From positions 7,161 to 71,160 of IMG/VR virus record IMGVR_UViG_3300022602_000077: DNA of 64,000 nt. One strand, given 5' to 3'. The notes beneath the pieces were generated by a model, which saw nothing but the letters and a program-made list of their open reading frames with translations, made no database searches and was not told where the DNA came from. Positions 1 to 64,000 of the stretch are shown piece after piece (position 1 is the stretch's first letter; every line of letters begins with the position of its first letter). A program made the translations under genes and the position numbers. The DNA comes from a virus (lineage: Duplodnaviria > Caudoviricetes).

Positions 1-159
1 GGTAAACGTCGCAATAACGGCGGCCCGCGCGAAAATTCAGGGGCCCCAAAAAAACCGGAATCGGAATTAAAAACAATTACTCTTAGAGTAACTGAGGCCG
101 AAAAAGAGTTTATTTCCAGGCTCAGAGACGCGAAAAAAGATTTTAAAGAAATTGTTTGA
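1..159 (+). CDS. 5'-truncated small DNA-binding protein (ribbon-helix-helix/Arc-like)
   Basis: Frame 1 reads GKRRNNGGPRENSGAPKKPESELKTITLRVTEAEKEFISRLRDAKKDFKEIV* (manual translation). GGxRxxAGxPKK followed by KTITLRV is typical of small phage RHH proteins. Confidence 0.5.
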   Translation, partial: GKRRNNGGPRENSGAPKKPESELKTITLRVTEAEKEFISRLRDAKKDFKEIV

Positions 160-165
160 AAATAG

Positions 166-197
166 TTGCAAAAATCAAAAAATATTTTTTACCTTTA
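166..197 (+). promoter_or_regulatory. Bacteroidota sigma-A-like promoter for the early operon
   Basis: TTG at 166-168, 21-nt spacer, TACCTTTA at 190-197 (variant of TAnnTTTG). Confidence 0.45.
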
Positions 198-214
198 CAG
201 AAATTATTCCTTTT

Positions 215-243
215 AGTCTTTGCCGGGACTATAAAAACAGGTA
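215..243 (+). repeat. 29-bp intergenic repeat, copy 1 (AGTCTTTGCCGGGACTATAAAAACAGGTA)
   Basis: Identical to the copies at 996 and 1526; ends 9 nt before ATG 253. Confidence 0.95.
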
Positions 244-252
244 TCCAATTTT

Positions 253-987
253 ATGAGTATCAGAAAAACAATTTTTCTTTTTCCTATTTATCTTGCCCCT
301 TATTTAATTAATGGTGATTTAGATAATTTAAATGATTCTGAAAAATCAGAAATTGATAATTTTATCAAACGTAATAATTTAGGAACTTGTCTCAGTGTTG
401 ACCTGGAAAATTCCCATTTTTCAGGCCGTAACGATTTAAATAATTTAGGCTCAGACGTTTGTTATTTCACGTTTGTAAAACTCCCAAAACCAAAACCTCA
501 AAAACCTTTGCACCTCAAAAATTTAGGCCAAGGATTGCACCTGTTTAACGACAAAAATTCTTTTGAATTGTGGCAGTGCAATAAACATTTTTCCGGTTTT
601 ACCCTTGCTTATAAAAATACAAAGTTGGAATTTGTCCGAGCCATAACCGTAAATGAAATTTTTGATAATTACCTGGTTTGCGCTTTATGGGCCTCAGAAA
701 TTGATAACAAAACTATTTACGAATTTGACGCGGTATTAAAAGCAAAGCTGAAAGATTTTGTCACAAAATTTGTTACCGACAATATTTTAGATTTGATTGA
801 ATCTGGTTTAACAAGTTCAGAAATAGGCCATTCCTTATGGTTAACTCAGAATCACCACGGGGCCGGATTTTTCGATTATTCTTTAGACGACGATTTAGAA
901 AACAGAATCACCGCTGCCGCGCAAAAAATCCCTGAAATGTACCTATCTATTCACGAACATACCGGCAATGTTATCGCTGATTTTTAA
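253..987 (+). CDS. Early hypothetical protein, apparent fusion of a DUF6926-like N-terminus and a phage YLxCALW...GHxxWLTxNxHGAGF domain
   Basis: ORF track 244 aa; YLINGDxxxLxDxExxxIDxF and YLVCALWAS...GHSLWLTQNHHGAGFFD motifs recognised. Confidence 0.55.
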   Translation: MSIRKTIFLFPIYLAPYLINGDLDNLNDSEKSEIDNFIKRNNLGTCLSVDLENSHFSGRNDLNNLGSDVCYFTFVKLPKPKPQKPLHLKNLGQGLHLFNDKNSFELWQCNKHFSGFTLAYKNTKLEFVRAITVNEIFDNYLVCALWASEIDNKTIYEFDAVLKAKLKDFVTKFVTDNILDLIESGLTSSEIGHSLWLTQNHHGAGFFDYSLDDDLENRITAAAQKIPEMYLSIHEHTGNVIADF

Positions 988-995
988 TTTTTCAA

Positions 996-1024
996 AGTCT
1001 TTGCCGGGACTATAAAAACAGGTA
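996..1024 (+). repeat. 29-bp intergenic repeat, copy 2
   Basis: Exact copy; ends 9 nt before ATG 1034. Confidence 0.95.
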
Positions 1025-1033
1025 ATAATTTTT

Positions 1034-1516
1034 ATGCTTTATCAGTTAAATTTCAAAAACGTCACTGCATTCGTTAAAAACAAGGAAGATGTGTTTTATT
1101 GGCTTCAAAATGCAAAAGCGCATATCTCAGAAAATATGAAAAAGGTTTTGCTTGAAAAACTTTTCAATTTTGAGGGCTTTTGCCAAAATATCGCAATAGG
1201 TAATAATTCAGGCAATCCGGTTCTATCAATAAAAAAAGTTACGGAAAAACAACAATTTTCAATACACTATGCTCAAAGAATCCGAAAAACTTTTACACAA
1301 GTTCACGCTTTACCGCTTAATTGTGAAGTCGTTATTAATTTGCATGATCGTAGAATAACCTTTTTAGGTGCAAAATTCTTTGATAAAATCTGTGGGAATG
1401 GCTGGATGCATTCTTACATGGAATACATAACCTTTGATAGGAATGGCCGGATTAAAGATTATACATGCGTAGACTCTGACATGGCCAAAACCGTTTATAA
1501 CCTTCTTAAAAAATAA
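1034..1516 (+). CDS. Hypothetical early protein
   Basis: 160-aa ORF bracketed by repeat copies 2 and 3. Confidence 0.7.
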   Translation: MLYQLNFKNVTAFVKNKEDVFYWLQNAKAHISENMKKVLLEKLFNFEGFCQNIAIGNNSGNPVLSIKKVTEKQQFSIHYAQRIRKTFTQVHALPLNCEVVINLHDRRITFLGAKFFDKICGNGWMHSYMEYITFDRNGRIKDYTCVDSDMAKTVYNLLKK

Positions 1517-1525
1517 CAATCAAAA

Positions 1526-1554
1526 AGTCTTTGCCGGGACTATAAAAACAGGTA
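1526..1554 (+). repeat. 29-bp intergenic repeat, copy 3
   Basis: Exact copy; ATA rather than ATG lies 9 nt downstream. Confidence 0.95.
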
Positions 1555-1563
1555 TCAATCAAA

Positions 1564-1635
1564 ATAAGAATCGTTCTTTTCCTGGCCGTTATTGCGGCCC
1601 TTGTTTCAATGTTTATAGATTTTAAATGCTCTTAA
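1564..1635 (+). CDS. Putative 23-aa hydrophobic micropeptide with ATA (non-canonical or mutated) start
   Basis: (I/M)RIVLFLAVIAALVSMFIDFKCS*. Start has the same 9-nt spacing from the repeat as neighbouring ATGs; the stop abuts repeat copy 4. Confidence 0.4.
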   Translation: MRIVLFLAVIAALVSMFIDFKCS

Positions 1636-1663
1636 GTCTTTGCCGGGACATTAAACACAGGTA
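1635..1663 (+). repeat. 29-bp intergenic repeat, copy 4 (variant AGTCTTTGCCGGGACATTAAACACAGGTA)
   Basis: Three mismatches to consensus; ends 9 nt before ATG 1673. Confidence 0.9.
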
Positions 1664-1672
1664 TCAATTTTT

Positions 1673-1888
1673 ATGAAAAAGTTATTTTGTTATGAAGTCA
1701 TTTTGCCGTTATTTTTTCTGTATATGATGGGCCTTACCACATACGGTTTTAATTATGTTTTTTCCTGGAAACGCGCCGCCCTGGCCTTTATGTGCCTTCG
1801 CAGTTCATTACGCCAGGGATGGAGTGTTTTTCATTGTTTCTCATCTTTGCATTATTTTTTCAAAATCTCAAATTTTCAGAATCTATGA
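1673..1888 (+). CDS. Small hydrophobic hypothetical protein
   Basis: 71-aa ORF following repeat 4; its stop overlaps ATG 1885 (ATGA). Confidence 0.55.
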   Translation: MKKLFCYEVILPLFFLYMMGLTTYGFNYVFSWKRAALAFMCLRSSLRQGWSVFHCFSSLHYFFKISNFQNL

Positions 1889-2217
1889 ATCAGGCGGAAA
1901 TCAAAAAAGATTTATTTCTTACTGATGTGGAAACTATTCAGGAATTTCGGAACCTTTATTTAACCGCTTCTGAAATAGCGGTTAAATTCAGGTTTGAAGT
2001 CACAGAAAAGGTAAAAGACCTTTACCCTTATAACTGGCCTGGTAATGCCACTGAAATGGCTATTTTTCACCTGAAATACAACGATGACAATGTTTCTGGC
2101 GAATGCTCTTTTCCAATACCCAGGACTGTTAACCATCCTGAAACGTGGGAGCCACACGTTTCAAAATTTTATCTTTCTTTTGTAAACTTATTTAAACCAA
2201 ATTTAAAAAGTATATAA
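1885..2217 (+). CDS. Hypothetical protein (start MNQAEIKK)
   Basis: 3' part of track ORF 1792..2217; ATGA coupling with the upstream stop favours ATG 1885. Confidence 0.65.
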   Translation: MNQAEIKKDLFLTDVETIQEFRNLYLTASEIAVKFRFEVTEKVKDLYPYNWPGNATEMAIFHLKYNDDNVSGECSFPIPRTVNHPETWEPHVSKFYLSFVNLFKPNLKSI

Positions 2218-2220
2218 ACT

Positions 2221-2649
2221 ATGCTGACACTACCCCAGGTACTTCAAAAACACCCCGATAAAAAATCATTGATCAATGCCGTAATAAATCATATTGGCGT
2301 TACCAATGTTGCTGCCGTTCAGGAACTTGGCCCCGCTGCCGGGTTTCCCGGCTTTATCTATCCGCACGATACGGTTAAGTTTTACAGAAAACACCGTAAA
2401 AAACTAAATATGTGGATTTTCGCTGTTGCTCAGAAACAGAATAAATCACCTTTGGAAATGCTCTGTGAAACAGATATGTTTTCTAAATTTCCGCCTCAGT
2501 TGCAAGATATTGAAATTAATGAATGCTTAAGTTCACAAAGTCTGCCCGAAAACCCTTATACCGAAATAGAACATGCCTTTGCTCTTTTCACTCTTGAAAA
2601 CGTTTGTTTGTTATTTGGGAAACCTCATTATACCCCTCAAAACCAATAA
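2221..2649 (+). CDS. DUF7222-like phage hypothetical protein
   Basis: GxAAGFPGFIYxxDTVxFYxKHR motif. Confidence 0.55.
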   Translation: MLTLPQVLQKHPDKKSLINAVINHIGVTNVAAVQELGPAAGFPGFIYPHDTVKFYRKHRKKLNMWIFAVAQKQNKSPLEMLCETDMFSKFPPQLQDIEINECLSSQSLPENPYTEIEHAFALFTLENVCLLFGKPHYTPQNQ

Positions 2650-2703
2650 AAGTTCAAAATTCACTATCTAAAGTTTTGTTTTTCTTAACTTTTAGTCTAC
2701 TTT

Positions 2704-2733
2704 AGCCCCGTGATTTTTCACGGGGCTTTTTTT
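2704..2733 (+). terminator. Rho-independent terminator
   Basis: AGCCCCGTGA-ttt-TCACGGGGCT followed by a T-run. Confidence 0.75.
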
Positions 2734-3279
2734 ATGTCATTTACGTCACGCGCTTACCGATACTTCCAGAATAAGAAAAAACCTCAGCTATCCGATCTGA
2801 TGGTATTGCCTTCCGGTGCATTCCGTGAAAGTTTTTCTAATATCAAAGTTCACGAAAACGGGATTATTACCCGCACTTTAAGAACTTACCCTTATGATGA
2901 ACTACCCATTTCCTACAAAAAAGCCTCTTTTGCCCGCTGTGGCATGAATCTCTTTGAAACCGGCTGGGGTAATGGTTATGTATCAATCCCCGAAAATCAC
3001 CCGTTTTTGGCCTTAATACCCCGCGAATCGTCGATTTTAGAATTGTCCACATGGTACGTTATTGACACGACCTACCAAAATGCCGATAATGTGCTCGATT
3101 TGCCGGGAAATTGCTGGACGTATTCAAACTTTGGCGCAATCGAAGGTTTTGAAGGCAATTTCATGACTTTTGGTTTCGATACTGCTCACTATAATCAGAA
3201 CCTCACCAACTGGCCGGAATCACGGATTTTATCAGTTTTAGAAAATATCGTTCACATCATAAATAACACAAATGGATAG
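2734..3279 (+). CDS. Conserved phage hypothetical protein (GYVxIPxxHP...GFDxAH family)
   Basis: WGNGYVSIPENHPF and FGFDTAHY motifs. The track GTG start at 2710 lies within the terminator, so ATG 2734 is preferred. Confidence 0.65.
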   Translation: MSFTSRAYRYFQNKKKPQLSDLMVLPSGAFRESFSNIKVHENGIITRTLRTYPYDELPISYKKASFARCGMNLFETGWGNGYVSIPENHPFLALIPRESSILELSTWYVIDTTYQNADNVLDLPGNCWTYSNFGAIEGFEGNFMTFGFDTAHYNQNLTNWPESRILSVLENIVHIINNTNG

Positions 3280-3562
3280 TCTTCTTTTTCCGCTAGGTGA
3301 CAAAAGCACACAAAGCACACAAAGCACAACTTTGCGCCTCGGTATTTCCGACAAAAGACATGCTGAATTAATCGAATTTGTCCCCCGCATAGTCGCAAAG
3401 AACATCAAAGAGGGAACTGCTGGTTATTTGCTCCTTTTTGCCAAAGAAGCCAAAACCGTTCAGGAATTTGGCTGGATGTGCAAAATATTCGGTGAATGGT
3501 CTATTCAATTGGTACAAAGATTCCCCTTTCTGGTGCCTGAAGAATTTAAACATCAAATGTAA
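3272..3562 (+). CDS. Hypothetical protein with in-frame 9-bp tandem repeat (STQSTQST)
   Basis: 96-aa ORF overlapping the upstream stop; AAAGCACAC-type unit three times near 3303-3329. Confidence 0.6.
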   Translation: MDSLLFPLGDKSTQSTQSTTLRLGISDKRHAELIEFVPRIVAKNIKEGTAGYLLLFAKEAKTVQEFGWMCKIFGEWSIQLVQRFPFLVPEEFKHQM

Positions 3563-3588
3563 AATCTCACAAGTAAAAAACACACAAA

Positions 3589-4299
3589 ATGGAATCGAAC
3601 GGCAAATCACATCCGCTATGCGCATTAAACTTCACGCGCGATGAATCAATGTTCACAAACCTGCCCCACAACATTAACCGCGAAATCGACAAAAATCACG
3701 TTAAAACGCTCACGCGCAGTCTTAATCTCATTGGCTCGCTCAGGGCAGTGATCGCAGCACATCTGTCATTCCTTGACCCTAATTTGCTCTATGTTATCGA
3801 TGGTCAGCATCTTATCGAAGGTTCAAAAGCATCTGGTGATGAAATTGCGTTTCTCGAAATCAGAATTGCATCCCCGCTCGAACTGATCACGGTCATTTCC
3901 ATGCTGAATAGTTCTTCGAAAAACTGGAAAACGGAAGATTATGTTCTTTCCTGGTCTTGGCTCTCTAAAGACTACCATACTCTTTACGGAATCAGCCGCG
4001 AAAAAAAGGTTTCTGTGGCCTGGGCGGCCTGCGCCTTTTCGCTGCTTACCACACGCGGCACAAAAAGTAAAAACGTACTCAAGAATGGCGATTTCAAAAT
4101 TCTTGATGAGGTAAGCGGCAAGAAAATCATAGATTACCTTATCGACGTTTTCACAATCATCGGTAAAAATAACCGCGATAAAACAGGTTATAACCATGCG
4201 GCTTTCAAAGACTATATGGTCAAACACGCCCGTGAAATTTACTTCTTCAAAGACAAAAAAGATGATTTTCTTAAATTTTTCATGAAATATAAAAAATGA
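3589..4299 (+). CDS. ParB/Srx-like N-terminal domain protein
   Basis: NRxIDxxHVxxL...YVIDGQH motif. Confidence 0.65.
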   Translation: MESNGKSHPLCALNFTRDESMFTNLPHNINREIDKNHVKTLTRSLNLIGSLRAVIAAHLSFLDPNLLYVIDGQHLIEGSKASGDEIAFLEIRIASPLELITVISMLNSSSKNWKTEDYVLSWSWLSKDYHTLYGISREKKVSVAWAACAFSLLTTRGTKSKNVLKNGDFKILDEVSGKKIIDYLIDVFTIIGKNNRDKTGYNHAAFKDYMVKHAREIYFFKDKKDDFLKFFMKYKK

Positions 4300-4499
4300 C
4301 ACCTCAGCAAAAACTTTTCCTTACTTTGGCAGGCAGCAATCTCACTTATTGTGAGATTGCTGATTTAATGGGAAAATCCGAAAGAACCGTTGACGGATAC
4401 CGCGAAAGCTTATTCAAAAAATACAAGGTCAATAACCGCGCCTCCATGGTTGTTACGGCGCTTAAATTTAAAATCATAACCTTAAATTCCATAGAATGA
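4296..4499 (+). CDS. Stand-alone LuxR-type HTH regulator
   Basis: LTYCEIADLMGKSERTVDGYRESLFKKYKVNNRASMV. Confidence 0.85.
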   Translation: MTPQQKLFLTLAGSNLTYCEIADLMGKSERTVDGYRESLFKKYKVNNRASMVVTALKFKIITLNSIE

Positions 4500-4900
4500 A
4501 AATCGACGAAAAAGGAAACCTGATCACATGGCAGCGCTGGTTGTTTTCTTCCACTTTCGGTTTATACCCTTCTGCTTTTTTCGATGGGTGGGAATCGACA
4601 TGTTTATGTGTTGTTCTTTTTCCTTTTCTGCTCCCTTTACATATACTCAACTTTTTCCAAAACAGAAGGAGCGTTTTCTATACGCAGATTATGGTAGCTA
4701 TCGACATCCTTTCATGGGATTTGTACCACAAGCAATACATTTCCGCTGCTCTTTATCTGCTTGCCTGGTCTATTGTCCAGGTATTTATTACGCGTTTTCT
4801 TCATCGTCAAAGAATACGACATGAAGAAACGAAAAAAGCTTTGGATGATCTTATTTCTGATCTGGAAAGCTATCGGAAAAAACTCAGAGGCGAAGACTAA
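4496..4900 (+). CDS. Membrane protein
   Basis: 134 aa with several hydrophobic segments and a charged C-terminal tail; ATGA-coupled to the upstream gene. Confidence 0.6.
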   Translation: MKIDEKGNLITWQRWLFSSTFGLYPSAFFDGWESTCLCVVLFPFLLPLHILNFFQNRRSVFYTQIMVAIDILSWDLYHKQYISAALYLLAWSIVQVFITRFLHRQRIRHEETKKALDDLISDLESYRKKLRGED

Positions 4901-6318
4901 CCTTTCCACTTTTTCACCAATGCCTTTACTGCGTTAAGCAACGCCTGCTGATCATCTTCCTTCCCGTCCAGTGCCGCCACCACCTTTTCATCTTGTGTGC
5001 CCCTGATTATGTACCTTCTGTTAACCACCGGGAATTCCTGCCCCGGCCTGTCCAGCCGCATCAGGGCTTGCAGGTATAGTTCCAGATCATAATTAAGCCC
5101 GAAGAACCCCACCAGGTGCCCGCCAAATTGAAGGTTCAGCCCATGCCCCGCGCTGGCTGCATGTGCCAGCATCACGGGTATTTCCTTTTTGTTCCACCTT
5201 GGGTATACTGTTTTACTGTTTTTGCTGGTGAGCACTTCCGGTTTATAGGCTTCCAGCCGCTTCATCAGCCGCTCCCGGTCATGCTGGTATTGGTAAAAAA
5301 TCAAAAAAGATTCTCCCCCGGCTATGGCCGCTTCCACATCTTCGGCTATTACTTCCAGCTTCACATCATGCACCTCATAATATTCCTTACCGTCAATAAC
5401 TTTTTTTTCTTCGTTGTAAACCGCGCCATTGGCGAACTGCAATAGTTTTCCCATCAGCACCGCCGCGTTAATCGCTGTTATTTCTTCACGGTCAAGAAAG
5501 CTTAAAACCTGATCTCTTTCGAATAGTTCATACCGCTTGCGCACCTCTACCGGAAAGTCTACATAAACCATCTGATCTATTCTTTTCGGCAAATCCAGGT
5601 AGTCGTCTTTCTCCATGCTGATGCATATATCCGCTATCTTTTCATGAATCTTTACGGCATAGTAATCCTCCCCTATCAGGTCTTCTTTTTCCTTCTTCAG
5701 TTCATATACCTGGTGCATTCCTTCATTGTGCCCCCTGAAGTATTTTTCCCTGTAGCCCCCTATGGTTTCGCCCAGGCGTTCACCCTTGTCAAGAAGGTAT
5801 ATCTGGCTCCAAAGATTAAGCAATCCGTTTGGTGCCGGGGTGCCGGTCAGGGCCACCACCCTTTTCATTTTGGGGCGCATGGTGCGCAGTTTTTTAAACC
5901 GCTGGCTGCTGTGGTTTTTAAATTTTGAAGATTCATCTATTACCACCATATCATAGGGCCATCGCCCACCTAGCTGCCCGATCAGCCAAACCACATTTTC
6001 CACATTGATCAAGTAGATGTCTGCTTTGGCCTTCATCCCGTCTTTGCGCTGCTGCTCCGTTCCCAGGATTTTCGCTACCCGCAAATGTTTCAGATGTTCC
6101 CATTTTTGTACCTCAGCCATCCAAACTTCCTGTACCACCAGAAGCGGCGCTATTACCAGAACTTTCTGAACTTCCAACCGGTCGTATATAAGCTGATCTA
6201 TGGCCGTCAAGGTCATAACCGTTTTCCCCAGCCCCATACCCACGAAAAGCCCGGCGAAAGGATTTTCAAGAATATGGTTCGTTCCGAATTGTTGATAGTG
6301 ATAGGGTTTGAATATCAT
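4897..6318 (-). CDS. SNF2-family (DEAD-like) phage helicase
   Basis: GMGLGKT (Walker A), VVIDESS (motif II), LTGTP, SAGHGLNLQ, QALMRLDRPGQ. Confidence 0.92.
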   Translation of the reverse strand: MIFKPYHYQQFGTNHILENPFAGLFVGMGLGKTVMTLTAIDQLIYDRLEVQKVLVIAPLLVVQEVWMAEVQKWEHLKHLRVAKILGTEQQRKDGMKAKADIYLINVENVVWLIGQLGGRWPYDMVVIDESSKFKNHSSQRFKKLRTMRPKMKRVVALTGTPAPNGLLNLWSQIYLLDKGERLGETIGGYREKYFRGHNEGMHQVYELKKEKEDLIGEDYYAVKIHEKIADICISMEKDDYLDLPKRIDQMVYVDFPVEVRKRYELFERDQVLSFLDREEITAINAAVLMGKLLQFANGAVYNEEKKVIDGKEYYEVHDVKLEVIAEDVEAAIAGGESFLIFYQYQHDRERLMKRLEAYKPEVLTSKNSKTVYPRWNKKEIPVMLAHAASAGHGLNLQFGGHLVGFFGLNYDLELYLQALMRLDRPGQEFPVVNRRYIIRGTQDEKVVAALDGKEDDQQALLNAVKALVKKWKG

Positions 6319-6578
6319 TTTTCCTTTTTAAGAAATACGTGCCAAACATATCCGGCATCCTGATAAGTGCCGCAGTATCCTGCATTGGGGTCTTCAAATA
6401 ACTGACCGGTCGCAACGGTAAGAATGCGCCATTTTTCTTTTCGGGCTTGTGGGTCAACCATCGCCCATATAAAAGGTGCTCCGTTTTGCATTTGTAAAGT
6501 CAATACCGTAAACCCGAAAGGGAGTTCGAGGATGATTTTTTCTAAACCTCCTACAGGGTATTTATAAATTCTATTCAT
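6315..6578 (-). CDS. DUF7352-like hypothetical protein
   Basis: IYKYP...LPxG..VLxLQMQ..xPxIWAMVDP...GTxQxxGYVWHVF pattern. Confidence 0.65.
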   Translation of the reverse strand: MNRIYKYPVGGLEKIILELPFGFTVLTLQMQNGAPFIWAMVDPQARKEKWRILTVATGQLFEDPNAGYCGTYQDAGYVWHVFLKKEK

Positions 6579-6580
6579 AT

Positions 6581-6859
6581 CTAGGATTTTATTGTTGTTA
6601 GGAATATATCAAGCTTGTCTTGTGTGTCTATCGTGAAAACTTGGAATCCCAATTTCCGCAGCATTCCATGCACTATATCCTGCCTTGGCGTGGTATGCTT
6701 CCCTGTGGTTTTGATCTCCGCGAAAAATACCCTGCCTCCCGGCATCAGTACCATCCTGTCGGGCAACCCTGTAAAAAGGGTAGAAAGCAGCTTAATCGCT
6801 ATGCCTCCCTGGTCTTTCACCCCACTTACCAGTTTTTTTTCTAATAGCTTCTCATTCAT
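6581..6859 (-). CDS. VRR-NUC domain nuclease
   Basis: EKxLE..L...GLPDRMVLMPGGRVFFAEIKTTG..PRQ. Confidence 0.92.
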   Translation of the reverse strand: MNEKLLEKKLVSGVKDQGGIAIKLLSTLFTGLPDRMVLMPGGRVFFAEIKTTGKHTTPRQDIVHGMLRKLGFQVFTIDTQDKLDIFLTTIKS

Positions 6860-6871
6860 GTTATTTTATTT

Positions 6872-7185
6872 AAAGGTGTCCCAACTTTCCTGTCTTGGGA
6901 CACCTTTGGGACACCTTTTGGGGCACCTAAATGCCCATCTGTAGGGCTTTTCAGCCAAAGTGTCCCAATGTCCCAACATTTTTCTTATAGACTTGTTTAT
7001 AAAAAATTCTGCGCGTTACATAATACATTTGTATTTGTGTGTGCTCTACTCTTTTTTAAAATAACTCCTTATACATTTTTTCCCTTTTTTGGGACACTTC
7101 CTCTGAAAGCAGCCATAGAAGCCAATCTAAGTGTCCCAAAAGGTGTCCCAAAAGGTGTCCCAATTTTCGGTTTTGGGACACCTAA
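6872..7185. repeat. Putative replication origin: ten TGTCCCA/TGGGACA iterons flanking an AT-rich core
   Basis: Copies at about 6877, 6896, 6907, 6961, 6969, 7090, 7132, 7144, 7156 and 7174 in both orientations, directly downstream of the primase-helicase gene. Confidence 0.75.
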
Positions 7186-9707
7186 CCCCCTAAAAGCTGT
7201 TGATAACGTAAAATTTCCACATCTTTCTTAAGTGTATACCCTTTTCGCATTTTGCCATATCTGCCAAATCTTAAATGTTCCGACTGCAATTCCCAATCTT
7301 TCATATTTCGCATTATAGAATGTAATTCCCGGCTTTTTTGCATGTCGAGGTCTTTTTCTGGTTTTCCCAGGGCCTCGCACCACAGTTCAGAGACGCAAAC
7401 CCGGTTACGCACAATGGCCCCTTCTTCCCGCATTTCTTCGTCCTCATGCATATACGCCAGCCGGTCGTAAACCCCTTTTCTCTCCCACGATTTTGGTAAA
7501 AGCATGTCCAGATAATCGCTGATAATACCTGTCCAGGGGTGGCTTTCCGTATGATAACTTTGCACCAAACGCGCCTGCGTTTCCATTTCTTCCGACAAAA
7601 AAAGTTCTTCCCCCTCCAAGTATATTGTCATAGCCTCCGCCCAAATCTGGCGCACTACCTCTTTTGTTAAATCCTTTGCTACATTATAAAACGGCTCCCG
7701 CACAAGAACCCTCACCGGCCAAAACCGCCTGTTACCGTTATTGCTTTGCAGAAAATCTTCTTCATTGGTCGAACTGCCGAAAACGCATTGCCTGCGGAAG
7801 GTCATGAGAAATTCACCATAAGAAGGCCGGTAGGTGTCCTCCACCCTGGATATAAAGTTTTTGGCCGCTTCCCGGTCGGTTTTCCGGTACCCGCTCATTT
7901 CGGCTATTTCCATTATCCAGCTTCCGGGAAGCTGCTCACAGGCCAACTGGTGTTTGTGTAGCATTGAGAAGCTGAAACTATCGTTGAACCATTCCCCGCC
8001 CAATTTCGCGAACAGCGTACTTTTCTGTTTTCCTTCCTCCCCTACCAGAGTGAGCACATAATCAAATTTTATCCCCGGCTGCATTACCCTTGCCACGGCT
8101 GCGGCCAGCCACTTACGGGTTACTACCCTGGTATAGTCCGTATCCGCAGCACCCAGGTAATCTATCAGAAGGGTATCTACCCGCTGCACCTTATCCCATA
8201 CCAGGCCACCGAGATATTCCCTCACGGGATGAAACCTGTTCTTATCGAAAATGCAGTCCAGGGCCATATCTATTTTAACGCCTGTGATACCATAGAGTTT
8301 TTCCATATACAGGTACAATTGGTTTTTGTCCTTTTTCTCCATGTACTTCCGGTCGCCCACTTTGCGCCAGGGAAGACCCCGCAGTATTACGGGCCGCTGC
8401 CTGAACTCATCAAACCCGAACCGTCCTTTTAACCTCGGGTCGTTTTCGAGGATGGTAACCATGTTTTCAACAGTGCTGAACACATTTCCCTTCTTGTCTG
8501 CTTTGAGTTTACCCTTCCAATCATCAGCGGCGCTCTCCGGAGCGTTAACCGGAGCGCCGCCCCCGTGATCGGGGGCAGCCCTCAATTCCTCCGGTCTTCC
8601 CATCGTAACAACTTCTTCTGCGCCCGGCTCTGCTTCTATATCGGCAAAGTCATAATTCGCACTTTCGTTTTTCTCATTTACTATCAGCGCCCGCACCGCT
8701 TCTACGCCTGTGGCGAATTCTTCCATCTGCTTCTGGCTGGGCCGCTGTCCTATGGGCGTATCCGGCAGGCAGCGGGCATCCAGGCCGCTGAATTTGTGTA
8801 TCCTTACCAAGTCCCACACATTGCAGAGCAATCCGCTTGCCGGGTCTGTGCCATGGTGGCTGTAAGCGTATTTATCATCATATACCACCAGCCCGGCTGC
8901 TGTGCTCCCTTCCCGGTAGGTATACCGGGCAGGTACGTCACACATTTCATATTCTTCCTGTAGAAAAGTTTCAATCGCCTCGGCCATTCCATAAGTACGG
9001 CAGAAGGCCCCTATGATACCGCGTTTCCCCAGCGGGTCGGCCTGCTCCCTGATCTGTCCTCTTATCAGTTCCCCTTCCCTGGTGCTCTGCGGCCACTCAC
9101 TGCAATCTTTCCAGTTCGTGTAGGTAGCCAGTATATCATCTGCGCACATGCGCGGGCCGTCCTGGTATTCCATCACGTATACCCCGTCTATACTGGTGCT
9201 CGGCCAGTACATCAGCCTCGATGCTTCATAACTGGTATGATCTATCCGTTCTATATTCAACTGTGAAGCTATGCGCCTGGCGATGGGCTCATATTCCTCC
9301 GCCGTGATCTCCCTGTCCATCGGTATGATCAGGCGTATCCGTGGCCGTTCCGCGTTGTGCTTATGCGTTGAATGCATAGCGGCGGCGTTGTCATAAAGAA
9401 TGCAGAAATCTTCCCATAGTCCGGGTGGCGGAAAGTCGGCATCCAATACGATCATGCTGCGATTCACCACACTCCCTTTCTTACGCTTGCCACCGGCCAG
9501 ATAACCAGCCACATAACCCCCCACATTTTTGATTTCACTCTGCCGGGCGGCATCCGCCTTCATATACTCCGCATAGGTCTCAAACGTCCGGTGCGTTTTG
9601 CTGAGTTTGCCTACGAAGTCACTCCAAAGCATTTCCTGGTTCTTCCAGTTCACCCGATGTATCCCGCTGGTGGCAATTTGTATAAGAAAATCATTAGTGA
9701 GGTTCAT
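7182..9707 (-). CDS. Primase-helicase (prim-pol-like N-terminus, VirE/VapE-type SF3 helicase C-terminus)
   Basis: IVLDADF, HSTHKH..xPRIRLIIP, LVGEEGKQKST (Walker A variant), IMEIAEM, SSTNEEDFL...GNRRFWPV. Confidence 0.9.
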   Translation of the reverse strand: MNLTNDFLIQIATSGIHRVNWKNQEMLWSDFVGKLSKTHRTFETYAEYMKADAARQSEIKNVGGYVAGYLAGGKRKKGSVVNRSMIVLDADFPPPGLWEDFCILYDNAAAMHSTHKHNAERPRIRLIIPMDREITAEEYEPIARRIASQLNIERIDHTSYEASRLMYWPSTSIDGVYVMEYQDGPRMCADDILATYTNWKDCSEWPQSTREGELIRGQIREQADPLGKRGIIGAFCRTYGMAEAIETFLQEEYEMCDVPARYTYREGSTAAGLVVYDDKYAYSHHGTDPASGLLCNVWDLVRIHKFSGLDARCLPDTPIGQRPSQKQMEEFATGVEAVRALIVNEKNESANYDFADIEAEPGAEEVVTMGRPEELRAAPDHGGGAPVNAPESAADDWKGKLKADKKGNVFSTVENMVTILENDPRLKGRFGFDEFRQRPVILRGLPWRKVGDRKYMEKKDKNQLYLYMEKLYGITGVKIDMALDCIFDKNRFHPVREYLGGLVWDKVQRVDTLLIDYLGAADTDYTRVVTRKWLAAAVARVMQPGIKFDYVLTLVGEEGKQKSTLFAKLGGEWFNDSFSFSMLHKHQLACEQLPGSWIMEIAEMSGYRKTDREAAKNFISRVEDTYRPSYGEFLMTFRRQCVFGSSTNEEDFLQSNNGNRRFWPVRVLVREPFYNVAKDLTKEVVRQIWAEAMTIYLEGEELFLSEEMETQARLVQSYHTESHPWTGIISDYLDMLLPKSWERKGVYDRLAYMHEDEEMREEGAIVRNRVCVSELWCEALGKPEKDLDMQKSRELHSIMRNMKDWELQSEHLRFGRYGKMRKGYTLKKDVEILRYQQLLGG

Positions 9708-9714
9708 GTCTGTT

Positions 9715-10500
9715 CTATTGTAAGATTAACATATCGTCAACCGTCTGTATTCTTTCACCTATCCATTTCATCACATTTACGGTCATGCTGTTGCCAAGAG
9801 CCGAGTATCGTTTGCTGTCGCTTGCTCCCGGTATATTGGTATAGTTATCCGGAAAGCCTTGCAGCCGCTCACATTCAAGCGGCGTAAGCCTGCGGATTAA
9901 AACTTTTTTCTTCGGTTCTACACAGTGGGCCACACCATGACAGTGCGCTTTACCCAAAGTGTTTGCTGGTTGCCCCGGTATTCCAATACCTGAGCCGCAT
10001 CGGTTTATCTCCTTATCTGCCGGTCTATCCATAATATTCTGCGTGTTTATAGGTATTGGTTCCACAGTATGCATTGTTTTTGTCATTCCTTGGGCGTTGT
10101 CGTGTGTTCCTTTCGGTAGTGTTGAGCATACACCATTTTCAAAATGTATCGTATCCTGCTGTGAGCCACCGTATCTTATGGGTTGCATAATGTTTTGTTG
10201 CGAACTTTTTTGAATAGAAAAAGCCAGTTCTTCACTGCCTAAATAACCTTTCCCGCCACCTTCAATTCCTCCCCTTTCCTTAAAAGCGACCGCCACTATG
10301 GGTTCATGGCCATGGGTTTGCGCTCTCAGTGTTCCTGTCGTTCCGTCATTGTAGATTTGCATAAACCCTCCCCCGTGGTCGTCTAATATTAAAGGCTGTT
10401 CATAACATAGCGCATGTATATCCGTAGCATTCAGGGTAAACGCCACTTCCTCGTTTATCCCATCACCCTGCGGCCCGTTCTTATCTTTTCTTCCTATCAT
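9715..10500 (-). CDS. C5-cytosine DNA methyltransferase, C-terminal part (variable region plus motifs IX-X)
   Basis: RRLTPLECERLQGFP and RYSALGNSMTV. The frame stays open upstream of the ATG (TINGGGLTYCLQGN). Confidence 0.85.
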   Translation of the reverse strand: MIGRKDKNGPQGDGINEEVAFTLNATDIHALCYEQPLILDDHGGGFMQIYNDGTTGTLRAQTHGHEPIVAVAFKERGGIEGGGKGYLGSEELAFSIQKSSQQNIMQPIRYGGSQQDTIHFENGVCSTLPKGTHDNAQGMTKTMHTVEPIPINTQNIMDRPADKEINRCGSGIGIPGQPANTLGKAHCHGVAHCVEPKKKVLIRRLTPLECERLQGFPDNYTNIPGASDSKRYSALGNSMTVNVMKWIGERIQTVDDMLILQ

Positions 10501-10535
10501 ATTTCCTTGCAGGCAGTAAGTAAGCCCCCCCCCGT

Positions 10536-11288
10536 TTATTGTTCATACGCTATCGGATTAATGTAATTCAATGAAATCCCCCCCCCTGATTTGCTCTGAA
10601 TCGTTCCTGATAATTCAGAGTTAGCCGTCATATTCCGGCAATCCACGCTACTCAAAACCAAACTGCCTGGTTGTCCGTTATCCTGTCCAGTCTGTTCACT
10701 GAATTGTTTAGTCAAAAAAGGGTGCGTGTTCTCAACGCTTTCCGAATCTATGATGAGGTTGTAATGCTCATCCCCGGCTGGCCCCCCCGTTGCTTTGGCA
10801 GTTAATGCTTCCATCAGTATTTCCGGCAGCACTTTGCCCCTTCTCTCGGCGCGGCGTAAAATCCCGGCACAAGCTTTCGCGCTCAAACAATACCGCAAAA
10901 GGTGGTCGCCAGTCTTTTCCAGAATATCCGATAACAAAGACACGTCTGCGCCGCTGTGGCACTCCGAAATGCCGTGAATCAAATATGCGCCATGCGATGC
11001 TGTAATCATCTGCTGTTCTTGCCTCAATAACGCCGCCCCTGCTGAATTTCTGGCTTTTGATGTCGTGGCCGCTCCATCCGCTAAGAAGGCAGGCGAAGTC
11101 GTTTCCGTTTCCTGAAGTAAGCACGCCCGGTACGTTTTCCCATACGAACCACCTGGGGCGTTTGTCTTTAAGAATCCGGATATACTCAAGGGCGAGGTTA
11201 GAACGTCCATCAGCCAGGCCCGCTCTGAGTCCGGCGATGCTGAATGCCTGGCAGGGGGTTCCACCGACGAGTAAGTCGAATTGCTCAT
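10536..11288 (-). CDS. Alternative-frame ORF overlapping the methyltransferase gene (M.EcoHK31I beta-like), continuing into variable-region sequence
   Basis: SLLSDILE..YCLSAKACAGILRRAERRGKVLP motif; then TGGPAGDEHYNL and SGTIQSKSGGGISLN variable-region repeats. Confidence 0.6.
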   Translation of the reverse strand: MSNSTYSSVEPPARHSASPDSERAWLMDVLTSPLSISGFLKTNAPGGSYGKTYRACLLQETETTSPAFLADGAATTSKARNSAGAALLRQEQQMITASHGAYLIHGISECHSGADVSLLSDILEKTGDHLLRYCLSAKACAGILRRAERRGKVLPEILMEALTAKATGGPAGDEHYNLIIDSESVENTHPFLTKQFSEQTGQDNGQPGSLVLSSVDCRNMTANSELSGTIQSKSGGGISLNYINPIAYEQ

Positions 11289-11511
11289 TCTGATAAGTTT
11301 TAGTTTCTTTGATTTTGGTCATATCCCCCAGGTTCGGCACACCGGGATAGTGGTAAGCCAGCACTTTACTTGGGAAGTCCGGCCCTGTTTTCCAGGAACC
11401 TGTGTAATTAAATTCAGGGTCATATTGGCTGAACCAAACAGGTTCCCACCCAAGGCCGTCCCAGGCTGCGGTAGCAGCCTCAATACCGGAGCAAACAGAA
11501 GCGTATTTCAT
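10768..11511 (-). CDS. C5-cytosine DNA methyltransferase, N-terminal catalytic part (motifs I-VIII)
   Basis: YASVCSGIEA (I), GGTPCQ (IV), WENVPG (VI), QRRRRVF (VIII); stops just after a G7 tract. Confidence 0.9.
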   Translation of the reverse strand: MKYASVCSGIEAATAAWDGLGWEPVWFSQYDPEFNYTGSWKTGPDFPSKVLAYHYPGVPNLGDMTKIKETKTYQNEQFDLLVGGTPCQAFSIAGLRAGLADGRSNLALEYIRILKDKRPRWFVWENVPGVLTSGNGNDFACLLSGWSGHDIKSQKFSRGGVIEARTADDYSIAWRIFDSRHFGVPQRRRRVFVIGYSGKDWRPPFAVLFERESLCRDFTPRREKGQSAAGNTDGSINCQSNGGASRG

Positions 11512-11783
11512 CGTATACTTTTTATTTCATCAAACTGAACAACCGCGTAACCTTCCGGAAAGCGCATACCACACTCTTTAAGCCAGCTTTTGAGCATTGA
11601 TCTGTTGGGGAAGTTTCTTTTAAGCACTACTACCGGCCCGTTATATACTTTCAGCATACCACTCTGGTAAATAGTCCGGCATTTTTCACTGCAATAGTTT
11701 TTAACCCCCACCTCACTTGGCGCACGGTGAAACATTTCCCCGCAGGCACTACAAGCCACCTTATTACCGAGCGTATTATTCAC
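11508..11783 (-). CDS. Small zinc-binding hypothetical protein
   Basis: CSACG...YCSEKC motif. Confidence 0.6.
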   Translation of the reverse strand: MNNTLGNKVACSACGEMFHRAPSEVGVKNYCSEKCRTIYQSGMLKVYNGPVVVLKRNFPNRSMLKSWLKECGMRFPEGYAVVQFDEIKSIR

Positions 11784-12147
11784 GATCGAGCATTGCGAAA
11801 AGTTCTTCCACCTTTACCCAATCCACATATGGCTTCGCGTGATCGCCCCATATCAGAGGGCAGCCTATGGCCCTCCGGTCAATTATCAGATCGGCGTGTA
11901 TGTTACAAAGTATACGTTCGCTCAGTCCTTTCTTGGGCAGCATTACCAACCCTTCCAGTTTGATGCCGTTGGTCTTGAACCATTTCACGGCATCGGCCAG
12001 CGCCCGGTTGTTCCGGGGCGTATTGAGTATTATTTTATGCCCGCGCTTTTGCAGGGTTCGCAGGGCCTCGGCAGCGCCCACTTCCTTACCCACCTTCGGG
12101 TAATCATCGGTAACACATGTACCGTCAAATCCAACTGAGATAGTCAT
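11776..12147 (-). CDS. HAD-superfamily (BT0820-like) phosphatase homologue with degenerate motif I
   Basis: ISVGFDGTCV..YP.VG, HKIILNT, ADLIIDRRA; the first Asp of DxDGT is Gly. Confidence 0.75.
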   Translation of the reverse strand: MTISVGFDGTCVTDDYPKVGKEVGAAEALRTLQKRGHKIILNTPRNNRALADAVKWFKTNGIKLEGLVMLPKKGLSERILCNIHADLIIDRRAIGCPLIWGDHAKPYVDWVKVEELFAMLDRE

Positions 12148-12166
12148 ATTGATAGAGTTTATAAGT

Positions 12167-12550
12167 TTATCTGTAAATGCGTTTAAGCGAAGAAAGACGT
12201 TTGATTTTTATAAAATAATTCTCCCATGCTAATGGGCTTTTAGCGTTCATCGGGTTTGTTTCATCATTATAGAGCCAAACCATTATAATCTCTCCTTTAT
12301 CATTGCGCTGAACTCCACTATCACCAGAAGAACTATTATGTGCAATACTTAAAAGGAATGCGTCTGTTAATCCTGCGTATTTAGTATAAATAGGAAGATC
12401 AACGAAGAAATCAGGCCCTTTTTCTTTATCAAACGCATTTCTTGTATTAAAGCCCAATGGTAAATACTCCCTATTAAACGCCCGCCACACCCCTGTGGTG
12501 CTTTTTCTAATCCCATAAGGAAGATTTATTCTGAAAAAATCTGTTAGCAT
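12167..12550 (-). CDS. Hypothetical protein (AT-rich insertion)
   Basis: 127-aa ORF, visibly more AT-rich than its neighbours. Confidence 0.7.
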   Translation of the reverse strand: MLTDFFRINLPYGIRKSTTGVWRAFNREYLPLGFNTRNAFDKEKGPDFFVDLPIYTKYAGLTDAFLLSIAHNSSSGDSGVQRNDKGEIIMVWLYNDETNPMNAKSPLAWENYFIKIKRLSSLKRIYR

Positions 12551-12561
12551 ATTTATAATTT

Positions 12562-14679
12562 TTATTTTCTGTAATAATCCCCTACAAACCCTTCCGCTCC
12601 CAGCGGCAGCCCCTTCGCCCAGCTTATCGGCGCTGCTATAAGAGCATTCAATTCTTCCAGTGTGGCCGGGTCGTCTTCATCACATTCACACACTATTTCA
12701 TCATGCACATCCATAACTATCGCAAAGTCCTGCCCATCCGCCCTGGTCATGGCCACCGCCAGGCAATCCCTTGCCACAGCCTGCACTATATTTTCCACCA
12801 GCTTGCCGCCATAAGTGTCAAGGGTCGTCCATTGTTTAGTGGTCTGGTTCATTCCCTCATACCGCAGGCTCTTGTTCTCGAATGGCTCACTGTTTATATT
12901 CACTATACCAAGAAACTCGTCTTCCTCACAGGGCATATTCGATAAGGTTTCCGCTTCCTTAAGCGGCAGCATAGTTTTCTGGCCCTTCTTATACCTGTTT
13001 ATATCTTCGTTGAATTGCACAAACACAACCCATGTTTTTTTAATCGTTGGTTTCAGGTAGGCCAGTTCCCTGCCACTCGGCAACTTTATGAACAATACTC
13101 CGCGCCTTACCTGGAAAGTTATACTATACGCGATTATCACAATTCTTCCTGGTTCTTCCACGGCCTTTATAGCAGCCTCATTCACTATCTTCCAATACCT
13201 CACTATTTCCTGGTTCTCTATCCGCCAGGCATGTACCAATGCCGGTAGTTCTTCTTCTGTAAGGCCCTGCTTCAAAGCGCCCATGGTAATCAGCGCATTT
13301 GCGCCCCCCTGGTAGCCCAGGGCCAGTTCTGCCACTTTACCCTTCTGCCTGAGCGGATTGTCCTTATCAATACTTTCAATCGGCACACTGAACATTTTGG
13401 CCGCACTGGCTTCATATATTTTCCCATGCGTGGCAAATACTTCCAGCCGCCACCGCTCACCGGCCAGCCATGCCAATACCCTGGCTTCAATTGCACTGAA
13501 GTCAGATACCTTGAAATGTTTCCCCTTACCACTCACGAACGCAGTTCTGATCAACTGGCTCAAAGTATCCGGCACATTCCCGAAAAGCATTTCCAGCCCT
13601 TCGCCGTCCCCCCGGGCCACAAGCTGCCGGGCCAGGTCAAGGTCTTTCAGATAATTACGAGGCAGGTTATGCACCTGCACCCCACGGCCTGCCCATCGTC
13701 CCGTCCGGCCAGCACCATAAAATTGCAGCAACCCTCTTACCCGGCCATCGGCGCATAGGTATTCCAGCATAGCCGCATATTTCTTGATACTGGTTTTGCT
13801 GAGTTCCTGTCGTATGGTCAGCACTCTTTTAATTACATCTTCTTTTATATAATTGGCCGCAGCTTCCCGCAGCACGGGTATATCTTCTTTGCGCAGCTTC
13901 GCGATCAGTTCCATGGGCATTTCCAGGGCCAGCCATTTTTTAAGCTGATCTGCGCTGTTGGGATTGGTGATGCCGGTCAGGCTTATCGCCTCAGTAATCA
14001 ACCGCTCCCGGTGGGCCTTATCTATTTTTATGGCGTTGTGTATAAACTGCTGATCTATCTCTATGCCGGTATCGTTTATTTTCTGGTCAAGATTCCAGAG
14101 TTCTTTCTCATCCGCTGGTATGCTATAAAAGGCAAGCTTATCCCCGATGGCATCTTCCACTACTACGTCCTGGCCGCAATAGCTTTTAAATTTCTCCCAT
14201 CGCTCAGGGTCATGCTCCGGCAGGTTCCTGGTTCTGAAACCATTGGCATGGCAGGGCTTGCAAGGCATACAGAAATATTTAATCAGGGCTTTCCCTTCCA
14301 GGTCTTTGCGCTGTTCCAGTTTCAGCACGTTAGCGCAGTTCCCCAGCGCCATAGGCAGGCCGAGCATAGCCGCCTTAACCATTGTGCAATACCAGGGTTC
14401 TGGTGACAGGCTGGGTAGCCCGAAATAAACCGCTAGGCAAGTACGTTCAAAGGCAGCATTCCACGCTCTCAGAATGGCCTTTCCTTCTATTATGGCCTCA
14501 GCCACATCTTCAGGTATTTCCTCTCCCTGGGCCAGATCAACAATTTGCACAGTTTCACCCTCCCACTTATAGGCCAGAAGTATCACATCGAAATTCGGCG
14601 ATTCCACATAAGGATAAATCCCGCATTTGTTCAGGTCTACGTCTGAGAAAGTTTCTATATCTATCGAAAGGGCTTTCAT
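12562..14679 (-). CDS. Family A phage DNA polymerase with 3'-5' exonuclease domain
   Basis: SIDIETFS (ExoI), WNAAFER, GRTGRWAGR, SDFSAIEAR (motif A), RQKGKVAELALGYQG (motif B), VHDEIV (motif C). Start 14679 is ATGA-coupled to the upstream stop. Confidence 0.95.
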   Translation of the reverse strand: MKALSIDIETFSDVDLNKCGIYPYVESPNFDVILLAYKWEGETVQIVDLAQGEEIPEDVAEAIIEGKAILRAWNAAFERTCLAVYFGLPSLSPEPWYCTMVKAAMLGLPMALGNCANVLKLEQRKDLEGKALIKYFCMPCKPCHANGFRTRNLPEHDPERWEKFKSYCGQDVVVEDAIGDKLAFYSIPADEKELWNLDQKINDTGIEIDQQFIHNAIKIDKAHRERLITEAISLTGITNPNSADQLKKWLALEMPMELIAKLRKEDIPVLREAAANYIKEDVIKRVLTIRQELSKTSIKKYAAMLEYLCADGRVRGLLQFYGAGRTGRWAGRGVQVHNLPRNYLKDLDLARQLVARGDGEGLEMLFGNVPDTLSQLIRTAFVSGKGKHFKVSDFSAIEARVLAWLAGERWRLEVFATHGKIYEASAAKMFSVPIESIDKDNPLRQKGKVAELALGYQGGANALITMGALKQGLTEEELPALVHAWRIENQEIVRYWKIVNEAAIKAVEEPGRIVIIAYSITFQVRRGVLFIKLPSGRELAYLKPTIKKTWVVFVQFNEDINRYKKGQKTMLPLKEAETLSNMPCEEDEFLGIVNINSEPFENKSLRYEGMNQTTKQWTTLDTYGGKLVENIVQAVARDCLAVAMTRADGQDFAIVMDVHDEIVCECDEDDPATLEELNALIAAPISWAKGLPLGAEGFVGDYYRK

Positions 14680-14960
14680 TGTTTCAAAGCCTTTTTCAGA
14701 TTGGCAATTTTGCGATTCAGATACCATTGCGCTTTTTCCAAATCCTGCAATTCTGTGGCCTTGTCTTTACGGCCAGCCCTGAGAATATATTTTACAGTGT
14801 TACCAAGATGATAACCGAGTTCTTTCGCTTCTATTACGTCTATCACTTCAATGCCTCCTGCTTTATAATGTGGTGGATGGTTCACCAGATCAATTACCGG
14901 TATTTGTTGAAAGCCAATAAATACATTTTCATCGGGCCCAGGGCCGTAAATTGTTTCCAT
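14676..14960 (-). CDS. DUF3310 (SaV-like) protein
   Basis: VNHPPHY..GGIEVIDVI...GNTVKYILRAGRK...DLEKAQWYL. Confidence 0.9.
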   Translation of the reverse strand: METIYGPGPDENVFIGFQQIPVIDLVNHPPHYKAGGIEVIDVIEAKELGYHLGNTVKYILRAGRKDKATELQDLEKAQWYLNRKIANLKKALKQ

Positions 14961-15029
14961 TTTGAAAAGGGTTTAAGGAGGTGACCTCATTTCTGAGGCC
15001 ACCTATAGGAGGGTTAGTAAGTAAGAGCA

Positions 15030-15587
15030 TTAAGCCAGAAGGTCTTCCTCAGCCTCAATGTCAGCGAAATCCTGTTCAGCAGATGCCCTGCCGCTCAGTG
15101 CGTCACCGTCTTTGGTCTTCATTAAATTGTTCAGGCCACAGGCGATACCTCTGTTACCGTTTACATCGAAATAGTAAAGATTTATAGATGCATTACCAAA
15201 ACACCCGCTGTAAAACTTGTCCTGGTCAATGATGGGCTCTTTCACCCTATTCACAATACCCGGCTTTGTCTTGCTGCTTGCGTTAATAAAATATGCGTCT
15301 GCATAAGCCTCGTCGTCCGGGCGTTCGGCATCACCGTCGCGGAGGGGCTTTTTGAAGTTGGCGGGCAGCTTGCCTTTGTTCTTTGCCTTTACTTCATCTT
15401 CCACAAATTTGATGGCGGCATTCAAAGCGGCTATACCCTCGGTATCGCTTTTCTGGATGATCAGGGAAACGCTGTATTTCGCTTCGCTGCTGTTGCCTAT
15501 CGCTTTGGGCTCAAACACATGTGCGTAACTGAATCGCACGTTTTTCAGGATTACTTTACTCGGAGATGCTGTAGTTGCGGTACTCAT
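15030..15587 (-). CDS. DUF2815 single-stranded DNA-binding protein (T7 gp2.5-like)
   Basis: VRFSYAHVFEP, KYSVSLII, PLRDGD, YSGC...NRGIACGLNN, acidic C-terminus. Confidence 0.92.
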   Translation of the reverse strand: MSTATTASPSKVILKNVRFSYAHVFEPKAIGNSSEAKYSVSLIIQKSDTEGIAALNAAIKFVEDEVKAKNKGKLPANFKKPLRDGDAERPDDEAYADAYFINASSKTKPGIVNRVKEPIIDQDKFYSGCFGNASINLYYFDVNGNRGIACGLNNLMKTKDGDALSGRASAEQDFADIEAEEDLLA

Positions 15588-15630
15588 TTTGATCGGATTT
15601 ACTGGTTAAAAAATGATATTCGTTTACTGG

Positions 15631-15981
15631 TTATTCGCCTGCATTTTCTGTCGGGGCTTCGTCTGTAACTTCTGCCGGAACTTCTGCCGCCGCTGTTGTT
15701 TCTTCTGCCGGAACTTCTGCGGGTATTTCTACTTTTGCCGGAACTTCTATTACTTCTGGTGCAATAGTCAGCATATAATTCCCACCAATCTGAAACATAT
15801 CTGCTGCCGCCTGGTTAATCGTTCTCAGAACCAGATTTGTGCCCCCGCTTAACTTATAATAAATAGAAGTAGCTTCATAAGGCACCGCCAGTTCTATTTC
15901 TGTTTCTTTCGGGTTACCAGAATAACCATACTGGAAGCCCTCTTTCTTCGAGGCGCATTGAACTTTTACTTGTGTTTCCAT
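15631..15981 (-). CDS. Hypothetical protein with acidic Pro/Ala/Glu-rich tail
   Basis: 116-aa ORF in the replication operon. Confidence 0.65.
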   Translation of the reverse strand: METQVKVQCASKKEGFQYGYSGNPKETEIELAVPYEATSIYYKLSGGTNLVLRTINQAAADMFQIGGNYMLTIAPEVIEVPAKVEIPAEVPAEETTAAAEVPAEVTDEAPTENAGE

Positions 15982-16023
15982 TTTCGCTTAGTCGGTTAAC
16001 GTGAACACCGAAACGTTTAGAGT

Positions 16024-17190
16024 TTATAAATCTTTAAAATCATCTGCTGCATTGGCGGCGCTGTTATATTCTGGCCGCTTGTCTGTGTATGGTACCAGAG
16101 TAGGTGTTCCCGGAGGCTTCACCACAAAAGGCCCTACCCATTCCTTGAACATTTCCTTACCGGTCAATTTTTCCAGTTCGGTGATACCAACAAGAGCACG
16201 GGGTTTGAATACCTGGTTATTATTATAGCCTTTATCAAGAAGTATTTGAGTAACAGCAGGCTCGTTGGTTATTTTCCGCACACTTCTACCCGCAACTAAT
16301 TTAAAACCAGGGAAATGCTCACCTTTATTTACAGCAACACTTAAAGCGTGTGCCTCTACAGCGGTAAGCCATTTGGTGAATTCATCTGATCGTTTAAGTA
16401 TCTCTGCTATCTCATTGTTACTCAATAGATCAACGTCTTTGAAATCATGTTTCGCCATTTCCATGTTGTAATCCGCATTGGCCCGGCAGGTGCCGCGTAT
16501 TTTGCAGAACCGGCAATGACTTCCTGCTTTGAATTCACCTTCACCATTCCAGGCCAGAAGCGCAGCAGGGCGCAGCACTTCTTCGGCCCAGGCTTTAAGT
16601 TCTTCTACGGTTATTGTATAGGTGGTAATACTATCAAGGCGGGGCTGGTAAATAGTTAGGCGCACCTCATTAATCTCATACAGCAAGTCGAATAAAATTA
16701 ATGAGCCGAGAGCATAAAGCATCATTTGGCTATTCTTCTCTGCGTAGACAGGTACGCCTTTACCATACTTAAAATCTATAATTTCAAGCACCTTATCGGC
16801 CACAATATCCACATCCACTGTACCAAAACTTTCCGGAACGTAATAACTCAGGTCAAGTGTTTCTTCCAGGTATAGCCTTGCATCAGGTGTGCGCTCCTGA
16901 GCCTCTGAGAATCTTTCCATTACGTAAGTCGCAAACTGGTCGGCGTGTTCCATCATTGCCGCGTCATAAAGATCATTGGCCTTGATTTCTTCCATCGCCT
17001 TATCAAATTCTGCGCCGGTGATGGTGCCCTTACCGCGTAGCAGAAGTGTTTCCACCAGCAGGTGCGCCAGTGTCCCTTCGTCAGCAGCTTCGCTGCTTGT
17101 CCGTGCATACTTTTCTTCGAGCCGCGCACTAGGCGGGCAGGCTATCCACCGGGAGGCCCCTGATGGCGATAGCAAAGCATGAGCGCCCAT
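16024..17190 (-). CDS. DUF2800 PD-(D/E)XK/Cas4-like exonuclease
   Basis: HALLSPSGASRWIACPPS, EGTLAH, FGTVD, IIDFKYGKG, HCRFCK..CRA. Confidence 0.92.
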   Translation of the reverse strand: MGAHALLSPSGASRWIACPPSARLEEKYARTSSEAADEGTLAHLLVETLLLRGKGTITGAEFDKAMEEIKANDLYDAAMMEHADQFATYVMERFSEAQERTPDARLYLEETLDLSYYVPESFGTVDVDIVADKVLEIIDFKYGKGVPVYAEKNSQMMLYALGSLILFDLLYEINEVRLTIYQPRLDSITTYTITVEELKAWAEEVLRPAALLAWNGEGEFKAGSHCRFCKIRGTCRANADYNMEMAKHDFKDVDLLSNNEIAEILKRSDEFTKWLTAVEAHALSVAVNKGEHFPGFKLVAGRSVRKITNEPAVTQILLDKGYNNNQVFKPRALVGITELEKLTGKEMFKEWVGPFVVKPPGTPTLVPYTDKRPEYNSAANAADDFKDL

Positions 17191-17627
17191 TATTTAATCA
17201 GATTAATCTTTTCGAGAAAAGCAGCGTAGTCTTCTTTCTTTACTCCCGATACAGTCTTAGCGCCAAAGATCGCAAGGGCCTCGGCTACTTCTTTTTGTTT
17301 ACCGGCTTTGATAAGCGGGTCAGTCTTTGCCCTCACTTCTTCCACAAGAATTGGTTTCTCTGTAGATTCAGCTTTCTTTTCTTCTTGCGCTGGCGCAAGG
17401 TCAGGAATTGGGTCTGCTTGTGGCTGAGGGTCTGCTTTTGGTTTCCTTGGCTGGCGTTCAGTCGCCTGCTTTGCCGCATGGGTTTCAGCCGGAGCCGGGT
17501 CAGGAAGCGTAGCAATGATCTGCTTAGGTGTGGGGAATTCAGTAAGTGCATCGGCTATGGAGCGGAGCGTTCTTGCTGTAATAATAGGGTTGTCCGTGGA
17601 CGTGTCCAGGAATAGATCAATTCTCAT
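17190..17627 (-). CDS. Hypothetical protein commonly found upstream of DUF2800
   Basis: Low-complexity linker followed by EVRA...GAKTVSGVKKEDYAAFL. Confidence 0.65.
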   Translation of the reverse strand: MRIDLFLDTSTDNPIITARTLRSIADALTEFPTPKQIIATLPDPAPAETHAAKQATERQPRKPKADPQPQADPIPDLAPAQEEKKAESTEKPILVEEVRAKTDPLIKAGKQKEVAEALAIFGAKTVSGVKKEDYAAFLEKINLIK

Positions 17628-17664
17628 TTTTGATAGGATTTAAAAGATATAAACAAAAAAAAAC

Positions 17665-18054
17665 TTAGTCGAAACTTGTCGACGAATCCGAACTGCTATC
17701 GGAACTAAAGTCGCTAGAATCCGAACTCGAATCCGGCGTATCCCAATCACCTCCTGCCCCTCCGCCATCTGTAGTACCACCCCCAAAACCGCTGAAACCT
17801 ATACTATCATCTACCCGGTCGGCATTCACCATATCAGCTATGAGTATGCCTGCTGTTATCGGGTCAAGATCATCGTCATAACCATTATCGCTCATCTGCC
17901 TGAAAGCATAGGGCTTGCGGCTTTGCATCGTGTGCAAATGGTCAGCGTGTTCCTGGTCAGCCACATGCACCACTCCCCGGCCATGGTCGGGATGGCTGAC
18001 CACAATTTTCTTACCGATCTTTTCTCGGAACCATTGTAACGTATTCATTATCAT
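17665..18054 (-). CDS. Hypothetical protein with Gly/Ser/Asp-rich C-terminus
   Basis: Ends FSGFGGGTTDGGGAGGDWDTPDSSSDSSDFSSDSSSDSSTSFD. Confidence 0.65.
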   Translation of the reverse strand: MIMNTLQWFREKIGKKIVVSHPDHGRGVVHVADQEHADHLHTMQSRKPYAFRQMSDNGYDDDLDPITAGILIADMVNADRVDDSIGFSGFGGGTTDGGGAGGDWDTPDSSSDSSDFSSDSSSDSSTSFD

Positions 18055-18375
18055 ATGCCCGGTTTACCATACCGGAAGGTTTAAAGAAGTGACAATTTGG
18101 AGGGTAAAAACGCCCCGCCCGCAGGCGGGGGCGTGTGTTTTCAGAAAAGAAACCTGATAGGGGTTTGTAGGGGCTGCTTTGTATTAAGCGATTTTGAAAG
18201 AATATATAGAGAAGTAATAGAAAAATGCAAAAAACACCAATCGAAATAGCCAGTAAAAGGGTATCATATCTCGGGTAGTTCCAGCTTTTAGCGAGGCTTT
18301 CCATCAATGACGGGGACGGCTTAGAGAAAAATCGTTTGATTTTTTTGCTTGGCAACATATAACGGAATTGATAGA

Positions 18376-18546
18376 TCAGGAAAAACGTTCATGAATTATG
18401 CGTTGTGCGCGTTGACGGGCTGCGAGAATTTTCGCGTCAGGCTTTTTTTCGGGTTTCTTTTGCGCTTCGATCTGTTTGCGGAAAAAACGGGCCAGCGCCA
18501 GAGCGTTAGCCTCCTGTGTTTCGAGTTCTGATAGTAGCTTAGACAT
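18376..18546 (-). CDS. Small basic hypothetical protein, 56 aa (not in ORF track)
   Basis: Manual translation MSKLLSELETQEANALALARFFRKQIEAQKKPEKKPDAKILAARQRAQRIIHERFS; follows cro. Confidence 0.55.
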   Translation of the reverse strand: MSKLLSELETQEANALALARFFRKQIEAQKKPEKKPDAKILAARQRAQRIIHERFS

Positions 18547-18565
18547 GATAGGTTTATTGAGACGT

Positions 18566-18781
18566 TTATTCGGATAGAACTGCTTTGATCTTGTTTATGT
18601 TTTCCGGCGAACCTCTGCCGGTACTCAGGATATTGGTAAGTGTTTGTCGGCTTATCCCCAAATGCAAACCTGCTTCCGTCTTCGTGAGATGCCCACGTAC
18701 AAACGTTCGTAATCGTCGCTTTAACGAGTTATTAATTTTAGAACTTTTGAATTTCGGAGGGTTTAATATAACTTGCGCCAT
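18566..18781 (-). CDS. Cro-like HTH protein
   Basis: TKTEAGLHLGISRQTLTNIL; divergent from the repressor-like gene. Confidence 0.75.
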   Translation of the reverse strand: MAQVILNPPKFKSSKINNSLKRRLRTFVRGHLTKTEAGLHLGISRQTLTNILSTGRGSPENINKIKAVLSE

Positions 18782-18925
18782 GTTTGCGGGTTGTTTGCGT
18801 TTTGCTTGCGCGTTGCTTACGTTTTGTTAGCATAACGTTTGCAGCGGGGGAACAAAGATTGTTCAAAAATTCAGAACTTTTAAACACATTTTTCGCTTTT
18901 ATAGTTTCTTTAACTTATCTACAAT

Positions 18926-19402
18926 ATGTCTGATACAACAGTGCTTGCCACCATCTTTTCCAAACTCAAAGAGGAAGAAGCTTTAATCGGCAAAGGGAAA
19001 GAAATTCCTGCCGAACTTGAAAACATGCCCATCAAAACGCAGTCCGATTTCGCCCTCGCCCTCGACATCAGCAGAGGGTATATGAGTATGCTGCTTAAAT
19101 CGGCAGAGGCGTTACCTGCCAAAGTCAGAGATACCATACATGAAAAATATGGTTTCAATCTTGTTTGGCTTTTGTCAAACGGGCATGAAGGGGATATGCG
19201 TAGCCGGGGTTCCGGCGCATCAGCGCATAGCCAGAAAGATATACCTTTCATAGGAAAAGAATATACCCCTGAACAAACCATCACCGCTCTTTGTAAGGCG
19301 CTAAAAGCTGCTGCCGCAAGAGAAGAAAAACTGCTTGCCGAACTGGCGAAGTCAACCGATATGAATACTGATTTAATGACATTGCTCAAACAAAGAAAAT
19401 GA
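18926..19402 (+). CDS. CI-like HTH repressor
   Basis: QSDFALALDISRGYMSMLL...YGFNLVWLL..G.GDM; divergent from cro and upstream of the integrase. Confidence 0.75.
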   Translation: MSDTTVLATIFSKLKEEEALIGKGKEIPAELENMPIKTQSDFALALDISRGYMSMLLKSAEALPAKVRDTIHEKYGFNLVWLLSNGHEGDMRSRGSGASAHSQKDIPFIGKEYTPEQTITALCKALKAAAAREEKLLAELAKSTDMNTDLMTLLKQRK

Positions 19403-19451
19403 AGATTGCCTGAAAAGGCAGAAGGATAAACTAAACAAAAAATATACAGCA

Positions 19452-19697
19452 ATGGGCTTTGCCAAAATCTTTGAATTACCCGAAGGAGATCAGTTATTAA
19501 TCACAAAGGAAAACGACCCTGACAGGAATGTAAAATGGGCTCAGTTATGGTTCCGTTTCCGGCGGGAAAAAGAGGGTGTGATTATACCCATGCACCTGGC
19601 CTTTGACGACCCCTTAGTGCGCGATCATGTTTTTGATAATCTGAGCCTTGAAGAAGCACTGGAATTCTACAAGAATTTACCTACTAAAAAACACTGA
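19452..19697 (+). CDS. Hypothetical protein (lysogeny operon)
   Basis: 81-aa ORF downstream of the repressor. Confidence 0.65.
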   Translation: MGFAKIFELPEGDQLLITKENDPDRNVKWAQLWFRFRREKEGVIIPMHLAFDDPLVRDHVFDNLSLEEALEFYKNLPTKKH

Positions 19698-19739
19698 AAA
19701 ACCAACTTTTTAAAGCCTCGATCAGATATTTTTCCAGAC

Positions 19740-20050
19740 CTTGAAAAAGTAAAAACCTTGCCCGATAAACGATACAGCCGCACATTCTGATACGAAAAAG
19801 AGTATTAAAAAACGTACCAAACCCACCAAAATCGCCATCTTATTAAATAATAAATAATAAATAAAAATTCCCTGAACCCCGCTACAGTAAAGGCTTTCAG
19901 GTCAATTTGAAAAAATAAAACTGATACAACAACAGGGTACATTTGCCTATTACTCTAAAATAAATATACGCCTGAAAGGTACAACCAGTGCGGTTCTTAC
20001 ATATCTTTGTTTCGTTCTCACTTAAAAAACGTACCAAAAAACGTAACAAG
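19740..20050. other. Putative attP region
   Basis: Non-coding AT-rich interval directly upstream of int, with direct repeats AAAAACGTACCAAA (about 19808 and 20025), AAAACGTAACAA, CTGATAC twice, and a CCTGAA...TTCAGG inverted repeat. Confidence 0.5.
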
Positions 20051-20053
20051 ATT

Positions 20054-21331
20054 ATGGCAAATCAAATCTCCCTCCCCAACAAATGCCGGGCTACACAGCC
20101 GGTAGTATTCCCCTCAGACTGGCGCGATTCAAAGCGCAAACCTCATGAATTGCTGGCTTTGGAATGGCGCATTTCTTACCGCTTTTATGACGATAACAGA
20201 GGTGAAAGTAAACAGGTTCATTTTCGTAAACTGAACATCGTTCAGACCCTCAAAGAAAGGCGCGAAATGGTAGAGTTAATTTACCCTTCTCTCGTCAAAG
20301 ATTTAGAAGCCGGTTTTAACCCCTTCGATGGTAAAAAGAAAGCTGCAAAGGAGGTTAAGAAAACACCTTCACCTACCCATCAGACAATAGGCCCGCGCAT
20401 GGGTTTTATGGCTGCAATAAAGTATGCTTTTGGCCGCGAAACAGATAGTCGCGGAGGTGTAGGTAATGAAGACCCTTCACACAAATTTTTCGTGCCTGTT
20501 CTCGAAAGGATAGCCATTAAACTCGGCATGGCTGACGCACCCATTTGCGACATCGGAAGAAAGGAAATAAAACAATTACTTGAACTGTGCGCCGTTAAGC
20601 GGGAGGGTGATTATTCAAACACCAAGTTCAATAAGTTCCGTGCCATGCTAATGAAGTATTATAGTGAACTCATCGAGTTTGAAATATGCGAAGCCAATTT
20701 CCCGCAAAGCATTAAAAAGAAGAAAGCTGATTTGAAGAAAATACGTCAGGTTATAACCGATGAGGAAGTTAGCGCAGTGCTTGCTTATCTCGAAAAAAGA
20801 AGGCCCGCTTTTGGTTTATACATGCATTGCTTTTACCACAGCGGGGCACGTACAGCCGAAATGCTGACCCTGAAAAAAACCATGGTCGATCTTACTAACC
20901 AGCGTATCAAATTCCTCATTAAGAAAGGCCGCAGATACACAGAGGTCTTCCGCCCTATACCCGATATAGCAGTGCCTTTTTGGGTCGAGGCCATGAAGAA
21001 CGCAAAAGACGATGATTTTATTTTCGGCATCGGATTTGTACCAGGGCCTAAGATGATGAACCGGCATCTGGTAACCCATTGGTGGAATAACTGCATCAAG
21101 CACGGAGAAGACGAAAACGGCAAGTTGCTTTTCCCAGGCATAGCCGATTTTTATACTCTTAAGCACAAAAAGGTTTCCGATTTGCGCGATGAGTTAAGAG
21201 ATAATGACCTGGTAAGTGTGCAATTTGCGGAGCGTACAGGTACGCTTTCTAAGCACTACGATCTTCGCGAAAGAATCGACCCGCGCCTCAAAACAGCAGG
21301 TAAGCCGTTGGGCGTTAAAACAAACCCCTAA
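20054..21331 (+). CDS. int: Tyrosine recombinase/integrase (Bacteroidota phage type)
   Basis: YHSGARTAEM (catalytic R), IKKGR, FYTLKH (box variant), SKHY (catalytic Y); ATG 20054 preferred over the track GTG. Confidence 0.85.
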   Translation: MANQISLPNKCRATQPVVFPSDWRDSKRKPHELLALEWRISYRFYDDNRGESKQVHFRKLNIVQTLKERREMVELIYPSLVKDLEAGFNPFDGKKKAAKEVKKTPSPTHQTIGPRMGFMAAIKYAFGRETDSRGGVGNEDPSHKFFVPVLERIAIKLGMADAPICDIGRKEIKQLLELCAVKREGDYSNTKFNKFRAMLMKYYSELIEFEICEANFPQSIKKKKADLKKIRQVITDEEVSAVLAYLEKRRPAFGLYMHCFYHSGARTAEMLTLKKTMVDLTNQRIKFLIKKGRRYTEVFRPIPDIAVPFWVEAMKNAKDDDFIFGIGFVPGPKMMNRHLVTHWWNNCIKHGEDENGKLLFPGIADFYTLKHKKVSDLRDELRDNDLVSVQFAERTGTLSKHYDLRERIDPRLKTAGKPLGVKTNP

Positions 21332-21627
21332 ATATAATTTTCCACCTCTGACCTCGGGAAGTCCAGAACTGCCCCGTAGGTCAGAGGCAGGAAAACAGGG
21401 TCATTTCTTAGCTGGCCGAGAATAATATTTTGCTCGTCTTCAAACCCCACAATCTCAAACCAGAGGTGTTCCGACCGGTCTTCTCCTTCTACCCCTACCT
21501 CAATCTGAACGTGTTTGCCCTTTTCAAGTATAGTGTAGGCGTTATTTTTCTGCCAGATAGCTTTCCTCGCCTCTGCGCATTCAGCGCAAATACAGCCGGT
21601 ATTTTCTTTAGTGTTTTTCATTTTCAA
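21328..21627 (-). CDS. DUF2314 (YegJ-like) domain protein
   Basis: EHLWFEIV...GQLRNDPV..LTYG..LDFPRSEV. Confidence 0.65.
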   Translation of the reverse strand: MKMKNTKENTGCICAECAEARKAIWQKNNAYTILEKGKHVQIEVGVEGEDRSEHLWFEIVGFEDEQNIILGQLRNDPVFLPLTYGAVLDFPRSEVENYI

Positions 21628-21916
21628 ACCTGTGTAAACTATCCATTAATACGCTGATGTTATCATAACAGGGCCACAACTTATTCGCCTTGATGCATTC
21701 TAGCTCTTTCCCAATGATTTTATTTTGAAGAAGACTTTGCTCCATCAAAGTGATCTGTTTCGTTTGGAGATCGTAAAATCTGGTATGCAGTTCAGTATAT
21801 CTGGCCTCAAACTCATCAAGACTTCTGCTGTATGTTCTAAGGTCATAGAAACTTTTTAAGCCCATAAGAAGGACAAGGAAAGGGCTAATCATCAAATAGC
21901 TAAGTTTAATTTTCAT
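21608..21916 (-). CDS. Single-pass membrane coiled-coil protein
   Basis: N-terminal hydrophobic helix followed by a heptad-like region. Confidence 0.55.
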   Translation of the reverse strand: MKIKLSYLMISPFLVLLMGLKSFYDLRTYSRSLDEFEARYTELHTRFYDLQTKQITLMEQSLLQNKIIGKELECIKANKLWPCYDNISVLMDSLHRFENEKH

Positions 21917-21917
21917 A

Positions 21918-22493
21918 TCAATTCTGGTTTGGTACTTTTCTGAATAATGTGGTGAATCGCCCTTCTAATGTGCCATCATCAGGTATTATACTATTATCCT
22001 GTATCACTCTAATGTCCTTAATCGCTTCTCCATCATTGTTGTAAGTGCTTCCGGCTTTTCTTAAATAAACATGCTTTACCGTGAACTCAGTTTCATAACT
22101 GATCATTATGCATTCTACCTTCTTGGTCGTCTTTTTCATCTGTTCATACTCGGCATGGGTTAGCTTTTTACCGTGTTCCATAGGCGTACCTTTCTTATCC
22201 ACACCCCATAACCAGGCTTCCGTAACAAAGGCAGTGCAAATTATTTTCCTGCCAGCCGCATAGATAAACTTAACCAGATTGGGCACTACATAATCACAGA
22301 AATGATTTTTGGTAGCATCATTCTTCATTACTTCCTTGGGTATAGGGATTTCCATGGTTCGGGGCAAGCCGTCCCAATAAAGTATAGAGAGGAATGGAGT
22401 TAAGCCCTGATATTTTACAGCGCGTTTCTTAGCAGTTTCAAGTATCCTGTATTTAAAAACATCTATCTGAGGTTGAAATTCATGTTCTATCAT
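21918..22493 (-). CDS. Hypothetical protein
   Basis: 191-aa ORF in a tightly packed minus-strand cluster. Confidence 0.7.
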   Translation of the reverse strand: MIEHEFQPQIDVFKYRILETAKKRAVKYQGLTPFLSILYWDGLPRTMEIPIPKEVMKNDATKNHFCDYVVPNLVKFIYAAGRKIICTAFVTEAWLWGVDKKGTPMEHGKKLTHAEYEQMKKTTKKVECIMISYETEFTVKHVYLRKAGSTYNNDGEAIKDIRVIQDNSIIPDDGTLEGRFTTLFRKVPNQN

Positions 22494-22897
22494 CGTATTT
22501 TCTTTTTAATTTCTTCGGGTAATTTGCTGATCACAGCATCACGTAACTCGTTGAACATCGGACTGCTACAGCCGGAACCGAAAGCGGGATGATACATCCA
22601 GAAAGGGTCTATCTCCTTTATGTGATCGTAGGTGCCGCACCCGCGTTGCCCGATCTCATTAGCAGGCAGCAAGTGAGCGCAGGCGCTATGGTCTTCATTC
22701 CAGTGCCCGTGCCCGCAGGGCGTTTTAATACAGCAGAAGCCGCTTCCTACACAGGGCCGGATATAAATACCATCAAGTTCCCGGTATTCTGTCACAATAT
22801 CACTAATGGTAATGCTCATTTGATTTTGTATAGCATTTTTATTGATAAAGACATAGCGAAAACCTGAAAAGCTATAGCCCAATATATTAAAGCCCAT
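22490..22897 (-). CDS. Cys-cluster (Zn or Fe-S binding) hypothetical protein
   Basis: CVGSGFCCIKTPC...CAHL...CGTY...CSS. Confidence 0.6.
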   Translation of the reverse strand: MGFNILGYSFSGFRYVFINKNAIQNQMSITISDIVTEYRELDGIYIRPCVGSGFCCIKTPCGHGHWNEDHSACAHLLPANEIGQRGCGTYDHIKEIDPFWMYHPAFGSGCSSPMFNELRDAVISKLPEEIKKKIR

Positions 22898-22969
22898 ATC
22901 GCTACAAAAAGGGTAAAAACGTTCAGGATTAAAGCTACGTACCCTAGTGTTCTGGTTGGTATCATAAGA

Positions 22970-23263
22970 TCAATTTTTATTACCTGCTTTTACCACCAAA
23001 ACAGCCTGAACAAACACATCAAGTTTTCTCCTTGCGCTTTTCGGCAAACTTCTTAATTCTTCTCTGCTCGGTATCACGTAAGAACTTTTGTTACCTTCTT
23101 TTATTAATCTCAATCGTCCGGCGCATTTAATGCATACGCAATAGTTAATAGCCTCCTTACCATCCCCTGGTTCTTTACCTTCAAAGCAAGTTACATTGTC
23201 GGCCAGATGATAGCAGATAGGGCAAATCAGTCCAGGAAAAACCACAGTTTTATCTTTCTTCAT
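22970..23263 (-). CDS. Zinc-ribbon hypothetical protein
   Basis: CPIC...CIKC. Confidence 0.6.
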   Translation of the reverse strand: MKKDKTVVFPGLICPICYHLADNVTCFEGKEPGDGKEAINYCVCIKCAGRLRLIKEGNKSSYVIPSREELRSLPKSARRKLDVFVQAVLVVKAGNKN

Positions 23264-23904
23264 TTTTCAAAAATATAAATCACATTATTTTCTTTGTGTG
23301 GGTTTCTACTCAGTAACCATGGGGCATAAATTTTCTCCCGTAGATGGGTTTTCAAAAGTGGTTTTTCCAAATGTAACGGTTCGTTCCCGACATGGATATA
23401 TTTCTTCACTCCGTTCTTGAAAAATAAAGCTTCTTCCATTCCGGCAATGTCTGAGATATTTAACCCCCCAGGCTTTTTGTTGGTTATCCAGCATCCTATT
23501 ACCGTATGCGGCTTGTATAGTTTAATAGCCCTGAGCCCGTCATTCTGCCGCACATCGGGGCCATATTTCACAATAGGCTGCCCAATATTTCCATAATATT
23601 GCTTCATACTTTCCTGCTCTTGCAAATGGCTGTCCACCATATTTATATTAAGCGCCCGGCCTATACACCCGTTACCGGCCCCCACTTCAAGAGCGGGCTT
23701 ACCGTCTATTTCTTTCTTTAAGAATTGAATCAGTTCAACCGTAGGTATCTGGTATACCCCGTTTTCATGGCAGAACTGGCAGAGCATTTCTGTCGGAAAC
23801 TGATTAAGAATATCAAAATGAACAGGTGTGATTAATCCTTTTTCTGTGATGAGTAACTCATTCAATTCAGAAATATCTTGCGTTTCTAAGTAATACCCTT
23901 GCAT
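23260..23904 (-). CDS. SAM-dependent methyltransferase-like protein
   Basis: ALEVGAGNGCIG (class I motif I), preceded by GVYQIPTVELIQFL. Confidence 0.65.
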   Translation of the reverse strand: MQGYYLETQDISELNELLITEKGLITPVHFDILNQFPTEMLCQFCHENGVYQIPTVELIQFLKKEIDGKPALEVGAGNGCIGRALNINMVDSHLQEQESMKQYYGNIGQPIVKYGPDVRQNDGLRAIKLYKPHTVIGCWITNKKPGGLNISDIAGMEEALFFKNGVKKYIHVGNEPLHLEKPLLKTHLREKIYAPWLLSRNPHKENNVIYIFEK

Positions 23905-23946
23905 GAATACAAAAGTATTTGTAAATTTGGAACAAACAAACTTTTC

Positions 23947-24108
23947 ATGGAAAAATCAAAATTCGTCCTTCGCTGTGCCAGTATGCTTCTTCAATTTCTT
24001 TCTATCGCATTGTTTATGACGGGAAATGCTGCTTTACAAAAGGATGCTATGTTTTTAATTCTTGTAGCAATTGCGAACTACGCATGGCTTAATCAAATAA
24101 ACAAATAA
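23947..24108 (+). CDS. Small two-helix membrane protein
   Basis: MEKSKFVLRCASMLLQFLSIALFMTG..AMFLILVAIANYAWL; a TAAATTTG -7 element lies upstream. Confidence 0.55.
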   Translation: MEKSKFVLRCASMLLQFLSIALFMTGNAALQKDAMFLILVAIANYAWLNQINK

Positions 24109-24110
24109 AC

Positions 24111-24380
24111 ATGTCAAGATACATAATGCGAGAAGTTTCCGGAAGGTATATGATAGCTTACGGCTTTGATGCCGGTGTTCCCGGCATGGGTTATTTTTTC
24201 CAGGTCTACGACACACAAGCGGGAGGCGATCAGGATGAAGGTTTAATCGTAAATGAGGGCTTTTTTGATGGCCTTCGGTGGGATGATATGTTTACGCTTA
24301 TGGCAGGCATCAGGGTTTTCTATGGCGTTCAATACACCGAAAAATTCATCGAGCATTTGAAATTAATCATGGATAAATAA
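24111..24380 (+). CDS. Hypothetical protein
   Basis: 89-aa ORF starting 2 nt after the previous stop. Confidence 0.65.
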   Translation: MSRYIMREVSGRYMIAYGFDAGVPGMGYFFQVYDTQAGGDQDEGLIVNEGFFDGLRWDDMFTLMAGIRVFYGVQYTEKFIEHLKLIMDK

Positions 24381-24391
24381 CCAATATAAAC

Positions 24392-24622
24392 ATGGAAAAA
24401 CGAGCAATAATTTGCCCCGAGTTTCGGCTACCCAAATAAGAAGAAGAACTTATAAAAGCTAAGTTCAAATATAAAATCGTCAGCAAGCACAACACAGTTT
24501 GTGCCATAAGTGTAGACATGGAAGGTCACAGGGACGAGGAATTATACGCTGTTATGGAAACCATTCGGGCCTTTTATAATGATGAACGATTTCTTAAAAT
24601 CATAAAGCCACTGGCCAATTGA
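24392..24622 (+). pseudogene. Small gene interrupted by in-frame TAA at 24437-24439
   Basis: MEKRAIICPEFRLPK*EEELIKAKFKYKIVSKHNTVCAISVDMEGHRDEELYAVMETIRAFYNDERFLKIIKPLAN*; the final TGA overlaps the next TTG start. Confidence 0.5.
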
Positions 24623-25197
24623 GAAACTGGAAAGAAATACCAATCCCCGAAAATATGCGATACCTCGAAACCGACCCCATAAGGGGTATGCCGGTGCCTT
24701 ACGTGGTTTTTAAAGATAAAAAAGGCGTAGTCCATTACAAAATAAATGATCATACCAAACAGGCGCTCTGCCATAAACATGGTTGGTGTGGCATCTGTGG
24801 CAGAGTTTTGAAAAATGATACCTGGTTACTCGGTGGCCCTGCCAGTGCATTCGACCCTCGCGGGGCTTTCGTTGACTCGCCCATGCACAAGACCTGCGCC
24901 TTATACGCGCTACAGGTATGTCCCTATCTTATATCATCTGATTTTGTTTTGAAGCCAATAGAAGAAATCGCTTCCAAAGTGAAAGACGAAGATATACGTG
25001 CTTATGTCGGATACAATCAATCCGATGCCCGGGTTCCCTTTTTTGCCTTTGTGAAGATCAGAGGCTATACAATAAACAGTTATGCACAACACCAATATAT
25101 CAAACCGTATAAACCCTATCTCGAAACCGAATTCTGGCTTGATGGTCAGCAAATTTCAAAAGAAACAGCGCAGGCGCTAACTACTTACGCACTTTAA
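24619..25197 (+). CDS. Conserved phage hypothetical protein (zinc-binding)
   Basis: RGMPVPY, CGICG, FVDSPMHKTCALYALQVCPYL. Confidence 0.75.
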   Translation: MRNWKEIPIPENMRYLETDPIRGMPVPYVVFKDKKGVVHYKINDHTKQALCHKHGWCGICGRVLKNDTWLLGGPASAFDPRGAFVDSPMHKTCALYALQVCPYLISSDFVLKPIEEIASKVKDEDIRAYVGYNQSDARVPFFAFVKIRGYTINSYAQHQYIKPYKPYLETEFWLDGQQISKETAQALTTYAL

Positions 25198-25293
25198 TAA
25201 TACATTTGTATTGCCTTTTACGTTTTAAGTGAGACTTTAACTGAGGCGATTCATTTACATTTTGTTTGGCAAAACGTTGTAATTGGAAACAGG

Positions 25294-25320
25294 AAAGCCC
25301 CCAGGAATGGGGGCTTTTTC
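25294..25320. terminator. Bidirectional intrinsic terminator
   Basis: AAAGCCCCCA-ggaa-TGGGGGCTTTTT between convergent operons. Confidence 0.8.
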
Positions 25321-25349
25321 ATTGCCTTAACTTACCTATAAAAACACCT

Positions 25350-25730
25350 TTATGCTGTCGCAGCTGCTTGTTTGTTCAAATGAAACAATGATTCAAAAAC
25401 CATTATCCAATGTTCAATACCGGTCAGCACTGGTGCCCCTTCATGTATGGCCGCTGTAAGCTGCGCACCCAGGCCACCAAGTAAACTGTTAACAGTAGCT
25501 ATTACCCCCTGCACTGCCGGGCTGTTCAGGGCTGCTATAAATTCATTCAATACGGCCACTGTGGCAGCGCCTAGTTCGGTTGTTCCGGTCAGGGCCTCAA
25601 TAGTTACCGCGCCCCCGCTCGAGAGGATATTTTTGATCTCGGTAGTTATGGCCACCGCTTTGCCTTGCGCAGCTATTTCACTCTGCGTGAAATGCTGTAT
25701 ATCAATCTGAAATCTCGATAAAAAACTCAT
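25350..25730 (-). CDS. Hypothetical lysis-region protein
   Basis: MSFLSRFQID start with an A-rich leader; amphipathic Ala/Thr-rich; adjacent to the holin. Confidence 0.6.
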   Translation of the reverse strand: MSFLSRFQIDIQHFTQSEIAAQGKAVAITTEIKNILSSGGAVTIEALTGTTELGAATVAVLNEFIAALNSPAVQGVIATVNSLLGGLGAQLTAAIHEGAPVLTGIEHWIMVFESLFHLNKQAAATA

Positions 25731-25761
25731 TGTTTTTATTTTTAAGGGTTTATAAAACAGG

Positions 25762-25968
25762 TTATGCCGCCCCGTTATCTTTATCGGTAGCCGCTGCCGG
25801 GGTCTTGCTGTAGTGACTCCATAATACTCCTGCCAGGGCCATGATAACACCTATGGCCTGGGTAGAAACTTCGTTGCTGATCGTTCCTTTGGCAACAAGT
25901 GCCCCGGCTCCTATAGTAAGAAGATGGCGCAGATACCCGAAAAGAATAGCTTGTGTTTGCTGTGTCAT
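25762..25968 (-). CDS. Putative holin (Pam3-gp28-like)
   Basis: GYLRHLLTIGAGALVAKG...AIGVIMALAGVLWS; two TM segments. Confidence 0.75.
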   Translation of the reverse strand: MTQQTQAILFGYLRHLLTIGAGALVAKGTISNEVSTQAIGVIMALAGVLWSHYSKTPAAATDKDNGAA

Positions 25969-26234
25969 TTGGTTTTAGATTTTTGGGTTATTAAATAATC
26001 TTGTTTTATCTCCAATTGGTTTATGGATTTTTCATGATCTTTCACTATCATTTCTATGCCCGATTTCCAGGTAGAAATATCTTCACGCCACTTGCTCCAA
26101 TTACCTATATCAATACCGAGCAATACTATTGGTATCATTATCACAACTATTAAGGCCATCACAAGCCGGTTCTGCGTTTTGGCGTGTGGCTTCACGGCTA
26201 TATCCACAATGGCTTGTACGTCTTCGATGCTCAT
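25965..26234 (-). CDS. Single-TM coiled-coil lysis-region protein
   Basis: LVMALIVVIMIPIVLLGI followed by a coiled-coil. Confidence 0.55.
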   Translation of the reverse strand: MSIEDVQAIVDIAVKPHAKTQNRLVMALIVVIMIPIVLLGIDIGNWSKWREDISTWKSGIEMIVKDHEKSINQLEIKQDYLITQKSKTK

Positions 26235-26246
26235 TTTGTTTAATTT

Positions 26247-26921
26247 TTAATATAGTCCTATTGTATATCCTGATGCTGACAGAGTAGTACGTAAAGATGA
26301 GGTGCGGCTATCCCATGCGTTCTGCCCAAAATTGGCTGTCACCACAAACCCATCGCTGCTTACGTTGCTAATTCCAGGGTATAGGGTTCCTGATAAGCTT
26401 GAAAATGCTGGTGAAGAACCTACGATAGTTCCGTTTTGATAAACGTCAAAGGCGTGGCTTGAAAAATTAGCTGCAACACTTATAATATCTCCAACAGACC
26501 ATGCCACCCCATAAGTAGTATAACCTCCATTATATAATTTATATGGAGTAGAAAATGCCGCCCCTACACCCCAGGATAATCCAGCATCTAACCCAAGAGC
26601 TGTATTAGCTGTATGAGAAGCATTAGCCAATCCAATCATTATCTGTTTCAGGCTTGTATACGTTGTTAGGTAAAACTCCCAATAATACTTACCAGTGGAT
26701 TTGCCAATAGTGGCTATTGCGCATCTTGAGCCATATCCTGAATTAACTGTGTATATTAAATCTGTAGCATCCAAACCATCACCTACTCCGGCTATATATG
26801 ATGGATTTAATTTCGCATAAGTTATAGGTGGCATTCCTGATATAGGCATAACAAAGCCCTTTCCCTGCCCGAAAACAAAGAAACTATGGAACAGGATTAG
26901 TAAAATAAAATAAGGCCTCAT
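26247..26921 (-). CDS. SPRY/B30.2-domain protein with Sec signal peptide
   Basis: GKYYWEFY, IMIGLA, GDIISVAAN, LYPGIS, VTANFGQ; N-terminus MRPYFILLILFHSFFVFG|Q. Confidence 0.8.
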   Translation of the reverse strand: MRPYFILLILFHSFFVFGQGKGFVMPISGMPPITYAKLNPSYIAGVGDGLDATDLIYTVNSGYGSRCAIATIGKSTGKYYWEFYLTTYTSLKQIMIGLANASHTANTALGLDAGLSWGVGAAFSTPYKLYNGGYTTYGVAWSVGDIISVAANFSSHAFDVYQNGTIVGSSPAFSSLSGTLYPGISNVSSDGFVVTANFGQNAWDSRTSSLRTTLSASGYTIGLY

Positions 26922-27301
26922 TGGAAAAATATATAGATTTTACTTTGTAAAAGTTGTGTGGCTATGAATTGATTGCTGGATTTAGCAGTGCTATTATATT
27001 CCCAGTCATCATATACTGAACCTGTGAATGATATTACCCCATTATATACCATTGAAGGATTATCTCCGTAGGTATATATTTCATAACTCAACGAGGCTCC
27101 TTGTTTATTATTATAGGAATCATAACTTGACCAAACACATAGCTTTAGTGGAAAGGGGTTGACTATCATTTTTGATGTATCAATGGCTGTTATCAGAGTG
27201 GCAGATTTATTTATCCTCGATGTCGAATCGAAATATATAGTTTGTCCGTTTCCATAAAAACTTAGGAAGGATAAAGCGATAATTAGCAATTTCTGTTTCA
27301 T
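26918..27301 (-). CDS. Hypothetical protein with Sec signal peptide
   Basis: MKQKLLIIALSFLSFYGNG|Q. Confidence 0.65.
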   Translation of the reverse strand: MKQKLLIIALSFLSFYGNGQTIYFDSTSRINKSATLITAIDTSKMIVNPFPLKLCVWSSYDSYNNKQGASLSYEIYTYGDNPSMVYNGVISFTGSVYDDWEYNSTAKSSNQFIATQLLQSKIYIFFQ

Positions 27302-27305
27302 ATGC

Positions 27306-29138
27306 TTAGTTTGAATTTCCCCACCCTGTTATCAGGGCAGAAGATGCCGAAATATAAACTCCTTGAATCACCATCGGTTTACTTGCTGTCGTTGTCGTGG
27401 GCAAAGCTGTAGTATAGTGATAATTACTATTAAAGGTTAGCGCCTCCCCCGTACCTGCGTCAGTAATAATGAAGTAAAAAGGCTGGCCCGTTACCCATGA
27501 GCCTGTCACAGCCGAGAAAGTCAAAGCCGTATTCAGCCCTGTTATTATAAGCATATACGGCGCATTCACATTACCCTGATTGGACGTTGGTACATAAGGC
27601 GAACTTGGCGCATTCACCGTCACTGTTTGCACCTGGTAGGGCGAAGTCGGAACCGCTGTTATGGTATAACTGTTTGTTGTGGTCATGGCCGTACCATTCA
27701 CTGTAAGAGTTGTCGTAGGCATCGTGCCCGACAATTCGGTATAATTAATCGTGCCCGATGAAAGTATACCTAGGTTCTGTAATGCCGTAATCACGCTGCC
27801 TGTAGGCTGCACGATGGGCGTAGCGTTATAAAAGCCTATCTTCTGGCTGGTAGAGGTACCGATTTTTGTGCCTGTAGAGGTTCCAAAAACGATATTGTTT
27901 CCATCTGCTATATTCAGGCCGAGAAGCGACCCTAATGAGGTCAGTGAACTGGTTACCACTGTTGGGTTAAGCGTTGTGGATGTAAGCGTATTGGCCGAGG
28001 CCGTTATGGTATAAGCGTTGCCTGTCGTCATGGCTGTGGTATTTACAGTCAGGGTCATGGCTGGTGCGCTTCCTGCCAGGTCGCTGTAGTTTACCTGGCT
28101 GAAAGCAGGGGTTCCGTTCGCTGTCCCGGTTACACCATAAAACGTATGGGCGCTTTCCGAATTTGCGGTATAGCTTATTACCGGCGTGGTAGTACTATTA
28201 CTTACACTTACGGTAAACAATGGGCTTAATGGGTTCGCTGTTACTGATGTCACCCCTATAGAAAGGGTATTGTTAATCCCATAGGTTATAGGGGTTCCGT
28301 TTACGGATGTTGTTGTAGTGGCGTTTGTTCCCCCGTTAGCCAGGCCAACGGTGCCCGAAAGGTTAACTGTAGGCTGCACTGTCGAAGTGCCGGTAATGCT
28401 GATGTTTGTGCCACCTATTACGTTTGTTACCGTTCCGTTCCCCGTCCCGAAATGTGTATTGGCATAAAACCAGCTACAGTAGCCTTTATTAACATTACTG
28501 TCAATGGCGTAAACAACTATGGATGAATCAGCATAAAAAACATTACCACCCGTAAGGCCCAAACCTCTCCCGGCTGTATAGGTAATTATCGAAGGCAGAT
28601 GTGCATAATAATAAGTAAGCGTCACTGCATGGCCGTAAGTATTGCTATCGGGTTTTCTGAACAGATATGCGGTATCTAAAGTCGGGAAATAGGTATTGGC
28701 CATAAATAGCCTTAAAGCCGCAAGGCTGTCGTTTACCCTGGCTATGGAATCGTAATAAACTGCTGCCGACGCAATAGTAAGATATGTCGCCAGAGCGCTT
28801 GTTCTGGTAAGCACAACGGTAGTATCAGTATAAAAAGTATATAGGTTCAAACCTAAACCCGTACCGGCGTAATAAGTGTTTCCACCTCCGCCACTTCCAA
28901 CAGTCAGGTTCCATACGCTTCCTGTATAGTACCACACATGCCCCGTGCTGTCTATATACCATGAGTTTTTACCGCTGAAAAAGGGGTTTATATAAGGCGT
29001 AAGCGGGGCTATATTTTGCCGGGCATAGGTAGTCCCCCTGAAGGAATCTATCGTGGTGCTATCCCCCCGGCCATTATGCGTCTGTCCATAGGCAACGCAA
29101 TGCAGCAATAAAAATAATATGATGAGTATCTTTTTCAT
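27306..29138 (-). CDS. Tail fibre-like Thr/Ser/Gly-rich protein with Sec signal peptide
   Basis: GGGGNTYYAGTGL, GTVTNV, TGTKIGTSTSQKIGFYNATPIVQP, internal repeats (LTVNxTAMTTxNxYTIT twice); N-terminus MKKILIILFLLLHCVAYG|Q. Confidence 0.7.
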   Translation of the reverse strand: MKKILIILFLLLHCVAYGQTHNGRGDSTTIDSFRGTTYARQNIAPLTPYINPFFSGKNSWYIDSTGHVWYYTGSVWNLTVGSGGGGNTYYAGTGLGLNLYTFYTDTTVVLTRTSALATYLTIASAAVYYDSIARVNDSLAALRLFMANTYFPTLDTAYLFRKPDSNTYGHAVTLTYYYAHLPSIITYTAGRGLGLTGGNVFYADSSIVVYAIDSNVNKGYCSWFYANTHFGTGNGTVTNVIGGTNISITGTSTVQPTVNLSGTVGLANGGTNATTTTSVNGTPITYGINNTLSIGVTSVTANPLSPLFTVSVSNSTTTPVISYTANSESAHTFYGVTGTANGTPAFSQVNYSDLAGSAPAMTLTVNTTAMTTGNAYTITASANTLTSTTLNPTVVTSSLTSLGSLLGLNIADGNNIVFGTSTGTKIGTSTSQKIGFYNATPIVQPTGSVITALQNLGILSSGTINYTELSGTMPTTTLTVNGTAMTTTNSYTITAVPTSPYQVQTVTVNAPSSPYVPTSNQGNVNAPYMLIITGLNTALTFSAVTGSWVTGQPFYFIITDAGTGEALTFNSNYHYTTALPTTTTASKPMVIQGVYISASSALITGWGNSN

Positions 29139-29623
29139 TATCCTATTTGAACAATAGCGACTTGCATATCATAGTTTATAGTTCCACTCCCAGCCAGTGT
29201 TATTTTTATACCAATGGGGTGAGTGGCTTTATCAAATACTGTTATAGCACCGAGGCAATAAACGCCCGTGGTGGTAAATGTGTTTAAAGTGTTTGCTTGC
29301 GCTGTTCCACTCTCGTCAGTAAATGTTGCTATAGCGTTAAGAGTATACCCCGATATAGCATTGATTTTTATGTATATGTTTACGGTAAAAAGGCCATCGG
29401 CTATCGGGCTTATTCCAGGTAATACTACTCCTGCGGTAAGCCCGCTTGAGAATGCAGGGTTATATACAGTTTTTGGAAAAGGGTTCAGATAAGATAAAAT
29501 CTGCTGCGGCAGCATAACTACATCTACCGGCACTCCCCCTTGCATCTGGTAGCCTACCACATAAGTACTGCTATCGACCGATGCCGCTGTAGGTAATAAA
29601 CTTATCGCTGTATCTGCTGGCAT
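29138..29623 (-). CDS. Tail-associated structural protein
   Basis: N-terminal ISLLPTAAS motif common in tail-fibre-associated proteins; lies in the tail module. Confidence 0.5.
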   Translation of the reverse strand: MPADTAISLLPTAASVDSSTYVVGYQMQGGVPVDVVMLPQQILSYLNPFPKTVYNPAFSSGLTAGVVLPGISPIADGLFTVNIYIKINAISGYTLNAIATFTDESGTAQANTLNTFTTTGVYCLGAITVFDKATHPIGIKITLAGSGTINYDMQVAIVQIG

Positions 29624-29627
29624 ATAT

Positions 29628-29936
29628 TTAAATTTCTACAAGTAATTTCGAACCTCCTTCAGTTAATAAGTGACCTCCGCTTTCTACCAGTATATAGCCC
29701 GGCGAAACCCCGCCCGCCGGTGGTATGTATGCAGTTGCATACACATAATTATTGGTCTTCTGGTCTGTGGTCAAATTGGTATCATACACAAACGTTTGTG
29801 GCAATACCGGCACATAATTCAAATCATTTACGCTGTTATCCGTACAGAACTTGGCCATTTGGTCAAGTGTCTTATATGCCATAAGGCATAGATCATACAT
29901 GCTCTGCCCGCTTACGCTTGTGATATATGCTGTCAT
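29628..29936 (-). CDS. Tail protein X/LysM-like baseplate component
   Basis: GQSMYDLCLMAYxTLD N-terminal motif; C-terminal LLTEGG. Confidence 0.5.
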   Translation of the reverse strand: MTAYITSVSGQSMYDLCLMAYKTLDQMAKFCTDNSVNDLNYVPVLPQTFVYDTNLTTDQKTNNYVYATAYIPPAGGVSPGYILVESGGHLLTEGGSKLLVEI

Positions 29937-30262
29937 TGCTTATAGATAAACGTATTGGTTGCCGGGTTCGATAATACTATTTCCATTATGCCACTCACTA
30001 TGTTCACCTGCGGATTATCAAGCGTATACCCATCATTTCCCAATTGCTGTTTAATTTTATTCAGCAGGGTTTGTGGTTGTAATCTTGATTTCTGATAAGC
30101 CGCTATACCAACACCATTATCAGGATATTCTTTCCACCATCCTGGGAAAGAACTGATCGCGTCTTCGATATGCTGATTATCCGATGGCCCTAGTTTCAGG
30201 TCATTAGTTTGAATAGGCAAATCGCCATCCGCGCCAAGAAGTATATCGTAAGAAACAGCCAT
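29933..30262 (-). CDS. Baseplate wedge/sheath initiator (gp25/gpW-like)
   Basis: DL..G.SDxQHIE.....PGxWKEYP..GVGI...QL..DG pattern; position in the baseplate cluster. Confidence 0.7.
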   Translation of the reverse strand: MAVSYDILLGADGDLPIQTNDLKLGPSDNQHIEDAISSFPGWWKEYPDNGVGIAAYQKSRLQPQTLLNKIKQQLGNDGYTLDNPQVNIVSGIMEIVLSNPATNTFIYKQ

Positions 30263-30317
30263 GATGCAAGTTTATACGAAAAAAATCCGATAACCGGAAA
30301 TGTACTGCACCTTTTTA

Positions 30318-30548
30318 TTATGTAATCACTACCCCCGTCAGCACACCTGTTACAGGGCCGCCGCCACTCGGCGCTATAAGGCCGGTGGTATAAGTGATTG
30401 TGAGTGAAGAAACACAAGTAATTACAGCAGTGGCGATTGCGCCTGCTGTCGTGTCGAAAGCCGCCATCTGCGCCGAGGTAGGACTCGGTATATTCGCCAC
30501 CATTGAGGCCTTTATCGCTGCTTTTAAAGCGGGTTGAGACATTGCCAT
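30318..30548 (-). CDS. Small baseplate-region protein
   Basis: AGAIATAV...APSGGGPVTG; follows the spike gene. Confidence 0.6.
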   Translation of the reverse strand: MAMSQPALKAAIKASMVANIPSPTSAQMAAFDTTAGAIATAVITCVSSLTITYTTGLIAPSGGGPVTGVLTGVVIT

Positions 30549-30549
30549 A

Positions 30550-31104
30550 CTAAGCCATTAAAGCGTTAAAATCAGATAAATCCTGGTTCAGGTTCGACAC
30601 TGTGGAAGGGTCTAAAAAGGCTGGCCCTGTCCCGGTATCTACCTGCATTTGAATGAGATGATTAACCAAATTCTGAAAAATGGTCGTATAATTTTTACTT
30701 CCGTTCTTGATATTGATCTTACCTTCTGAAAGCGTAACAGTCATATCCCCCTGCTGCATCATAGCAGTTCCGTTTACCATACTGAATTCCGTATCGCCCA
30801 CTATATAAATGATCTGATCAAGCTGCCCGAATACACTCACCCATGGTAACACATTTGGCGTAGATAGAATATAGACTGTACTTCCTATTGTGGGCACACG
30901 AAGAAGCCCGTCATTCACCCCCGACATAAGATTTACAGTATCAAGCGGCACGGCGGATGTACCGGAGATCAGCGTACAGGCACAGGTACGGGCAGGAATA
31001 TTTACACTGACTACCTCAGCGTAATAAACATCGGGCTTTTCAATCCCGCTGTCTGCTTTACATATCTGCCGTAGCAGGTTCCTGCATTCTGATAAACTAC
31101 TCAA
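30550..31104 (-). CDS. Baseplate spike (gpV/Mu gp45-like)
   Basis: AEVVSVN..ARTC..., PTIGSTV OB-fold, beta-helix-like C-terminus, TGTGP. Confidence 0.7.
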   Translation of the reverse strand: MSSLSECRNLLRQICKADSGIEKPDVYYAEVVSVNIPARTCACTLISGTSAVPLDTVNLMSGVNDGLLRVPTIGSTVYILSTPNVLPWVSVFGQLDQIIYIVGDTEFSMVNGTAMMQQGDMTVTLSEGKINIKNGSKNYTTIFQNLVNHLIQMQVDTGTGPAFLDPSTVSNLNQDLSDFNALMA

Positions 31105-32498
31105 AATATATAGCTGTTTATATCATTTACTGTGTTGATCTTATAGTCCAGGGTAATGTTCTGAAACAGCCCTTCTTCCTCTGCGCCTCCATAAGGTTCT
31201 ACGCTTTTGCACATGTACTTTCCGTTCATTTCCGGCAGTAGCGGGTTCGTGATCTGTATCACATCACCATGCTTCACGAAGGGTACACCAAATGTGGTAA
31301 AGCTTCCTTTCAGACCATCATAATAGTATTTCTTCAGGTAGGTTACACCCATCGCTTTCAGCTTGTTTACATCGGTAACCGCGTCAAATATTTCCAGGTC
31401 AAACCGTTGCCCTATTTCCTGTGTAAATTTTAAAGGATAATCAACGCCGGGTTTTTTCTCAATGGCCTGAAACTGATTATTGGTATCCACATACACAAGT
31501 ATTTCTGTGCTTTTCTCCCTGGTTATTTGCTGACCGTCTTTAGTTGTGCCATAGCTTTCGCCCGTCTTCGGGTTGGTTGTGGTATTATAATGGCTTCTCA
31601 CAACTACTGACAATACTGTATCATCCTTTCTCACAAAATTCAGCCTGTCATTATCAAGTATATTCTGCTGAAAAGTGAAAGATTGCGTCACGGCATCGCT
31701 TGCCACATAGTAGGTCATACCTACTCTTAATTCATAATTCCTGAAATAGCTGTAGATTTTATAATGGCTCTTTATTCTGTTCAGAAACAGGGCCATGCTT
31801 TCGCCTTTCGTCCACAGGTTTTGCACATTAAATACCAGCGATACCCCCTGACTGACATTATCAGTATTCAGCACGGTAAGGTTTATACCATAATTTTTGT
31901 ACCGGGCTATGGTGGCATTACTTTGCATAGCCGTATCAAGAAGGCTGCTGCATATCTGTTGCAGAGTTTGCCCGGGCCATTGCTTTACTGGTGTAGGTAT
32001 CTGCTTAAGCAGCCACATAGCGTCTTCCAATTCAATTACAAATGGCATTCTCGGGCTTACCTTGCTTATAAAGCCCTGGTAAAGTTTCGGTACTCCGCCA
32101 GGATAAATACCGGTTGGGTCATTGCCGCCCGTCATATATTCCTGCTCATTCCCGTTTTGAAGTGTGGCCCGCCAGCCTATGTTAAAGGTTACCAGGTCGC
32201 CCCTCATAAAAGTAGGCTCAGGAATACTGAGCGCCGGTGATACTTCGTTCGGGTCTTGGCCCACATAGCCACCTATAGATTTGTTCACACTTGCAAGCGA
32301 ATAAGTATTCCCGTTTTCATCGGTGGCAGTTATTTTTATGTTCTTGGGTATAGTAATCTTCAAGGTTTGAGTAAGCGATTCCCAGGTACTTGCACCACTA
32401 TATGCCGTAATACCAGGTACAGTAAGCAGCCTGTTCCTGTTTTTAAATTCAGGACTTGGTATCTGTTGTATAGTTAGTGATGTAAGTACTCTGTACAT
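31101..32498 (-). CDS. Baseplate hub (gpD/Mu gp44-like)
   Basis: SxWExLTxTxKITIP, GFISKV.P..P.VIELEDAMWLLK, GSFTTFGVPFV.HGD. Confidence 0.75.
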   Translation of the reverse strand: MYRVLTSLTIQQIPSPEFKNRNRLLTVPGITAYSGASTWESLTQTLKITIPKNIKITATDENGNTYSLASVNKSIGGYVGQDPNEVSPALSIPEPTFMRGDLVTFNIGWRATLQNGNEQEYMTGGNDPTGIYPGGVPKLYQGFISKVSPRMPFVIELEDAMWLLKQIPTPVKQWPGQTLQQICSSLLDTAMQSNATIARYKNYGINLTVLNTDNVSQGVSLVFNVQNLWTKGESMALFLNRIKSHYKIYSYFRNYELRVGMTYYVASDAVTQSFTFQQNILDNDRLNFVRKDDTVLSVVVRSHYNTTTNPKTGESYGTTKDGQQITREKSTEILVYVDTNNQFQAIEKKPGVDYPLKFTQEIGQRFDLEIFDAVTDVNKLKAMGVTYLKKYYYDGLKGSFTTFGVPFVKHGDVIQITNPLLPEMNGKYMCKSVEPYGGAEEEGLFQNITLDYKINTVNDINSYIF

Positions 32499-32499
32499 A

Positions 32500-32952
32500 T
32501 TAGCTTATGAATAGTTGATATTCCGCTTCCCTTCTGTTTTGTAAGCCTTTCATTACATGACCAGCAGCCTTTATCCAGTTCTCAAAATCCTGCAAAAGCG
32601 TAGGGTTAGAACCATGCAAAACCACATCCTTTTCAAGTTGCGATATTTCAAAATTGTGAAGCCCTTCATTATAGCAGAAATCGGCGCAGGCATCAAACTG
32701 GTTCGTGTTCAGCCCTGGCACGTTATTGGTAAGCCATTCTTCTACCGGTGGCAGATATGCCCTTACAAAATCCTGGCCCTGTTTTTCTGTTACAGGAGGG
32801 TCGTCCATGGTTACTTTAGTTCCATCCGGGTAATGCGTTGTGCCATAAGCTATGGTAATAGGCTCACCCCCGCTTGCAGGGTCGGCATAAGGTGTCGGGC
32901 TGAATCCCTCAAAGGAGCAAATAAATTTAATACCGTTATCTGATACTGTCAT
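32500..32952 (-). CDS. GH24 phage lysozyme (endolysin or tail-associated)
   Basis: FEGF..TPY.D.....TIAYGTT, QFDA..DF.YN.G, GLQNRREAE. Confidence 0.92.
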   Translation of the reverse strand: MTVSDNGIKFICSFEGFSPTPYADPASGGEPITIAYGTTHYPDGTKVTMDDPPVTEKQGQDFVRAYLPPVEEWLTNNVPGLNTNQFDACADFCYNEGLHNFEISQLEKDVVLHGSNPTLLQDFENWIKAAGHVMKGLQNRREAEYQLFIS

Positions 32953-32961
32953 AAAATTGGT

Positions 32962-33747
32962 TTATGGTAAAAATTGTGTTATTGGTATATCGCTTATAGC
33001 ACTGATCGTAAAGGCAAGCTTGCTGTACCCGCCTTCTTCCTGCACCGGGTTAATATCTTCTATCACTATATTGGTTATTCCGAAAGCGTTCATGAAATAG
33101 TTCGTTACCGGTATGCTCACCTGGGCCTGCTTCAGTTTCCACAGCGCGGCCATAAAATCCTTTGGGGCCTGGTCTGCCGGGTAGGTAACCACGCTGCTTA
33201 TGTGTATCTCCCAATCGTCCAGGGTGATGTATTGTTTTATGCTTCCCGGTCTGCCGGTTATTTTGGTTTTCCCTATGATGCTTTTCTGGCTCATTTCCAC
33301 CAGGGCTATCGGCAGAACTATGTTATCAAAAGTATATTGGTTATTATCAATGCCGGTATAAGTGTTGCCTGTACTGCTGTTTGGGTCAGTATTGCCAAGA
33401 GTTAAGGTTCCGTAAACTTTATTCGGGAAAAGGACATCTCCGAATACTTTTTTAGGGTCTATAACGTCGTAAGCATCCGGATTATAGTTCTGTATTACAT
33501 TAAATTGCGGTGTAGTTTTTTTAAAAACTACGGCCCTTCGGGCCTGATTAACCCCAAAGGCGGTAATAATAGCAAGTTCATCTATGGCCCCTCTTACCGC
33601 AACAGGAAAATAAAGATTCAGCGCATTTATATAGTTAGTCCTTTGAGCGTTCGGAAAGTTATATTGCGGTTGCGGCGCAGGAGTTACCGGCGTAGCGTTT
33701 AATGCAGATATGGGTGAAGGGGTAGCCCCTATTATTGGTACTTTCAT
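32962..33747 (-). CDS. DUF6046-like tail tube initiator
   Basis: IGKTKITGRPGSIKQYITLDDWEIHI...FGITNIVIE; directly after the TMP. Confidence 0.7.
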   Translation of the reverse strand: MKVPIIGATPSPISALNATPVTPAPQPQYNFPNAQRTNYINALNLYFPVAVRGAIDELAIITAFGVNQARRAVVFKKTTPQFNVIQNYNPDAYDVIDPKKVFGDVLFPNKVYGTLTLGNTDPNSSTGNTYTGIDNNQYTFDNIVLPIALVEMSQKSIIGKTKITGRPGSIKQYITLDDWEIHISSVVTYPADQAPKDFMAALWKLKQAQVSIPVTNYFMNAFGITNIVIEDINPVQEEGGYSKLAFTISAISDIPITQFLP

Positions 33748-33749
33748 AA

Positions 33750-35846
33750 CTAATGTATTTGTTCATCCTGCAATATGGCCTTCAGCATTCTGGCCATTTC
33801 TTCCGCTTTCACTTCTGTATCTGCCGTAGTTCCGTTCACATTTTGGGTAGTAATCTGCTGGCCTATTACCTTACCACCATGCAGAATATTATAGGTAACC
33901 AAATGCTGCCCTGTCACATGATCTTTTGGGGGAGCGATAGTCGATTTGGGGTCTTTGGTTGTGGCGCTTGACGCTCTAACGCCATATTTCGCAAGCATTA
34001 AAGAAAGATTATATTGCCCTTGAAGACCCATATTCCCTAACCCCATACTATTAAGGAGCCCCAAACCTTTTTCTTCTTCTCTTAAATACCCCTCTGCTTT
34101 AGCCAGGTCGATTAATGTCTGATTACCTCTAACATCTAAAAGCCTTCTTACTTCATCTACGAATTTCTGATCTTGCAGCACTTCCGGATGCGTTTGCGCC
34201 AATCTTCGCAGACTTAAATGCTGATCATCGGTATACCCTAACCCAAGAGCACTGGCATCTTCATTTATTACTTTTTTGTCTTTTCCAAAATCTACAAATC
34301 TGTTCCAAAATGAATTCAGGGACTTAACATTTTCCATCGCCCCTTTCTTATCCATTTCTAATTTCTCTGTATCTGTAGCATTTGCATAAGTGCCTTTAAA
34401 AGAAGTATAACTGCTTATTTTTTCCAGAGCGGTAAGCGCTGCACCTACTATCAAAACAGGTATAGCGGCCCCGGCCACAGCACTTAATCCCGCTAATCCG
34501 GCTCCTAGCCCACCGGCATCTGTTGCCGCTACGGCAGCAGAGGCGGTAAGCCCACGGTTATTAATTGGCAAACCAAAAGCCTGAATTGCCTGCCATTCTT
34601 GCGCTTTGAGATATGCAAGCCTTTCGCTCACACTATTTCCAGGTATTAGCCCCGGGTTATGCGCAAGCGTTCCGACTGTAGTATGCGTTCTTAAACGATC
34701 TAACTGATCTAATTCTATTTTAAGCGCAATCTGCCTCTGTAAAGCAAGATTACTTTCGAGGATTGCTTTGTTCTGTAAATCGAGTATGGCTGTTAATCTT
34801 TCTGTCGCTGCGCTATAAGTGTTAGTTCCATAGGTAACTAAACCAAGACTTTTGGCCTGACTTGTGGTTTCATAATTCGTTACGGCTAATACTTTATTAT
34901 ATAAGCCGGTGACTACTGATACAGCCATTTGCGCGACTTTCCAGTTCACATACAAAACAATCAGATCGCCAAGAGTTTTGGTATTGGCGATAATCTCATC
35001 TTCGTTTTGTTTAAGCCAGGCTATTCCTTTTTCTAAATCTTTGAAAAATGAAATCACTTCCGGCTTTACGCGCATTGCAAGCGTGTCCTTAAAATCTATC
35101 CATGCATTACTTAGTTCGTTTGTTTCGGCTACGTATGACTTCAAAGCTTCCGGCAAATTCTTGTCATACATATCCCTCATATCCTGTAAAACTTTCGGGA
35201 TATAACCGTAGGATGATGTATGCGTCATTTGTCCTTTGGCTATCATCACATTCAGTTCCTCCATCGAAACATGCATTTCCTTAGCCAGGTTCATACCAAA
35301 ACCGGGAAGTGTTGCGATGAGCGGGCGCAAATAGCGGGGCTGTAAATTACCTTCTTCCAAAAGCTTGCCTATACCACCAATAGCTGCTTGAACTCTCTCT
35401 GCCGGTAAGTGGAGTATGGTAAGAGTTTCTGCCAGATCGCGGAACATAGCGCGGGTTTTCTGGCCCTCCACAGGAGTACCTTTTACCATTGCCATTAACT
35501 GCGCGTATTCGGTATAAGTTTCCATTATAGGAAGCTTAAAATCCTTTACCGCATCATTAAGGTTTCTTTGGTTTTTTACCGCTTCGTCGGTTGTTGTAGA
35601 GGCAAATTTTATAAGGTTGCGATAGCTTTCAAGTTGCGTGGCTGTATCAACAATATTTTTACCGAAACTTACCAAAGCGGTAAGCCCGAGGCCAACACCC
35701 ACAGCCCCGGCCATTCCATGCAAAGCATTATTTACTCCGAGAATGGATTTCTCTAACGACACAGCCGCAGCCTCATCCGCCTGGAAAGTTCTCCGGAGGT
35801 TGCTGTTTGCCGTTACGGCGTAAACTATATTCTGCCCTGTCGCCAT
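33750..35846 (-). CDS. Tape measure protein
   Basis: Helical repeats, AIGGIGKLLEEGNLQPRYL.PL...PG tape-measure motif; follows the tail chaperone. Confidence 0.85.
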   Translation of the reverse strand: MATGQNIVYAVTANSNLRRTFQADEAAAVSLEKSILGVNNALHGMAGAVGVGLGLTALVSFGKNIVDTATQLESYRNLIKFASTTTDEAVKNQRNLNDAVKDFKLPIMETYTEYAQLMAMVKGTPVEGQKTRAMFRDLAETLTILHLPAERVQAAIGGIGKLLEEGNLQPRYLRPLIATLPGFGMNLAKEMHVSMEELNVMIAKGQMTHTSSYGYIPKVLQDMRDMYDKNLPEALKSYVAETNELSNAWIDFKDTLAMRVKPEVISFFKDLEKGIAWLKQNEDEIIANTKTLGDLIVLYVNWKVAQMAVSVVTGLYNKVLAVTNYETTSQAKSLGLVTYGTNTYSAATERLTAILDLQNKAILESNLALQRQIALKIELDQLDRLRTHTTVGTLAHNPGLIPGNSVSERLAYLKAQEWQAIQAFGLPINNRGLTASAAVAATDAGGLGAGLAGLSAVAGAAIPVLIVGAALTALEKISSYTSFKGTYANATDTEKLEMDKKGAMENVKSLNSFWNRFVDFGKDKKVINEDASALGLGYTDDQHLSLRRLAQTHPEVLQDQKFVDEVRRLLDVRGNQTLIDLAKAEGYLREEEKGLGLLNSMGLGNMGLQGQYNLSLMLAKYGVRASSATTKDPKSTIAPPKDHVTGQHLVTYNILHGGKVIGQQITTQNVNGTTADTEVKAEEMARMLKAILQDEQIH

Positions 35847-36462
35847 TACATTTTTCCTATGTTATAAACCTTATTTGCCTGTGGTGGTTTTTCGCTCAAT
35901 ACACCTGTATATAAAGCCCCCCGCCTTGCCATTGCCATCAGCCTTGCCGCCCGGTCATTATCCATTTCGGTAACATCCTGCCCACTAACGTAAAAGACCA
36001 GGGAAGCTAATTCGCCCCACTGGTCATTAAAGTAATCGTTCCAATATGCGAAACGTTCGGTTATTTTTTTTTACCTGTTGGTATTGCTACCTCTATGGTT
36101 GAAAGCAATACCAGGGCAGCGCCGTTCATGTACTTACGCTGGCTGCAACGATTATCACTCTCATCAAAAAGTATCAGGCTTTCAAGAGCCTGTATCGCTT
36201 TCGGAAAACTTGTCTCTGCCCCGTTAAGTTTAGCCGCCATTAACTTGGCATCTGTCAGGCCATCTACTTCATAGAAAAAGCCGGTAACAAAATCGTTTTC
36301 GTTTTCTCCCTGAAGAACGAAAGGAATTACCTTGCGTTTTGGGTTTCCGTTTTCCGATAAAAATGCCGCTTTGGCTTCTGCATTTTCCCAGGCTAAATCA
36401 ACCGGCTCTTTTACCGGCTCTTTTACCGGTATTGTTTCTTCTGTAATTGTTTCAGGTTCCAT
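35846..36462 (-). CDS. Tail assembly chaperone, long (GT-like) form via -1 frameshift at about 36064-36072
   Basis: After GGT AAA AAA AAA the -1 frame is open for about 70 codons (ITERFAYWNDYF...YNIGKM*) and ends in TAATG overlapping the TMP start. Confidence 0.75.
36061..36462 (-). CDS. Tail assembly chaperone, short (G-like) form
   Basis: Between tube and TMP; ends PTGKKK*; ATG 36462 (MEPETITEE) preferred. Confidence 0.8.
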   Translation of the reverse strand: MEPETITEETIPVKEPVKEPVDLAWENAEAKAAFLSENGNPKRKVIPFVLQGENENDFVTGFFYEVDGLTDAKLMAAKLNGAETSFPKAIQALESLILFDESDNRCSQRKYMNGAALVLLSTIEVAIPTGKKK

Positions 36463-36494
36463 ATAGGGTAAATAAACTTTAGAATTATAAATGA

Positions 36495-36923
36495 TTATCT
36501 CATCTGTCCTGCATAGATAATATCTACGCTCTGCCAAAAGCCGGTATCGCCTTCCTTATAGGTATTGCCATCGGTCAAAAACTGACAATTCTGCATTACA
36601 TCTGTGGTCGGCAAATTCGGGTTATTGGGGTCGGGCACAAAAGGTAACCGTACCTGGAAACGGGCCAATAAAGTTGGGTCGCCGTTTGGCGATGCCAGTA
36701 TAATCCTTTTCCAATCGTCCAGAAGAATATCAATAGTGGCCGTTTTGTATTTTACAGCCCCGACTACGCGGCCTATAGGCTCAGAACCTACGCCATGCAC
36801 ATCCTTATATTCCCTGGTCTTACCAAACATGATGCTCTTGACCCCTACAAAGGGAACACCCGCGATAAGAACCTCTATCTGCGGCCAGCTATAAAGTACG
36901 CCTAATTGAAGTGGTGCTGCCAT
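36495..36923 (-). CDS. Tail tube protein
   Basis: YSWxxIEVLIAG..VGVKSI...G.GSEPIGR..G..KY; directly after the sheath. Confidence 0.85.
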   Translation of the reverse strand: MAAPLQLGVLYSWPQIEVLIAGVPFVGVKSIMFGKTREYKDVHGVGSEPIGRVVGAVKYKTATIDILLDDWKRIILASPNGDPTLLARFQVRLPFVPDPNNPNLPTTDVMQNCQFLTDGNTYKEGDTGFWQSVDIIYAGQMR

Positions 36924-36947
36924 TTTATTTATCTTTTATCCCATACC

Positions 36948-36980
36948 TCCCTCTCTTTTGGAGAGGGCCGGGGTGAGGCC
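36948..36980. repeat. REP-like palindromic hairpin
   Basis: CCTCCCTCTCTTTTGGAGAGGGCCGGGGTGAGG between sheath and tube. Confidence 0.5.
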
Positions 36981-38585
36981 CTATAATTTTTGTGTGAATT
37001 GAAGCGTAACGTTTATGTTATCAGCTATATTCACCTGCAATAAGTCGTATGTTATGGCTATATAGCCCTGTGTTTTAACATTCTGTGTAGCGCTGATGTT
37101 TACCACGCCGGTTGTCAGACCTGTACCTGTCAGGTTGCCTGGGCTCAGATCGCCATCGTTTACCATCTGCACTATTCCGGGTTCAGCAGCATCTATATAT
37201 TTTTCAATAGTAGTCTGCGTCATTGTCCCGTCACTGTTCAGATAAATGCGTGATTTCAGAAGCGGTAGCAGGGCTATGTATTGTTCCCTCAGCACCTTAT
37301 CTATCGTCCTCACACTGCAAAGCCTGTTGTATGCATTTGTCTGAATAATGGCCGTCCAATCGTTATTTACAAAGGTTCCGGGGAAACCGGAATAGGTTAC
37401 ACAGAACAGATAACGGTAACTGTCCAGTTGATCAAGCAGTCCCGGAGAAGTTGTATTCAGAGTGCTGAAAATATTACCATTGGTAAAACCAGGTATGTTA
37501 TTCTCGGTTCCGTCACTTATGTTGAAAGCCCCTACCTCTCCAATATCCTGGCTCACGGCAGCTATTGCCGCTGTCCCGAGAATATCACCCAGGTTACTTA
37601 CTGATACGCCGCTGTTTATATACAGTTGCGCACCTTCTGCGCCTCCGTCCTGGCTTATCACAGGTAAGCAGTTTTGGGCGTTGCCCACACTCTGCAAGTT
37701 CTGTAAGGTCGCAAGATTGGAAACGCCTGCTATGTTTGGAACATACAGCATTTCGCAAGGCTGGTAAGCCGCAAACATCAAAGCATATTGTGTCTGCAAG
37801 CTATTCAGGTCAGTGGTTACCTGAACTGCCGATTTGGCGACAAAATTCAATATACCCATCTGCCTTGGTTCCCCGCTGGCGTTAACAGTAAGGTTGTATA
37901 CCTCAGTGAAACTTCCACTTGGCGCGGCAGTAAACTGCACCCACACCTTACCATTCGGGTTTTTAGCGAAATACCTTTTTATGGTATAGTGCCATAAAGC
38001 TTTTGCACTGTATACCCCGCCGCTGAAAGCGGTAATAGTGCCCACTGTGATCGCACCGGTAACGGTAGCCACAGGCGAAGTGCCATTCAGATTTATCCCA
38101 AGTCCTGTACGGGCTATCAGATTGATTGTGCCTGATGCAGGTGAGGCTGGTGCTGCGGTATACCCCACTCCGCCTACCGCGTCGGAAGGATTAGTGAGAT
38201 AGCTGTTTGCATTTATGGCGGCTATGATGCTTGTGGCAAGAATAGTCGCTGTTGTGTCAGATGATAACTGCGTGTAGGTACAAAGGGTAACGGTGGTAGT
38301 CGCTCCCAGGGGATTTTTTTCTGTTACGGTTATAACTATCTTATCTCCTATGGCTCCTACTCCGGTTATGATTAAAGACCCGGCAGCTTTCGTTTCGTCT
38401 GAAAAATCCTTTGTAATACCTTTCGTTTCAGCATCAGCCACGCCAAATACTGCCTGGCAGGCTGTCGTAGCAAAAGAACCCGGCGCAGTGCCATAGAATT
38501 GCAAAGCGGAAATACCGTCGTTATTTTCAATAACGCCCGGTGAATTTCCTTGCCCTAATGTGAAAGTTATTTTACTACGTGCCAT
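36981..38585 (-). CDS. Tail sheath protein (DUF2586-like)
   Basis: W.TI.RYF..NP.G..WV, DIGEVGAFNI, LD.L..YRY.F..TY.G..G.F.NND.T, RTIDKV.R..Y. Confidence 0.85.
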   Translation of the reverse strand: MARSKITFTLGQGNSPGVIENNDGISALQFYGTAPGSFATTACQAVFGVADAETKGITKDFSDETKAAGSLIITGVGAIGDKIVITVTEKNPLGATTTVTLCTYTQLSSDTTATILATSIIAAINANSYLTNPSDAVGGVGYTAAPASPASGTINLIARTGLGINLNGTSPVATVTGAITVGTITAFSGGVYSAKALWHYTIKRYFAKNPNGKVWVQFTAAPSGSFTEVYNLTVNASGEPRQMGILNFVAKSAVQVTTDLNSLQTQYALMFAAYQPCEMLYVPNIAGVSNLATLQNLQSVGNAQNCLPVISQDGGAEGAQLYINSGVSVSNLGDILGTAAIAAVSQDIGEVGAFNISDGTENNIPGFTNGNIFSTLNTTSPGLLDQLDSYRYLFCVTYSGFPGTFVNNDWTAIIQTNAYNRLCSVRTIDKVLREQYIALLPLLKSRIYLNSDGTMTQTTIEKYIDAAEPGIVQMVNDGDLSPGNLTGTGLTTGVVNISATQNVKTQGYIAITYDLLQVNIADNINVTLQFTQKL

Positions 38586-38590
38586 TGTTA

Positions 38591-39046
38591 TTAGTTATGT
38601 GCTATTAACTTTTTCTTTTTGTCCTTCGCCTTCTGTACTGCTGCCTGGCCGAGGTTCAGTTTCGATTCATCTATCCTCAGCATTTCATCCTTGGCGGCTT
38701 CCAGTTCAGCGGTGTATTTTTTGATTGCTTCGGCCTTTGTAAGCGTCTTAACAATCTTCAACGATTCATCCGGCAGATCAACATATTTTGCCGTAACCTT
38801 ACCGTCGTCATTACGCGCAGCTATTTCGCTGGGGTGCGGGTCTGGTGTTCCTTCTTCTACCCTTTCCAGGCCCAGGCGAACGTAATTTTTGCCCCGGTAG
38901 GTATTGGCGATCAGAAAGTATTCATCGCGGTTATTGAAATAAAGAACTTTGATATGCTCCATACTTGGATGTTCCAGGCTTTCCAGCACATCTTCCAGAT
39001 GGTCAATTTTTTCCTGTAGTTTTTCTTCTCTTGTTTTACGTGGCAT
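38591..39046 (-). CDS. Hypothetical head/tail connector-region protein
   Basis: 151-aa charged ORF between the decoration proteins and the sheath. Confidence 0.6.
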   Translation of the reverse strand: MPRKTREEKLQEKIDHLEDVLESLEHPSMEHIKVLYFNNRDEYFLIANTYRGKNYVRLGLERVEEGTPDPHPSEIAARNDDGKVTAKYVDLPDESLKIVKTLTKAEAIKKYTAELEAAKDEMLRIDESKLNLGQAAVQKAKDKKKKLIAHN

Positions 39047-39078
39047 AGGATAGGGATTTATAGGGGCTTATTAAAAAA

Positions 39079-39489
39079 TTATACTGTTATAGTCCGGTAA
39101 TCCTCTACGAGATTAGTACCGTCATATGTAAAATGTATTGAGCCGAATTTAGCTTCCGTAACGGTAAGCGTCCCGGATGAAACCATGGAAGTACCAAAGG
39201 TCACTACCAGATTTGCGGATGAGTTTGCGGCAAAATTGAAATGAACTCTGTCGCCTATCAGCATACTTGTAGTGGTCACGTTAATGGTCATAGTCGAGGT
39301 TCCTACCGGCGAAGAAACCGGGATAGGATTGCTTGAATACCCCAAATAATATTTGGCATCCTCATGTATAGGTGTAATGGCAATAGTAGACGCTGACGTG
39401 GCCACAGCCGGATACCCGGTGAACATAGTTACAACCAGGCCGCTTGCCCTTCCCGTTAACGTATCGCTTCTTACTACTGTAGTTGACAT
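39079..39489 (-). CDS. Putative head decoration protein (paralogue B)
   Basis: C-terminus GD...F...VTF.T...GT..VT..KF....F..G....E..R.ITV shared with 39528..39941. Confidence 0.55.
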   Translation of the reverse strand: MSTTVVRSDTLTGRASGLVVTMFTGYPAVATSASTIAITPIHEDAKYYLGYSSNPIPVSSPVGTSTMTINVTTTSMLIGDRVHFNFAANSSANLVVTFGTSMVSSGTLTVTEAKFGSIHFTYDGTNLVEDYRTITV

Positions 39490-39527
39490 AATGAATGATT
39501 TAAATATTTAGATCTGTTTCCGGAGAA

Positions 39528-39941
39528 TTATACCGTAATCGAACGGGCTGTTTCCTGCCAGGATGCTCCGTTGAACATAAAGTCTACGGTAGCAAATTTG
39601 CTGCCGGTTACTACTATGGTCGAAGCGGTTACGGCAAAACCAGTGCTGAACGTTACTGTCCTGTTGGTGCTGTCCGGAGTGAAAGAAAGCCGAAGGGTAT
39701 CGCCTACATATGGGCCGGTAGTCGAAGTGCCTACTCCTATAGTAAGGCTTAAAGCCCCTGTAAGGTTTATGGCAATATTCGTTATGCCGCATGTGGTAAG
39801 CAATGCAAAAGAAGCCGGAGAACCTGCCGCTGTGGTAAGGGCCTGGTAATCCCAGGTCTGGTTCATCCCTGTATTATCATCATTGTTATAGCCGCTCGGA
39901 AAACCACCCGTTGCGCCGCCTAACCTCTGAATTGTTGCCAT
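39528..39941 (-). CDS. Putative head decoration protein (paralogue A)
   Basis: Follows the major capsid gene; beta-rich, paralogous to the next ORF. Confidence 0.55.
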   Translation of the reverse strand: MATIQRLGGATGGFPSGYNNDDNTGMNQTWDYQALTTAAGSPASFALLTTCGITNIAINLTGALSLTIGVGTSTTGPYVGDTLRLSFTPDSTNRTVTFSTGFAVTASTIVVTGSKFATVDFMFNGASWQETARSITV

Positions 39942-39998
39942 GATATTTTATTAAAAAAGTTGAAAATGTTTTGTTCTTAATGCGCCTCTGATCGTGAA

Positions 39999-41000
39999 TT
40001 ACGCAGTCAGCGTGGTTGAAATCACTATTTCAGTTCCCCAGCCTGTCTGTGTATCTGCCTTCATCAGGATTTTCAAAAACCACAGATCGCCCCAGTTTGT
40101 TTTCAGGCCCATCTTCACATTGGTTTCATCAGTTGCACTGTTCAGGCCCAGCCAGAAATGGCCTTCCGGAGATGGTTCGCTGATAGTAGCGATGATGGTA
40201 TTATCAGGCATACCGGCAAGGTGAACCACCTCATAGCCTTTATACCTCATGATACCTTTCTCGGTAAGGTCAGTGCTTTTGAAAGTAAGCTGTGCCTGTG
40301 CTTCTTCATAAATCTTCTGAGTGTTCAGAGAGATGTGGAAACGCACACCGTCCATGCCGTATTTATTCAACAAAGGCAGTGGGATAGCGTTAAGCACATT
40401 ATAGAACTGGCCGATGATGTTATTCACAGTCAGCACCAGAGCGCCAGCCACCTGGATAGTGGTATTGTCGTTCAGGATTTTTGTGATCAGGCCGTCAAAC
40501 TTGTTGAAGATCGCATCGCCTGCTGCCTGCCCCTTGCTTGTAGGGTTTACATTACCATGAGCCGGATGGAATACTATACGGCTGCGCCAGATGGCCTGTT
40601 CGTTATATTCCACTTCCCTTTTCAGGGTATACATGATCACATAGCTGTTTGTTGTCTCAGGCAACGAACGGTCTATGAGGTCTTTGTTCAGGTTAAGGGC
40701 CTGCCAGTTTACGGTTAAGTCATTGGGGTTGAAGTCGATGAAAATTTCATAATCCCTCGGTATGATCTGTTTACCGGTGATGATGATATTTCCCTGCGAG
40801 GTCGGCATCGCACTCCTGTCCTGGATAATGTTGGTAATATCCATGAAAGGGATTGTGAATTGCTTCTTGATGTCGTCCTTGATCATCAGGCAACCATTTT
40901 TCACTGTGTCCAGTTGCAACGTCTGCTGCGTTACATACATGGAGAGATCGGTTTCACCCGCATATGTGGTATCTATTACCTGCAATCCTTCGAGAGCCAT
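39999..41000 (-). CDS. Major capsid protein
   Basis: 333 aa immediately after the protease/scaffold; DTTYAGE N-terminus, FDGLITK, KILMKADTQ.G.G.EIV C-terminus. Confidence 0.8.
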   Translation of the reverse strand: MALEGLQVIDTTYAGETDLSMYVTQQTLQLDTVKNGCLMIKDDIKKQFTIPFMDITNIIQDRSAMPTSQGNIIITGKQIIPRDYEIFIDFNPNDLTVNWQALNLNKDLIDRSLPETTNSYVIMYTLKREVEYNEQAIWRSRIVFHPAHGNVNPTSKGQAAGDAIFNKFDGLITKILNDNTTIQVAGALVLTVNNIIGQFYNVLNAIPLPLLNKYGMDGVRFHISLNTQKIYEEAQAQLTFKSTDLTEKGIMRYKGYEVVHLAGMPDNTIIATISEPSPEGHFWLGLNSATDETNVKMGLKTNWGDLWFLKILMKADTQTGWGTEIVISTTLTA

Positions 41001-41056
41001 AGTGTTTTATTTAAAGAGTTTATAGTCGTTTTTCAGTTTGGGTTTTTCTTTACCCC

Positions 41057-42394
41057 TTATTTCCTTGAAGCAAGATTGGCTTTACGTTTGTCGTTCATTT
41101 TCGCCATAACGTCAGCCATATTTTCAGCAGGTTTATCACCGGCAGCAGCCTTGTTCACTATTTCATGAACCTTGGTGCCCTGGCGGAAAAGTGGCAGTTT
41201 GTCAAGCATGTTCTTAACCTTGTCCAGGCCAAGTGTTTTAGCGGTATCCACCCATTCACTCAAAACGGTTTCATCAGTGCCCAGCTTGTTCTTATAGCTG
41301 TTCACCATGTTTTTACAGTTGTTTTCGAGTTCTTTTTCTTTGGCGGCTTCGCCTTCTTTTTTGGCGTTTTCTTCCTGCTCCACCTTTTCCTTTTTCAGGT
41401 TGGCGTTTTCTTCTTCCAGCTTGTTACACTTGTCTTTCCACTCGTCGCGCTCCTTCTTCACATCGTCATAGTCGTTGCGTCCTTCGGCGAGTTCTTTGGC
41501 AGAATCCCGCTCTTTCTTCACATCTTCCATTTCGTTCTTGATCTTGGTCAGATCATTGGTAACAGAAGTGAGTTTTTCAGTGGTTGTTCCCAACTCGTTT
41601 TTCATTTTGCTGATGCTCTTGGCAATCGCCTTGGCGTTGCTGTCTTCATTCAGATCAAGTTCGTTGGTAACTAATGCGATGTTTTCCATCTTCTTTTTTT
41701 TAATGATTTGAACACTGTTTAAATAATGTTTTCCTGCTGCCCATTTATCGCTCATTCCCGCAAGTGCAAAAGCGTTTTCACCACTTGGCACTATCTCATC
41801 GCACAGGCCCATTTCAAGGCATTCTTCTGCGGTGAGAAAAGTTGTCCGGGCCATCAGGGTAAGCGTTTCGTCCATTGTCAGTTTCGGTTTCCCGTTCCTG
41901 CCGCTGCCTTCACTTATCAGTTTCGCAACCGATAAGGTCATAGCATCAGTGGCCTCATCCTTCTTGCCGCTTTCCCCTTTAGGGTCGTGGCACATGAATG
42001 TTGAATAGTCCATCATCCTGACCCTCCTGCCGGATAGCTGTAACCAGCCTCCCACGCTTGCCGCCATTCCGATGTTCAGCGTATCCACTTCCAGAGGGCC
42101 TTCTTTCATGGTGGTGGCCATGTTATAGCCTTCCATCATTTTACCTCCGGGGGTGTTTACCCAAACTTCAACTTCTGTAACCCCGTTTTTCGATAAACCA
42201 AAGAGCTCATTTAAAAACTGCCCGCCCATGATTCCAGGCCCATCTTCCTCGTCGAAACCTATATGTGTATCTACTACGAGGATGGGTTTTTTTGCATCAG
42301 GATTTTTGCAGTAAATAAATTCCACACCTAAAATTGAATTGATATAGATCGGTAGAGGGATTAGTACCGCACCTTTTTCGTTTTGGCCGGGCAT
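41057..42394 (-). CDS. ClpP-like prohead protease fused to a coiled-coil scaffold
   Basis: VWVNTPGG, GMAASVG (catalytic S), FMCHDP, M...TFLTAEEC..MGLCDEI; acidic/basic coiled-coil C-terminus. True start is possibly GTG 42325. Confidence 0.88.
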   Translation of the reverse strand: MPGQNEKGAVLIPLPIYINSILGVEFIYCKNPDAKKPILVVDTHIGFDEEDGPGIMGGQFLNELFGLSKNGVTEVEVWVNTPGGKMMEGYNMATTMKEGPLEVDTLNIGMAASVGGWLQLSGRRVRMMDYSTFMCHDPKGESGKKDEATDAMTLSVAKLISEGSGRNGKPKLTMDETLTLMARTTFLTAEECLEMGLCDEIVPSGENAFALAGMSDKWAAGKHYLNSVQIIKKKKMENIALVTNELDLNEDSNAKAIAKSISKMKNELGTTTEKLTSVTNDLTKIKNEMEDVKKERDSAKELAEGRNDYDDVKKERDEWKDKCNKLEEENANLKKEKVEQEENAKKEGEAAKEKELENNCKNMVNSYKNKLGTDETVLSEWVDTAKTLGLDKVKNMLDKLPLFRQGTKVHEIVNKAAAGDKPAENMADVMAKMNDKRKANLASRK

Positions 42395-42453
42395 AAAGAA
42401 GGCCGCAGGATAGAAACCCCGCAGCCATACCCTATTATTATCACCTAAAAGTT

Positions 42454-42639
42454 TTATTGTTGTTTTCTATGTTCTGATGGCAACTCCCCAATGTTGCGCA
42501 AATAAGCCCTTGCAGCATCCGTAATAAACGAACTCTCTGTCATTCCTTCATGCCGGTTCACATAGCTTTTTATCTTGTCGGCAATCGGTTTGGGGGGATA
42601 GCCTATTATTTGTCTTTCTTTTCTTTCCTGGGGCTTCAT
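42454..42639 (-). CDS. Arc/RHH-like small DNA-binding protein
   Basis: IIGYPP..IADKIKSYV.....TESSFITDAARAYL. Confidence 0.65.
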   Translation of the reverse strand: MKPQERKERQIIGYPPKPIADKIKSYVNRHEGMTESSFITDAARAYLRNIGELPSEHRKQQ

Positions 42640-42649
42640 TTGTTAATAT

Positions 42650-42681
42650 TTTGGTTTTCCGGATAGGTTGTAATACATTTG
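42650..42681 (+). promoter_or_regulatory. Canonical Bacteroidota promoter for the lipoprotein moron
   Basis: TTTG 42650-53, N20, TACATTTG 42674-81. Confidence 0.65.
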
Positions 42682-42708
42682 TATTTCACTTTCAAACAAA
42701 TCTTTTAT

Positions 42709-43221
42709 ATGAAAAAACTTATCGTCATTCTCGCGTTTCCGATCTTCTTTATCGTTGGTTGCACTAAAAATATCACTCAGGTTTACCCTTCTACTACCAA
42801 CATTCTCAAAGACAGTTTGGTTGTTCGGGATACTGTAATCATAAAAGATACCACCAAACAAACCTCCACAACTTCCATACCCCCCATCCCTTCTAATATT
42901 GTTTCTTTGCCAGGCAACGCCAACGACTCAATTTCTTTTAATCAGAGCAAGAATGTTCTTTACATTTTGGCCCCGTCTAACAAAACCGGTAGAATCCTTC
43001 TTTGGTTGAACTGCGCAAACGCTGTTGTCGGCACTACCGTTAACATCTATGTTTTTTCCTCTCTCGGCACACTTCCTTCGCTTTGGGTTAATGGTTATGG
43101 TCAATGTTTCTCTCTTAACTCTCCCAATAACCCCAACGCTTTAGAATGGTATTATCAGGTAACTTTTATGGGTAATTTCAATGGCGAAAACATATTCAAT
43201 TATTCTGTTTTCACCAATTAG
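42709..43221 (+). CDS. Lipoprotein moron on the opposite strand
   Basis: MKKLIVILAFPIFFIVG|C lipobox; has its own promoter. Confidence 0.75.
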   Translation: MKKLIVILAFPIFFIVGCTKNITQVYPSTTNILKDSLVVRDTVIIKDTTKQTSTTSIPPIPSNIVSLPGNANDSISFNQSKNVLYILAPSNKTGRILLWLNCANAVVGTTVNIYVFSSLGTLPSLWVNGYGQCFSLNSPNNPNALEWYYQVTFMGNFNGENIFNYSVFTN

Positions 43222-44060
43222 TTTATGTAAAAAGAAATATTGTCCAGTGAAAAAGCATCGTTTGCCTCAGTCGGTTCATCGGCTATGTTTGCTACTGTGA
43301 TAACAGTATTACTTCCTGCTGCCGATAAGGCTATCGTTTTTGCACTCCACACTGTTCCTGTCGCCGTATAAAACGCTGTTGAACAATACATGGCGTTTGC
43401 TATTTTTAAACCAGTAATAGTTGCCAGAAACCCGCTAGGCGTTGTGGATGTGGATACTACAACACCTCTTAACTGCACCTCGCCGCTAAAAGGAAAATAT
43501 CGGTATTGCGCCACATTCCCCGCTATTGTTGTTCCTCCTGTCCAGCCACTTCCAAAAGAGGTTATGTTTTTCCACTGCCCAAAAAGCTGTAGTATATTCC
43601 CATAATCACTTGCGCTTGTACCGCTCAAAGTTCCACCTCCACTGGCCCCGCTTGCAAATACCACAAACCGGTTATTATGCACATTGCTTGCCCCTGTCAC
43701 GGTAAAGGTCATTGGGTCGCCGCCCAATGCGTCAGAGTAATGCGATGGCGGCAGGTTTGCCACTACTACATTACCGCCACTAGGCGTGGCAAAGCTGCTG
43801 CCAGGCACCACATAAATTTCCCCATTGTAAAACACCGCTCCTGGGGCTATTGTTGTTGTGCTTCCCGGAGAGATCACCACCACGCTTTCAGCGCACCCCC
43901 AAAGGATATAAACTGTCGAAGTGCTATAGCTGCTGCCTATCATAGCTATGATGGTGGCGTTAAAGCCCTCCTTCCAGCTTTGCTGTAAAAAGTCAATTGT
44001 TCCTGCCGTAAAAAGGGCTATGTTAGGGCTGACGGCTAAACTCAGATCAAGGGTTTTCAT
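43218..44060 (-). CDS. Baseplate-attached tail fibre base protein
   Basis: F..GT.DFLQ.S.KE, ILWGC, TIAPGAVFYNGEIY.V N-terminus; C-terminal W.......GW......QYR...G.VQLRG domain. Confidence 0.7.
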   Translation of the reverse strand: MKTLDLSLAVSPNIALFTAGTIDFLQQSWKEGFNATIIAMIGSSYSTSTVYILWGCAESVVVISPGSTTTIAPGAVFYNGEIYVVPGSSFATPSGGNVVVANLPPSHYSDALGGDPMTFTVTGASNVHNNRFVVFASGASGGGTLSGTSASDYGNILQLFGQWKNITSFGSGWTGGTTIAGNVAQYRYFPFSGEVQLRGVVVSTSTTPSGFLATITGLKIANAMYCSTAFYTATGTVWSAKTIALSAAGSNTVITVANIADEPTEANDAFSLDNISFYIN

Positions 44061-44070
44061 GCTTTTATTT

Positions 44071-44781
44071 TTAGTATGTTGTTATCTGCCAGCCTATGCC
44101 CGCAGGCACAAGACCGGAAACAAATCTGTTAACTACTGCTGTTCTTATCGCTGTTGTTGCCCCCAGGGCTATAAATACCGCAGAGGGAATATGTATCAAA
44201 AATTGATAGCTTGATGCAAGCCCTGTTATAGTCGTTGAGGTAACTCCATAACTGGTTGCGATCGAAGTCACGCTTCCCAAAGTATACCCCACGCTTTCCA
44301 CTCCGAAACTCACGTATACAGGGGCGAGATTGGTAATGAAAATATCGCTGAAAGTTCCACTACCACCATAAGGCGCAGGGTATGGGGGTTGCCTGAATGT
44401 GGTACCGAAATACCGGTTCAGAGCATAAGTCAGCGTTAGGTAAAAACCATTGTATTTTATCCTTTCGGTTACCCCCAAAAAGTTACCGGCTATCTTATAC
44501 CAATATGTCGGAGATGTGCCGGGGTTATTCCCGATATTGCCTGCCTTCAAACTGATGTAAATAGTGAAATTATAAATCACCGGCGCATTGGCCGCATAAG
44601 TAATCCCCGTGTTCCATGCTGGCAAAGGAGTAGTCTGCCGGTAGTATCCAAACCAGTTCCAGTTCCATAATACTCCAAATAGCAAGGATTGCGCAAACAG
44701 AATAAACTTCGTCTGCCGGTATTCAGGCGGAAGTGCGTTTATGGCGTAACTGGCAATATTGTATATTAAAATCCTGATCAT
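44071..44781 (-). CDS. Baseplate wedge protein (gpI-like) with an inserted CBM5/12-like module
   Basis: Follows the J-like gene; AWNTGITYAANAPVIYNFTIYISL..GN..P.TSPTYW insertion. Confidence 0.65.
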   Translation of the reverse strand: MIRILIYNIASYAINALPPEYRQTKFILFAQSLLFGVLWNWNWFGYYRQTTPLPAWNTGITYAANAPVIYNFTIYISLKAGNIGNNPGTSPTYWYKIAGNFLGVTERIKYNGFYLTLTYALNRYFGTTFRQPPYPAPYGGSGTFSDIFITNLAPVYVSFGVESVGYTLGSVTSIATSYGVTSTTITGLASSYQFLIHIPSAVFIALGATTAIRTAVVNRFVSGLVPAGIGWQITTY

Positions 44782-44848
44782 TTTATTATCTTTGTACCAT
44801 TCATAGTAATAAGGTTTAGATAGGCGTGGTTTCTACCTCGCCTTTCTT

Positions 44849-45781
44849 TTATTCGGCCACATAAACCAAACTATTGTTTATCGTATAAGAAGCTGTGTTC
44901 TCGGTAATCATAAACCCTACCCCTATAAGTCCTGAATTATATTCATTACTCGCCCAGGTGTTTGCACTTACCAGGTTGTAGCTTCCGGGTACAAAGGCAG
45001 TTCCGTCGAGCCTTGCGTTTACGTTATTCAGTTCAAAATCTATCACCCCCGGCACCGCTCTTACCGCAGCTATAAGATCAGTGAGTTTCAGCAATCCTAC
45101 CTGGCTCAATCCGCCCGCTACACCTGTTGCCGGTATGGCGGCGAGAAAAGCCTGTATAGCCTGTACAACCGTTCCGTTACTCACTGGTATAAGGGCAGCG
45201 TATTGGCCGTTATAAGTTACTGTGCCCCCTATATAAATATTATCAGGGTTCCCGCTGGTCACGTTTACGGTTATTCCCGGCACACTCAGCAGGTTTGCAT
45301 AGGTCTGTGCTGCCGCCAGCGCCCCGGCCCCGGCATAGGTGTTCAGATCGCCCGGAACGCCATTATTATTGGCAGCAACTTTTATGTGCAAAGTCCCGAA
45401 CGCTCCTGGAACGATAGTGCAATTTGTAATTACCTGATCAGCCGGTATTACTGAAGCGTATCCGGGGGCCAGTGTAGTTGTGTTGAATTCCAAAAGCTGC
45501 GGTGTGGCCGTATTAAATTGAAACAAAAACATCATCGCCTGCCACCAGGTATAAGTCTGAGGGGCTGTCTGCGCTACCTGTGCTTCTACATCACTGGTAA
45601 ACACATCTAATATCTGTTCAAAGAGTACAATGCCCCCCGCTACCGTCCAGAAGAATAGCGCCTGTATGTTATACTGCGACCATTTTGTCGGGTCGGGTAA
45701 AGGGTTCACCCCCGCAGTAGTGCAAGACGCAATGTAATTTGCGACGAGTGAATTGTAAACGGTTTGCTGGTTGCGGGCCAT
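44849..45781 (-). CDS. Baseplate J-like protein
   Basis: MAR....VY..L, WSQY.I..LF...VA, T..WW......FQ, L..PG..V.V.S..PD, D.I.AVRAVPGV.D. Confidence 0.75.
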   Translation of the reverse strand: MARNQQTVYNSLVANYIASCTTAGVNPLPDPTKWSQYNIQALFFWTVAGGIVLFEQILDVFTSDVEAQVAQTAPQTYTWWQAMMFLFQFNTATPQLLEFNTTTLAPGYASVIPADQVITNCTIVPGAFGTLHIKVAANNNGVPGDLNTYAGAGALAAAQTYANLLSVPGITVNVTSGNPDNIYIGGTVTYNGQYAALIPVSNGTVVQAIQAFLAAIPATGVAGGLSQVGLLKLTDLIAAVRAVPGVIDFELNNVNARLDGTAFVPGSYNLVSANTWASNEYNSGLIGVGFMITENTASYTINNSLVYVAE

Positions 45782-45784
45782 AGT

Positions 45785-46900
45785 TTATAATGTTGCGCCA
45801 ATAGGCATACTGGCATTAAACGAAATATTTTGTCCGGGTCGGAACCCGCCATAAATTGTAAAATCAAAAGTTGCGCTTGCATACGGCACACCTACATAGC
45901 TATCCCCATTAAGCATAAAAGGTGTTAGCACGGCGACAGCCGGAGAAACACCTAAAATGGGTATGGTAAGCGTATCGTATTGCAATGGTATCACTGCCCA
46001 ATGCCCTGCCGTAAAAGCCACGTCGCTGTTGGCGATAGTGCATTGATACCCGCTGTTTCCGTAGTTCACTTTGTTCCCCGGCGCATAGCTGGTTCCCGAT
46101 ACCCATTGAGCGTTTCCGTCATGGTTGGTGGCGTATTGCACAGGTATTACCTGGCCGCTTGCCAGTGTTTGCGTTATGGTCGGGTCTGGTGTATCGGTGA
46201 TGAAAACATTTATCTGGCACACTATCCATATATAACTTACCCTGTCGTCGTTTGGCGGAGTGCTGCCATTGTTCCAGCCCATACTTGCCACCAGGCCAAT
46301 AGGCCCTGGCAGCGATATGATTTTTGTCTGATCAGGGTCAAGCGGGCCGCCTTTCAGATCGGTAAATGCGCCTTTAAAATCCAGTATATAATGGTAAAGT
46401 TCAGCGTGTTCCTCGTCCATCTTTTCCTCCCCCTCAGTCAGGCATCCGCTATATAGGGGAAAGAATTGTTCCAATTGCGTTTTAATAAGATCGCGCCAAT
46501 TGAAAATCTCTAAGTTCTGGTCAAGGCCGCCTATAACCTGGTTATTCTGAGCCGCGCCGCCAGCTTCATTATACCCGTCCTGCTGTTCATCTATAAGATG
46601 AATCTTCCAGATCGCATCCGGATACCATGATGTTCCCAGCCCAAGGCTCATTTGTTTCCCCAGCACAAATTCCACATAGGCTACCGGCATTACAGGTTTA
46701 TTACCTCTTTTCTCGGCCCATTGTCTCGGCTGGTTGTTCCATACCGCAAGTGTTTGGAGAAAATGCCCCGGCGCTGGCTTATCGGTAGTTGGTATAAGCC
46801 CATTACTTAAAGTATTGGTATAAGCATTCCAATCAAAAGGAATAGCAGCAAGCCTGTCCAGCACACTGTTAATACTTTTTATGATCATACTCGTTGCCAT
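45785..46900 (-). CDS. Tail terminator/completion-like protein with C-terminal CBM5/12-like module
   Basis: WNNQ.......P..P..YVEF N-terminus; WVSGTSYAPGNKVNYGNSGYQC...FTAGHW. Confidence 0.6.
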   Translation of the reverse strand: MATSMIIKSINSVLDRLAAIPFDWNAYTNTLSNGLIPTTDKPAPGHFLQTLAVWNNQPRQWAEKRGNKPVMPVAYVEFVLGKQMSLGLGTSWYPDAIWKIHLIDEQQDGYNEAGGAAQNNQVIGGLDQNLEIFNWRDLIKTQLEQFFPLYSGCLTEGEEKMDEEHAELYHYILDFKGAFTDLKGGPLDPDQTKIISLPGPIGLVASMGWNNGSTPPNDDRVSYIWIVCQINVFITDTPDPTITQTLASGQVIPVQYATNHDGNAQWVSGTSYAPGNKVNYGNSGYQCTIANSDVAFTAGHWAVIPLQYDTLTIPILGVSPAVAVLTPFMLNGDSYVGVPYASATFDFTIYGGFRPGQNISFNASMPIGATL

Positions 46901-47340
46901 ATCTTTCCCGTTTCTTCTCTTAATATCTTTAATTGCAATCGTTGTAATTCGTCGTTTTGTTTCATAAACGACCTTTTTGGATTGTAGGCATACCCGCCAA
47001 TTGCGCTATCCCCTGTTCCTTCATTGTGGTAATTGCCGTATACCCTGCCTCTGCTATCTGTAGCATCATTTACGAGCAATACCTTATTTGCTGTAACCAA
47101 TCTGATACTGTTTCGGGTACTATTCTTTAAGTTTCCGGTCACGTTAAGAATAGGCAAATTTGCTGTCTTGCTGTTTCTTGTGTAAGGGCTTAAAGGTTCC
47201 CAGGGTACTTTCCCCCACGCCTCTTTATCGAAATTTTTAATGAAATAATCTCTCGTTTCTTTCGCAAGCCTGGTCATTGCCTGTAGCATTACAGTATCAT
47301 GTATTGCAGCCATTTTTGCGAACCCGAACTTACTTGCCAT
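46885..47340 (-). CDS. Virion morphogenesis/neck protein (Mu gpG-like)
   Basis: NF..E.W...PWEPLS..T, IL..TG.L..S, YG.YHNEG, PKR.FM. Confidence 0.75.
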   Translation of the reverse strand: MASKFGFAKMAAIHDTVMLQAMTRLAKETRDYFIKNFDKEAWGKVPWEPLSPYTRNSKTANLPILNVTGNLKNSTRNSIRLVTANKVLLVNDATDSRGRVYGNYHNEGTGDSAIGGYAYNPKRSFMKQNDELQRLQLKILREETGKIWQRV

Positions 47341-47342
47341 AT

Positions 47343-47627
47343 CTATTCGATTATGCCCCAATCCTCTGCAAGCATATCAGTCTGAGATGCCAGCCATCCT
47401 GTTAAAACTTCGCCTGTTGCCGTCAGCATTCTTATACTTCCGAGACAGGGTAACTCATCCCTATCGCCGAAAACAGATAAAAGCATAGGGTCTTTAACCC
47501 ATTCTCTTTTTACCGATGTCGCTGGCAAAAGCCAGAGATACATTCCTTTACCATTCCATCCGGAGCGGCTTACTTTTGCACCTTCTTTAAGTGCTTCGAT
47601 GGCTGCGCCAAAAGTTAGATTATACAT
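47343..47627 (-). CDS. tad2: DUF2829 protein, Tad2-like Thoeris anti-defence sponge
   Basis: LTFGAAIEALKEGAKVSRSGWNGKGMYLWL...GWLASQTDMLAEDW; ATG 47627 preferred. Confidence 0.8.
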   Translation of the reverse strand: MYNLTFGAAIEALKEGAKVSRSGWNGKGMYLWLLPATSVKREWVKDPMLLSVFGDRDELPCLGSIRMLTATGEVLTGWLASQTDMLAEDWGIIE

Positions 47628-47638
47628 ACTATAGGGTT

Positions 47639-47986
47639 TTAGTTTAATTGTACCATTTTCAATTCTTCCCTTTGCCGCTGCCGGTCGTCCAGCTTCCTGG
47701 CCCATGGCGTTCCCACCACAAAAGCGCCGTTCTGCACGATGCTTCCTTTTTGTATATGCACTCCATCAAACACCAATCCTACTTCGCTTTCTACCCTGTC
47801 CTGAGCCCGCTTCCGGATTCCCTCATATATCGCAAAAAGTTCTGGTCGCAGATACAAATCCCTGATCGCTACGCCTCTGTTTCTTTCCAGATTTATCCGG
47901 CTCTGAATCGCTTTCCAAAGCATTTGTTCAGTCTGGCTCAGTTCATCCAGAAAAATACCTTTGATGATTTTGTCGTTAGCATTCAT
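47639..47986 (-). CDS. Hypothetical protein
   Basis: 115-aa ORF in the late operon. Confidence 0.6.
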   Translation of the reverse strand: MNANDKIIKGIFLDELSQTEQMLWKAIQSRINLERNRGVAIRDLYLRPELFAIYEGIRKRAQDRVESEVGLVFDGVHIQKGSIVQNGAFVVGTPWARKLDDRQRQREELKMVQLN

Positions 47987-47997
47987 AGGTTTATATT

Positions 47998-48294
47998 TTA
48001 GGGTAATAATGCCGCCAGTGTGGCGTAGTCTGTTTTATAGTTGTTCCCGGCAGGGCTGCTTCCGTTAAAATCATTGATCTGTCCTATGCTTATCGAAAGA
48101 CTTCCCACATTTTCATGCGTGATGAAAAAAGCATAGCTTGAATTTACAGGGGAGGTTACTATCGGATAAAGTTCTACCCTTAAACCTGTGTTTACAGGGA
48201 AAGAATAGATTTTATTATTGGTGTTATCAAGCACCTCGAGCACCTTGCTTCCCGCAGTGGATACACTTTTGAATGAATATTGTAATGTCGGCAT
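47998..48294 (-). CDS. Hypothetical protein
   Basis: 98-aa ORF in the late operon. Confidence 0.6.
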   Translation of the reverse strand: MPTLQYSFKSVSTAGSKVLEVLDNTNNKIYSFPVNTGLRVELYPIVTSPVNSSYAFFITHENVGSLSISIGQINDFNGSSPAGNNYKTDYATLAALLP

Positions 48295-48298
48295 ATGC

Positions 48299-48466
48299 TT
48301 ATCGTTTTAGTTCCGTAAATGTTTGGTATAGTTCAAGCGTTTCCTTTTTAAAACCCGCACTTAGCATTATTTCATATGTCTTTTTACTGACGAATAATTT
48401 TACCGGTTCTTTTGGACGGGCATCGGCGAGTTTCATTTCTCTTTCGATTATTTCAAAAACGCTCAT
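48299..48466 (-). CDS. Small hypothetical protein, 55 aa (not in ORF track)
   Basis: Manual translation MSVFEIIEREMKLADARPKEPVKLFVSKKTYEIMLSAGFKKETLELYQTFTELKR; start abuts the portal stop. Confidence 0.55.
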   Translation of the reverse strand: MSVFEIIEREMKLADARPKEPVKLFVSKKTYEIMLSAGFKKETLELYQTFTELKR

Positions 48467-49944
48467 CATTGTTTTCCGGGTCTGTTTTTTTCACGCTCTT
48501 TAAAAGGTTTATTAGTTTTTATCGCATCTTTCGGCTCTTTCTTTTCGTTCGGAACTCCTGACTGTTTCAAGCTGTCTGGACTTCCAGCCATAATTGGCAT
48601 ATCTTCTATGCTCCCGGTGGGAAAACCCATAACTTCTTCTATATAATCGTTATCGACTTTTTTACCGGCCTGTGCCAAAGTCATAAATAGCGTACCAGCC
48701 GCCTGGTTCACTTTATTTTTTTCTGCTTGTATCGCCCTTTCCTCCGCATCATTCAGGTAATGTATATATCCGTTCTCAGGCACCGGTATTCCCAGGTTCC
48801 GCAGTTTTGGCAAAAGCAAATCATTAAACACCGGTTCGCAAAACTGCCCGTCTTTGCTTTGTATATCCCTGAGCGCCTGCGCTATCGGTGTGGCCGCTTC
48901 GTCTTCATGCGTAGGGCCACCGGCTACCTGGCTGCTGCCCTGCTTGCCTGGTACGCTGCTTATCGCGTCCTGGTGGCCGAGAAAAAGCTTGCTTATGTCC
49001 CCTTTTACTCTTTGGTCAAAATCATTATAAGCCTTATAACCATTACCCCGGGCGTTGTCAGTCATAAACTCCATCCGCTCGCCCATATCATTCAGCATGA
49101 TATATGCGCTCGAAGCCATGTTCTGCAATGCCTGTTCCCTCTTATCCTGCTCAGGGCCTTCCATAGCATTGGTATATAGCACACGGAGCGGCTGCGCAAA
49201 GAGTTCAATGAAATCAGTATTATACCCCGTGTTATTGCGAAGCAATATTTCAAGATACGCGGCAGGATAAAGAAGCCCATAGCCACAATTACCAATACCG
49301 GTGTCGTTCATTGTGGTAACGAATACATGGAAATCATCAGGAATGCCTTTTTCAAAGCTTTTACCTACAGGTGAGTAGATAAAACTTCCCACTTCTTCCC
49401 TGTCGGGGCTTACATGAAAACGGGTTATGATCGTAGGGTTTAATGGGTGGCAGTCCATTATGCCCGCGTTCTTTTTCTCACTGCCAATATCACCAAGAGA
49501 AATAAGATTATAGCCATAAAAAAGACTGTCCAGCGTATAGTTGACAAAATTGTGCTTGAACCATCTTTTCTGGAAATACTTAGTCCATTCTTCATTGTGG
49601 CTCCCATCCTCGTTGCAGAACTCATACTCCCTCAGTAAGGTCAGGTTCTTGCGCCTTTCCATACAAGCGAAAATGTGCGCGTTAAGCACGGTGTCAAGAA
49701 ATCCCTGTTGCATTTTTACCCGGAAGGGCCACCAGGCTTGTTCCGCCTCGGTTATCCATCCACGCCAGCTATTTATATCCTGCTTTATGCGGGGTATCTG
49801 TATAGGTATGCGGGTATTGGCAAGGTTCCTGTTTTTGTTATAAGAGCCCCCCGCATTGACTTTCGCACCAAGATTTTTCCCGTTGCCTGTTATTGCTGGC
49901 ATCGGGAAAAGGTTATTGATTCTGGTAAGGCTCTGTATACTCAT
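48466..49944 (-). CDS. Portal protein (DUF935/Mu gp29-like)
   Basis: D.VL.AH...C...RK, GYGLLYPAA......N..Y...F.E.F.QPLR, ISKLFLGHQ, D..F.E...N..LLP.L. Confidence 0.88.
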   Translation of the reverse strand: MSIQSLTRINNLFPMPAITGNGKNLGAKVNAGGSYNKNRNLANTRIPIQIPRIKQDINSWRGWITEAEQAWWPFRVKMQQGFLDTVLNAHIFACMERRKNLTLLREYEFCNEDGSHNEEWTKYFQKRWFKHNFVNYTLDSLFYGYNLISLGDIGSEKKNAGIMDCHPLNPTIITRFHVSPDREEVGSFIYSPVGKSFEKGIPDDFHVFVTTMNDTGIGNCGYGLLYPAAYLEILLRNNTGYNTDFIELFAQPLRVLYTNAMEGPEQDKREQALQNMASSAYIMLNDMGERMEFMTDNARGNGYKAYNDFDQRVKGDISKLFLGHQDAISSVPGKQGSSQVAGGPTHEDEAATPIAQALRDIQSKDGQFCEPVFNDLLLPKLRNLGIPVPENGYIHYLNDAEERAIQAEKNKVNQAAGTLFMTLAQAGKKVDNDYIEEVMGFPTGSIEDMPIMAGSPDSLKQSGVPNEKKEPKDAIKTNKPFKEREKNRPGKQ

Positions 49945-50171
49945 TATTCACCTGGGGTTAAAAGTTCACACAGTATTCTTTCATACGCGCCTGCAAAATT
50001 GTCGGCATCCTTACCAGGTATGCCCCGCCATTTGGCGATGAGCCCGGCCAGTTCTGCAATGAATTCTGTCTTTGCATCCGGGTATGAACCAGGCTGCATG
50101 AACCGTTTTATAGGTTCTGCAACATTCAATGTTTCGAATGTTGCTGTAAGTGGTTTTTTCGGTGTTGCCAT
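49944..50171 (-). CDS. Hypothetical protein
   Basis: 75-aa ORF coupled to the portal start (TAATG). Confidence 0.55.
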   Translation of the reverse strand: MATPKKPLTATFETLNVAEPIKRFMQPGSYPDAKTEFIAELAGLIAKWRGIPGKDADNFAGAYERILCELLTPGE

Positions 50172-50181
50172 TTTATAGGGT

Positions 50182-51291
50182 TTAATATGTATTTGATTGT
50201 TTTACTCTGCCTCCGTACCGCACTCTCGTTCCGCTCGGTATCATCTTCAATGGCATAAGTAGTGTGGCCCAGCCATTAGCATAGCCTTTCAGCAATTCAC
50301 AAGCTGCCATATATCTGTCGTCCCATTCCGCACGTTTGAAATTCAGCAGCCCGCTCAGTTTATAGATCGTAATGTCCTTCACACACTCCATTATTTCAGG
50401 CGTTCTGTTATCTCCCTGTATCCAATAGCTGTCATTCGGTAAAAGCGCCCAATTAGCTGGCACAAATGCCCCCGCTGGCGTTGTAGTAGCGGTTATACAC
50501 TGATACGCTGCCCCGTTATAGCTAACTGTGGCACCGACTGCATAGGAAGAACCGGTATTGTAAGCGGCATATATAGGGCAGGCATTGGGTAGAGTACCAG
50601 CAGGTACGCTGTAGGGTGTTGGAACGCTCCAAAACTGGTTAGCATTATTGTTGATTTTATCATCCGGAAAGATGTTTTGATAAGGCACATCCTTATAACT
50701 GATGTACTGGATGATTTCTTCATCCGTAATATCGCAGGTAGCCACTACCGCAGTATATAGACTGCCTTTCCAGAATACCACATCGCCCAGGTTATACATA
50801 CGCTGCGCCCCGCCATTGGCTATATCTATCAGGCTGAATTCCGGAGCGTAGGGATTGGCAAGCGTAGCCGGGTTATATTGGCTTTGATAGGTGCATACAG
50901 GTGGGTAGCCCACATAATATATCGTATACTGAGCCCCAAGGCTCACCCAATGAGCGGGGTTAAAAGTTGCGTCAGCATTGGAAGCCGTACATAGATAACC
51001 AATGCCATTATAAATAACCGTTGAAACATTAATTGTGTAGTTGGTAAGTGTGGCCCAGGCCGGATAATCAATTACTACCCTGTCCCTTACATTGTAAACT
51101 GTAGCCGGGTTCCAGGGCTGCGTAGGTGTGAATTCCTGGTTTACATCATATTTCTGCGTGATCTTTCCCCGTACTATACTTATGGCCCACTGTTCCGCTG
51201 CTGTTCGTTTGGTGTCATTAGCGGCCACCAGTTGCAGGTAAACCCTGTCCTGTATGTTGATTTGGTAATCCTTATAAATCAAATACGCCAT
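50182..51291 (-). CDS. Head-tail adaptor (DUF1320/Mu gp36-like) with about 230-aa insertion of CBM5/12-like repeats
   Basis: N-half YL...DY...I...AE..AI..VRG.I..KYDV; C-half D.R...I.....DI.IY.L....W.DRY..A..LL; internal W....Y..G..V.Y.G..Y.C repeats. Confidence 0.7.
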   Translation of the reverse strand: MAYLIYKDYQINIQDRVYLQLVAANDTKRTAAEQWAISIVRGKITQKYDVNQEFTPTQPWNPATVYNVRDRVVIDYPAWATLTNYTINVSTVIYNGIGYLCTASNADATFNPAHWVSLGAQYTIYYVGYPPVCTYQSQYNPATLANPYAPEFSLIDIANGGAQRMYNLGDVVFWKGSLYTAVVATCDITDEEIIQYISYKDVPYQNIFPDDKINNNANQFWSVPTPYSVPAGTLPNACPIYAAYNTGSSYAVGATVSYNGAAYQCITATTTPAGAFVPANWALLPNDSYWIQGDNRTPEIMECVKDITIYKLSGLLNFKRAEWDDRYMAACELLKGYANGWATLLMPLKMIPSGTRVRYGGRVKQSNTY

Positions 51292-51311
51292 CTAATGCTC
51301 TTAAGCAGTTC

Positions 51312-51333
51312 AGACGGCGCAAAGGCTGTGCGG
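51312..51333 (-). promoter_or_regulatory. 22-nt leader motif shared with the terminase leader
   Basis: AGACGGCGCAAAGGCTGTGCGG (plus strand) identical at 59097-59118. Confidence 0.7.
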
Positions 51334-51394
51334 GAATTATTTTTGTAAAAGTAGTTACTTTTTATTATACTTGCAAAATTTCAAAAAATCCCCT

Positions 51395-52006
51395 ATGCTC
51401 CCCCTAGTCTCAGTAATCACCCCCACCACACACGACCGAGAAGAATTCAACAAACGTATAGAACTCATTTTCGATTCCCAGGACTACCCCGAAAAAGAAC
51501 ACATTATCAACTATTCAGCGTCTCAGCCCCTCGGTCAGAAGATGAATGAAACCATCGCAAAAGCCCGTGGTACTATCATTCTTAACATGGATTCCGATGA
51601 TACCTTCGCCCCCGATTGGATTACCCGCTGTGTTTCAAAATTAATCCGCAACAAAAATGAAGTGGTCGGCCTTCGCACAGCTTATTTTTTCAATCCGGTA
51701 ACCAAAGAACTGTATTACTATTCATACCCCGAAACGGAAAACCACTACCATGGTGGCACAATGTGCCATACAAAAGATTTCTGGCTCCGCAATCCATACC
51801 GTGCATTGCCCATGGGCTACGATTATTATTTCACTGATGGCGCAAAATCCATCGACGTAGACTATTCAGAAGGCTTCATTGCCACCCTTCACCCCGGCAA
51901 TACCAGCCCTAAGAACCTGAATGATGATCGCTGGAAGAAGGTTGAAAATACCCCCAATCATCTACATAGGCTCTTAACTCTTTATCCCCCATTGCCTTTA
52001 CTTTAG
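51395..52006 (+). CDS. Glycosyltransferase family 2
   Basis: PLVSVITPT, QDYP.KE.II, NMDSDD; ATG 51395. Confidence 0.88.
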   Translation: MLPLVSVITPTTHDREEFNKRIELIFDSQDYPEKEHIINYSASQPLGQKMNETIAKARGTIILNMDSDDTFAPDWITRCVSKLIRNKNEVVGLRTAYFFNPVTKELYYYSYPETENHYHGGTMCHTKDFWLRNPYRALPMGYDYYFTDGAKSIDVDYSEGFIATLHPGNTSPKNLNDDRWKKVENTPNHLHRLLTLYPPLPLL

Positions 52007-53516
52007 TAAATTCATCTTCATTAGCCTGGTAATCCTCATGGTTCGTGCTGCTGTTCATCGTTATCACATGATCAAGATGATACACAACGCCCGGAATTCT
52101 GGTCACCTTATACCCTAGTTTATTAAACCGGTAAAACCGTTCCTGGTCTTCCGGCGCATAACTGATCATCTTCTCGTTTTCTCCCCCCGCCTCCATAAAT
52201 TTATCTTTCCGGTAAGCTATCACGCCGCCCACGCTCTTGCCGTCGTATGGTCTGCACCCTACAAATTCCGTCTTTCCCATCAGGCCCACATCTCTGTATT
52301 GCTTCATCACATTCACCCATACCCTCGGCACCCTGGCAAACCTTCCGTCATAAGGATACACAAAATCAGCTTCCTGCCGTCTGAGGGCTTCCACTGCCAG
52401 ATATATTTGCAGTGGTGGTGTAAGAATATCCGCATCGTAATTTATGACAATAGGTGTTTCTGCTTTGGCTGTCAGTCGGTTTATCATTCTTGTCCTGTGA
52501 AAAAGAGGAAAATGGAAACGCTTAAACCGAAAATGGATAAATGACACTTCCGGCATATGAAGGAATGAATTTCCTTGTTCCCCCACGCTTATAGTTACCC
52601 TGAAATACTGTTGCAGATGTAAAAGTATACGTTCCAGATTTACTTGCCTATCCAGGCTGTCATTGCTGCATGGAATAACAATCGTAACGTCATCAAGCGG
52701 TATTATTTTCTTTGTCGCTATTTCGCGGTATCTATGATCAAACACAGTCCACCGCTCCGGCCAGAAATCTTTATCATCATTCTTTTCCAGCAATGGCCCT
52801 GAAAAAAGGTAATTTGGCCTGATCACCTTTACGTCTTCATTCCGCATTTCCCCCAGGTAGGCCATCCACCAGCTAAAGGTGCTGTTTGCTATTATAAAGT
52901 TCTGGCACAGTCTGCCAAGTATAAGCTGCTCCATAGGGTTCAGCCCTTCCACAAAGGTTACATTCGGCATACACTGAAAATGCACTTTGCAATAATCAAT
53001 ATCATCCGAAAACACCAGAATATTATAATCCCGCCAATCCGGAAAATGCTCAAAAAGAGCCAGATAATAATACTCAATCGGGAGTAGTTCATAATTCGGA
53101 TTGTCTACATAGTCGCCTCTGCGTATGCTTATGGCTATTGTTTTTTCACCAAGTAAATGATGATATTCTTCGCTGATATTATCCCGGTAAAACCGTTGAA
53201 ATTTCAGTTTTTCTTTTACCACATCCTTACTATGCTGCCAGTATTTTTCACTTTGCAGCCAGCCGTTGATATTTACATGCCCCGTTGTGTAAGGCACAAA
53301 ATCAGCATCGTAATGGTATTGCTTTTCGGGGTAGAAATGCTGGCATTCCAGTTCTCCTGTTCTTGGCGGGTACTTAAAATATCTCCCCCATTGCCATTTG
53401 GGCAGCATTACCGCAGTATTATTTTTTTCGGCCAGCCCTATCATGCTGGCATACTGAAAAAGCTGGTTCCCCAGGTTGCCCCAAAGCCCGCTGTCAAATT
53501 CACTGAAAGTTATCAT
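51909..53516 (-). CDS. GT11 alpha-1,2-fucosyltransferase-like domain fused to a GT-A (GT2/GT7-like) domain
   Basis: GNLGNQLFQYA, ISIRRGDYV, IIANSTFSWW (GT11); TIVIP...DR..NL, YDADIL, GGENE....APED.ERF.RF..LG (GT-A). Confidence 0.88.
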   Translation of the reverse strand: MITFSEFDSGLWGNLGNQLFQYASMIGLAEKNNTAVMLPKWQWGRYFKYPPRTGELECQHFYPEKQYHYDADFVPYTTGHVNINGWLQSEKYWQHSKDVVKEKLKFQRFYRDNISEEYHHLLGEKTIAISIRRGDYVDNPNYELLPIEYYYLALFEHFPDWRDYNILVFSDDIDYCKVHFQCMPNVTFVEGLNPMEQLILGRLCQNFIIANSTFSWWMAYLGEMRNEDVKVIRPNYLFSGPLLEKNDDKDFWPERWTVFDHRYREIATKKIIPLDDVTIVIPCSNDSLDRQVNLERILLHLQQYFRVTISVGEQGNSFLHMPEVSFIHFRFKRFHFPLFHRTRMINRLTAKAETPIVINYDADILTPPLQIYLAVEALRRQEADFVYPYDGRFARVPRVWVNVMKQYRDVGLMGKTEFVGCRPYDGKSVGGVIAYRKDKFMEAGGENEKMISYAPEDQERFYRFNKLGYKVTRIPGVVYHLDHVITMNSSTNHEDYQANEDEFTKVKAMGDKELRAYVDDWGYFQPSSSDHHSGS

Positions 53517-53519
53517 AGC

Positions 53520-54143
53520 TTATCCCTTCTTGAAAATGAAGATTAGACCTTTGTAAAAATGTATGCTTTTTATGTGAAAATAATTTGGGCATCCCGATTG
53601 TTCGTTATTCAGGCTGTCGCACAATTGTTTAAAATATCGCATCGTTGTAGCATCACTTTCTTTTAAGCTTCCTCCATAGTTCTCCGGCCAGTAGCTTGTA
53701 TGTGCATCTTCCACCACATAAATGCCTCCCCTGTCCAGCATCGGAAAAAGTATTCTGAAAGTGGTAATTACATCACTATTCACATGGCTTCCATCATCTA
53801 TGATAATATCCGGCCTGCCCATATCCTCAACGATTTCTTCCAGAAAAACATTATCTGTCTGACTGCCCTTAAAAATCGTTACGTTATCTGGTCTGTCGGT
53901 TATCCCGCTTTTATCGTGTATGTCGAAAGTTACCACATACCCATTCTTAAAATACTCAGCCCACATTCGCATACTTTGGCCGCCCCTGTCCGGAGCCTCA
54001 TACCCCCCTATGCCTATCTCTAAGAGCATCACAGGCTCATTCCGCAATGGTTCAAAATAGCTATGGTATATCGGTGTATAGGCATGATGCTGAGGCCCTT
54101 TATCCGTGCCATGTTTCATCGCAAGCTGGCTAAGTAAATCCAT
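53520..54143 (-). CDS. Class I SAM methyltransferase (sugar O-methyltransferase-like)
   Basis: KHGTDK..HH.YT..Y, LLEIGIGGY, DIIIDDGSH, GGIYVVED. Confidence 0.82.
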   Translation of the reverse strand: MDLLSQLAMKHGTDKGPQHHAYTPIYHSYFEPLRNEPVMLLEIGIGGYEAPDRGGQSMRMWAEYFKNGYVVTFDIHDKSGITDRPDNVTIFKGSQTDNVFLEEIVEDMGRPDIIIDDGSHVNSDVITTFRILFPMLDRGGIYVVEDAHTSYWPENYGGSLKESDATTMRYFKQLCDSLNNEQSGCPNYFHIKSIHFYKGLIFIFKKG

Positions 54144-54145
54144 GT

Positions 54146-54724
54146 TTATTTCTTTTGAAAAATCATTATCGTATTCCTGAAATAATTCAGCCTTTCTTCC
54201 ACCACTGCCCTTGCCTTCAGGCTATCTTCAGCAAGCAGTTTAAAGCCCCTTTTCTCCATCTGGTCTATCACCCATATGTTATGCCTGCAACTCACATGCC
54301 CTATACCATCCTGTCCCGGCACTCCCCATGATAATACAATTCGATTACGTGTATACATAGCAAGATTGTCCAGAAACACAGGTAAAAAAACTTCGGGTAT
54401 GTGCTCACCTACTTCCAGGCATATTGAATTGAAACCCGCCCATCCGGAACCGAATCCGGGCACGACCTCTGGCGCTGTTCTTTCGCATAAGTCCCACACT
54501 ATAACATTCCCATACTCAAAATTCAATTTTTCCCCTTCCACCCCCAAAAGATGCTTATAACCTATGTCATGCAAATAACGTAGGTAACTCCCCGGCCCGC
54601 AACCGAAATCTATCAGAGCCTCGTTCTTTTCAAAATACGCCCCAATCCACTGCGCCAGCCTGTAGCTGAAATCATGGTGTTCCCGCGCTTCTTCCTTTGT
54701 CCATATCCCTGTTTCTCCCGGCAT
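54146..54724 (-). CDS. Class I SAM methyltransferase
   Basis: LIDFGCGPGSY, CLEVGEHIPE, PGQ.G.GHV.C. Confidence 0.82.
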   Translation of the reverse strand: MPGETGIWTKEEAREHHDFSYRLAQWIGAYFEKNEALIDFGCGPGSYLRYLHDIGYKHLLGVEGEKLNFEYGNVIVWDLCERTAPEVVPGFGSGWAGFNSICLEVGEHIPEVFLPVFLDNLAMYTRNRIVLSWGVPGQDGIGHVSCRHNIWVIDQMEKRGFKLLAEDSLKARAVVEERLNYFRNTIMIFQKK

Positions 54725-54885
54725 TATTCTGGTTTTTCGTAAGTAACTTCAATAGGCGCAGCATCCTTCAAAATTTGCATAAACTTTGCCTCAATCCTTT
54801 CATCTATCTTTTCAAGAACCTGCTTTGCGTTTGGCGCTTCCCAATTGATCTTACCCGGTTCTGTTTTGGTTTCGGTTTCGTTCAT
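54724..54885 (-). CDS. Small hypothetical protein, 53 aa (not in ORF track)
   Basis: Manual translation MNETETKTEPGKINWEAPNAKQVLEKIDERIEAKFMQILKDAAPIEVTYEKPE; TAATG-coupled to the MTase. Confidence 0.55.
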   Translation of the reverse strand: MNETETKTEPGKINWEAPNAKQVLEKIDERIEAKFMQILKDAAPIEVTYEKPE

Positions 54886-54921
54886 AAAATAAAAGTTGAA
54901 AAGTATTCCCCTGCCAAATAG

Positions 54922-54959
54922 CTTAACCCCAACGCACTCCCCTTTAGGGGCAGGGGGTT
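54922..54959. repeat. 38-bp REP-like hairpin, direct-repeat copy 1
   Basis: CTTAACCCCAACGCACTCCCCTTTAGGGGCAGGGGGTT; near-identical copy at 57416-57454. Confidence 0.8.
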
Positions 54960-55177
54960 TTTACAATATTCATCACTCCGCATTCCGTCCGTTTACATTT
55001 TATGCGCCCGTCCACCTTCACAAACTCTCCCAGCCCATGCCCGCAATGCCCGCACCTGGCAAGCCTGCCTTTAAATTTCGCCAGCACCATTTCAGGTTTT
55101 GGCGCAACAGTATATACAAGGGGCTTCTTATAATCCGGAACCGGAGTGAAAGTAGAATCGTGTCTAATGACAGACAT
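54944..55177 (-). CDS. Com-family zinc-ribbon regulator (Mu Com-like)
   Basis: RCGHCGHGLGEFVKVDGRIKCKRTECGVMNIV matches the Com pattern RCxxC..L......IKC.RC..MN. Confidence 0.7.
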   Translation of the reverse strand: MSVIRHDSTFTPVPDYKKPLVYTVAPKPEMVLAKFKGRLARCGHCGHGLGEFVKVDGRIKCKRTECGVMNIVKTPCP

Positions 55178-56637
55178 AGAGAGATAGAGTTTACCAAAAT
55201 TACTGTTTTTTTTATCACCACTTTCCTCACCTCATTCACCAGTGCGTTCTTATCGGTTTCCAGCATCTTCATTACATCGAAAATCTTATCGCTGAACCCC
55301 GCCATAGCAAAAACCTTCTGCTCCGGAAACTGCATAGTGCCATAGTTCTGCAAATCGAATGAGTAAATGAATGGGTTGGCTTTAAACCTCATCCTGTATG
55401 CCGAAGCTGCATATGTCGGTGTGTGGTGGCCTATCCATCCCTGCATATCGCTCAGTATGATCACCCGGTCATACTTCTTATTCAGTGTATCAAAGATCGA
55501 GTTGAAGTTTGTTCCGCCGCTGCTGAATTTTATCGCCCCGGCTATGGTCAGTGTGCTATCTGCCGGGTTCACGTTAGTGTATTTTGCACTATCCGAAAAT
55601 CTTACAAAATCAGCATTACATGCCTTTATAAGCACTGCGCTGAAAAGGCTTCCTATATTCGCTGGTTTACCCTCCATGCTGCCGCTCACGTCCAGCACCA
55701 CGCATGTATCTCCGTCAAACTGCGGCACGTTACGGCAGGCTATATCCACAGCCTTGCTTATCGCTGTCAGGGTTATCCTGCTGGCCGCGTCAGTGCCGCT
55801 TTTCTTTATTTCTTCATAGGCCGTAGCATACCTGAAAGGCAATACCAGGCTCTTGCTTATCAGCTTTTCGTCCGTGAGCATCGCCAGCGCTTCAGGCACC
55901 ACTTCCGGGGCCTGAGCCAGTATGTTCCGGAGGTTGCGCAGTAGCGCAAAGTATCCGATTTTCTTGCTTCGGATAAGTTCTGCCCACGCCTCTTTTTTGA
56001 ATTCCGCTTTTTCATCATCGTTTTCAGCTTTTTGTCCTGCTTCGCTTAATTTGCTTTCCCAGGTATCAAACGATTTCAGATCGTTTTTCACCAGCGCTTT
56101 CAGCGCCTCAGCGTTCTTTTCGCATGGCATAGGATGCACAAGGTTCACCACATCCACAAGGCTGAATTCCTTGCCCGCTCCCTTATACTTGGCAAGCTGG
56201 TAAGCGTCAAACTTCCCGAATGCCGCCGCAAAGCCCTTCTTCATGGCGTTGGGTATTTTACCGTTATTGGCCTTATGGAAGCTGAGAATTTCCATCATAT
56301 CATCTGGCCGGTACACAATGGCGGCGTAGAACCTGGTGGCCCATTCCTGCCCGCTTATATGCCTGGCAAGGTGTGAGGCCACCACATGACTGATCGACCG
56401 CATACCATATACGGTACGCGCATAGATCGCCGCCTGCGCCACAAACAGTTTGTTGCATACGCCGGTCAGGTGTTTCAGTCTTTCGAAGGTATCATCGGCT
56501 TTCCGGTAATAGGCATCACCGGCAAATGAAGTCAGCAGTATGGACATAAGTTCCAGTTCAGGGCTCTGCCCATAGGCTTCCCCACCTGCAAGGTTGATTG
56601 TTTTGGTAGTCGGTACTTGTTGATTGAAACGAGACAT
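55018..56637 (-). CDS. rsr: Ro60/TROVE domain RNA-binding protein with vWA domain
   Basis: NLAGGEAY....ELEL, ARTVYGMRS, F.KFDAYQLAKY, L.DV.NLVHP, GYFALLRNLRNI, VLPFRY..A, DVSGSM (MIDAS), IILSDMQ. The last about 60 aa look like read-through after an A8 tract. Confidence 0.95.
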   Translation of the reverse strand: MSRFNQQVPTTKTINLAGGEAYGQSPELELMSILLTSFAGDAYYRKADDTFERLKHLTGVCNKLFVAQAAIYARTVYGMRSISHVVASHLARHISGQEWATRFYAAIVYRPDDMMEILSFHKANNGKIPNAMKKGFAAAFGKFDAYQLAKYKGAGKEFSLVDVVNLVHPMPCEKNAEALKALVKNDLKSFDTWESKLSEAGQKAENDDEKAEFKKEAWAELIRSKKIGYFALLRNLRNILAQAPEVVPEALAMLTDEKLISKSLVLPFRYATAYEEIKKSGTDAASRITLTAISKAVDIACRNVPQFDGDTCVVLDVSGSMEGKPANIGSLFSAVLIKACNADFVRFSDSAKYTNVNPADSTLTIAGAIKFSSGGTNFNSIFDTLNKKYDRVIILSDMQGWIGHHTPTYAASAYRMRFKANPFIYSFDLQNYGTMQFPEQKVFAMAGFSDKIFDVMKMLETDKNALVNEVRKVVIKKTVILVNSISLCLSLDTILLSLRFRIIRSPLYILLRQNLKWCWRNLKAGLPGAGIAGMGWESL

Positions 56638-56677
56638 AGGTTGATAATTTAGGGATAAAAATTAGGGATAAAAGAAA

Positions 56678-56746
56678 TGCGGAAGAAAGTAACAAATGGT
56701 GTTAGTATCAATCCATATGAAGTAACCATCTGTATCACTATCCGCA
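56678..56746 (-). ncRNA. Y-RNA-like unit 1 (minimal)
   Basis: Closing stem TGCGGA/TCCGCA; TAGTGAT, GGTTACTTC and ACTTTCT motifs; second stem ACAGATGGT/ACCATTTGT. Confidence 0.75.
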
Positions 56747-56752
56747 AAGAGG

Positions 56753-56848
56753 TTTGTACGAGAAAGTTTCAGTGAGTTTCGCGGATTTGAACCGCTAATC
56801 CCCAAGGGAGATATTAACCGATGTAACTCACAAATCGCTACGTACAAA
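56753..56848 (-). ncRNA. Y-RNA-like unit 2 (hairpin plus T-arm payload)
   Basis: Closing stem TTTGTACG/CGTACAAA; TAGCGAT, GAGTTACATC, ACTTTCT; payload GCGG-TTCAAAT-CCGC. Confidence 0.8.
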
Positions 56849-56855
56849 AGAGGGG

Positions 56856-56938
56856 TTGCAAGAGAAAATTTCAAAGGGTTTTGTCTGGATGCTGAGTTTA
56901 AGTCGGCGTTGAAGTAACCCTGTGATCACTACCTGCAA
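56856..56938 (-). ncRNA. Y-RNA-like unit 3 (short payload)
   Basis: Closing stem TTGCA/TGCAA; GTAGTGAT, GGGTTACTTC, ATTTTCT; second stem CACAGGGTT/AACCCTTTG. Confidence 0.75.
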
Positions 56939-56943
56939 GAAGT

Positions 56944-57068
56944 TTAGCGAGAAAGTTTAAAAGAGAGTGCCTAAACCATTCGGCTTTCTCCCCAGGTAAC
57001 GTTTTTCCTGCGGGGGGGAGAATTGGAGTCGAACCAATAATGAAGTAACCCTTTTATCGCTACGCTAA
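56944..57068 (-). ncRNA. YrlA-like unit 4 (circularly permuted tRNA mimic)
   Basis: Closing stem TTAGCG/CGCTAA; T-arm ATTGG-TTCGACT-CCAAT, closed acceptor-like stem, D-arm GCC-GAATGGTTTA-GGC. Confidence 0.85.
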
Positions 57069-57079
57069 GATTTTTAAAA

Positions 57080-57223
57080 GATAAAAGGGAGAATATTTAA
57101 GCAGGAAATTTAGATGCTCTAACCAACTGAGCTAAAAGCTACGGTTCCGCAGCCTTGCAGGAATCGAACCTGTGACCCTCTCGCCCCAAACGAAGTAACC
57201 CGCTTATCGCTACCCCTTTTATC
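57080..57223 (-). ncRNA. YrlA-like unit 5 (circularly permuted tRNA mimic)
   Basis: Closing stem GATAAAAGGG/CCCTTTTATC; T-arm CAGG-TTCGATT-CCTG, closed acceptor-like hairpin AAGGCTGCGG-AA-CCGTAGCTTT, D-arm GCTC-AGTTGGTTA-GAGC. Confidence 0.88.
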
Positions 57224-57229
57224 CTTTGC

Positions 57230-57326
57230 CTGCCAAAGCCTTTTTCGGGCGACGGCAGGTTTCCAATATGTCAATGAACTTTTTGTATTTTTATCATCCG
57301 CCATAGCTTTTTCAGCGAAGGCGGAT
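57230..57326. repeat. Two REP-like hairpins
   Basis: CCTGCCAAAGCC..GGCGACGGCAGG and TCCGCCATAGCT..AGCGAAGGCGGA. Confidence 0.5.
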
Positions 57327-57384
57327 TGAGAGGACAAACATAATACCCAAAAACAAAAAAGTTTGTTAATTCTAAATTTTTGAA

Positions 57385-57392
57385 CAAAAGTA
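57385..57392 (-). promoter_or_regulatory. -7 element (TACTTTTG) of the likely ncRNA array/rsr promoter
   Basis: Matches TAnnTTTG on the minus strand about 160 nt upstream of unit 5. Confidence 0.5.
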
Positions 57393-57415
57393 CAAAAGAA
57401 ATCCCCCGCTGAAAT

Positions 57416-57454
57416 CTTAACCCCGACGCACTCCCCCTTTAGGGGCCGGGGGTT
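57416..57454. repeat. 39-bp REP-like hairpin, direct-repeat copy 2
   Basis: CTTAACCCCGACGCACTCCCCCTTTAGGGGCCGGGGGTT; abuts the terminase stop codon. Confidence 0.8.
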
Positions 57455-59078
57455 AAAACCCATGCCTCGTGCTCCTTCTTCCCAGCACCATATCACTCAC
57501 CTTCCCGCCCTGCTGGTGCCTGGCGTAGTTCCCCGGAAACGCCATTGTGAAAAAATACTCGTCGTGGTCGCTACAGTGGCCCCACCGCTCACTATTTATG
57601 CCGGTTATCGGGTCTAGGGCCTTAAGTTTCTGCTTGCTGCCATCACTTTCCTCTTTTATGTACAGATAGTCGTTCCGGGTATTGGTGCATTTCTTGTCTA
57701 TAAAGTATTCCAGTTCCGGAATGGCAAACCCGAAGATCGCATTCATAAACCCTATCCTGGTCGATACCGATGGCGCTTTTGTAGCCACTCTGAACGATGG
57801 TTTAAACCGTTTCAATTCACTCTTTATGATCAGGAAGTCATTGAACCCCTTCTCTGTCCGGGTATCTTCTTTCCTGCCATTCGGGTCGCCATACACATAG
57901 CTGGTACTTTTGTGCCTGAATCCGTATTTCTCCCTTATGTGCCTGCATATGCCCTGCGTCCGGTTGTGCGGGCTTCTCAGGCATATTTCTTCCAGCTTTA
58001 TTACCCGGTAATAAGGGTCGCCATTCACCGTGTTTTTATGCACCTGGTATACCCCGCAACTCATGTACGGGTTTACGTTAAAGTCAAATGAAAAATGCAA
58101 TGGCAGGTCTTCGTCATAGAGCCAGGGGTTCGGCAGGCCGTCCACCATTGCGCTGGTAAAATCCCCCACATTGCCATTATCGTCATAATCCTTATAGCAT
58201 TCGCCGCCAGCCTGCACCGGCATAGGGTTCTGCTGGTAAAGGCTCTGAAATACCCGCTTGCTTTTCTTCTCTATCATCAGCAGGCGTTCCAGGCTGTGCC
58301 TTTCCGGCCAAAGGCTTTCCCCTACCTTACGCGGGTCAAGCGGGTTATGCACGTTTTCCTTTATGGCTGGTAGCGAAAGTATATCCCACACATCGCCATT
58401 CCCAGCTTCCATGGCCTCTATCAGTTTCCCGCTCAGGTCATTGGTATCCCACCGGGTCTGTATGATCAGTATGCCGGTATTGTTATGTATCCTGGTCTCC
58501 GCCACACTCAGAAACCATTCCCAGGTGCTCTGTTGCATCACGGCGCTTTTCGCATCCTGCATATCCTTCACCGGGTCGTCTATTATCAGCATATCGGCAG
58601 GCGTTCCCGTCAGTGAGCCGCCCACACCCACGGTTTTCAAAAACCCCTGATAGTCTATGATGTCAAAGCGTTCCGCATTCCTGATGTACTTACCACCGCT
58701 GCCACTGCTTTGCAGCCGTGTTTGCGGGTATAGCGCCGCATATTCCGGACTGTCTATGTATTTCTGGCAATCCCTGTTAAAAGATTCCGCCATACTGGCC
58801 GAATAGCTTGCCAGCACCAGTTTTGTATCCGGATTGTTCCCGAATACATAAGCCGGAAAAAGCCTGCTTGTAAGTTCACTTTTACCAAACTGAGGCGGAA
58901 TAAAGATCATCAGCCTTTTTATCTCCCCTTTCAGAAACAAATCCAGTTTCTTGCAGATAATTTCATGGTGCCAGTTCACCATGTAGTTAGGCTTCATATA
59001 CTTCGCGAAAGCCAGCATATTCCTGCGGGCCAGTTCCTGGTCAAGAAGGGCCGTATCAATACCGGTAAGGTCAAACAT
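57453..59078 (-). CDS. terL: Terminase large subunit
   Basis: NWHHE.IC, IPPQFGKSEL (Walker A), IIDDPVKD (Walker B), IQTRWD..DL.G, YQQNP, FDFNV nuclease motif, YGDP.G. Confidence 0.95.
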   Translation of the reverse strand: MFDLTGIDTALLDQELARRNMLAFAKYMKPNYMVNWHHEIICKKLDLFLKGEIKRLMIFIPPQFGKSELTSRLFPAYVFGNNPDTKLVLASYSASMAESFNRDCQKYIDSPEYAALYPQTRLQSSGSGGKYIRNAERFDIIDYQGFLKTVGVGGSLTGTPADMLIIDDPVKDMQDAKSAVMQQSTWEWFLSVAETRIHNNTGILIIQTRWDTNDLSGKLIEAMEAGNGDVWDILSLPAIKENVHNPLDPRKVGESLWPERHSLERLLMIEKKSKRVFQSLYQQNPMPVQAGGECYKDYDDNGNVGDFTSAMVDGLPNPWLYDEDLPLHFSFDFNVNPYMSCGVYQVHKNTVNGDPYYRVIKLEEICLRSPHNRTQGICRHIREKYGFRHKSTSYVYGDPNGRKEDTRTEKGFNDFLIIKSELKRFKPSFRVATKAPSVSTRIGFMNAIFGFAIPELEYFIDKKCTNTRNDYLYIKEESDGSKQKLKALDPITGINSERWGHCSDHDEYFFTMAFPGNYARHQQGGKVSDMVLGRRSTRHGF

Positions 59079-59096
59079 GCGCCGTCATTAGTAGTA

Positions 59097-59118
59097 AGAC
59101 GGCGCAAAGGCTGTGCGG
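59097..59118 (-). promoter_or_regulatory. 22-nt leader motif, copy in the terL leader; part of a hairpin covering the start codon
   Basis: Identical to 51312-51333; TGCGCCGTC-N11-GACGGCGCA stem ends on the A of the terL ATG. Confidence 0.7.
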
Positions 59119-59330
59119 AAACCGTAAAGGTAGGAAGATTTCTTATGTAGCAGGGTTTTCCCTATCTATCGTGCTTTAGTGGCGTTGGCACCATTCAGCT
59201 TCGGTTCTTTATGCAGCCCGCGCACTCAAAAAGCCCCAAATCTTAACCTCAAAGCACTCCCCGGCACAACGCCCCGATTTTTATCGGGAGGGGTCGGGGG
59301 TAAAAAATTTCAAAAATTTATAACCAAAGT

Positions 59331-59361
59331 TTTGTTTTTCTTAACTTCTTTATTACGTTTG
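59331..59361 (+). promoter_or_regulatory. Canonical Bacteroidota promoter
   Basis: TTTG 59331-34, N19, TACGTTTG 59354-61. Confidence 0.7.
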
Positions 59362-59384
59362 CAACTCAACACGTTACGCGCTAT

Positions 59385-59720
59385 ATGAAATCACGAATAG
59401 AAATCTCCAACGAACTCGACGCTTTTCTCATCGACAATGTTGTCCCAAAAATGACCGATGAAGCAGCCTGCAAACTCCTGGCCTTCATGCTCCACAAAGA
59501 ACTGTATTCCCTTCCTCAGAAGATGAGCGCACACGCTCAGTTATTCGAAACCGATATTCAGATAGCCGCCACAAAACTCAACATTACTTACGGCTGTCAC
59601 TACAATACCGGTCTTTTCCAGACTTTTATGAAGTTGTATCAGGAAATCGAAAAATCAGGCCGCCTTACCTCCTGGCTCCCCGAAATCGCAAATCGTTATG
59701 CTTTAACCTTCAAATTCTAA
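59385..59720 (+). CDS. Hypothetical protein
   Basis: 111-aa ORF after the promoter. Confidence 0.7.
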   Translation: MKSRIEISNELDAFLIDNVVPKMTDEAACKLLAFMLHKELYSLPQKMSAHAQLFETDIQIAATKLNITYGCHYNTGLFQTFMKLYQEIEKSGRLTSWLPEIANRYALTFKF

Positions 59721-59727
59721 TACGCCG

Positions 59728-60024
59728 ATGTCTGACCAGATAAAATATTCCGATCTATCCGAAACCAAACTCGACCCTGCTTTCCGCGAGCCTCTTGAGA
59801 TGCTCCGCACTCTCGCAAAGCAGCCCGACGCTGGAAATCCATTCATTGTTATGTTCGCCGAGTACGCCAGAGAGGGTAATGATCTCAATTTGCTGGCCGT
59901 CACCTATGGCAGAAAGCTTTCGCAAAGAGATATTGTAGTGGCGCTACTCAGATTTGCAGAGAGTGTTGGTATGCCCCCTGAAATATTCCTGGCCCTCCTT
60001 CTCAAAGTTATGCTTGAACCATGA
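59728..60024 (+). CDS. Hypothetical protein
   Basis: 98-aa ORF in the operon. Confidence 0.65.
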   Translation: MSDQIKYSDLSETKLDPAFREPLEMLRTLAKQPDAGNPFIVMFAEYAREGNDLNLLAVTYGRKLSQRDIVVALLRFAESVGMPPEIFLALLLKVMLEP

Positions 60025-60509
60025 TAGCCCGCCTCTCGCTCATACTCCGCCTGCTCATAGCTTTAGCGCTTATGCTCATAGCTGTTTTGGGCGTTATTTG
60101 CATAGCCCCGCGCTTGTTGCCTCAGTATTTCGCTGCTGCGTTTTGCTTCGGTATCGGCATGGCTATGCTCACTTATATTTACAAAGACTTCAAACACCTC
60201 GAACGTATGGAAGCGCTCAAAGCTGATGTTGATTTTGGTTTCTATTCTATAGAAGGCCGCAAAGTTCTCTGGCTTATTGATCTGGATACCGGTAAACGCT
60301 CCCTTACCAACGAGATCGAAAATGTGGTGGCCTTCATCAGCGCCAAACTGAATTTCGACCCTGAGAATAATTATATCATCTACCGCGATAGCGATTACAA
60401 TTGGGATGGCTGGCATGGTAAGTTCCATTACTTCATTCCCTTGCAGGAACAAAGCATGAAAACAGCGATTGATAAACTGGTAAAGCTTCAAAAATTTAAT
60501 ACTACTTGA
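60021..60509 (+). CDS. Two-TM membrane protein with a soluble C-terminal domain
   Basis: Hydrophobic N-terminus; SLTNEIE.VV....IIYRDSD..WDG motif. Confidence 0.65.
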   Translation: MIARLSLILRLLIALALMLIAVLGVICIAPRLLPQYFAAAFCFGIGMAMLTYIYKDFKHLERMEALKADVDFGFYSIEGRKVLWLIDLDTGKRSLTNEIENVVAFISAKLNFDPENNYIIYRDSDYNWDGWHGKFHYFIPLQEQSMKTAIDKLVKLQKFNTT

Positions 60510-60669
60510 AATATTTTGTTTGAGTTAAGGGGCTGCCCTTTGTCTAAGGGGCGGCCTTATTTTAAAATTTTCCAATTCCTTGCCGGTGATAAAAGCGAAT
60601 GGGCCCGGCATTGTAAGGAGCCTCTGATCTCAGAGGTTCCTATTTTTAACCACTGTAAAAACATAACTT

Positions 60670-60942
60670 ATGGATGATATAAAATACGATTCTGGCAACG
60701 GCAAAGAGGAAGCGCTTAAGCAGGTAGACTTACTTCTCGAAAGGATTAAAGCCGCCTTATCCGAAACCCGTTCTGTCAATCTGGTTTGCGCCATAGAAGA
60801 CATCGAAAACACTGGCGGCTACCCTGTTATCGTTTTTAGTTTTGGGGAACGTGACTATGTCGCTTTAACGGCTATGCTGGAAGGTATGCAAAAATTGTAT
60901 TCGCGTGAAGCGAATTCCAAAAATAAAAAACAAAATGGCTAA
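60670..60942 (+). CDS. Hypothetical protein
   Basis: 90-aa ORF. Confidence 0.65.
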   Translation: MDDIKYDSGNGKEEALKQVDLLLERIKAALSETRSVNLVCAIEDIENTGGYPVIVFSFGERDYVALTAMLEGMQKLYSREANSKNKKQNG

Positions 60943-61192
60943 AACATTCGGTGGTGCCTCAAAAGAAGAAAGACAAAAAGCGCTTGATAAATGGGTGAGT
61001 TCTATGCAGGCAGCCATAGATAATGATCTTCCTTATGTTGTGTTTGGCGGTATAGACGCTGTTAATCAGGGTGGGTATACTCTTTTTGGCGGGTCTTTTA
61101 AGTGCGATGGAGAACTACTCAGAAGGGTTATTCAAAACGGTCGCAATTTAACAACTCAAAATCTCTTTAATCGAAAATCCAACATGAACTAA
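60935..61192 (+). CDS. Hypothetical protein (start MAKTFGG)
   Basis: 3' part of track ORF 60905..61192; ATG overlaps the upstream gene end. Confidence 0.6.
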   Translation: MAKTFGGASKEERQKALDKWVSSMQAAIDNDLPYVVFGGIDAVNQGGYTLFGGSFKCDGELLRRVIQNGRNLTTQNLFNRKSNMN

Positions 61193-61196
61193 CCTT

Positions 61197-61439
61197 ATGC
61201 AATTCCGCTTCCATACCGGCAGTCTTCACGATTCTCTGCTCACCCGCCGGGAGGTCTGGTCTATGCCCGCTCTGCGGTCAGCAATCGAAGATTGGTACGA
61301 AACCAAAATCATCGGGGAGATAGAGTTTCGTTATGCCGGTTTCGATGATCGTATCAATTGGGATACCTGGAATGTCGTAGGCAGCGTTTACGGCCCCGAA
61401 AAAGTAGTTTTGGGCCAATCAGACAGCAACACTTTTTAA
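61197..61439 (+). CDS. Hypothetical phage protein
   Basis: FRFH.GSL.DSL.T...Y..FDDRINWDTW.V motif. Confidence 0.65.
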   Translation: MQFRFHTGSLHDSLLTRREVWSMPALRSAIEDWYETKIIGEIEFRYAGFDDRINWDTWNVVGSVYGPEKVVLGQSDSNTF

Positions 61440-61448
61440 ATCTACTAT

Positions 61449-61703
61449 ATGGAATCAGAAACATGGGCTATCAGAGGCCGCAGCACAAAACAAGCACTCG
61501 AAGAAATCGAAAAGCTTTTCACGGAAATTCGCAAAGGCATCATTGATCAATCGCCTATGCTTGTCTCTATCACTATTAAAAATAAGGGTGACAATTATAC
61601 CGTCTGCGGCTTTGCCGATGGTATAGACAAACCGCTTATAGGTGCGCATATGGAGAGCCAGTTAGGATACCTCAAAGCACTTTCTGTTCATACAGACGAT
61701 TAA
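61449..61703 (+). CDS. Hypothetical protein
   Basis: 84-aa ORF. Confidence 0.6.
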   Translation: MESETWAIRGRSTKQALEEIEKLFTEIRKGIIDQSPMLVSITIKNKGDNYTVCGFADGIDKPLIGAHMESQLGYLKALSVHTDD

Positions 61704-61762
61704 GAATTTCATGGTGATAAGTAAGGGGCTGTTCTGTTCTCAGCGCAAACCCCGGGTCTAAC

Positions 61763-61791
61763 GAGCCCCGGTTTTCCGGGGCTCCCTTTTT
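61763..61791 (+). terminator. Intrinsic terminator
   Basis: GAGCCCCGG-tttt-CCGGGGCTC followed by a T-rich tail. Confidence 0.75.
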
Positions 61792-61998
61792 AACTTTCAA
61801 AAAATCAATTTTATGGCTCTTTATCCTTTCGTGGTTCAGGTGAGAAAAAATAAAGAAATCATTAAATGGCTTCCCTTAACCCATAAGGTGAACGCACTTA
61901 AACTTTTTGATGAGGAAGTTCAACTGGCGCTTACTTTTGCTGGCCATGCGCCATGTAAATGGAAAATAGAATTAGCGGCAGGCCCTCAAACATTTCTT

Positions 61999-62220
61999 TC
62001 ATTTCTTTTGCTCCGGTTTAGGAATTTCTTTTACTCCCTTTACAGCGTGTCTGGCTTCGGCCTGTATGTTTTCATATGCCATTTCCAGCACTTCTTCCGC
62101 TGGCAGGCCATACATTTTTTCACCCTTCTTCTGTATCTGCGCCGGGGTCATATAGTACGCATTAATCCTTATCAGGAAGTACCGCATCCGGTTAAACTGC
62201 TGTCGTTGTTTCTCGGTCAT
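61999..62220 (-). CDS. Hypothetical protein (start MTEKQRQQF)
   Basis: 3' part of track ORF 61999..62394; Y..P.Q..K..EK.YGL...E.LEMAYENIQ motif. Confidence 0.6.
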   Translation of the reverse strand: MTEKQRQQFNRMRYFLIRINAYYMTPAQIQKKGEKMYGLPAEEVLEMAYENIQAEARHAVKGVKEIPKPEQKK

Positions 62221-62231
62221 ATATTGAGGTA

Positions 62232-62468
62232 TTATTTCCCGTCCCAATCCAGCAGCCCCAGCCGCTTGTCTTCCTGCCATTGTTTTGCAGCATCCCATGT
62301 GCTGTATTCCGGATGCCTGAACCTCACGCGCACATGCGGTGGAAGCAAATGCACCGTAGGCCCCAGCACATCCAGAAACCAGCACTCCGCGCACAGGCAG
62401 CTTTGGCTATCTAAAGCACTGTAGAAAACGTTATCGCAGCTTGCACAAACATACTCAGTCAATGGCAT
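62232..62468 (-). CDS. Zinc-ribbon hypothetical protein
   Basis: CASC...CAEC. Confidence 0.55.
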   Translation of the reverse strand: MPLTEYVCASCDNVFYSALDSQSCLCAECWFLDVLGPTVHLLPPHVRVRFRHPEYSTWDAAKQWQEDKRLGLLDWDGK

Positions 62469-62470
62469 AA

Positions 62471-62674
62471 TTACGCTGTTGCCCGAAACTCCCCGAGGTC
62501 GCGCTCTATCTCGGCCAGTATTCCCAGCAGGGTAATACTTTCCAGCCCGTTAAAGTCAGCGCCGTGGTTATGTTTCAGTTTGTTGTTAAAAGTACCGCGA
62601 GGCATCTGCAATCTCTTTGCCAGGTATGCCGCGCTGAATTCATGTTTCTCAATGAGGGTTCGTAGTTGTTCCAT
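62471..62674 (-). CDS. XRE/Cro-like HTH protein
   Basis: SAAYLAKRLQMPRGTFNNKLK. Confidence 0.7.
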   Translation of the reverse strand: MEQLRTLIEKHEFSAAYLAKRLQMPRGTFNNKLKHNHGADFNGLESITLLGILAEIERDLGEFRATA

Positions 62675-62685
62675 GTGGTTTATAA

Positions 62686-62901
62686 TTATAGTAATGCTTC
62701 TTTCACTAAAAGCAGAAAACCTATTTTTGCAATTCCTTCTGCATTATCCGCCTGAATGACCCTCCTTCTAAAGGTTTCACCATCCTCATTTCCTGCGCAC
62801 ATCAGGGCTACGCAAACCCGGTCATTATTAATCGCATCCACCATTTCGCGGTACATCGTTGTAGCATCCGCCAGCGCTTGTCTCTTATCTGTAGCTTTCA
62901 T
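62686..62901 (-). CDS. Hypothetical protein
   Basis: 71-aa ORF. Confidence 0.55.
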   Translation of the reverse strand: MKATDKRQALADATTMYREMVDAINNDRVCVALMCAGNEDGETFRRRVIQADNAEGIAKIGFLLLVKEALL

Positions 62902-62904
62902 ATT

Positions 62905-63420
62905 TTATTTCATTCTTTTTAGTGCCTGGAATAATCCTTCTACCGTTAGTTCCGCTTTTTTATCTTCGTCCAGGTTTGGCCGGAAAAGTAGGTAGTAATG
63001 TGTATTGCAAATATAAGATACTGCTCTTTTACGTCCGGGTTCGGGGTCGTCGGGGCCGGGCATTTCTCCTACCTTATAGCTGGCAGGTTCATTGCAAATG
63101 CCGCATTTCTTTCCATTCACCTGGCTACTCACAAAAGGCATTCTTTCCGTAGCTTTTTTCTCCGGCTCGGGGGTTTCTATAAATACCTCTCCGTCCACAA
63201 ACACCAGGCACCCTACATGCCGTATTCTCAGCTTGTTCCATTTCACCACTTCGCCCAAATCTTTCTGCATTTCCAGCCAGCGTTCCGCCCTGTCCAGTAT
63301 GGCCCGTTGAATTTCAGGGTTTTCAATGTCAGTGGTATTTGGAGGAAATATCGCAAAAGTGTCTTTCGTAAAATTCTCGAAATCGGGTAAATCCGAGAAA
63401 GCAATTCGTTTTAGTGCCAT
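62905..63420 (-). CDS. Hypothetical protein with C-terminal zinc finger
   Basis: CGIC...ICNTH. Confidence 0.6.
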   Translation of the reverse strand: MALKRIAFSDLPDFENFTKDTFAIFPPNTTDIENPEIQRAILDRAERWLEMQKDLGEVVKWNKLRIRHVGCLVFVDGEVFIETPEPEKKATERMPFVSSQVNGKKCGICNEPASYKVGEMPGPDDPEPGRKRAVSYICNTHYYLLFRPNLDEDKKAELTVEGLFQALKRMK

Positions 63421-63454
63421 TCTTGTTTGTTTTAGATAAAAAATAGAGGTGTTT

Positions 63455-63652
63455 TTATAAAAACTCGTTGTTTTTCTTAGGTAAATGTGGTAAATCGTCT
63501 ACAGTTTCAAGCCTTATTATCGGCCCTTTTTCACCGCTCTTTTTATAGATCAAAGGTGTGAATGGAACGATCACACCGTTAATGCTCAAAAACGTATCGG
63601 CCCATGCCAGTATATGCTTACGCTCAAAATATTTCCTGCTTCGTCTGGTCAT
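63455..63652 (-). CDS. Hypothetical protein
   Basis: 65-aa basic ORF, ATGA-coupled. Confidence 0.5.
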   Translation of the reverse strand: MTRRSRKYFERKHILAWADTFLSINGVIVPFTPLIYKKSGEKGPIIRLETVDDLPHLPKKNNEFL

Positions 63653-63909
63653 GGTTGTTTTATTTTTTCAAATCTGCTTTCAGCATCCATGGCCTTAAGC
63701 GCGTTCATGCTGAAATGAGCAAGAGCCACACCGGTAGCGGCACCGAGAAAGTATATATTCTCCGCATCGGTCGCCTGAACAATCCATATACGGCTATCGC
63801 CTTCACCCTGTACAGTTCCAACAAATCTGCATCCAGACGTTTCGCACATATTCCTGAACTGATCTACGGTTATCGCATACAACGGAGCGCCTATTCTGAT
63901 TTCGACCAT
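63649..63909 (-). CDS. Hypothetical protein
   Basis: 86-aa ORF. Confidence 0.55.
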   Translation of the reverse strand: MVEIRIGAPLYAITVDQFRNMCETSGCRFVGTVQGEGDSRIWIVQATDAENIYFLGAATGVALAHFSMNALKAMDAESRFEKIKQP

Positions 63910-63911
63910 TT

Positions 63912-63997
<86 letters not shown>

Positions 63998-64000
63998 TTT

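What the first reader, a model, noticed from the sequence alone, without database searches (positions are those of the whole stretch)
56678..57223. Phage Ro60 with a tandem array of five modular Y-RNA-like ncRNAs (common scaffold, variable payload)
Seen on the minus strand directly upstream of the TROVE gene: five units of 69-144 nt separated by 5-11 nt. Each has (1) a closing stem with a different sequence but preserved pairing (TGCGGA/TCCGCA, TTTGTACG/CGTACAAA, TTGCA/TGCAA, TTAGCG/CGCTAA, GATAAAAGGG/CCCTTTTATC); (2) an internal loop with conserved 5' TAG(C/T)GAT and 3' A(C/T)TTTCT-like strands; (3) a second covarying stem; (4) a conserved GTTAC(T/A)TC; (5) a variable domain ranging from about 15 nt to a full tRNA mimic. 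Covariation across five paralogues is strong evidence of RNA structure. Established: bacterial Ro60 (Rsr) binds Y RNAs encoded next to it, YrlA RNAs mimic tRNA, and Rsr-Y RNA can tether PNPase. Inference: this is an array-type system in which one Ro60 is loaded with interchangeable RNA modules from a processed polycistron. In a phage it may supply decoys or repair scaffolds against tRNA-cleaving abortive-infection nucleases, or redirect host RNases. The conserved motifs differ from the GNCGA-type Ro-binding motif I recall for characterised Y RNAs, and no RtcB is present in the window.
Basis: partly seen in the sequence, partly recalled or inferred. Interest (0 to 1): 0.92.

Follow-up and report, generated by a model that had tools for sequence, protein, structure and literature searches.

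The report
Five Y-RNA genes before phage Ro60
A tailed phage of a Bacteroidota-like host carries five small structured RNA genes in a row just before its Ro60 gene. All five share one conserved handle but carry different, partly tRNA-like bodies, and this layout is the norm (usually three units) in over a hundred related Ro60 loci.

Summary
On the minus strand, between terL and a TROVE/Ro60 gene, lie five units: 57223-57080, 57068-56944, 56938-56856, 56848-56753 and 56746-56678. Spacers are 11, 5, 7 and 6 nt.

Each unit reads: closing stem, UAGYGAU, second stem, (G)UUACWUC, variable cargo, second stem, AYUUUCU-like strand, closing stem. A covariance model built only from units of other loci finds exactly these five in the 64 kb (E 1e-13 to 1e-8). 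Among the five, 11 of 13 pairs covary.

The same scaffold occurs 224 times in 116 related TROVE loci, always on the TROVE strand and with one exception upstream. Units per locus run 0-6, most often 3. So the array is a family trait, with this window near the top.

U1 is a YrlA-type permuted tRNA mimic. U2 and U4 carry T-arms. U3 and U5 carry loops.

These are best read as Y RNAs for the phage Ro60. That is a known kind: YrlA/YrlB, and phage phiLo Yrl1/Yrl2. New here are the handle consensus, which Rfam's YrlA model does not reach at threshold, and the array size. UAGYGAU is a near variant of the GNCGAA/CGAA motif, not a different one.

Expression, processing and binding are untested. This scan has noted similar arrays on other DNA.

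The parts
57335..57369 (-). Promoter-like element: TTAACA, 18 nt, TATTAT, overlapping a Bacteroidota-type TAnnTTTG box at 57342-57335
   Evidence: Sigma-70 scan, 10 of 12 matches. The TATGTTTG box was read from the sequence. This is consensus only and function is not shown.
57229..57326 (-). Leader before U1, with two hairpins (57326-57296 and 57259-57229) that both have GAAAAAG-type loops. They are not scaffold units.
   Evidence: Sequence. Neither R1 nor R2 matches here.
57080..57223 (-). U1, 144 nt: handle plus a full permuted tRNA mimic (V-like hairpin, T-arm, closed acceptor-like arm, D-arm). This is the YrlA type.
   Evidence: Rfam YrlA 37.6 bits, E 2e-6, below the gathering score of 69. 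Folds. R1 39.2 bits, R2 59.1 bits.
56944..57068 (-). U2, 125 nt: handle plus a T-arm, a long closed arm and a D-arm-like hairpin (3-bp stem, loop GAAUGGUUUA)
   Evidence: Constrained fold. R1 44.9 bits, R2 53.6 bits.
56856..56938 (-). U3, 83 nt: handle plus a cargo of about 32 nt that is largely unstructured
   Evidence: R1 66.8 bits, R2 51.0 bits.
56753..56848 (-). U4, 96 nt: handle (GUUACAUC variant) plus a hairpin followed by a T-arm
   Evidence: The same two-hairpin class is seen in L076, L057, L077 and L109. R1 35.2 bits, R2 40.5 bits.
56678..56746 (-). U5, 69 nt: handle plus a short loop. It belongs to the short YrlB-like unit type present in most related loci.
   Evidence: R1 64.2 bits, R2 42.2 bits.
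55018..56637 (-). Ro60/TROVE gene, 539 aa. Residues 1-473 match relatives of about 475 aa. The last 66 aa are an extension.
   Evidence: Pfam TROVE. PDB 9KOP/9L5Y, E 1e-25. 6607 homologues, with the best at 66-72% identity over 88% of the query. MIDAS DVSGS.

Best explanation
The five units are genes for Y RNAs, the small noncoding partners of Ro60, made for the phage's own Ro60.

Each RNA has two parts. The first is a constant handle. It consists of a closing stem of 6-11 bp, an internal loop with UAGYGAU facing AYUUUCU, a 7-8 bp second stem closed by an invariant G-C pair, and then single-stranded UUACUUC. The second part is a cargo that differs from unit to unit.

Inferred steps:
1. A promoter-like site about 110 nt upstream drives one transcript. 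It runs through the array into the Ro60 gene, because this window has no terminator between U5 and the ATG.
2. Host endonucleases cut in the 5-11 nt spacers.
3. Ro60 binds the handle. By analogy with GNCGAA/CGAA motifs, it binds at the closing stem and the CGA-containing loop, and protects the monomers.
4. The different cargoes couple the same Ro60 ring to different host partners. The cargoes are two tRNA mimics, one hairpin-plus-T-arm and two loops. Candidate partners are PNPase and tRNA-recognising enzymes. The effect would be to redirect host RNA decay or repair during infection.

Shown here: the anatomy, the covariation and the strict linkage to TROVE genes. Not shown: transcription, cutting, binding and partners.
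For: - Position and strand: 229 scaffold matches in the window plus 116 TROVE loci are all on the TROVE strand, and 228 lie upstream of the gene.
- Independent detection: model R2, trained without window sequence, finds exactly the five units.
- Covariation: 96% of cells are paired. All 13 pairs change on both sides in each of two separate alignments (124 and 69 distinct rows). The score is 0.97 and 0.94, against 0.23 and 0.22 for shuffles and at most 0.19 for slid partners. Within the window 11 of 13 pairs covary.
- U1 aligns end to end with Rfam YrlA at E 2e-6, with canonical T-loop and D-loop sequences in the permuted order typical of YrlA.
- The handle loop carries the (C/U)GA core of the motifs shown to bind Ro60 (PMC4201824; PMC12135203).
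- The protein is a complete Ro60.
- Cargo types are old paralogues. U1's cargo resembles cargoes in L003-L005 far more than it resembles any other window unit.
- The mix of at least one tRNA-like unit with at least one short unit recurs across loci. This matches the pattern described for three bacteria in PMC4201824.
Against: - There are no expression, processing or binding data.
- U1 is below Rfam's YrlA gathering score, and none of 20 related loci reaches it.
- The literal GNCGAAN0-1G motif is absent from the window units.
- Single-unit folding energies are only modestly better than shuffles, and U2 has z -0.8.
- The covariation alignments were fitted to the model's structure, which leans the counts towards it.
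- In 37 of 66 distinct related loci a terminator-like hairpin separates the array from the gene. Co-transcription with Ro60 in this window is therefore the exception and unproven.
Confidence: 0.85

Rival explanations
1. The units act in cis as a structured 5' leader of the Ro60 mRNA. Ro60 binds its own leader and so sets its own translation or transcript stability. The units are not released as free RNAs.
For: In this window only 40 nt and no terminator-like site separate U5 from the ATG. Several relatives have spacers of 1-24 nt.
Against: 37 of 66 distinct loci have a hairpin plus T-run between the last unit and the gene. A complete 64.6-kb phage record (L161) carries two high-scoring units and no TROVE gene at all. 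The varied, conserved cargo types are hard to explain for a mere binding site. The two roles could also coexist.
Confidence: 0.08
2. The region is a decayed tRNA gene cluster, or a set of pseudo-tRNAs with no function of its own.
For: T-arm and D-arm sequences occur in U1, U2 and U4. Some related loci lie after long tRNA arrays, and L001 has a real tRNA-Glu inside its array.
Against: ARAGORN finds no tRNA in the window, and the Rfam tRNA model scores 19.4 bits against a threshold of 29. U3 and U5 have no tRNA parts yet keep the handle. The handle is conserved and covaries in 193 distinct alignment rows.
Confidence: 0.03
3. The handle binds a protein other than Ro60, and the linkage to TROVE genes reflects a shared pathway rather than direct binding. 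The partner could be a host factor, such as PNPase or a tRNA-modifying enzyme, that recognises the nearly invariant UUACUUC.
For: UUACUUC is conserved at about 97-100% and is more constant than the CGA-type loop. It has no counterpart in the Rfam YrlA consensus. Units also exist in a phage without TROVE.
Against: There is near-obligate adjacency to TROVE and a shared strand. The stem-loop-stem with a CGA motif matches what binds phiLo Ro60 (PMC12135203). The TROVE-less phage could simply use a host Ro60.
Confidence: 0.04

Closest known systems
Bacterial and mycobacteriophage YrlA/YrlB Y RNAs with Rsr (Ro60) (Chen et al. 2014, PMC4201824; Rfam RF02553)
   Same: They are encoded next to Ro60 and on the same strand. 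The 5'/3' stem carries a GCGA-type motif. One RNA per locus has a permuted tRNA-like domain, and a shorter partner RNA is also present. In M. smegmatis two Y RNAs lie upstream of rsr and are cut from one precursor.
   Different: Here there are five units rather than two. The handle consensus is distinct (UAGYGAU, AYUUUCU and an invariant UUACUUC). U1 scores 37.6 bits against a gathering score of 69, and no related locus tested reaches that threshold. No rtcBA operon is nearby.
Thermus phage phiLo Ro60 with Yrl1 and Yrl2 (PMC12135203)
   Same: It is a phage-encoded Ro60 with Y-like RNAs directly upstream. The RNAs have a stem-bulge-stem with a CGAA-type motif that binds the protein. It is also the closest solved structure to this protein.
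   Different: It has two RNAs, not five, and no tRNA-like cargo is reported. The protein is only distantly related (E 1e-25), and the host phylum differs.
Deinococcus radiodurans Yrn1/Yrn2 and the Ro60-Y RNA-PNPase machine (cited in PMC4201824)
   Same: It embodies the same modular idea: one module binds Ro60, and the other tethers an effector.
   Different: No sequence similarity was found here. PNPase tethering is only an inference for this phage.
Vertebrate Y RNA paralogue sets (two to four per species; PMC4201824 introduction)
   Same: Several Y RNAs share a Ro-binding stem and differ in their loops.
   Different: They are separate genes rather than a tandem array, and they have no tRNA-like cargo.

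Membership tests
Bacterial/phage Y RNA (YrlA/YrlB class) | Encoded within about 4 kb of a Ro60/TROVE gene, on the same strand | tested here: met
   The units lie 40-585 nt upstream of the TROVE ATG on the same strand. The same holds for 223 of 224 matches in 116 related loci.
Bacterial/phage Y RNA (YrlA/YrlB class) | The 5' and 3' ends pair into a stem next to an internal loop or bulge | tested here: met
   The closing stem is 100% paired in the five units and 96-98% paired in relatives, with all 6 pairs covarying.
Bacterial/phage Y RNA (YrlA/YrlB class) | GNCGAAN0-1G / CGAA Ro-binding motif near the 5' end | tested here: inconclusive
   The window has AGCGAU (U1, U2, U4) and AGUGAU (U3, U5). 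The literal motif is absent and only the (C/U)GA core is kept. Relatives have UAGCGAA and UGGCGAU.
Bacterial/phage Y RNA (YrlA/YrlB class) | At least one RNA of the locus has a tRNA-like domain (T-arm and D-arm) | tested here: met
   U1 has a GGUUCGAUUCC T-loop arm and an AGCUCAGUUGGUUAGAGC D-arm in the YrlA order.
Bacterial/phage Y RNA (YrlA/YrlB class) | Reaches Rfam RF02553 gathering score | tested here: not met
   37.6 bits against 69. There is no hit at gathering threshold in the window or in 20 related loci.
Bacterial/phage Y RNA (YrlA/YrlB class) | Bound by Ro60 and dependent on it for accumulation | not testable with these tools
   This needs RIP, EMSA or Northern blots.
Ro60 / TROVE protein | TROVE (HEAT-ring) domain | tested here: met
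   PF05731, E 2e-17. The phiLo Ro60 match covers residues 13-467.
Ro60 / TROVE protein | C-terminal vWA domain with a MIDAS motif | tested here: met
   DVSGS at residues 316-320. There is also a weak VWA_CoxE hit over residues 310-414.
tRNA genes | Cloverleaf detected by tRNA finders | tested here: not met
   ARAGORN finds 0 genes. Rfam tRNA scores 19.4 bits against 29, and that match spans U1 and U2.

The most novel reading that the evidence does not exclude
The constant handle is a standard plug that loads any cargo onto Ro60. Phages and bacteria of several phyla would then keep libraries of 3-7 cargoes that aim one Ro60 ring at different host RNA enzymes, or serve as decoys for tRNA-targeting defences. 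The cargoes are permuted tRNAs, tRNAs in normal order, T-arm minihelices and bare loops. The invariant UUACUUC would be a second, undescribed contact site. Some phages would carry only the RNAs and take over the host's Ro60, as in the complete TROVE-less record behind L161.
Probability: 0.3. Interest if true: 0.8.

Novelty: new variant of a known kind. Interest (0 to 1): 0.6.

Why it matters
Ro60 and Y RNAs are conserved from bacteria to humans, yet what the variable Y RNA modules do is still largely open.

This locus and its roughly 100 relatives offer a natural series of one handle with many cargoes. There are 193 distinct alignment rows, clear cargo classes and a compact covariance model. 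That makes the adaptor idea directly testable in a phage-host pair.

The results also show that Rfam's YrlA model does not reach this clade at threshold. Y RNAs in Bacteroidota, Verrucomicrobiota, Chloroflexota and their phages therefore probably go unannotated.

Tried and rejected
- **Pairing of UAGYGAU with GUUACU.** AGUGAU can pair with GUUACU on paper. However, GUUACUUC stays invariant while the first motif varies (AGCGAU, GGCGAU, AGCGAA), which gives mismatches and no covariation. I rejected this pairing.
- **MAFFT alignment of long and short units together.** It misaligned the 3' ends, so I built the model from short units only and let Infernal's local ends absorb the cargo.
- **Exact-pattern scan of viral contigs** for TAGCGAT, 6-7 nt, GTTACTTC. 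Most of the 80 loci fetched were chance or coding matches without a closing stem. Only 9 had a TROVE match. The bare pattern is not specific; the full scaffold is.
- **Canonical Bacteroidota promoter.** A TTTG, 17-23 nt, TAnnTTTG pattern was not found upstream of U1. Only the -7 box and a sigma-70-like pair are there.
- **Conserved neighbour genes.** None was seen in five related loci.
- **RtcB in host-like genomes.** It is present in five genomes that hold relatives, but adjacency to TROVE could not be established.
- **Small ORF before the arrays of relatives.** It gave only a weak ribbon-helix-helix hint, E 0.13.

Full report
**What is there**

Read on the minus strand, the stretch between the terL stop (57453) and the TROVE start (56637) holds five units:
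- U1 57223-57080, 144 nt
- U2 57068-56944, 125 nt
- U3 56938-56856, 83 nt
- U4 56848-56753, 96 nt
- U5 56746-56678, 69 nt

Spacers between units are 11, 5, 7 and 6 nt, and 40 nt separate U5 from the ATG.

Every unit has the same order of parts:
1. a closing stem;
2. UAGCGAU or UAGUGAU;
3. a second stem;
4. GUUACUUC (GUUACAUC in U4);
5. a cargo of about 19-86 nt;
6. the return strand of the second stem;
7. a pyrimidine strand, A(C/U)UUUCU (AUAUUCU in U1);
8. the return strand of the closing stem.

**Is it more than chance**

- All five GTTACWTC sites in the 64-kb window, on either strand, are the five units.
- I built scaffold-only covariance model R1 from eight short units. Two came from the window and six from relatives.
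- R1 finds exactly five matches in the window at E<=10. These include U1, U2 and U4, which it had never seen.
- I built a second model, R2, from 86 units of loci L061-L116 only. It again finds exactly these five, at E 1e-13 to 1e-8, and nothing else.
- Among the five units 63 of 65 pair cells are standard pairs and 11 of 13 pairs change on both sides. No shuffle out of 500 reaches this, and slid partners give about 50-60% pairing.
- Folding-energy z-scores of single units are modest: -2.8, -0.8, -1.6, -2.4 and -3.4. The case therefore rests on comparison, not thermodynamics.

**The neighbours**

The gene after the array is a complete Ro60:
- Pfam TROVE, E 2e-17.
- Its best solved relative is the Ro60 of Thermus phage phiLo, E 1e-25 over residues 13-467.
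- A MIDAS motif DVSGS sits at residue 316.

The window is a tailed phage. It has terL, a Mu-type portal, a ClpP-type protease, a tape measure, PolA, a VapE primase-helicase and an SNF2 helicase. No RNA ligase, kinase or RtcB appeared in any ORF of 300 aa or more, nor in the smaller ORFs I scanned.

The -7 box type and the labels on close protein relatives point to a Bacteroidota host. Those labels are Bacteroidia, Chitinophagales, Flavobacterium, Lutibacter and Cyclobacteriaceae.

**Relatives**

The protein has thousands of homologues, with the best at 66-72% identity. I fetched 116 loci that encode relatives: 9 viral, 27 from genomes and 80 from metagenomes.

- R1 gives 224 matches in these loci. 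All are on the TROVE strand, and all but one lie upstream of the gene.
- Among loci with at least 800 nt of upstream sequence, units per locus are distributed as follows: 0 units in 7 loci, 1 in 26, 2 in 15, 3 in 37, 4 in 9 and 6 in 1.
- These counts are lower bounds. Some divergent units were visibly missed, and some loci are the same contig fetched from two collections.
- Three units is the norm among the closest relatives. The window's five is near the top.
- Covariation is strong in the two large alignments. 96% of cells are paired and all 13 pairs change on both sides. The score is 0.97 and 0.94, against about 0.22 for shuffles and at most 0.19 for slid partners.
- These alignments were fitted to the model's structure, which favours it. 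The size of the effect and the many pair types per column make an artefact unlikely.

**The handle**

Column counts over 124 distinct units give this consensus:
- closing stem, with its last pair G-C in 87%;
- U81 A76 G95 (C62/U37) G87 A100 N;
- a seven-pair second stem, closed by G-C in 98%;
- U U A C U U C at 91-100%;
- cargo;
- return strand;
- N A N U U U U C U;
- closing stem.

The first loop strand shares its GCGA core with GNCGAAN0-1G of YrlA (PMC4201824). It shares the CGA core with the CGAA bulge motif whose mutation weakens binding to phiLo Ro60 (PMC12135203). Relatives carry UAGCGAA and UGGCGAU.

The UUACUUC strand has no counterpart in the Rfam YrlA consensus, and it is the most constant element. 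It may be a second contact, either for Ro60 or for a common partner. This is open.

**The cargoes**

- U1 folds into a V-like hairpin, a T-arm, a closed acceptor-like arm and a D-arm in the permuted order of YrlA. It aligns end to end with Rfam YrlA at 37.6 bits, E 2e-6, below the gathering score of 69.
- U2 has a T-arm, a long closed arm and a D-arm-like hairpin.
- U4 has a hairpin followed by a T-arm. This two-hairpin class recurs in other loci, in either order.
- U3 and U5 have loops without stable structure. U5 belongs to the short type found in most loci.

Across loci, arrays typically combine at least one tRNA-like unit with at least one short unit. Chen et al. described that pattern for three bacteria.

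U1's cargo is far closer to cargoes in L003-L005 than to any other window unit. The units are therefore old, differentiated paralogues and not recent duplicates.

**Transcription**

A promoter-like site lies about 110 nt before U1. It reads TTAACA, 18 nt, TATTAT, and overlaps TATGTTTG. A nested hairpin follows the terL stop.

No terminator-like site lies between U5 and the ATG. In contrast, 37 of 66 distinct related loci have a hairpin plus T-run there. In this phage the array is thus probably co-transcribed with Ro60 and would need processing.

All of this is inference. No expression data could be obtained.

**Best reading and rivals**

The units are Y RNAs for the phage Ro60, with a constant Ro-binding handle and varied effector cargo (confidence 0.85). 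Three rivals fit the data less well, for the reasons given under each in the Rival explanations section:
- a purely cis-acting autoregulatory leader;
- a decayed tRNA cluster;
- a handle that binds some other protein.

**Compared with what is known**

Already described:
- Y RNAs beside bacterial and phage Ro60.
- The tRNA-like YrlA domain.
- Two Y RNAs cut from one precursor.
- The modular adaptor idea (PMC4201824).
- A phage Ro60 with two upstream Y-like RNAs that bind it and host PNPase (PMC12135203).

Not found in the papers I could search:
- This handle consensus.
- Its spread over several phyla and their phages.
- Arrays of five or six units.
- The cargo classes.

Rfam's model does not reach this clade at threshold. 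The library is limited, and the key supplement and review were not available. I file the finding as a new variant of a known kind.

**Earlier notes of this scan**

The scan has noted arrays with the same handle (AGUGA, UACUUC, UUUUCU) upstream of phage Ro60 genes in other genomes. They have three to about seven units, and one lies in a Bacteroidota RNA-repair island. It has also noted arrays with a different handle beside Ro60-like DUF2828 proteins. I did not test those notes. They agree with the survey done here.

Noticed in passing
window 55018-55219 (minus strand): The Ro60 ORF runs 66 aa past the point where relatives of about 475 aa end. The extension is hydrophobic and of low complexity. 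The ORF overlaps the start of the next ORF (54944-55177) by 160 nt; that ORF has a weak Com zinc-ribbon hit, E 0.024. This looks like a lost stop codon or a frame error rather than a real domain.
   Followed up: partly
window 57229-57326 (minus strand): Two hairpins lie in the leader before U1 (57326-57296 and 57259-57229), both with GAAAAAG-type loops. They are not scaffold units. Relatives have a small ORF at this position instead.
   Followed up: no
window 56649-56673 (minus strand): A direct repeat TTTTATCCCTAA occurs twice, one base apart, between U5 and the Ro60 start codon. No Shine-Dalgarno sequence is visible.
   Followed up: no
L002:3438-3578 and the same place in L003-L005, L009, L001: A conserved ORF of about 46 aa follows a TAnnTTTG box and precedes the arrays of close relatives. 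In several loci its stop codon is the UAG of the first unit's UAGCGAU. There is only a weak ribbon-helix-helix hint (E 0.13). The ORF is absent from the window.
   Followed up: partly
L161:5406-5608 (minus strand): A complete phage record (64.6 kb, direct terminal repeats, 100% complete by CheckV) has two high-scoring units (75.4 and 48.9 bits). It has no TROVE gene anywhere in the record. These may be Y RNAs that rely on a host Ro60.
   Followed up: partly
L001:3519-3594: A genuine tRNA-Glu (UUC) sits between units 1 and 2 of a four-unit array (ARAGORN; Rfam 54.6 bits).
   Followed up: partly
L091:266-407 and L026:721-858: These units carry D, anticodon and T arms in normal tRNA order. ARAGORN calls them tRNA-His (AUG) and tRNA-Trp (CCA). 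The conserved UUCCUUCG / UUACUUCG of the handle then lies where the 5' acceptor strand of a tRNA would be.
   Followed up: partly
L020, L025, L026, L032, L081, L093, L098: In the metagenome-assembled-genome loci labelled Verrucomicrobiota (L020, L025, L026, L032) and in unlabelled metagenome loci (L081, L093, L098), the Ro60 gene and its Y units lie at the end of long same-strand tRNA gene arrays, up to about 20 tRNAs within 3 kb.
   Followed up: no
L045:2556-2656: A unit-like element with closing stem, UAGCGAC and a second stem has UUCAUCUGC in place of UUACUUC. Model R1 missed it, so unit counts are lower bounds.
   Followed up: no
window 57419-57454 (minus strand): A nested GC-rich hairpin overlaps the terL stop codon and runs on past it. 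On the plus strand it gave a chance sub-threshold match to a CRISPR repeat model.
   Followed up: no
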